Source: Eledone cirrhosa
Lineage: Eukaryota
Assembly: GCA_964016885.1 (NCBI GenBank)
Contig: CAXHJY010000527.1
Coordinates: 1 to 27,051, forward strand
DNA length: 27,051 nucleotides
Reading direction: 5' to 3'
The position numbers and the translations under genes were made by a program. Position 1 is the first letter of the stretch. The number at the start of each line of letters is the position of its first letter. Positions 1 through 27,051 of this stretch are shown here, piece after piece. The notes beneath the pieces are model-generated. The model was not told the DNA's origin. It saw only the letters and a list, made by a program, of their open reading frames with translations, and did no database searches.

Positions 1-1103
1 ATGTATATACCATACCTAGCACACGCGCAACCACACACGTATTTATACATATACATAGTCAGAAATTGAATTAAATCCGGTCGTTTTTATTTTTTCGTTA
101 GACGTAGCAAGCCATTATGTCATGCAGCAAATAACACTACGAAGTTTATATAAATTGTATCTCTAAAAGAGTCGATATTTCCTCTCAAGTACGACAACTA
201 CGTAAATAAATCTTCCGCTGAAATTAAGTATGCCATATTATTTTTGTCTTATTATTGAATGCAATAATCAGAATTTGCTGACACCATATATATAAAGTAT
301 CACGAAAGCAATCCTGGGGATGCGGAAGGCTGAAGAGTTCGTAGGCTGGCTATGATAATTGAGGGTGTTGTTGTGAAATGTTGTGTGCATTAATTCCAAT
401 GCTTCTTACTAATAGCTGCACTGTTTCTTTCCATAGATATGTTGAACAGCAAACCACGTATTGTCATTCCATGAGAGAATCTTCATCTAATAATTATTTC
501 CACCTAGTAACTTCTCAGCATTTATACATATAAATATATATATATATATATTATATATATATATATATTTATATGTATAAATGCTGAGAAGTTACTAGGT
601 GGAAATAATTATTAGATGAAGATTCTCTCATGGAATGACAATACGTGGTTTGCTGTTCAACATATCTATGGAAAGAAACAGTGCAGCTATTAGTAAGAAG
701 CATTGGAATTAATGCACACAACATTTCACAACAACACCCTCAATTATCATAGCCAGCCTACGAACTCTTCAGCCTTCCGCATCCCCAGGATTGCTTTCGT
801 GATACTTTATATATATGGTGTCAGCAAATTCTGATTATTGCATTCAATAATAAGACAAAAATAATATGGCATACTTAATTTACAGCGGAAGATTTATTTA
901 CGTAGTTGTCGTACTTGAGAGGAAATATCGACTCTTTTAGAAGATACAATTTATATAAACTTCGTAGTGTTATTTGCTGCATGACATAATGGCTTGCTAC
1001 GTCTAACGAAAAAATAAAAACGACCGGATTTAATTCAATTTCTGACTATGTATATGTATAAATACGTGTGTGGTTGCGCGTGTGCTAGGTATGGTATATA
1101 CAT
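1..1103. repeat. Large near-perfect palindrome (arms 1-550 and 552-1103, 1-nt spacer inside a (TA)n tract)
   Basis: 552-1103 is the reverse complement of 1-550. By eye the only differences are two 1-nt indels (ccgctg-aaatt vs ccgctgtaaatt; gtatc-tctaaaag vs gtatcttctaaaag). May extend left of the window. Confidence 0.95.
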
Positions 1104-1137
1104 TATTGTATATTCTATATTTATACATATGAATATG

Positions 1138-1202
<65 letters not shown>

Positions 1203-1327
1203 CTGTGTTTATTTGTGTAGATAGGTATGTTGTATACATTATTGTATATTATATATTTATACACACACACACACACACATATATATATAAATGTATGTAT
1301 GTATATATATATATAAATGTATGTATG

Positions 1328-1381
<54 letters not shown>

Positions 1382-1392
1382 AATTATACATA
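1104..1392. repeat. Compound (TA)n/(TG)n/(CA)n microsatellite with a ~40-bp direct repeat
   Basis: Dinucleotide tracts; taggtatgg/ttgtatacattattgtatatt..tatttatac occurs at ~1086-1126 and ~1223-1262. Confidence 0.85.
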
Positions 1393-1564
1393 AACATTAT
1401 TGTATTTTTGGAATGTTCTTTAAATGGCGCCAGTTTATACATTGTTAGTAGATATTTCATGAAGAATGATGCATTGTTACATTAGTTTATAAGTAAATAA
1501 GTTGAAGAACACAATAAACAGGCAACAGAAATATGCTCTGATGAAACAGAACAATAACAGCTTT

Positions 1565-1741
<177 letters not shown>

Positions 1742-2005
1742 CTGCTCATATTATTAATACTATCTTTGTCGTTTTAACACTGATATCGATATTGATAATA
1801 TCACAATAGCAATTCAATAGATAAAATTACTTTTCTGATAATATAAATGATACTTTAATTTGGCAACTGAAATAATTTTCTGTATCATTGCCTCGTTGAA
1901 TGTTTCAATATGAAACACACTCGTCCACTCACCCACACATATAACCCACGCCCACACTCACACCCGCACACAATCAAATAAACTATGCAACTTATGCAGT
2001 TTCAT

Positions 2006-2055
2006 ATGCAAATGAGATTTAATTACATCATTTACACAGATGAGAAAACTATAAA
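2006..2055 (+). promoter_or_regulatory. Octamer (ATGCAAAT 2006-2013) and TATAAA (2050-2055) upstream of a hammerhead motif
   Basis: Exact motifs; octamer spacing recurs at two other hammerhead loci. Function is inferred. Confidence 0.4.
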
Positions 2056-2085
2056 TTCTCGAGTGTTTTCAAGTCCAGCAGATTC

Positions 2086-2156
2086 AAGCGGTGGGAGGGA
2101 CCTTCCTGAAGAAGGCCAGCCAAGCCTGAAATGCATAGACCGTTGACTCCTTGCTT
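2086..2156 (+). ncRNA. Minimal type-I hammerhead ribozyme (Penelope pLTR-like)
   Basis: tc-CTGAAGA(2106-2112)-aggc cagccaa gcct-GAAA(2128-2131)-tgca-TA-ga. Stem III is the palindrome ATGCAT. Proximal stem I is only 2 bp, with distal ggag/ctcc and aagc/gctt pairing. Confidence 0.7.
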
Positions 2157-2785
2157 CCGTTGGACACCACAAGAGGGCATTAGCCCCGGTGTTTGCGTAG
2201 CTACTGCTTCCTAAAACAGTGTTTCTTTAGAAATACGAACTTTCTATACATATTTGTATGAAACTATGCTTGAAGCGAAATCTGATTTCGTTTCTCTCAT
2301 ATATATATATGTACACATACTGAATTCATTTGCCAAAATATGGGGGTTTTCCCCTCTGAGTTACACATGTGCTTTTACAGAACACTGCGTCATCCACAAC
2401 ACTGGGGCAGAAGAAAATATTCCTCGTTCGATCATTAAACCAAAAGCTTATTGTTTTAAGTAGACAGCGTTATTGATTTAGTTGACGCAGAAACCCTGTA
2501 CTGGATTTTACCATCAATTCCAAGGATCCAGGTTTGTTATATATATATATATATGAATATGTCATTTATTTCGTCTGACCTGTTTAGCTTGACTTACCTG
2601 AGTTGTTACCAGGCGTTTTTGTCCAATATAGTTATGTTATTTTTCTAAATTTTTCTTAATTTAATATTTAAAGATAAGGATAACAAACTATATTGCTGTA
2701 GTTATTTTTTTTTCATCCTAGCAAATTTGGTCCTTACGATCGAACACATGTATGTTTATATTAGTGTTCATGTTTCTTTTTATTC

Positions 2786-2821
<36 letters not shown>

Positions 2822-3068
2822 TATATACAATGAAGAAGCTATGGAGTTACAATTTACCAGATTTTATTGATTACATAATGCTTACCTTCAGTAATCAATG
2901 AAATGAAATCATTTCTAACCTACTGGCTTCTACCTCGTTGTTTTACCAATAATCTCGACTATATAGACGTACATGTATATTTTGTCGATCGCGCTGACCT
3001 GCATATACTAATGTCGGTTGATTGACTAGCACAAAACATAACAACATATCTCTCTTTCTCTCTCTCTT

Positions 3069-3116
<48 letters not shown>

Positions 3117-3534
3117 CTAAGGCGGCTAAAATTCCTGAGATCCATGGACGAGTTCTCTCCAGCGGTCTCTGTCCCTCATTATCGCTGCCATGTCCTGCGT
3201 CTCCAACAGACCAGTGTCTGTCCTTAGGGCATCAACATACGTTAACCTTGGTCTTCCTCTTCTAGTGTGTCCATGTAGCGGCTCCCACAGGAGCACTGAG
3301 TGCAATGTCAACTCTGGATGCCGGTGAATATGTCCAGCTAAACTCAGTCTCCTCTGTGTCACTTTTGAGTTGACTTTTGGGATGCTCCCATACAGCTCTG
3401 AGTTTTTCATCCTCAGTGTATACTGATTAATGTTCAGAGCCATCCTCAGCATTCTCGTGTAGCACCCATCCACCATCTTAGTGGATGGGTGCTACACGAG
3501 AATGCTGAGGATGGGTGCTACACGAAATGGGTGC
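3117..3534 (-). mobile_element. 5'-truncated RTE-clade LINE inserted in a (TA)n tract
   Basis: Carries the RTE C-terminal ORF fragment and a very short 3' UTR running into (AT)n; (TA)n on both flanks; rearranged 5' junction at 3481-3534. Confidence 0.85.
3126..3476 (-). pseudogene. C-terminal fragment of an RTE-type reverse transcriptase ORF
   Basis: Motifs DGCYTRMLRMALN, RRLSLAGHIHR, RRGRPRLTYVD and DRDRWRELV are typical of RTE-clade C-termini; no RT core present. Confidence 0.85.
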
Positions 3535-3536
<2 letters not shown>

Positions 3537-3585
<49 letters not shown>

Positions 3586-3790
3586 TATAAATATATATAT
3601 ATATATATATAAATTTGGTGTTTTTTATATATATATATATAATATATTTATGTGTGTGGGTGTGTACAGCTTGCGTGAGATTGTGTGTGTGTATGTGTGT
3701 GAGAGAAAGAGAGAGAGAAAGGGCAGGAGAGAGAGAGAGGCAGAGAGAGGGCAGGAGAGAGAGAGAGAGAGAGAGTGAGAGAGAGTGAGA

Positions 3791-3863
<73 letters not shown>
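3537..3863. repeat. (TA)n, (TG)n and (GA)n microsatellite block
   Basis: Direct observation. Confidence 0.95.
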
Positions 3864-3867
<4 letters not shown>

Positions 3868-4869
3868 TATAGTTTGAGAGCCTTGAATGACGAATACATT
3901 TCCACAGATATTGAATTGAAAAAATGATACTTTCTTATTTTTATTTAAGTATACATGTTATTTATTTAATTACATTTTTTGTCTTGACAAATACTATATC
4001 TCATATACAGGTTAAGGGACTGGGATGTGACACGCACTTTGCGTGAATGTTCATCATTTCTTCTGGCGGAAATAGTTGCAAGGTGAAAGGAAATAGTCTC
4101 ACTGATCGACGATTAATCATGTAGAAAATTTATAATTAGTTGGACATTCTATTTAAATCATATGAGGCGCTTTAGATTCAAGAACATTGCATCCATCGCG
4201 TGTCTGTAAAATGTGTGTGAATAATGTCGAGTGATGATCAAAAGCTTCTCCGTTAATGCGATTGTGAGGAGTTGTATCGTAGGAGCAAAATGGATTCTAC
4301 TTTTATTAATTTAATTATTGCTAGTTGTGGTTGTTGTTAATTAGCTCCCAGGTCAAAGCTAATCAAGCTGATGTATGATCAAAAGCAATTGACGTGTAAT
4401 TACACTGTCACACATCCATCACCATTGAATCTAGGACTACAGTTATCTAATATGTTCGTATTGTGGTTATTTTTTCTTAATGGATAGCGTGTTATTTGAC
4501 AGAGGTTCACTGATGTTACTCACAGATCCACTCAAATGATAACATGCACCATTTGAATTCGATTTTGCTAGAGGATCAGTGGTTAAAATAATAGATTAGT
4601 CGTTGGGCAACTGAGAGTACCTAAGGAACAACTACTGCATATTCTCACTACAATAACTCTTAATTGAAGTGTCGTATCTCACACGTCATTTCAGAAGTAT
4701 TTTCCTCGAAATAAAATAACAGCAGTTAAGGTGCTTAAGCAATCCAGATCGTGGCATGGGAAGTTCCTCTCAAACATTCTCCACAGTTCACTTCCTATCC
4801 CTTGATAATGAATTTTGCATCTGGAATATACGGGACTAATAAATATTTAGATAATCTGAGAATGTGTCT

Positions 4870-4915
4870 ATGAAAGTCCCTATCTTCGCTGTGCTCATGG
4901 TGTTGTTTTTACCAT
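4870..4915 (+). CDS. Candidate exon 1 of a small secreted peptide (signal peptide MKVPIFAVLMVLFLP)
   Basis: ATG-Lys-hydrophobic run followed by donor GTGAGT at 4916 (phase 1). Confidence 0.5.
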
Positions 4916-5516
4916 GTGAGTTTTAGCAATAGTCCAAGCTAATCCATGCAATGTTTATCTGATGTGTACCATTCCTTATGCAGCAAGAGATTAACAGCAT
5001 TTACATGGGGTTCACATATTGTTGCATATAGTGTGTATTTGTGTTTAGGCTTCCTTTCAGGCTATGTTAGTCTCAGTGGTGAGACGACATCATAATATTA
5101 ATATCAATAGGTAGGGTTTATATATAACATAACAATAACACTCACATTTCTATGTGTAAAATGCCGGATTAATGCCGTATCTAGGATTATGTCTTCATTT
5201 CTTCCTATTCAGCTTTTCGTTCCCATAAAGCTGTTATATAGATAGATCTCGACTCACTGTCCGTAATTTATACGTTCGATACAGTCTTTTCTGTCATAAA
5301 TCGGCATCAAACCCGACCGTTATTTTACGTCCTTTATTTTCACACAAGAAATAATAGCTACATTTCCAAAGAAAGAGGAGATTGGATAGTTTAGTTCGAG
5401 TTGAAAATGGAATGATCAATTCTGAAATGCGATGGACGGAAATTGCGCTCACAAATTAAATGAAATAAGGAGACAGGGCGACCATCAAGAGAGAGCCATT
5501 GGTCTTTTCATTTCAG

Positions 5517-5623
5517 ATACCATCTACCTGCTGCCGGTTCTGGAGGTTAGTTTTAATCTCAGAAAGAATGGAGCAGGAAATATTCCATCTGATGATTTAA
5601 CATCTTCCACCACGTGTTTACCA
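5517..5623 (+). CDS. Candidate exon 2 ((Y)TIYLLPVLEVSFNLRKNGAGNIPSDDLTSSTTCLP)
   Basis: Acceptor tcttttcatttcAG and donor GTAAGT at 5624. The only stop-free frame is the one required by the phase-1 join to exon 1. Confidence 0.5.
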
Positions 5624-6001
5624 GTAAGTTTTCATTAAGTTGGAAAGGATAAAAGACAAAGTTAACCTGTATGTGATTTAAGCTCAGATTCCAGTTAGAC
5701 GGACTAAGTAAAATAAGGATGTTAACCGATTCGTTTATTACTGTGTCAATTAGCCTGTGTGGATAAAGAGCTAACATTCTCTATTTATGATGATATTGTG
5801 CACCTACAAATTAGTTATGTTTGTGCATCATAGTAGCAGGAAATATAAATAAAAGAAGCTAAGGAGAAAATGAATTATTAGACATTTTCTCGAAATTCTT
5901 TACTTTTACTCTTTTGTCATGTAAGGAAGGCAACATTGGCCATGTTTCTCTTTGATCACACCCAGTTTAATGTTGACGCCAACGTATTTTCTGTTGTACA
6001 G

Positions 6002-6043
6002 ACGATAGAATCACTAAGTAAATGTATCAGCTTTTACTCTTAA
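6002..6043 (+). CDS. Candidate exon 3 (TIESLSKCISFYS*)
   Basis: Acceptor tattttctgttgtacAG; phase 0 is the longest open frame from this acceptor and matches exon 2. Confidence 0.35.
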   Translation, partial: TIESLSKCISFYS

Positions 6044-6729
6044 TGTGGTAGAAAATGAGAAATGTCCACAGGATAAATTACAATTAAGTGCTAACTGCAA
6101 GAAAGCAACAATACGAATATAGTTAACTCAGTGTTAAAATATTTATTGCGGTGATCGTCGAAACGTTAAAGAATTATCTCAGACTTATATACATTGATGC
6201 CACAATTCCCACTACAACTTTTGTAATAGGATTCAAACTGGTGTTATTTCTACATAGATAAAATGAACATCAACAATCATTCGTGAAGAATTTACTTCAA
6301 AACCTAATTTATATGAATGAATACATCTGAATATATTGATTCTATTTTCACCACGTAAGGTAAAACAGTATACAACAGGAATATGTCCAATGATATATGA
6401 TAGTTAGGGGAGAATTGAGAAAAGTCTTCCTCATATTCAAGAATTAAACAGAATGATTGAAATATAATGAAAATGTTTGCTGATTGATCAGTCATTTAAG
6501 CAACTACCAATTACATGAAACTCTAATCTCTGCCATTAAAACCTGTATGTATGTATGTATGGTCCCGTAATTGCTGATAGAATCGTAGGGGCACCGTGTT
6601 AAAATAGTATGTTTCTTGGGCATTTTAAACATGGCGGAACCCATCCATCTTCATACCTGTGTACAGCAGATTTCTTCCAGAGAAAGATAGAAAGTGAGAG
6701 AGAGGAAATGAGAAAGAGTTATAGAGGAA

Positions 6730-6882
6730 GAATCGACCCCCGTACTAGACTGGCACATTTTCTATGGACCTCGAAATGATGATAGGGAATGTTGATGTGG
6801 TGGGCTTTGAACTAAGAAAGCCGGAACGAATACCATGAATTATTCTATCCGACGTTCTAACGACTCTGCCAATTCACCACCT
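6730..6882 (-). mobile_element. Degenerate tRNA-derived SINE
   Basis: Minus-strand head ggtggtgaatTGGCAGAGTCGttag (A box) and GTTCAAAGCC (B box); body similar to the copies at 8133 and 8973. Confidence 0.65.
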
Positions 6883-7251
6883 ATATATTATTATATACTG
6901 TCATGTTATAGATAAAACATAAAATAGGCAATATATTATGGTAGACCGAATAAATCGTGTTATAATTAACTACCGACAAAGTCAATATTGGAACGGTCTC
7001 TTCCACGACTAATTATCGTCAAAGAATTTCCCTAGCAACGATTTTGAAGTGTCTAACAGGGAGCGGAATCTGCACCCCAAATTCCCTAACTGGAATATTC
7101 AACCTTAGCTCGGCAGATTACTAAAATATTTGGTTATTGTAACGTCAATAAAAGACGTTGTCTGCGTTAAATTGTACTTTAATATTACAATAACTTAATA
7201 AACTCCCTTGTTATAGTTAATTAGAAATATCAATACGTATATGTGTTATAT

Positions 7252-7291
<40 letters not shown>

Positions 7292-7532
7292 AAGAAGTGT
7301 AATGCGCACCTCGTCGAGTGCTCTAAATTGCATAATGTTGTATCGGTAAACAACCAGCACATACTCAAATGTATATATATATATGTATGTGTGTGTGTGT
7401 GTGTGTATGTGTGTGTGTATCTCTGTGTGTGTGTTGTATGTGTGTGTGTGTATGTGTGTGTGTATCTCTGTGTGTGTGTTGTATGTGTATGTGTGTATCT
7501 ATATATTCATTTATATGTAAGTATGTATGTAT

Positions 7533-7709
7533 GAACATAACGTACTTCCCGGCGTCGAAGACGCTACTTTATCCATAAAATATCCAAAAAAATCTACGTC
7601 CTGGAGGCCGAAGGTTGTCTATTATTTATCTTCAAACTTTTGGTTGTCAACATTAGGGTGCATCCTCGAGGACGAAGCGTCGTCGGTGTCGGGAGATATG
7701 GTATGTTTC
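7533..7709. mobile_element. Old MITE-like fold-back element
   Basis: Imperfect terminal inverted repeats 7533-7565 / 7676-7709 plus inner pair cgtcctggagg / cctcgaggacg. Confidence 0.45.
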
Positions 7710-7750
7710 TAGGTGAGGGACACATAAAACCCACGATATCGTTTGCATTT

Positions 7751-7944
7751 AATAATTGTTTCTACTTTTGGCACAAGGCCAGAAATTACCCGGTGCATTA
7801 CTGATACTTTATTTTATCGACCCCGTACGGATGAATGGCAAAGTTAACCTCGGTGGGATTTGAACTCAGAATGGCAAGAGCCGTAACTCTATGCGTCAAA
7901 GCATGCGTCAAAGCATGGCGTTACCCTCTACCGATACTGCCAAT
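7751..7944 (-). mobile_element. tRNA-derived SINE (short subfamily)
   Basis: Closely similar to 8973-9160; B box GAGTTCAAATCCC on minus; internal 12-bp tandem duplication atgcgtcaaagc. Confidence 0.9.
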
Positions 7945-8132
7945 CTAAATGTAGACCGGTTCTATATTTCGGGTAAATGCATTCGATTTTCAAAGAGTAA
8001 GATCACCTCGCGCAAAGCAAATTCTCACTTTAAAATAAATCTTTAAGCACAGTCATCGTTTGATGCTTGAAACTCGTGTTTGTATTTCTCAAAATACACC
8101 ATCATGTATGTATATTTATTATATATATATTA

Positions 8133-8345
8133 CGGTGGATTGGCAGTATCAGTAGAGGGTCGGATGCCACGCTTTGCAGTATAGAGTTACGGCCCTTTAT
8201 GATCTGAGTTCAAATCCCGCTGCGGTTAACTTTGCCTTTCATCGTTACGGGGTCGATAAAATAAAGTACCAGTTTCGCATTGGGGTCGATTTAATCGACT
8301 TCCCCTTCCCCCAACATTGTTGGCCTTCTGCTTATATAAGAAATC

Positions 8346-8350
<5 letters not shown>
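8133..8350 (+). mobile_element. tRNA-derived SINE (longer subfamily)
   Basis: A box TGGCAGTATCAG, B box GAGTTCAAATCCC, shared body aactttgcctttcatc...gataaaataaagtaccagt, extra gtcgatttaatcgac hairpin, tail into (AT)n. Confidence 0.9.
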
Positions 8351-8383
<33 letters not shown>

Positions 8384-8602
8384 AGTATTTATGTATATAT
8401 TTATATGAGTATGTATGTATGTATACTATATCACACACACACACACATACATACACATATATACATATATATATAATCTGTGTTTTTCGAATATTAATAA
8501 AAATATTCGATTCGTTTGCAATTATGCAAACAAGCCTCAATTTTAAAGCCATTTCAGTAGAATGAGCCCCTCGTTCTTGCTCTTGTGTTGGCATATAAAC
8601 AA

Positions 8603-8650
8603 AACTGCAGACACTAATATTTTTGGGTATTACCCTTCATCAGTACAGCT
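8603..8650 (-). ncRNA. Degenerate type-I hammerhead ribozyme
   Basis: Minus: agctgta-CTGATGA-a gggt aat accc a-aAAA-tattagtg-TC-tgcagtt. 7-bp stem I with G-U pairs; catalytic G12 is A, so probably inactive. Octamer on minus at 8725-8732. Confidence 0.6.
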
Positions 8651-8794
8651 CACTGTTCACCTGCCAACTGTCATAGCCAGTGTAAATATTTACTTTGTAA
8701 AATATACAGTGACTGATCCGCCTGATTTGCATATTAACAAAGCTGATCATTGAATCGGCTAATAAGCTGATCTGACTGTTAAGTTTTTAAAAAT

Positions 8795-8843
<49 letters not shown>

Positions 8844-8972
8844 TATATATATTACATTCTAAGTTGAGGAAGACATATTTGAGAAATCTCGAACTTGTGC
8901 CTTGTCTCCCAAAATCAGATCATAGAAAATATTCAAATAATAAATCCGAGTATTTAACCATTATAAAATAAT

Positions 8973-9160
8973 TGTTTCTACTTTAGGCACAAGGCCAGCA
9001 ATTACCCAGTGCATTACTGGTACTTTATTTTATCGACCCGGTAAGGATGAAAGGCAGAGTTAACCTCGGCGGGATTTGAACTCAGAATGGCAAGGGCAGT
9101 AACTCTATGCGTCAAAGCATGGCGTCCAACCCTCTACCGATACTGCCAATTCACCGCCCT
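8973..9160 (-). mobile_element. Full-length tRNA-derived SINE with 20-bp target-site duplication
   Basis: TSD tttaaccattataaaataat at 8953-8972 and 9161-9180; A box TGGCAGTATCGG and B box GAGTTCAAATCCC on minus. Confidence 0.95.
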
Positions 9161-9348
9161 TTTAACCATTATAAAATAATGAATGACATATCCAAACGGA
9201 ACCTGACCCGCTAACATCTGTTTCCCGAGTTTATAAAACAAACTTCTATTTTATCTGATGCAAGCGTTCCAAAGTTTTGGTACCCTTGACATATATATAA
9301 TAGAATAAATATGGTTTTATGAATATAGTTTCCATTTATTAACATCAT

Positions 9349-9436
<88 letters not shown>

Positions 9437-9514
9437 GTTATTCGGGTTGAATCGGAGGTAACCACAGTAAGTAAGGTACTCAATACATAGCGGAGTATAA
9501 CAGTTTTAATATAT

Positions 9515-9571
9515 ATGAGATTCCTGATGATTTCTAAAGAATGAAACAGTTCTAGTCCTGTAGAATCTCAT
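9515..9571 (+). ncRNA. Type-I hammerhead ribozyme
   Basis: atgagattc-CTGATGA(9524-9530)-t ttct aa agaa t-GAAA(9543-9546)-cag ttctagtc ctg-TA-gaatctcat. Perfect 9-bp stem I and GUA triplet, in a ~137-bp island between (TA)n tracts. Confidence 0.85.
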
Positions 9572-9572
9572 C

Positions 9573-9604
<32 letters not shown>

Positions 9605-9757
9605 CATATATAAATGGAAAAAAGTGAAGCGAAATTTCATTTTTCACTCTTAGAACGGCGGTTACTTAAATATAAGTATGTATACGTACATACTTATGTA
9701 TACAGACGTACAGTAGTATGTATATATATACATACACGTACAAATATATATATATAT

Positions 9758-10260
9758 GTACGTATGGATTTACCGAACAATTATTAAAATGATCGGTTTG
9801 TTTGTAAATAAACATCCCGAATTAAGCCGTACAGTGTTTAGCAATCATCGTTGCCCTTTTGTTCAACACTGACAAAGGAACGATATATGTGTGCATGTAT
9901 GTATATATATACATATTACTGTACGTCTGTATACATATATGTATGTACGTATACATACTTTCATTTTTTCCATTTATGGTTTTCGGTGCGCCCGGCCGAT
10001 TAATTCCCTCGATATGCAAATTAGGCTGCTCAGCCGTTAATATGCATAAGGAAAGTATATACTTTCAGACGTTCAATCATCTGGCAGGAAGGTATACGAT
10101 GCTGACGATAGCTAATAAGTTTGAAACTAGTACATCGTTCCTTTGTCAGTGTTGTACAAAAGGGCAACGGTGGTTGCTAAACACTGTACGGCTAAATTCG
10201 GGATGTTTCTTTACCAACAAACCGAGCATTATAATAAATGTTCCGTAAATCCATACGTAC
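9758..10260. mobile_element. Penelope-like pLTR/retrozyme-like element with 127-bp inverted copy of its 3' part
   Basis: 9758-9884 is the reverse complement of 10134-10260 (10 mismatches, no gaps by hand alignment). Interior has octamer 10014-10021 and a hammerhead; AATAAA near 10233-10238; (TA)n flanks. Confidence 0.75.
10096..10138 (+). ncRNA. Minimal type-I hammerhead ribozyme with palindromic stem III
   Basis: acgatg-CTGACGA(10102-10108)-t agct aata agtt t-GAAA(10123-10126)-ctag-TA-catcgt. 6-bp stem I, ACTAGT palindrome, cleavage predicted after 10132. Confidence 0.85.
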
Positions 10261-10297
10261 ATATATATATGTGCATGTATGTATATATGTATACATA

Positions 10298-10389
<92 letters not shown>

Positions 10390-10834
10390 CATAAATATCC
10401 AATGATATGAATTCATAATAGGAGATATCGAACTTTAACAAGAGACAAGCTGTATAAAATGTAAAAAAAACATATTTCATTAGAGTATCATATTTAAACT
10501 TAACACACATTTAAAATATAGATACCTGACAAAAATCATATATTTCTCCCTCATATGTATCCTTCACAAATCATGAATACATTTCAGCAAATATCGGTGT
10601 AGTCTGATATTCGATTTGGATCGTCAGTGAGGGAAATTGATCTATCTAACCATACACACGTTATCACACAGAACTGAAGGTGACGATAGAAACATGAAAA
10701 AAAATCGATGCACGCTTTCGTCGCCTGCAAGGATATGAAAGTGTTCACGCCAACTAGAAATAGCAGTCTAACCTCTGAACATCTTAAAAAGCTCAAACAA
10801 ATAGGAGCATAAATATATTATATATATATTACAA

Positions 10835-11109
10835 TAATAATTTCTTTTTAATGGCACTTCGGCGGTAACGACGACGAGTTTTCCAATTGAAATCATCAAC
10901 AGAACAGTCCTTCTTGAAATTAACGTGCAACTGGCTGAGCATTTCTCAAACACGCGTACCCATAACGTAGTTCTCAGGGAGATTCAGCGTGGCACAATGT
11001 TAAAAAGCTTGCGTTTCGAATTACAGGCATAACTCATTTGTGCCAGCTGAGTTTATTGGAACAACGCGAAATAAAGTGTCTTCCTCAAGGACACAGCACA
11101 CCACGGGGC
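10835..11109 (-). mobile_element. 5'-truncated CORE-type SINE
   Basis: Minus gtgtccttgaggaagacactttatttcgcgttgttccaataaactcagctg resembles the CORE domain and matches ~13825-13878; ends in (ATT)n. Confidence 0.75.
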
Positions 11110-11215
<106 letters not shown>

Positions 11216-11561
11216 CTATGCGTGTGTGTGTGTTTGTTCACGCGTGTGTGCGTGTATTTATCCCTTCGGATCCTAGCAACTGTGGGACCTGCGATGGGTT
11301 TAAATAATCTGTTCGAGATATCACCTGATGCATGTATACAGTTCTGCCAATTTACTGTAGTATAAACGTCATCTCGCGCTTCAGTCAGCGTCCATTTCTC
11401 AGCAGTAGATATCTGTGTAAAAATAGAATTTAGACGCAAGCTTTTGCATGGAATGCAAATATTCGCTTGTACTTCCATTTAGCTGAATATAATAATTGGG
11501 AAAATCTGACGCAGTAAAGTTTCTCTCTTTCCGCTAAGGGATATTATATAACGCCAGAATG

Positions 11562-11607
<46 letters not shown>

Positions 11608-11746
11608 ACAGACACACACACACACACATACGTCTATAGGATGGAATTGACTCTAGAAAAAATCCAATACGACACCATCTGTGTTATTGATTTGTGTTCC
11701 ATATATTAACGATATTTTATTGCACATATTACGTTCGATTGAATAA

Positions 11747-12272
11747 TGTATATATGTATTTATATATACATATATATATATTTATATATACATATATATA
11801 TTTATATATACATATATATATATACATATATATATATATATTTATATATACATATATATTTATATATATTTATATATACATATATATTTATATATATTTA
11901 TATATACATATATATTTATATATACATATATATATATATATTTATATATACATATATATATATATATTTATATATACATATATATATATATATATTTATA
12001 TATACATATAAATATATATATATTTATATATACATATAAATATATATATTTATATATACATATATATATATATATTTATATATACATATATATATATATA
12101 TTTATATATACATATATATATATATATATTTATATATACACATATATATATATATTTATATATACATATATATATATATATTTATATATACATATATATA
12201 TATATATATTTATATATACACATATATATATATATTTATATATACATATATATATATATATTTATATATACA

Positions 12273-12306
<34 letters not shown>

Positions 12307-12406
12307 CATATATATTTATATATACATATATATATATATATATTTATATATACACATATATATATATATTTATATATACATATATATATATATATTTATA
12401 TATACA

Positions 12407-12440
<34 letters not shown>

Positions 12441-12571
12441 CATATATATTTATATATACATATATATATATACATATATTTATATATACATATATATATA
12501 TATACATATATACATATATTTATATATACATATATATATATATACATATATACATATATATTTATATATAC

Positions 12572-12603
<32 letters not shown>

Positions 12604-12828
12604 TTATATATACATATATATATATATTTATATATACATATATATATATATTTATATATACATATATATATATTTATATATACATATATATATATATATA
12701 TACATATATACATATATATTTATATATACATATATATATATATATTTATATATACATATATATATAAATTCATATATATATCTATATATATATATATATA
12801 TTTATATATACATATATATATATATATA

Positions 12829-12880
<52 letters not shown>

Positions 12881-12981
12881 TATATATATATATATATATT
12901 CATATATATATATATATATGTGTGTGTATATATATATATATGTATATATATATAATTATATATATGTATATATATATATGA

Positions 12982-13018
<37 letters not shown>

Positions 13019-13030
13019 AGTGTGCCTGTG
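11747..13030. repeat. ~1.3-kb AT-rich compound micro/minisatellite (unit ~ tatatttatatatacatata(ta)n)
   Basis: Direct observation. Confidence 0.95.
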
Positions 13031-13175
13031 TGTCTATAGAGACCTATAAATATGTATTGGTTAATTGATGAATGTGTTTTATATCACTATGATAAAATAG
13101 CAAATTGTAATATAGGCGTCAGGTTGAGGTCAAATGATGTATTTTATTTACCTTAGAACCCATCAAATCACGGCC

Positions 13176-13231
13176 GACTACTGATGAAGTCTGAAGTGCG
13201 AAATGGTGGTATGCGATGTCTCTTTTTAGTT
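13176..13231 (+). ncRNA. Highly degenerate hammerhead-like motif
   Basis: gacta-CTGATGA(13181-13187)-12 nt-GAAA(13200-13203)...tagtt, followed by AATAAA. Stems II and III pair poorly. Confidence 0.35.
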
Positions 13232-13335
13232 AACACTCTAATAAACGTACCGACGTATCTTCTCTACGACACAGAACTACCTAAGCATCAAGGATCTTCA
13301 CATGTACCACATCCAACTCCAGGTAGTGTCCAGAG

Positions 13336-13419
<84 letters not shown>

Positions 13420-13495
13420 CAAAGGAATTGTGGTAAGGAACCAGATGTACCATAACGCACCAGAGTACTCAATACTTAGGGTAGTAGAGTGGGAA

Positions 13496-13608
13496 ATAGG
13501 AGAAAGTATGACCCCGATGGCAGAGCTCAAGCCGTTTCGACGGTTATTTCTAAGTCCAGAAATAGCCGTAAAACGGCTTGAGCTCTGCCGTCGGGGTCAC
13601 ACTTTTTT

Positions 13609-13613
<5 letters not shown>
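13496..13613. repeat. ~56-bp-arm hairpin, apparently derived from a hammerhead ribozyme
   Basis: Arms 13496-13551 / 13558-13613, loop aagtcc. Minus strand reads stem-cGAAA-cggc ttgagctct gcca-TC-ggggtca, but there is no CTGANGA on either strand. Confidence 0.85.
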
Positions 13614-13642
<29 letters not shown>

Positions 13643-13645
<3 letters not shown>

Positions 13646-13917
13646 GGTAACAGCCCCTTCAGTCTCGATGTTCCCCTCCGAGGTACAATCTGGGCCAGGT
13701 TGTTTGAAGAAGACCAGCAGTCGCCCATGCATACCAGTCTCCTCTCTCCATGCCTCAGACGTTGTCTAAGGGAAAGGCAATGACTGATACAGCTTGGCAC
13801 CAGTGACACCGCAACTAATTTCTACAGCTGAGTGGACTGGAGCAACATGAAATAAAATATCTTGCTCAAGGTCACAACGTATCAACCGCTCTGATAATCG
13901 AAATAACAACCTCCCGA
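13643..13917 (-). mobile_element. CORE-type SINE with a different 3' tail
   Basis: Minus gtgaccttgagcaagatattttatttcatgttgctccagtccactcagctg matches the core of 10835-11109; tails differ. Confidence 0.75.
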
Positions 13918-14864
13918 TATATATGCTGTAATATAAATTTGGTATAAATATCCAACGGTTACAGTATTTAGTCCATTGGATTAGTTATGTGTAAACAGTT
14001 ACAAGTGACATGTAGAAGTACTTAGATTTTGTTGTGTTATTCATCCCAACTCTTTCAGGCTCTGTCATATATTCAAAATATATATATGTGTGTGTGTTTG
14101 CGTGCTTTTGTGTGTGTGTGTGTGTGCGTACGCGTGTGTCTAAGTGTGTTCGGTTGTTTGCATTTACTTTTGTGTATTAAAGAACGTTGAGGTCCAGGGT
14201 GTTTCGCAAGTGCATGTATGTCTGAATTAATTGAATCGAAATGGAATCAGAATCGGAGATAAAAAAACACCATCTTTTCCTAGCACACTAGTAACATCTA
14301 GAATATTATTGATACTGTACCTCTTAATACTATGAACGGATGAGTGTAGTGACGTATCCAGCAAAGTATTTTAGGAAGGCTATAATCATTTATTTGAACA
14401 TTTGTCAACATTAATAACCGATTTTCTTCTGATATTGGACTTGCTGTGTTTTGTGGGGTTCTAGCTTTAGTTTTATTATAATTATATCGAATTATCTGTC
14501 ATGGCTCCAGTGAGTTGTGCACATTCCTAGTGGACTTTTAATCCTATCACATGAGATGGAAGAGAAAATAGTGTGAATGTTGACATTCCCGTATCCATGA
14601 TATATTGAGAGCAGACTCCATGTTCATGTTCATGAGCATCAACCATGACAGAAGGAAAGGAGGAATTTATCTTCAACCAGGAGATATATTCCGATTGATT
14701 GCAGCATACTATACTTCAATAAAACCAACAACATGATAGAGATGTTTTTTCGTCACTTATTGTACTAAAATATTCAAAATAGCTGATTGGTGAATCAGTT
14801 TAAATACAGTGCAAGGGAAATAAATCGAACCCAGCATATAGTTTATCGGTAATAGAATGATATA

Positions 14865-15165
14865 CAGTTTCACAATCTTTTATCCGAAATTCCGAAAACC
14901 GAAAAGGTCCGAAAGCTGAACATTTTTTTCCAGGATGTCGACTGCTGAATGTAGAGTTAATGCGGAAGCTTGTGGTGTATCTGTGCGGTTTCTTACTGAA
15001 GATTATGGTGTGAGAACTACCCCTATTACGGCCTAAAGAAACAGTACATGAGACGTTGAAGTTTTACTGCGACAAAAAACTTTAAAATCTACCATAAAAA
15101 CCTTCCATTCCGAAATCCGAAAAGTGTCGGCTGCCAACATTTTCAGATAAGAGAGTGTGATCCTG
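14865..15165. mobile_element. Tc1/mariner (pogo/Tigger-type) MITE
   Basis: TA|cagtttcacaatcttttatccgaaa ... tttcagataagagagtgtgatcctg|TA: ~25-bp imperfect TIRs, TA target duplication, subterminal ccgaaa repeats. Confidence 0.75.
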
Positions 15166-16002
15166 TACTATATTACTTGTTCTTTATATTTGTACAATTT
15201 AATTTCAACTGTAAGATTTGTTTTTATTTAATATCGTATCTATTTCTGCTTCCTCAGTAAAGACCGAATCCATTAGTAATCCCTTCACAAATTACTTAAA
15301 AGTTGTTGAAAATGTAAGTGAAAACTCTAAGAGAAAGTTCCAGCTCCATACTTACAAAGTTTAAACACTGCCGCATGTGACATGAAAACGTATCACAAGG
15401 TATTTGTAATGACACCGTTCGTGAACCGTGACAAAAACAGCAACAAACTTTCGCATTCATTAAATGTTCAATTTGTAAGGCAGTCAATTTAATTAACTAA
15501 ATATGAACATGATTTTGTGAAATGCCGAATTAATAAAGCGAAACAGTTTTTATTGATGCACTCAAAATAAAGATTATTCCAATTCACATTGTATTGCGTA
15601 CTACACCGATATGTCCAGTTTATGCTAAACGTATGTAATGTTGCAGTCGGGGTAATGGTTTTCTATGTTTTCCGCTGAAATGTTTTCATGAAAATTTATT
15701 ATTTATGCATCCGGATCAATCTAATTTGTACCAGTAATATATTGATTTCTTTGCTGCAACTACTCGTCTTCCAAACAAAGTCCTTTAGCTGTTAAAACTA
15801 TATCATAAATCAATAGCTGACACGTTTCATCTTCACCTAATAAAGAGATAAAGTTTTAAATTCTGTTTTTTTGTTCTGTGTTGTTGCAGATATTGTTTAA
15901 ATGAATATAATTAACAGAGACAACAAAATGTTAATTGTTATTTCAACACAAGTTGACATACACTGGCCAGTAATTAAATTAGGTTTCTTAAAATATATAT
16001 TT

Positions 16003-16006
16003 AGAA

Positions 16007-16037
<31 letters not shown>

Positions 16038-16300
16038 GAGGAGGAGGGTGGAGGAGGAAGGATAACATAAAGAAGAAGCTGGGAAATGAAAGAAGAAACG
16101 TTGAAAGTAAAAGAAAAGGTGCAGATGAAGGAAAGTTATGAAGAAAAAGTAGAAAAGGTATATGTAGATGATGAGGAAGGAGAAGGGTCTAAAAATAAAG
16201 ATTGAGGAGGACGACAAGGGAACAACATGATGAAGAAGGAGAACAATAATATGAGACATCAACAACATGAACAGCAACATCAGTAATAAAAGAACAGCAG
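16003..16300. repeat. Purine-rich (GAA/GGA) low-complexity tract
   Basis: Direct observation; explains hydrophobic ORF 15897-16280. Confidence 0.85.
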
Positions 16301-16695
16301 AAAAAAATAATAACGTTGGTTGTTATTGCTTCATAATTATTTAAACGTTTATTGCCTTTTAAACTTTAATTATTTACAAAGCAACATTGAGGTGTTACAC
16401 GCAAACGGACGAACAGAAAATAAACAGTGAGGAAAAAATATAAATGAAGAGCTGAGTTCAAGAGAAATTAGCTTCAGGTTATTTATAGTTCATTTTATAT
16501 ATTTTAAAAATACATTCTCTTAATTTTGATTTTTGTGGGTCTTTCTTTTAAATTTTGAAATGTGTGTTAATGAAGGGTTAACATTTGTGTTAATGAAGGT
16601 GATAAATAAAAAGGCAGATTGTTGTTAAGGCTGTTATAGTATTTTTGTTGATTAACCATCCCCTTTATGGGTTCATCGTGTACGGTCGTATAAAG

Positions 16696-16986
16696 CAGTG
16701 GTCGCAAACCTTCCGGACATGAAGGACCACTAATTTCATAATTTTAAATCCCTCAGACTAAAATATGAATAAAACGTCAATGGGCGAAACAATACTGAAA
16801 CCTACGTGTTTCATATTGTCGATAGATGATAAATATGTGTAAAATTATTTCATTGATGTTAGTTCTTTACTGAGGGTGTTATAACATATATTTTAACTGA
16901 ATATTAGTTTTGTTTTATTATTAATAAGCAAAATAATTACAAATAATTTCAACATTTTTCTTCGGATCACCGGTTGGCGACCGTTA
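16696..16986. mobile_element. hAT (Charlie-like) MITE
   Basis: TIRs cagtggtcgcaaacc / ggttggcgaccgtta; decayed 8-bp flanks gtataaag / gtttgaaa (5/8 match). Confidence 0.65.
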
Positions 16987-17024
16987 GTTTGAAAAGTGAT
17001 AATATATCTAAGGCTGCATTACTA

Positions 17025-17205
17025 TGAATTGGCAGTATCGGTAGAGGGTCGGACATGCTTTCCAGCTGAGTTACGTGCCTTTATGATCTGAGTTCAAATC
17101 CCGCCGAGATTAACTTTGCCTTTCATCTATACGGGTTCGATAAAATAAAGTACCAGTAAAGTACTGGGTAATTTCTGACCTTGTGCCAAAAGTAGAAACA
17201 ATTAT
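17025..17205 (+). mobile_element. tRNA-derived SINE (short subfamily)
   Basis: A box TGGCAGTATCGG, B box GAGTTCAAATCCC, 3' end ccttgtgccaaaagtagaaacaattat. Confidence 0.9.
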
Positions 17206-17412
17206 ATCTGCACTTAATAACGTAAAACGGTTGACTGTAATTGTCACTGTTTCTGGTAGGTGTTCCAAATATTGCTATAATTATACTGACATCAGGCTCT
17301 CACAGCACTACATTAACTGAACTTTTGATATTGATATTTAGCCCCTGGCTATTATGGATGAGAGATGAATCTGTTCTGTTCACATTAACGCATATATCAA
17401 TTCTCCTTTTTT

Positions 17413-17921
17413 TCGGATCCATATTATATTGTTATATCGCTCAAATATTCAATTTTGTATTATATATTTTGTATTCAAAAAAAGAAAATGGTTATAAATG
17501 GAACAAAACACCCTCTGTCTACACTATATAGAACAGCGGCAATTTCAATTTCACCAACACCAGAAACTTGATACACTACCTATCCCATCACACTAAATAT
17601 AACGGCAACTTCACCGGCATCATAATAATAATTACTATTATTATTGTCTCAAATTTTAAAAAATGTTTAATTCAAATTTTACGGGAATATGTCAACACAA
17701 AATATAATGAAAATATATATTAAACATACGAACACAAACTCATAGATACTATATCAGTAACCACAACACCACCGCTGCCACCACCCCACCACATCCATCA
17801 TCGCCGCCACCACTCATTCAATGCTACTGACACTATTCCCCTGTTAACTTGAGAGAGAAAAGGGAAGGTGGTGGTAACACTAGACAAGAGAGAGGCTAGC
17901 AAAAGATATAAATAGATTGAC
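17413..17921. repeat. Diverged copy of the non-coding repeat also at 22299-23118
   Basis: Shared blocks gctcaaatattcaa.tttgtatt, aaaatgg.tataaatggaa, ctacactatatag, tcaccaacaccagaaact.gatacac and a CAC/CGC-rich tract. Confidence 0.85.
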
Positions 17922-18199
17922 TTGGTGACCTTGCCACGGACAAACGTCTACATCAACAATTATGGGACTGCTGGCTCACCCCTTCCTCACCAACAATATA
18001 AAAAGCCCCGGCACCACCATCGACATAGCCAGCAGCAATAACAGCCAACTACAACAAAAAGTATATTATATTATTGTAATGCACTGGGTGATTGCTGGCC
18101 TGGAGTGGAGACAATTATTAATAATTTCATTCTTAAGCCACGCAATGCTCACATTAAGGAACCACTCATGATAACAACAATTTAAAAAAAACAACAAAA

Positions 18200-21100
18200 A
18201 GAAAACCCCGTGACCAAGAAATACCGGGATGGCGGCCGGCGGGGAATAGCCATGTCTCTAGGGGAGAAAGACCCCTCTAGTCTTGGTTGACACTCGTTCT
18301 AGAAGTGGTAACACGAAAAGATTACCCCTTGGCGGATAAGGATAAAACGCGACAAAATAAAGTAGATGTCTAATGATGAAATCTCATACCGGATCGGCCG
18401 TCACCCGGGTAAAAAAGGGCCGCGTCCCTCAGAGAGGAACCAGACTGGGGTCGAAAAATCAGCTAATGGTTCAAACCTTCCCATCACTTCGGAGCTGGAG
18501 ACCTCCCATAACCGGAATACTCCTACTGTTGGCCCTCCATGCTCACCACCAAGAAATCCAAAGAAAAAGAGAGAAAAATGGTCAAGGGAAGATAATAAAG
18601 AAGTCCTTGAGGCTTTCTACACTGCCATGTACTACCCATCAAATACATCGAATACAGAGCAAACATATATCAACTGGAAAAAGAAACATCCCGAAAACAG
18701 AGGCTATATTGACAGTAACAAACTAGCCAATATACGAAGAAATATTGTAAGAAAAAAGTTACTAACTGATATAGAAATTGATCAAATCAAGCTAGTAGCA
18801 CAAAGTCAGCGAAGGGAAAGTGAAGCATGTGTCAGTGAAAACGAGGTAAACTGTAACACTTCGAATCCCAGAGTTGGGGCGGAATCACTGGCAACAGAAC
18901 AAATTAAAGAAAGGAGCGAAAAAGTGGAGGGAGTGCATGCTCAGGATGAAACTCCAAATGAAAATAATGAGATCGTAAATGATAAAGAAATGAATGAGAA
19001 TGAACTTGCCAACTTGAAGGATGAAATTATGATCGAATGGATGAAAATGAAAGAATCTGACATGGGGGAACGAGACACCCTCCCTAAGATCCAGAACTCC
19101 AAACAGAACCAAAAGATAATACACAAGACTAACATAATTCTCAAAAACATTATCATCACAAACAAACTAAGCATTACTGACTTAAATCATCTCTATTATG
19201 CATCGGCTAAAGTCACCACTCACTTATGTGGAGTGAAGATGAAAAAACAAAGGAATTCCCACAAGAAATCTACTTGGCAAGATAACATCAATCGCCAAAT
19301 AAACCTTCTCCGATCTGACATAGAAATGTTAACAAACTATAAAGTAGGTGAACATGTTAAACAAACTAAACTTAGAAAATTGAAAAAAAAGTACAGTATA
19401 AGATCAACATGTGACATAGACATGCTGATAGAAACAAACAAGCAAAAAGTGTCGGCCAAAGCTGCTCGTATAAGGCGCTTTGAAAAACGATCTAGATTCT
19501 ATAAGGACAATAATATGTTCAAAAACAACCAAAGAAACTTCTACAGAAAAATTGGTAAGTCAACAATAACTGCTAAATCAATACCACCCAAGGAGGAAGT
19601 GCAAGAATTCTGGGAAAAGATCTGGGCCGAAGAAAAAGTTCATAACATACATGCACCATGGATAGACAGACAAATGAAAGAAACAGCTCACCTTGAAGAA
19701 CAAAAATGGGAAAATATAACAGTTGAACAGCTGCGCTTGGCTCTAAGAAAAACCAGCAAATGGAAATCCCCAGGAAAAGACAAAATACTAAACTTTTGGA
19801 TAAATGCCTTCACAGAGTCTCATGAGCTGTTAGCCCAACTTTACAATGAAATAGTTAAGGAGCCAGAAAAGATACCATCATGGCTAGTTAACGGCATTAC
19901 ATTCCTGCTACCGAAGAATGATGAGACAAACAATCCCAAAAATTACAGACCGATAACCTGCTTGACCACAATGTATAAAATTTTAACATCAGTCCTAACT
20001 GAATACACATATGACCACCTGATAACAAATGACCTATTTCCCATTGAGCAGAAAGGGTGTAAACGAGGCTCATATGGCTGTAAGGATCAGCTTCTGGTTA
20101 ACAAAATGATACTGGAAGATTGTCATAATAGACACAAAAATCTATCGATTGCTTGGATAGATTATAAAAAAGCATTTGATAGTTTGCCACACAGTTGGAT
20201 TGAAAAATGTTTAGAGATTTTCAAAATATCCCCCGTTATCAGGAGGTTTTTGTCATTCAGTATGAGGACATGGAGAACGACACTCCTTTTGAATAGTGAA
20301 ACAAAATCACTGGAAGCTGGAGAAGTTAACATTAATTGTGGAATTTTTCAGGGTGACTCTTTATCACCGCTTTTATTCTGCATCGCACTTATACCATTAA
20401 GTAAAATGCTCAATGAAACAAAACATGGATATAGAGTCTATGACAAAACCATTAATCACCTGTTCTACATGGATGACCTGAAACTATTTGCAAAAAATGA
20501 TGAACAATTGCAAGGGCTATTATCCACTGTGAAGCAGTTCAGTGATGACATTAAAATGGAGTTTGGACTGGATAAATGCGCCAAAGCAACGTTCACCAGA
20601 GGAAAGCTGCTGAAGAGTTCAGACATTAATCTTGATCGGGGGAACGTGATAAGAGAGCTTGATCAAGAACAAACTTACAAATATCTAGGTGTTTGTGGAG
20701 GAGACGGAATCAAGCACTCGACAATGAGGGAAAGGATAAGGAAGGAATGTTACCGCAGAGTCAGAGCAATCTTAAGAACGGAATTGAATGCAAGGAATAG
20801 GATCGATGCCATAAACACGCTTGCCATACCAGTAGTAACCTACAGTTACAATGTCATCAACTGGTCAAGCACAGAGATCCGTAGGCTCGATACAAAAATC
20901 CGAAAATTCTTAACCATGCACAGAATGCATCACCCTAAGGCAGACATAGATAGAATATATCTCCCTAGGAAAGAAGGAGGACGTGGTTTAATCCAGTTAG
21001 ACATTGCGTTGAAAACTGCAACAATTGGATTATCCACATATCTAAGGGAATCACATGATTGGATGATCAAACTCGTTTTGAAACACGAAAGCACCAAAAG

Positions 21101-22155
21101 ATCATATTCCATTACAAAAGATGCACAAAGATACAGTAATGGACTACAAATTTCAGAAGTCCCATTTACTGCTGAAATGGAAAACACAGAAAAAGCAAAG
21201 CAGGTAAAAGTAACTGCAAAGAAAGAACTGCTACAGAAACTGGCTAAGAAATGGCAAGAAAAGCCTCTGTATGGAAAATACCCAGAGCGAGCTAACAATC
21301 CTGATGTTGACAAAACTTTAACCCATCAGTGGTTGGCATCCTCTGGACTGAAATCGGAGACTGAAGGACTGATTATATCCGCACAAATCAGTGTCTGCCA
21401 ACAAAAAATTACCAAGCCAACATAATAAAAAATGGGTGCAGCCCATTATGCCGTGTATGCAAAAAACAACCAGAGACCATTGACCATATAATTTCAATGT
21501 GCAGTCCTATAGCTCCAACCGAATACCTAAACAGGCATGACAGAGCTGCACAATACATACATTGGATAATGTGTAAGCATTTTGACCTGCCCCATCAAAA
21601 GAATTGGTGGGAGCATCAACCACCTCCCATACTTGAAAAAGATCACATCTCAATCTTGTGGAACTTTAGCATCCAAACAGACCGAAAAATAGATGCAAAT
21701 AGACCTGATATAATATTGAAGGACTTTCAAAGGAGGGTATGCCTGCTAATTGATATGTCTGTTCCAATAGACAAGAATGTATCTATAAAAACATTTGAAA
21801 AATTGAGCAAGTATAAGGACCTGGAGATAGAAATTGGAAAAATGTGGAAATTGAGAACTAAAACAATACCAGTGGTTGTAGGCGCTCTGGGAATGATACC
21901 TAAGGGGTCTAACGACTACTTATCGCAAATCCCAGGAAACCCGCGTATAGGAGAAATACAAAAGATAGTACTAATGGGAACTGCCCATATACTAAGGAAG
22001 ATCCTGTCAATATAAGTACATCACAAGTCTAAACACTAAGGATGCATGTGTGAATATGTGTGTTCTTTCTTGAACATGGCGGACCTTGTTGTCTCTTGAG
22101 GTCACTGGTTGTGACTTGGTGATAACTCGTATAAACATAAAGCAAGATAAATGCA

Positions 22156-22192
<37 letters not shown>

Positions 22193-22215
22193 GTAATAAT
22201 AATAATAATAATAAT
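18200..22215 (+). mobile_element. R4/Dong-clade non-LTR retrotransposon, copy 1 (5' boundary approximate; could start ~18080)
   Basis: Single RT-CCHC-RLE ORF with one frameshift, structured 5' UTR, ~140-nt 3' UTR, (TAA)n tail 22156-22215. Confidence 0.92.
18366..22015 (+). pseudogene. RT / CCHC / restriction-like endonuclease polyprotein with a single 1-bp deletion at ~21386/21387 (1216 aa if restored)
   Basis: KSPGKD, NYRPITCL, WIDYKKAFDS, GIFQGDSLSP, YMDD. Restoring one base (gca caa [g]at cag) gives AQDQCLPTKNY...CRVCKKQPETIDHIISMC...RHD...RPDIILKD...LIDMSVP...EKLSKYKDL, joining ORFs 18366-21425 and 21497-22015. Confidence 0.93.
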
Positions 22216-22324
22216 TTTTAACATATTTAAATCATTTGTGAAATAACAACTCTTAGTACAAATGCTACGTAAAGCACCCGGCTTGAGCCCCAAAAAAATT
22301 CGGACCCAAAATATATTGTTATAA

Positions 22325-22964
22325 GGCTCAAATATTCAAATATTCAACTTTGTATTGTACACTGTATATCCAAAAAAAAATGGCTATAAATGGAAGAAGA
22401 AGAACCCTCCCCTCCTCTCCTCTGGCTACACTATATAGGACAGCTAAACTCACCAACACCAGAAACTAGATACACCACCCACCCCATCATCTGTGTACAC
22501 TAAACACAACAGCATTTTCACCTTCACCGCCACCGCTCACTACGGCCATCATTACCACCACTATCCCATCACCGCCGCCACCACCCCTTGACTCCTTCAC
22601 TGCTGCTGCCACCGCTACAGCACCATCACTACAGTAATACGGCTCAAATATTCAAATATTCAACTTTGTATTGTTCACTGTATATCCAAAAAAAAAATAA
22701 AATGGCTATAAATGGAAGAAGAAGAACCCCCCCCCCTCCTCTCCTCTGGCTACACTATATAGGACAGCGAAACTCACCAACACCAGAAACTAGATACACC
22801 ACCCACCCCATCATCTGTGTACACTAAACACAACAGCATTTTCACCTTCACCGCCACCGCTCACTACGGCCATCATTACCACCACTATCCCATCACCGCC
22901 GCCACCACCCCCTGACTCCTTCACTGCTGCCGCCACCGCTACAGCACCATCACTACAGTAATAC
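22325..22964. repeat. Near-identical tandem duplication (22325-22640 and 22641-22964)
   Basis: Both units start ggctcaaatattcaaatattc and end cactacagtaatac; few substitutions plus A/C-run length differences. Confidence 0.95.
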
Positions 22965-23349
22965 GGTCGCATCACCGCCACCACTGCCTCGGTATCGACA
23001 TCACCACCACCACTGTCTCAGTATCGCCAACGCCGCCAGTTTCTGCTGGCTACCACTTCCACATTATAGAATTCCTACTACTAACAAAGAGGAAGGCATC
23101 AAAATATATAGATAGACTCAAAAGAAAAAAGAAAAAACAAACAACAAAAGCAGCACAGCAACAACAGTAAAAAACGAGAAAAACAGAGAAAAACAAAAAC
23201 AAAAAAAGAAACCCCAAAAACGTAAAGAAAATAAGAATGTAGAGAGAAGCAGGCGGACGGACAGAGAAGAGGGGGGAAAAAGTAAAACTTAAAAAACAAA
23301 AACTAAGTCAGACATTCGAATACTACATTACAATGAAACTTATGCTTAT

Positions 23350-26300
23350 TCATTTTTGGGGCCCTTTCTGCCCGTGTGTTTGTTTGTTTATGTGTGTCCG
23401 TATACAGCGTGGTGATAATGCCACACAAGGGCCAAGTGGGATGGCGGATCCACAGATGGCTATGTAAACATACATTCGCCAATCCTCGATAAGAGTGTTT
23501 AAATATCGAACATAAACAGTTCGAATAACGGTGAAATGGAGACTAGAACGTCATGTGACAGACTCTCACCCAACAGGTGCCCCCTGGCTCAGCAGCAGGA
23601 ACCTGACTGTCAACCAAATACTGCTGATGTTGGAGGAAGAAGAAGAAGGAAAGGGGCCAGAACCAACTGGACGAAAGAATTGAATAGAACTGTTATGCAA
23701 TGCTACCTGAAAAGTAACCCCAAGGAGAGGGGCTACAGGAGACGGATGCATAACATCTGGAACGAGATTGGTTTATTTAAATTAGATGAACAAAAATTGG
23801 CCGGGCAGGCTCGGGTAATAAGAACTAATGGGTGGATAAGCGAGCTGGAACTGGAGGAACTGAGCAGAGAGAATGGCTTGGAGATGGCGGGTGTAGTATG
23901 CCAGACAAGCGAGCCGGCGGGAAATGAAGGTGAGGAGGTCCTGAGAACGGAGGAACCACCCGAAGCAGACAATGATCTGAATACTGAGATAAATAATACC
24001 TGGAACAGAGATACGGCCACTGAGGAGATGAATGCTGACGGGCTAGGACAAGATTCGGTTGACATCCTAAATTTAGTGGTAGATGAGTTGAACAATGATA
24101 GTGGGAGACCTATGAACCTAAGATTTGTAGACAGGAAAAAGTTAAAAGAAACAACAGCTAAGGTAAACAAAGTCATCCCATACCTTGAGGCGAGGAGTCT
24201 TCACCAGTGCAACAATATCCTCAAAGCAACAGCAAATACGGTGAGGAAACTACTTGGTATAAAAGCGAGAGGAAACAACAGACAAGAAAGAGCAGAGCCG
24301 TGGTGGAAGAAGCGACTGAGTGGGCAAATCGGGGAAATGAGAAATGACATAGGAAAGCTTGAGTCACTACTGAATGGGACACTAAAAAACATAGGCACTA
24401 AAAATAGACTGGAAATAAAATACAAAACTAGGAGTAAAAAGCTAAATATTATCATAGAGGAATTGAAGCAACGCATTGTAGCAAAGAGTGCCAAAATCAG
24501 GCGATACGAGAACAGAGTCAGTCAGTATAAACAGAACCGCATGTTCGACAACAAACAGAAGATGCTGTTTGGACAGCTTGAGGGGAAAGAAAGAGGCAAC
24601 GACTTGATCCCTGGGGCGGAACAAGCTAAAACATTCTGGAGAGGAATATGGGAGCAGGATGTTAGACACAATGCCCAGGCAGGGTGGATTGAGACAGTAC
24701 AGAGGGAGATCGGTGAGCAGGCACAGCAACAGACTGATTTGAGTATCACAGTTGAAACTCTTAAGGGGCAAGCCAAAAAACTAACCAACTGGAAATCACC
24801 AGGCCCAGATGGTGTGCAGGGGTATTGGATTAAACATTTAACATCCCTCCACCCGAAGCTGACGGCCATGTTCAATGACTGCTTGGTGTCGGGTGAGGTG
24901 CCAGAGTGGTTGACAAAAGGTACCACAGTTCTGATAATGAAAGATCGAATCAAGGGTAATGATGTTACCAACTATAGACCTATCACATGTCTGCCCGTAA
25001 TGTGGAAACTGTTGACGAGCATTGTGTCTGAGGAAATCTACCATCACCTCCACACAAACAACTTGTTGCCGGACGAACAGAAAGGATGCCGAAAGAAGTC
25101 ACGTGGTACAAAGGACCAGTTGCTTATTGATAAGATGGTAATGGGGAATTGCAGGAGGAGACACACTGATCTTGCCATGGGATGGATAGACTACAGAAAG
25201 GCATTTGACATGGTGCCTCATTCCTGGATCACCAAAAGCCTGGAGACCTTCAGGGTGGCAGATAACATCAGACAGTTGCTGGGCAGGAGTATGGGGTCCT
25301 GGGAGACAGAGTTGACATCAACTGGAGTATCCTTGGGAAGCGTGAAGATCAAGAGAGGTATCTTCCAGGGAGATAGCCTGTCCCCTCTGTTGTTTGTCCT
25401 TGCCCTGATGCCCTTGACCATTATGCTGCGAAAAGTGAGAGCAGGATACAAGTTGGGAAGGGGAGAGCTTACCATCAATCACCTCCTCTTCATGGACGAT
25501 CTTAAGCTCTTCGGGAAAAGTGAGAAGGAGTTGGATGTGCTTGTTGACACTGTCCGTATTTTCAGCAGTGATATATGTATGCAGTTTGGTATTGGTAAAT
25601 GTGGAGTCATTGTGATGAGGAGGGGTAGGTTGAGCAGAAGTAACGGGATCCAGATACCAACAGGTGAGATGATAAAGGAAATTGACTCTGAGGAAGGATA
25701 CAAGTATTTGGGCGTTCTGGAGGCTGATGGCATAAAGAACAACAAAATGAAGGAATTGTTAAGAACTGAATACATTCGGAGAGTAAGGAGCGTATTGAAG
25801 TCACATCTGAACAGCAGAAATGCCATAAGCGCAGTAAATTCCCGAGCTGTGTCTATTATTAGGTACAGTGCGGGAATTCTGAGATGGAATGTTGCTGAAC
25901 AAAAAGAAATGGATAGGAAGACTAGGAAGCTATTGACTATCTACAACATGTTCCACAAGAGGAGTGATGTCGATAGACTCTACCTAAGGAGATCTGAGGG
26001 TGGAAGAGGGCTTATCAGCATAGAGGACTGTGTTCAGATGGAGAAAAACAACCTATACAAATACGTGACCTATAGTAAGGAGCCAATGCTCAGAGCTGTA
26101 CTGAAGGAGGGGACAGTAGGCCAGGGGATACCCAAGGAGGAAATAACATCAAGGAGGAAGAGCAGCCTTAAGGGAAAATCCCTTCATAGTACCTTCTTTG
26201 AGAAAACTGAATTTAGAGATCCACAGACATGGAACTGGTTGAGAAGAGGAGACCTCAAAAAGGCTACAGAAGGAATGCTAATGGCTGCGCAGGAGCAGGC

Positions 26301-27026
26301 CCTCAAAACGAAGTGGTTGAAGCACCATATCTACAAGGAGGAGGCTAGCCCACTGTGCAGGATCTGTGGAGAGAGAGAGGAGACTGTGGCTCACATTGTG
26401 TCCGAGTGTAAACACCTGGCCCAGACCCACTATAAGGGCTGGAGACACGATGTGATGGGCAGGGTGATCCACTGGCACCTGTGCAAAGCAAACAATCTAC
26501 CACATTCTGAGAAATGGTATGAGCATAGGCCAGAGGCGGTGATGGAGAACAGTCAGGTGAAGGTGCTGTGGGATTTTAGGATACAGACGGACAAAAAACT
26601 GGGACACAATAGACCTGACCTGGTGGTTGTGGACAAAGAAAAAAGATCGTGCCTGATTGTGGATGTGGCCTGCCCGTTCGACACGAGAGTGCAAGAGAAG
26701 GAGAGGGAGAAAATTAACCGATACCAGGACCTAAAGTGGGAGGTGAAAAGGATTTGGAACTGCCATGAAGTCAAAGTGATCCCGATTGTCATAGGCGCAC
26801 TGGGGACTATCTCCAAAGGTTTCCGGGGATGGTTAAAGAAAATCGGCCCCTTCACGCTTTTTGGAACGCTTCAAAAGGCATGCTTGCTTGGAACGGCAAG
26901 AACCCTCCGATACGTCCTGAATATCTGAGGCTGCAGGTAGTGGCTTGATATTCAATCCAACGGACTTTCCAGTTAACCAACATCAATGACTGAGATTCAA
27001 GGAATAATAATAATAATAATAATAAT
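23350..27026 (+). mobile_element. R4/Dong-clade non-LTR retrotransposon, copy 2 (different family; 5' boundary approximate)
   Basis: Intact single ORF, ~75-nt 3' UTR, (TAA)n tail 27003-27026. Confidence 0.93.
23536..26928 (+). CDS. Intact 1130-aa RT / CCHC / restriction-like endonuclease polyprotein
   Basis: N-terminal RTNWTKELNRTVMQCY (parallel to REKWSREDNKEVLEAFY in copy 1), KSPGPDG, NYRPITCL, WIDYRKAFD, GIFQGDSLSP, FMDD, CRIC-x8-H-x4-C, RHD, RPDLVVVD...IVDVACP...EKINRYQDL. Confidence 0.96.
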   Translation: METRTSCDRLSPNRCPLAQQQEPDCQPNTADVGGRRRRKGARTNWTKELNRTVMQCYLKSNPKERGYRRRMHNIWNEIGLFKLDEQKLAGQARVIRTNGWISELELEELSRENGLEMAGVVCQTSEPAGNEGEEVLRTEEPPEADNDLNTEINNTWNRDTATEEMNADGLGQDSVDILNLVVDELNNDSGRPMNLRFVDRKKLKETTAKVNKVIPYLEARSLHQCNNILKATANTVRKLLGIKARGNNRQERAEPWWKKRLSGQIGEMRNDIGKLESLLNGTLKNIGTKNRLEIKYKTRSKKLNIIIEELKQRIVAKSAKIRRYENRVSQYKQNRMFDNKQKMLFGQLEGKERGNDLIPGAEQAKTFWRGIWEQDVRHNAQAGWIETVQREIGEQAQQQTDLSITVETLKGQAKKLTNWKSPGPDGVQGYWIKHLTSLHPKLTAMFNDCLVSGEVPEWLTKGTTVLIMKDRIKGNDVTNYRPITCLPVMWKLLTSIVSEEIYHHLHTNNLLPDEQKGCRKKSRGTKDQLLIDKMVMGNCRRRHTDLAMGWIDYRKAFDMVPHSWITKSLETFRVADNIRQLLGRSMGSWETELTSTGVSLGSVKIKRGIFQGDSLSPLLFVLALMPLTIMLRKVRAGYKLGRGELTINHLLFMDDLKLFGKSEKELDVLVDTVRIFSSDICMQFGIGKCGVIVMRRGRLSRSNGIQIPTGEMIKEIDSEEGYKYLGVLEADGIKNNKMKELLRTEYIRRVRSVLKSHLNSRNAISAVNSRAVSIIRYSAGILRWNVAEQKEMDRKTRKLLTIYNMFHKRSDVDRLYLRRSEGGRGLISIEDCVQMEKNNLYKYVTYSKEPMLRAVLKEGTVGQGIPKEEITSRRKSSLKGKSLHSTFFEKTEFRDPQTWNWLRRGDLKKATEGMLMAAQEQALKTKWLKHHIYKEEASPLCRICGEREETVAHIVSECKHLAQTHYKGWRHDVMGRVIHWHLCKANNLPHSEKWYEHRPEAVMENSQVKVLWDFRIQTDKKLGHNRPDLVVVDKEKRSCLIVDVACPFDTRVQEKEREKINRYQDLKWEVKRIWNCHEVKVIPIVIGALGTISKGFRGWLKKIGPFTLFGTLQKACLLGTARTLRYVLNI

Positions 27027-27051
27027 TGTTTCTACATTTGGCACAAGGCCA
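27021..27051 (-). mobile_element. 3' end of a tRNA-derived SINE (runs off the window)
   Basis: aataattgtttctacatttggcacaaggcca matches the 3' ends at 7751 and 8973. Confidence 0.85.

Follow-up and report, generated by a model that had tools for sequence, protein, structure and literature searches.

The window (the whole 27,051-nt stretch of DNA that was analysed) belongs to an animal genome, likely that of an octopus as judged by its repeat make-up, and contains three repeats with a predicted self-cleaving hammerhead, E1, E2 and E3. On the evidence of alignments, these belong to one element lineage in which they have diverged, with one origin and not three. They are short and non-coding and probably correspond to non-autonomous non-LTR retrozymes, in which an octamer followed by a TATA-like box would likely serve as an internal RNA polymerase II promoter. 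Non-LTR retrozymes are probably the already known class to which E1-E3 belong; their octamer-TATA promoter is putative.

Relationship between E1, E2 and E3

The preliminary description of this DNA found no obvious similarity between the three elements outside the octamer and the ribozyme, and considered the module as shared across dissimilar families. This does not hold: the E1-E3 and E2-E3 alignments score better than 300/300 shuffles, both for the whole elements and for the 3' parts alone (128 vs 60.5 +/- 11.4 for the 3' parts of E1 and E3, 123 vs 65 +/- 12.6 for those of E2 and E3, reached by 0/300 shuffles in each case). The similarity between E1 and E2 is weak (5/300 shuffles for the whole elements, 27/300 for the 3' parts); pairwise identities range from 38 to 54%, the lowest being that of E1 and E2 (38%). 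A profile built from E1 and E3 recovers E2 with an E-value of 8e-5, and neither E1 nor E3 was recovered by the leave-one-out profiles. The parts homologous to the 3' part of E3 are 2138..2275 (+) in E1, whose ends are not fixed, and 8397..8586 (-) in E2, which includes a TA/TG-rich tail. Since the homology of E1 and E2 with E3 extends downstream of the ribozyme, the octamer-hammerhead module is common by descent, and a single lineage replaces the proposed families.

The hammerheads

E1 has a type I hammerhead with an extended stem I (2073..2165, +; distal helix 2073-2079/2159-2165). Its core (2106-2137) has a stem II with 4/4 Watson-Crick pairs and a palindromic stem III (ATGCAT), with a predicted cut after 2137, and its proximal stem I is weak, with just 4/6 pairs. 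The type I hammerhead of E3 (10081..10149, +; core 10102-10132, predicted cut after 10132) has 6/6 Watson-Crick pairs in stem I plus a distal helix, three pairs above a U.U pair in stem II, and a palindromic stem III (ACTAGT). That of E2 (8587..8668, -; CTGATGA at 8643, stem II GGG/CCC) is decayed: stem I is long, with a distal helix 8668-8662/8593-8587, but the second core box is AAAA instead of the required GAAA (G12 is missing), and E2 fails the descriptor. The distal helix of stem I is retained in all three elements despite differing letters.

E3 and E1 obtain hammerhead descriptor scores of 10 and 9, respectively, compared to a maximum of 8 among the 67 control matches in viral contigs. 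Rfam gave no hammerhead match on the window, nor on three 121-nt pieces of E1, E2 and E3 (E<=10). The unconstrained folds of E1 (z 0.79) and E3 (z -0.81) are not better than those of shuffles; that of E2 has a z of -2.97. The earlier idea of three intact ribozymes is therefore not borne out, considering the AAAA box of E2, the 4/6 pairs of E1 and the absence of an Rfam match. Within the E3 family, position 10120 is a C in nearly all the depth, which gives a G-C pair in stem II, and position 10099 is a T in 58% of the X1 depth, which would produce a mispair in stem I, barring a partner change among the 41 unlisted variants.

The octamer and the TATA-like box

The motif coordinates confirm that an exact ATGCAAAT lies 92, 81 and 80 nt ahead of CTGANGA in E1 (octamer 2006-2013, +; CTGANGA at 2106), E2 (8725-8732, -; CTGANGA at 8643, -) and E3 (10014-10021, +; CTGANGA at 10102). 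In each element the octamer is contained in ATATGCAAAT, at 2004..2013 (+) in E1, 8725..8734 (-, octamer 8732-8725) in E2 and 10012-10021 (+) in E3. These ten columns are the longest invariant run of the alignment of E1, E2 and E3, the next longest runs being of 4, against a background of 75 invariant columns out of 242 ungapped ones (31%). A run of 10 was matched by 14/20000 column shuffles, a statistic which is post hoc because the elements were picked for carrying the octamer.

The window contains six octamers, compared to 2.66 +/- 1.63 expected (at least six in 5/100 shuffles), and the three that lie outside E1-E3 have no CTGANGA within 1700 nt. The occurrence of an octamer at a gap of 80-92 nt for 3/19 CTGANGA cores has a P of about 3e-6 to 3e-7 if the elements are treated as independent, with a gap range chosen post hoc; being homologous, E1, E2 and E3 are not independent.

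The TATA-like tract reported between octamer and ribozyme is also present. Its first T is located 44, 40 and 42 nt past the octamer start in E1 (TATAAATT, 2050..2057, +), E2 (TAAATATT, 8685..8692, -) and E3 (TATATACT, 10056..10063, +), so that this offset varies less than the distance from octamer to core. A TATA-like box at +40..44 is found in 6/183 control octamer+core matches. In E3, ATATGCAAAT is part of an octamer block (10012..10048, +) with a second, inverted octamer-like site, ATGCATAT (10040-10047, read on the minus strand), and the block may form a hairpin.

The E3 unit and its family

The direct copy of E3 (9883..10299, +) consists of a ~380-nt unit plus a terminal redundancy of ~35 nt: 10263-10297 duplicates 9883-9915, with a period of 380 nt (9883 to 10263). 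An inverted partial copy occupies 9610..9884 (-). Its first letter matches 10134, which lies 1 nt beyond the predicted cut. From there the copy covers the 3' part, then the TA-rich linker, ~40 additional nt and a block of six T, and ends short of the octamer; the T6 run is also found at 9964 inside the E3 unit. The 3' part of the inverted copy continues into the unit's own 5' linker, which closes a circle of ~380-420 nt without ORF. A template that was multimeric or circular would fit both the redundancy of the ends and the permuted order seen in the inverted copy. E3 is circularly permuted, and its only coding candidate is a chance-like 140-aa stop-to-stop frame which overlaps it. The permuted unit, the high copy number, the type I hammerhead, the redundancy and the inverted copy likely correspond to the pattern of a non-LTR retrozyme that depends on Penelope. 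There is neither a tandem array of the ~380-nt unit nor a Penelope ORF in the window; the only long reverse transcriptase ORFs, 18366-22015 and 23503-26928, are of the RVT_1 type, distant from E1, E2 and E3, and have no match to GIY-YIG. The repeat search of the window was dominated by a TA microsatellite.

The abundance of the family was estimated with 300 nt of E3 as the query, and concerns the E3 family, not those of E1 and E2. It amounts to 7223 matching contigs in X1, 2275 in X4 (organism B) and 44 in X5 (organism C), and to 35898 matching reads of 12.5 million in X8. In the second organism (X4), the depth has two peaks, over the octamer block (10012-10041, 85-98 thousand) and over the ribozyme (10112-10141, 76-90 thousand); it falls to 11 thousand between them and to about 1 thousand at 10162-10201. 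The 40 family variants listed all lie outside 10008-10022, but a further 41 are unlisted and could include changes in the octamer. In X8, 6656/8336 molecules end at 10019, at an AATT which overlaps the octamer; these ends presumably reflect a restriction cut.

The conservation seen in the longest invariant run, the fixed spacing between octamer and TATA and the X4 depth peaks supports a promoter plus ribozyme cassette, as put forward in the preliminary description, and the POU-driven promoter itself is a candidate suggested by these motifs.

Alternative explanations

What is conserved in the octamer block could instead be a hairpin in the unit (circular) RNA, which the partner reverse transcriptase might, for example, recognise as a signal; transcription would then read through from outside promoters. 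The octamer can indeed pair with a downstream inverted look-alike (-5.0, -6.3 and -12.2 kcal/mol in E1, E2 and E3), the X4 depth peak spans the entire hairpin (10002-10051) and has the TATA-like box on its flank, and the variants 10023 A>G and 10042 A>T preserve or add pairs. However, the letters are conserved in the 5' arm only, the 3' arm being different in E1, E2 and E3; 10044 G>T (24% of the X1 depth) disrupts a pair, with no partner change among the variants listed; and pairing alone leaves the exact octamer and the fixed TATA spacing unexplained. Overall, this explanation seems unlikely.

It is about equally improbable that the promoter is of the snRNA type, with a distal octamer and a proximal sequence element (used by Pol II, or by Pol III as in U6/H1), and not a plain octamer-TATA one. 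The promoter of newt satellite 2 is said to combine an octamer and a proximal sequence element, as Coats et al. reportedly found in 1994. The stretch from octamer to core is common to E2 and E3 (1/300 shuffles) and could house a proximal element, but E1 has no detectable sharing with E2 and E3 between octamer and box (73 and 95 of 300 shuffles). RNA polymerase III is stopped by a run of T, so that the T6 run inside the E3 unit argues against read-through by this polymerase; in the Pol III form, transcription would terminate before the full unit. According to the available part of PMC2220036, which cites Coats, Zhang and Epstein 1994, newt satellite 2 is transcribed by Pol II from an internal snRNA-type promoter (for satellite 2/Sat G, PMC6765202 cites Cremisi et al. 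1992). This promoter lies ahead of a hammerhead in a repeat of ~330 nt, as proposed for E1-E3, a likeness drawn from descriptions and not from sequence comparison. E1-E3 differ in that they have a TATA-like box 40-44 nt past the octamer, with no proximal element identified, and E3 has a second inverted octamer-like site. In the Sm-alpha hammerhead SINE-like repeats of Schistosoma, every unit also has a promoter and then a hammerhead, as far as the text available in PMC6765202 describes, so that the cut monomer bears the promoter at its 3' end; that promoter is a polymerase III one, in contrast to the octamer-TATA arrangement of E1-E3 and the T6 run of E3.

It is still less probable that E1-E3 are the 5'-truncated ends (pseudo-LTRs) of autonomous Penelope-like elements, with the module as the ordinary promoter of these ends. 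Pseudo-LTRs contain hammerheads and promoters (PMC4209133, PMC6765202, in the parts available) and are regarded as the origin of retrozymes (10.64898/2026.07.22.740005, in part); an inverted 5'-truncated copy and a 30-40-nt tail are typical Penelope-type marks (PMC8557442). The available parts of PMC4209133, PMC8557442 and PMC11167929 describe a type I hammerhead with a palindromic stem III, an inverted 5'-truncated neighbour and a 30-40-nt tail, as in E3, and AT-rich targets and a promoter inside the repeat, as read for E1-E3. However, the promoter described for Penelope, an internal one, overlaps an intron, and no octamer is mentioned in these parts. The pseudo-LTR hammerheads are minimal, whereas stem I of E1-E3 is longer and canonical-like; E1-E3 have no RT/GIY-YIG ORF, and the circle closed by the inverted copy is likewise free of ORF.

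That the octamer is a functionless relic of common descent, noticed through the selection of copies, is very improbable: E1, E2 and E3 are homologous, the copies were selected post hoc and ATGCAAAT is over-represented in the window only mildly, but ten invariant columns stand against the 31% background, the octamer is found in 3/3 of the profile-found members with a 5' half in the window, and the depth peaks over the octamer block in a second organism.

A probable retrozyme with a promoter likely its own

If E1-E3 are retrozymes with an internal promoter, a POU factor would bind the octamer ~70 nt ahead of a start site near TATA+30, predicted at about 2080 (E1), 8662 (E2) and 10086 (E3), 47-58 nt ahead of the cut. 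RNA polymerase II would transcribe through tandem master copies, from which neighbouring hammerheads would cleave out unit RNAs, likely as dimers formed via the palindromic stem III. The 3' end of each cut RNA would include the next promoter, the RNAs may become circular, and a Penelope-like reverse transcriptase/endonuclease would insert copies of them in TA-rich DNA. The window's copies are dispersed, decaying monomers.

Metazoan non-LTR retrozymes have been described, in the available parts of the two reports (Cervera and de la Pena 2020, PMC7229834; Li, Clavereau and Pollet 2026, 10.64898/2026.07.22.740005), as non-coding units of 150-450 nt with a low G+C content, found as dispersed monomers. 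As in E1 and E3, their hammerhead is of type I with a very short palindromic stem III (PMC7229834). The same source, as available, gives the U.U pair at the base of stem II of E3 as a feature of axolotl HHR_Amex2, and unit sizes of 350-390 nt in mussel, close to that of E3 (~380 nt). These retrozymes also occur as tandem head-to-tail units; no array was seen in the window.

The module had been presented as one of which no description was known. This holds in part: the retrozyme class is known, and the promoter has a precedent in the internal snRNA-type Pol II promoter reported for newt satellite 2 (PMC2220036, as far as available). The accessible main texts of PMC7229834, where "promoter" refers to T7 only, and of 10.64898/2026.07.22.740005, where promoter, octamer and TATA are absent, describe no element promoter, and octopus is not named in either. 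The available text of PMC10886601 holds nothing relevant. A literature search, with older and subscription papers and the retrozyme supplements with element sequences outside its coverage, found neither an octamer-hammerhead module nor a cephalopod retrozyme.

The cause of the strong transcription of animal retrozymes is not addressed in the available main texts of PMC7229834 and 10.64898/2026.07.22.740005. The conserved octamer-TATA module offers a testable answer for the E1-E3 lineage: it would account for a promoter that travels with the cut RNA, and it connects this family, presumably from an invertebrate, with what has long been reported for newt satellite 2. Were the octamers bound, this very abundant repeat would be a large reservoir of POU sites. 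It is conceivable, albeit doubtful, that retrozymes of animals in general, from a likely cephalopod to newts, share an ancient internal promoter that depends on the octamer, and that the E3 family has scattered many thousands of POU-site+TATA cassettes over the host genome; these would drive either transcription in their vicinity or POU-regulated circular RNAs, for instance neural or germline ones.

Octamer and core motifs elsewhere

A fourth, degenerate locus (E4) had been proposed. ATAGCAAAT is indeed found at 13097, with a gap of 75 nt, but its 8-mer is off at 2/8 positions and is not an exact octamer. E4 was rejected as a member of the lineage: it resembles none of E1-E3 (scores reached by 244-281 of 300 shuffles), and its hammerhead descriptor score is 5, compared to 9 for E1 and 10 for E3.

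In the octamer+core scans, none of the 67 matches in viral contigs has a descriptor score of at least 9. In metagenome contigs (10/64 parts scanned, 116 of ~820 estimated loci), this score is reached by 3 of the 116 loci (L199, L209 and L232), which were treated as unrelated: their hammerheads are of the minimal type, their gaps are 72, 88 and 90 nt, and they lack a TATA-like box at +40..44. Among 312 loci from the contig scans, nothing matches the E1-E3 profile at E<=0.05, and the octamer-TATA-hammerhead module was not found outside the E1-E3 lineage in the window and in the viral and metagenome loci scanned. In the hammerhead-only control on viral contigs, an octamer with at most one mismatch is present at -110..-60 in 2/97 well-formed motifs.

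Kinship of the elements

The octamer-hammerhead feature is real and, judged from sequence, is common by descent to three elements of the window, E1, E2 and E3. The exact word ATGCAAAT occurs at 2006 (+ strand, E1), 8732 (−, E2) and 10014 (+, E3), respectively 92, 81 and 80 nt upstream of a CTGANGA core; the positions and gaps of the preliminary description are thus reproduced. Its statement that the elements show no other obvious similarity does not hold: local alignment scores are 205 for E1-E3 (shuffles 100 ± 16) and 252 for E2-E3 (112 ± 17), with 0/300 shuffles as high for either pair, and the same is true of the segments 3' of the ribozyme alone. For E1-E2 the score is 156 (111 ± 17; 5/300 shuffles as high, and 27/300 for the 3' segments). 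Identities of the three pairs are 54%, 50% and 38%, the last being that of E1-E2. A profile of E1 and E3 recovers E2 (E 8e-5); the two remaining leave-one-out profiles do not recover the left-out copy.

A fourth locus, E4 (13097-13345), had been proposed as a degenerate module. It was dropped: it has no match to E1-E3, its 8-mer is off at 2 of 8 positions and its hammerhead score is 5. It consists of a degenerate hammerhead-like core followed by AATAAA, flanked by microsatellites, and is possibly the decayed end of another Penelope-like family.

Octamer, TATA-like box and ribozyme

The three elements share the extended word ATATGCAAAT. Aligning all three leaves 242 ungapped columns, of which 75 are invariant; ATATGCAAAT forms an invariant run of 10, the next-longest runs being 4, and runs of at least 10 arise in 14 of 20000 column shuffles (a post hoc comparison). 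A TATA-like box begins 44 (E1), 40 (E2) and 42 nt (E3) from the octamer start; a box at +40 to +44 is present in 3/3 elements vs 6/183 control matches. If the loci were independent, an octamer at such a distance in 3 of 19 cores would have P ~3e-6 to 3e-7, in a window chosen post hoc; on sequence grounds this assumption is wrong, E1, E2 and E3 not being independent loci. In E1, three successive TATGCA words (~1984, 1993 and 2005) occupy 1984-2013, the last running into the octamer.

The type I hammerhead descriptor can be completed in 5 of the 19 cores, and 0/67 control matches score above 8. E3 scores 10 (stem I 6/6 Watson-Crick, three stem II pairs above a U.U, palindromic ACTAGT) and E1 scores 9 (stem II 4/4, palindromic ATGCAT, stem I 4/6), while E2 fails because its second box is AAAA. 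With the core held open, constrained folding gives a long stem I in all three; its outer helix begins 23-25 nt past the TATA-like box, in letters that differ between the elements. Unconstrained folds of E1 and E3 are not better than shuffled sequence, and Rfam made no hammerhead call on the whole window or on pieces at E1, E2 and E3. PMC7229834 describes axolotl retrozyme hammerheads with a U.U at the stem II base and a palindromic short stem III, dimers cutting better; E3 has both features.

A hammerhead-like motif at 9505-9580 (+; CTGATGA at 9524, short stem II over T.T, GAAA, GAGATTC/GAATCTC arms, fold z -2.54) adjoins an inverted E3 copy and has no homology to E1-E3. No octamer lies within 130 nt of it, so the octamer does not mark every hammerhead-like motif in the window.

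Anatomy and copies of E3

By alignment, the direct copy of E3 spans 9883-10299 (+); 10263-10297 duplicates 9883-9915, giving a period of 380 nt and a redundancy of ~35 nt. The inverted copy (−) runs from 9884 to 9610 and starts at the letter equivalent to 10134, 1 past the predicted cut after 10132, at a junction blurred by TA microhomology across 10131-10134. It contains the 3' part, the linker found at the start of the direct copy, ~40 extra nt and a T6 block, and ends before the octamer. The 5' part following the 3' part is as expected for a circular or multimeric template, and from the start of this one copy at the cut site we infer a cleaved RNA template. Truncated inverted neighbours, with 30-40-nt tails, are marks of Penelope-type elements (PMC8557442); E3 likewise has an inverted truncated neighbour.

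When four public runs were mapped at 80% likeness to E3 9962-10261, run X1 (possibly the same sample as the window, hence not independent) gave 7223 matching contigs, organism B gave 2275, organism C gave 44, and run X8 gave 35898 reads. In organism B, summed depth, which is not copy number, peaks at the octamer block (10012-10041, 85-98 thousand) and the ribozyme (10112-10141, 76-90 thousand), with 11 thousand between them and ~1 thousand at 10162-10201; loose ends have other flanks yet still a TATA-like tract. None of the 40 variants listed lies inside 10008-10022; a further 41 rows fall outside this listing. In X8, 6656 of 8336 molecules terminate at 10019, in an AATT that shares letters with the octamer; if these ends are restriction cuts, as we take them to be, the AATT letters would be present in most copies. 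Nearly all depth carries C at position 10120, giving a G-C pair in stem II. At 10099, 58% of X1 depth carries T, a letter that would mispair in stem I.

Promoter reading and known systems

On balance, we favor E1-E3 being one lineage, likely of non-LTR retrozymes with their own octamer-TATA polymerase II promoter. Most likely, the octamer and TATA-like box would form an internal promoter with a start near TATA+30, 47-58 nt upstream of the cut; transcripts would then include the proximal stem I. Read-through of tandem master copies and hammerhead cleavage would yield unit RNAs carrying the next promoter at their 3' end, which a Penelope-like enzyme would reinsert. From factor binding and transcription to cleavage, circles and the partner enzyme, every step is proposed.

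A less likely alternative is that the octamer block is kept as an RNA hairpin, since in E1, E2 and E3 an inverted look-alike downstream of the octamer can base-pair with it; however, the hairpin letters are kept in the 5' arm only, and a common family variant breaks one of the pairs. Polymerase III is disfavored by the T6 run within the E3 unit. It seems unlikely that animal retrozymes in general have an octamer promoter of ancient origin and seed POU-regulated transcription with it.

The promoter of newt satellite 2 is reported to include an octamer. Units with a promoter ahead of the hammerhead are already known from Schistosoma (polymerase III) and newts (polymerase II), according to PMC6765202, the newt promoter being snRNA-type in PMC2220036. 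E1-E3 fit the non-LTR retrozymes of PMC7229834 and 10.64898/2026.07.22.740005, whose main texts, in the portions available, do not treat element promoters. A literature search, with older and subscription papers outside its coverage, found neither a retrozyme with an octamer-TATA module nor one from a cephalopod. No related element was found in viral contigs and metagenome contigs (10/64 parts scanned); because these hold little animal DNA and 10/64 metagenome parts were covered, this says little on spread beyond the lineage. One metagenome locus (L296) has a minimal hammerhead motif on each strand, and another (L245) has one without octamer.

Rest of the window

The window is animal-type, with 35% G+C, and rich in TA, CA and GA microsatellites, and it has SINE-like repeats; its repeat composition suggests an octopus as the host. 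Two non-LTR retrotransposon ORFs with RVT_1 (+), presumably R4/Dong-type, end in (TAA)n: 18366-22015, with a frameshift near 21400, and 23503-26928, an open 1141-aa frame. A ~190-nt SINE-like repeat has four copies 80-88% alike (7751-7944, 8129-8284, 8967-9156 and 17018-17198), and fragments at 18076 and 27026. A LINE 3' fragment at 3126-3514 (−), which we take to be RTE-like, has no Pfam match and contains a local inversion of 75 nt (3440-3514). The short element at 13420-13610 may be an end of Penelope type; it has an inverted repeat of 104 nt (13503-13605), and part of it resembles 9470-9495. The region 13-1089 is a near-perfect inverted duplication of 510 nt (15-522 vs 580-1089, 94.5%) centered on a TA tract.

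Follow-up and report, generated by a model that had tools for sequence, protein, structure and literature searches.

A head-to-head pair of copies of a repeat with a predicted hammerhead in a TA microsatellite, with an arm that ends near the predicted ribozyme cut

The window, that is, the whole stretch of 27,051 nucleotides from Eledone cirrhosa that was analyzed here, consists of AT-rich eukaryotic DNA rich in microsatellites, and repeat-finder output on it was dominated by TA runs. In one cluster of such runs, two copies of a repeat unit were observed in opposite orientation, in the order TA run, inverted copy of 275 nt, forward copy of 415 nt, and TA run (table 1). A direct repeat within the forward copy (9883-9915 and 10263-10297, 32/35 identical) gave a period of 380 nt; the forward copy, with a GC content of 37%, starts and ends in the same segment (B). 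About 1.1 forward units with one ribozyme are present, and a tandem of two complete ribozymes is absent at this locus.

Table 1. Coordinates of the repeat copies, the predicted ribozymes, and the flanking TA runs (positions in the window).
Feature	Position	Strand	Remarks
Neighboring type I hammerhead, different sequence	9515..9571	+	Predicted helix I 9 bp, II 3 bp, III 3 bp; GUA, cut after 9562; points into left TA run
Left TA microsatellite	9573..9609		Probable target of inverted copy's 3' end; TA runs 9573-9590 and 9592-9603; tandem array 9573-9612
Inverted 5'-truncated copy of repeat unit, 275 nt	9610..9884	-	Segments C, B, Y, A going from 9884 down to 9610
Segment Y (some 40 nt)	9629..9667	-	In inverted copy, absent from forward copy; gap between alignments to 9884-9966 and 9960-9977
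Segment C' of inverted copy	9758..9884	-	5' end corresponds to 10134 (range 10131-10136)
Head-to-head junction with AT / TATAT microhomology	9883..9887		Alignment reaches 9887/10131 with one mismatch
Forward copy, 415 nt, slightly more than one unit of 380 nt	9885..10299	+	B', A', X, hammerhead, C, B''
Type I hammerhead, helix I extended	10081..10149	+	Core of the fold at 10096-10138; cleavage predicted between 10132 and 10133
Palindromic helix III ACUAGU	10126..10131	+	Predicted dimer pairing between two copies; self-duplex 6 bp, -6.8 kcal/mol
Right TA microsatellite	10300..10389		Probable target of forward copy's 3' end; TA runs 10301-10376 and 10378-10389
Neighboring type I hammerhead, different sequence	10545..10636	-	Predicted helix I 9 bp, II 7-8 bp (displaced relative to core), III 7 bp; AUA, cut at 10554; points into right TA run

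The head-to-head duplication of 10134-10260 at 9758-9884, with which the initial annotation had begun, was confirmed: the two stretches are reverse complements at 117 of 127 positions, without gaps and with their 5' ends facing each other. In contrast, the 503-bp unit (9758-10260) drawn from it did not hold, because the inverted copy extends beyond 9758 and runs on to 9610. In three local alignments, the inverted copy matched the forward copy at 9887-9715 versus 10131-10299 (154/175), 9748-9668 versus 9884-9966 (75/83), and 9628-9610 versus 9960-9977 (18/19); past segment C it thus passes into the TA-like segment B, then into segment Y, and then into the part that matches 9960-9977. Between the 3' ends of the two copies there is a difference of about 105 nt (in the inverted copy, 9715 versus 9610). 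At all 12 family-variable sites checked, both arms carry the same letter, and the 10 differences between the arms comprise five at which the inverted arm has the family-majority letter, one at which neither arm has it, and four that are unlisted. The common letters and the majority letters at the differences, with four differences unlisted, would fit one old event followed by a decay of a few per cent in each arm.

The motif at 10096-10138 is, in its predicted fold, a canonical type I hammerhead of the animal form by the definitions of PMC4209133. The conserved elements of metazoan type I ribozymes, CUGANGA, GAAA, and an NUH triplet around three helices, are all present: CUGACGA at 10102-10108, GAAA at 10123-10126, and a GUA triplet at 10130-10132, with the cut predicted after 10132. 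Helix I (10096-10101/10133-10138) has 6 bp, and 10 more pairs extend it to 10081/10149; helix II (10110-10113/10118-10121) has 4 bp and an AAUA loop; and helix III has 1-2 bp with a palindromic loop, which are canonical dimensions. The long helix II and short helix I with an ill-defined loop 1 that mark the minimal type were not found, as helix II has 4 bp and helix I has 6 bp plus the 10-bp extension. Thus, the initial reading of a complete type I hammerhead cutting after 10132 stands as a prediction, but the label minimal that it carried does not. The predicted fold also contains a UAU bulge (10093-10095), and the G10.1-C11.1 pair is absent from the base of helix II, where a U10109-U10122 mismatch is followed by an A-U pair. 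Because helix III comprises only 1-2 bp, activity would be expected from a dimer, as had been anticipated for a ribozyme with a palindromic stem III; ACUAGU is predicted to self-pair.

A hammerhead descriptor, composed with the 10096-10138 motif already known as its target, matched at three places in the window and in none of 100 dinucleotide shuffles. The Rfam hammerhead families gave no match in the whole window (E up to 1) or in 9960-10260 (E up to 10), the folding z-scores were modest (-0.40 for 43 nt and -1.64 for 71 nt), and the minimum-energy fold lacked the active core in the monomer, the dimer, and the circle. In the accessible text of the relevant sources, eight of nine predicted Xenopus hammerhead dimers did not cleave (2026 preprint, 10.64898/2026.07.22.740005), and the axolotl HHR_Amex2, which also has U-U at the base of helix II, cleaves weakly (PMC7229834).

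Three hammerhead motifs lie within a span of 1.1 kb at one TA cluster, into which both neighbors point, all three with U on both sides of the helix II base. The two neighbors differ in sequence from the main motif; for 9515-9571, the window self-comparison gave no similarity to the main unit, and 10545-10636 was missed by a relaxed scan whose helix II rule allowed only small offsets. As both neighbors combine a 9-bp helix I with a helix III of 3-7 bp, they may be active as monomers. A weak fourth match of the relaxed scan at 15187-15257 on the reverse strand, with poor helices II and III, is probably due to chance.

Several other repeats were observed in the window. A near-perfect palindrome occupies 1-1103 (1-522 versus 580-1103, 99.6% identical, with a TA center) and is either a very recent fold-back or an assembly artefact of the window edge; imperfect palindromes of 75 and 92 nt adjoin TA runs at 3440-3514 and 13509-13599. 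A TA-derived minisatellite of 1.25 kb extends over 11749-13005, and a two-copy tandem repeat of 324 bp over 22321-22966, with partial relatives at 17412-17615. Four copies of a SINE-like repeat of about 190 nt, 80-88% alike, are found at 7751-7944, 8136-8284, 8967-9153, and 17025-17205, with a fragment at 18076-18119; we assume the copy at 8967-9153 to be octopus-like. Two long reverse transcriptase frames of non-LTR type with Pfam RVT_1 matches, 18366-21425 (1019 aa, followed by a separate 172-aa frame, with a span to 22015) and 23536-26928 (1130 aa), presumably resemble Dong/R4 LINEs, and a 116-aa frame at 3126-3476 on the reverse strand, which had no Pfam match, we take to be the tail of a LINE protein.

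The 380-nt unit is a high-copy repeat family. Part of 9960-10260 was contained in 13 of the 21 listed sequencing runs; none of the runs is recorded as RNA, and the result has no bearing on expression. Four of these 13 runs were compared with 9925-10265 at 80% likeness, and seven with shares under 0.2 were left out. The family was represented by 6,778, 47, and 10 contig pieces in runs from three organisms, and by 36,518 of the 12,467,656 reads of the RAD run X19 at 80% likeness; both X19 and the run with 6,778 pieces (X1) are labeled with an organism that may not be the species of the window, and the counts are not exact copy numbers. Pattern scans had no matches in metagenome contigs, viral contigs, or prokaryote genome contigs. 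The unit is non-coding, the single 129-aa frame over it having no Pfam match, and with 380 nt, a GC content of 37%, and a type I hammerhead it falls within the range of non-coding retrozymes (150-450 bp, GC under 50%). The family depth extends over 9961-10265, with 9925-9962 skipped as repeat, and stays high to either side of the cut. At 10161 a divergent subfamily branches off, with a loose end common to 9,499 RAD reads (agreement 0.94), and it seems to join the family again near 10187. Partial joints that go back within the unit, such as 10254 to 9992, were observed in the family, and among the joints listed none is a tandem of two ribozymes.

Variation within the family was assessed from 40 of 100 variant rows. 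T10120C was present in about 99% of the family depth and turns the G-U pair in helix II of the window copy into G-C. Among these 40 listed rows, C10106T was the only variant inside the hammerhead core, at a position that is free in the core, and the 14 other core positions were free of variants, which is not significant alone (P=0.14 by chance). T10143G breaks an outer pair of helix I unless 10089 changes too. Covariation was weak: A10099T and T10135G, which would together give U-G, track each other in the RAD columns (6%/6%, 53%/50%) but less in run X4 (60%/21%), with the phase unseen.

The terminus of the inverted arm was compared with the predicted cut. In the alignment without gaps, the last identical position is 10134, and the predicted product starts one base earlier, at 10133. 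At the junction sequence GGAACGATATATGTG, however, the AT can be assigned to either side, including the TA-like partner, and the local alignment continues across the cut to 10131 with one mismatch (TACAT versus TATAT). Because of this TA-like microhomology the end is ambiguous, and judged from the sequence the true end of the arm lies within 10131-10136; the original statement that homology ends 1-2 nt from the cut thus fits the ungapped end at 10134 but is too sharp for an end blurred over six positions. For two random ends in the unit, the chance that one falls within 10131-10136 is about 2-3%. The cut site is also one of 19/296 positions with a 4-of-5 match to a TA run, so that, if joining uses microhomology, the background for an end at this place would be higher.

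The other copies of the family were then considered as an independent record of end points. Of the 18 family joints, 15 are listed, and eight of the listed joints connect opposite strands (9973/10064, 9980/10117, 9986/10142, 9987/10033, 9992/10210, 10077/10216, 10091/10204, and 10121/10150), with a different inversion point in every one of the eight. By our reading of the AATT and CATG sites, six of the eight are fixed as head-to-head by their side lengths or by record coordinates: sides of 43, 37, and 31 fit reads that begin at the AATT site 10019-10022, the stretch end matches the sides of 50 and 62, and contig record 3 displays the geometry directly. None of the 16 ends of these listed joints lies within 2 nt of 10133, against a chance expectation of 0.26; the nearest is 10142. 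As the start sites of RAD reads are fixed, only nine ends were counted as free to fall on the cut, and the result for these informative ends was 0/9 within 2 nt, which puts the upper 95% limit at 28%. With half of the junctions ending at the cut, a count of 0/8 would have a probability of 0.004. One joint of two reads and of unstated kind, 10147 to 10133, does end on the cut, and when such restarts are included the count becomes 1/24 versus 0.39 expected. Seven of the eight opposite-strand joints come from one RAD run and may include library chimeras, and junctions whose partner starts in segment B, as at the window's own junction, are poorly sampled in RAD data, as they would fall on an AATT-CATG fragment of about 75 nt that lies partly outside 9925-10265, the enzyme pair itself being presumed.

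Four apparent signals in these data were set aside. The rise of RAD depth at 10129-10152 is due to mates of 150 nt that begin at the CATG site 10274, and the contigs starting at 10131-10133 in runs X4 and X7 to a 31-letter word that ends at the subfamily split at 10161. The molecule ends 10019, 10022, and 10198 are AATT sites. Likewise, the absence of 10133 from the loose-end table was not taken as counter-evidence, since 21 rows are listed, 435 more exist, and the smallest RAD row has 811 reads.

Thus, the peak of copy 5' endpoints at about 10133 that the initial annotation had predicted was absent from this small sample (0/16 ends, and 0/9 informative ends, within 2 nt), and its proposal that the ribozyme sets the 5' end of the mobilized RNA as a rule found no support, as the ends elsewhere are scattered and the forward copy crosses the cut intact. 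The latter observation indicates that the template of the forward copy was uncut or religated. The sample nevertheless leaves room for such ends as a minority (as much as about 28% of ends), and cleaved RNA may thus still be the source of this arm; that the cut defined the 5' end of this one inverted arm is a tentative possibility.

Taken together, the results are probably best explained by an old insertion in which a 380-nt hammerhead repeat, abundant and non-coding, was placed in a TA microsatellite, likely by a Penelope-type reverse transcriptase working from tandem or circular RNA, which left two head-to-head copies; the end of the inverted arm would then be likely to reflect ordinary truncation and TA microhomology, not the ribozyme. 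In this mechanism, the ribozyme would act earlier, when as a dimer it would cut multimeric transcripts into monomers that circularize. An endonuclease would cut both strands of the TA run, and each cut strand would prime cDNA from the 3' region of the RNA. One cDNA would run for 415 nt through an uncut or religated ribozyme, the other would stop after 275 nt, and the truncated cDNA ends would be joined via the short AT/TATAT match.

The architecture of the locus supports this proposal. Penelope-like insertions are described as partial tandems with an adjacent inverted 5'-truncated copy and a bias for (TA)n (PMC8557442), and here an inverted 5'-truncated copy stands beside the 5' end of a partial tandem, with eight more opposite-strand joints listed in the family. 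TA runs border both outer ends without a discernible target duplication. The early view of a non-coding, TA-associated element is supported. In addition, a forward copy of more than one unit is consistent with copying from a tandem or circular template, which has been proposed for retrozymes (PMC7229834, PMC4209133), and animal retrozymes have been argued to derive from Penelope-like terminal repeats (2026 preprint, Li, Clavereau and Pollet, 10.64898/2026.07.22.740005). A Penelope-like protein, once purified, cuts both strands at AT-rich DNA and extends them; it starts inside its own RNA, and ribozyme cleavage is dispensable in vitro (PMC11167929). For Octopus vulgaris, recent activity of Penelope-like families is listed in a text that, in its accessible part, leaves hammerheads unmentioned (PMC13282606); this would be relevant to the window if its host is octopus-like, as assumed above. 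Against this explanation, no frame combining a reverse transcriptase with GIY-YIG was found in or beside the unit: five window frames were scanned, two with Pfam RVT_1 and none with GIY-YIG. In addition, the outer ends differ by about 105 nt, which exceeds the tail of 30-40 bp described in PMC8557442.

The main alternative retains the same insertion but takes the inverted arm as run-off cDNA of self-cleaved RNA, made by a minority route from linear monomers that begin at 10133, while most 5' ends are random; we consider this conceivable, if doubtful. It would account for an end that maps one base from the predicted product start, against a chance of about 2-3%, and for the order C, B, Y, A of the segments, which is that expected of a cut-to-cut monomer. 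The 2-read joint that ends at 10133 and the variant-free core positions among the listed rows point the same way, and retrozyme monomers with ends at the cut exist in other animals (PMC7229834). On the other hand, the base matching 10133 is missing or changed, the end is blurred, the nine informative ends elsewhere all avoid the cut, and the partner copy crosses it, which would require two different templates; moreover, the RNA-seq reads of the Anolis element, as reported in the accessible text of PMC11167929, neither began nor ended at the ribozyme cut. The extension of this reading to the family, in which a measurable minority of copies, including this arm, would be run-off cDNAs from hammerhead-cleaved RNA and the partner cDNAs would be copied through the religated site of a circle, appears unlikely.

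A stronger form, in which the ribozyme defines the 5' end of the mobilized RNA across the family as a rule, like the HDV-like ribozyme in R2, is very improbable. The single coincidence in the window and the precedent of R2 favor this form, but a result of 0/8 joints would hardly be expected even if only half of them ended at the cut, and the family depth remains high across it, with its local rise accounted for by the CATG mates.

That a DNA transposase moved the locus as a fixed unit of foldback or MITE-like type, with terminal inverted repeats of great length and with the hammerhead as a passenger, we regard as improbable in the extreme. The long inverted arms (154/175) and TA flanks are compatible with such a unit, and the read data would poorly reveal any fixed subfamily that has exactly this junction. 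However, the inversion points vary among all the listed opposite-strand joints, the arm ends are unequal (9610 versus 10299) and fade into TA without sharp mirrored termini, and the internal part is, in permuted form, a piece of the repeat unit itself. Unequal ends and variable inversion points likewise argue against the one fixed 503-bp element with terminal inverted repeats, an ordinary MITE, that the initial annotation had named as the outcome that would overturn it. It is just as remote that a later fold-back or repair at the DNA level duplicated part of a resident copy without an RNA step, or that two independent insertions met in one TA run: TA runs are self-complementary, short palindromes adjoin them elsewhere in the window (3440-3514 and 13509-13599), and three different hammerhead motifs crowd the cluster, but the inverted copy has segment Y and passes the 3' end of the forward copy, so it is no simple copy of its neighbor, and it carries the family-majority letter at half of the 10 differences (neither arm at one, four unlisted). 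Because the arms are 8% apart, an assembly artefact is excluded.

Each ingredient of this locus is already known, namely hammerhead repeats of canonical type, truncated copies in inverted orientation, targeting of TA, and, in R2, 5' ends defined by a ribozyme. In the open-licence literature we found no report of genomic 5' ends piled at a Penelope-type hammerhead cut, nor of this family, and the supplements of PMC4209133 and PMC7229834, which list further invertebrate motifs, might include this one. The role of the hammerhead in Penelope-like elements is called unclear in PMC8557442. The contribution of the locus is therefore modest: a retrozyme-sized unit with a canonical hammerhead bears the inverted-copy and TA-target signature of Penelope-type insertion, which fits the mobilization by Penelope-like enzymes that has been proposed, but not proven, for retrozymes. 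If 5' ends were in excess at the cut across the family, this would amount to in vivo evidence that the ribozyme has a role, and the present data do not display such an excess. If the minority reading from a cleaved template were true, the genome would be a fossil record of hammerhead cleavage in vivo during Penelope-type retrozyme mobilization, and the role of the ribozyme could be counted from end-point maps.

In the R2 retrotransposon, which is said to be the established case, the cut of an HDV-like ribozyme reportedly marks the 5' junction of the element. The present family differs, as R2 has an HDV-like fold in an autonomous, site-specific LINE, whereas in the present case other copies show no clustering of their ends at the cut. 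The minimal hammerheads of Penelope-like elements (Cervera and de la Pena 2014, PMC4209133) are likewise type I with a palindromic helix III region and a predicted dimer, and paired motifs on opposite strands 100-700 bp apart are described in that source; however, they have a long helix II (7-8 bp in Schistosoma), a helix I of 4-5 bp, and G10.1-C11.1, versus 4 bp, 6 plus 10 bp, and U-U then A-U here. Likewise, most animal Penelope-like elements have a minimal ribozyme, unlike the canonical one observed here. The locus also differs from the Penelope-like insertions with pseudo-LTRs described in the accessible text of Craig et al. 2021 (PMC8557442) and Frangieh et al. 2024 (PMC11167929) in that it has no RT/GIY-YIG coding sequence and its outer ends are about 105 nt apart versus 30-40, but it shares with them the partial tandem, the inverted 5'-truncated copy adjoining its 5' end, the TA target without duplication, the hammerhead in the repeat, and the unequal outer ends. 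Compared with animal non-LTR retrozymes (Cervera and de la Pena 2020, PMC7229834; 10.64898/2026.07.22.740005), the locus, known from DNA alone, has about 1.1 forward units and one ribozyme versus a tandem of two complete ones, and it has an inverted truncated partner, whereas the word inverted is absent from the main text of PMC7229834. It is like them in its canonical type I hammerhead, its non-coding unit of 380 nt (mussel units have 350-390 bp, PMC7229834), its GC content of 37%, and its many copies, and within that source it resembles the axolotl HHR_Amex1 in the palindromic tetraloop of helix III and HHR_Amex2 in the U-U mismatch at the base of helix II.
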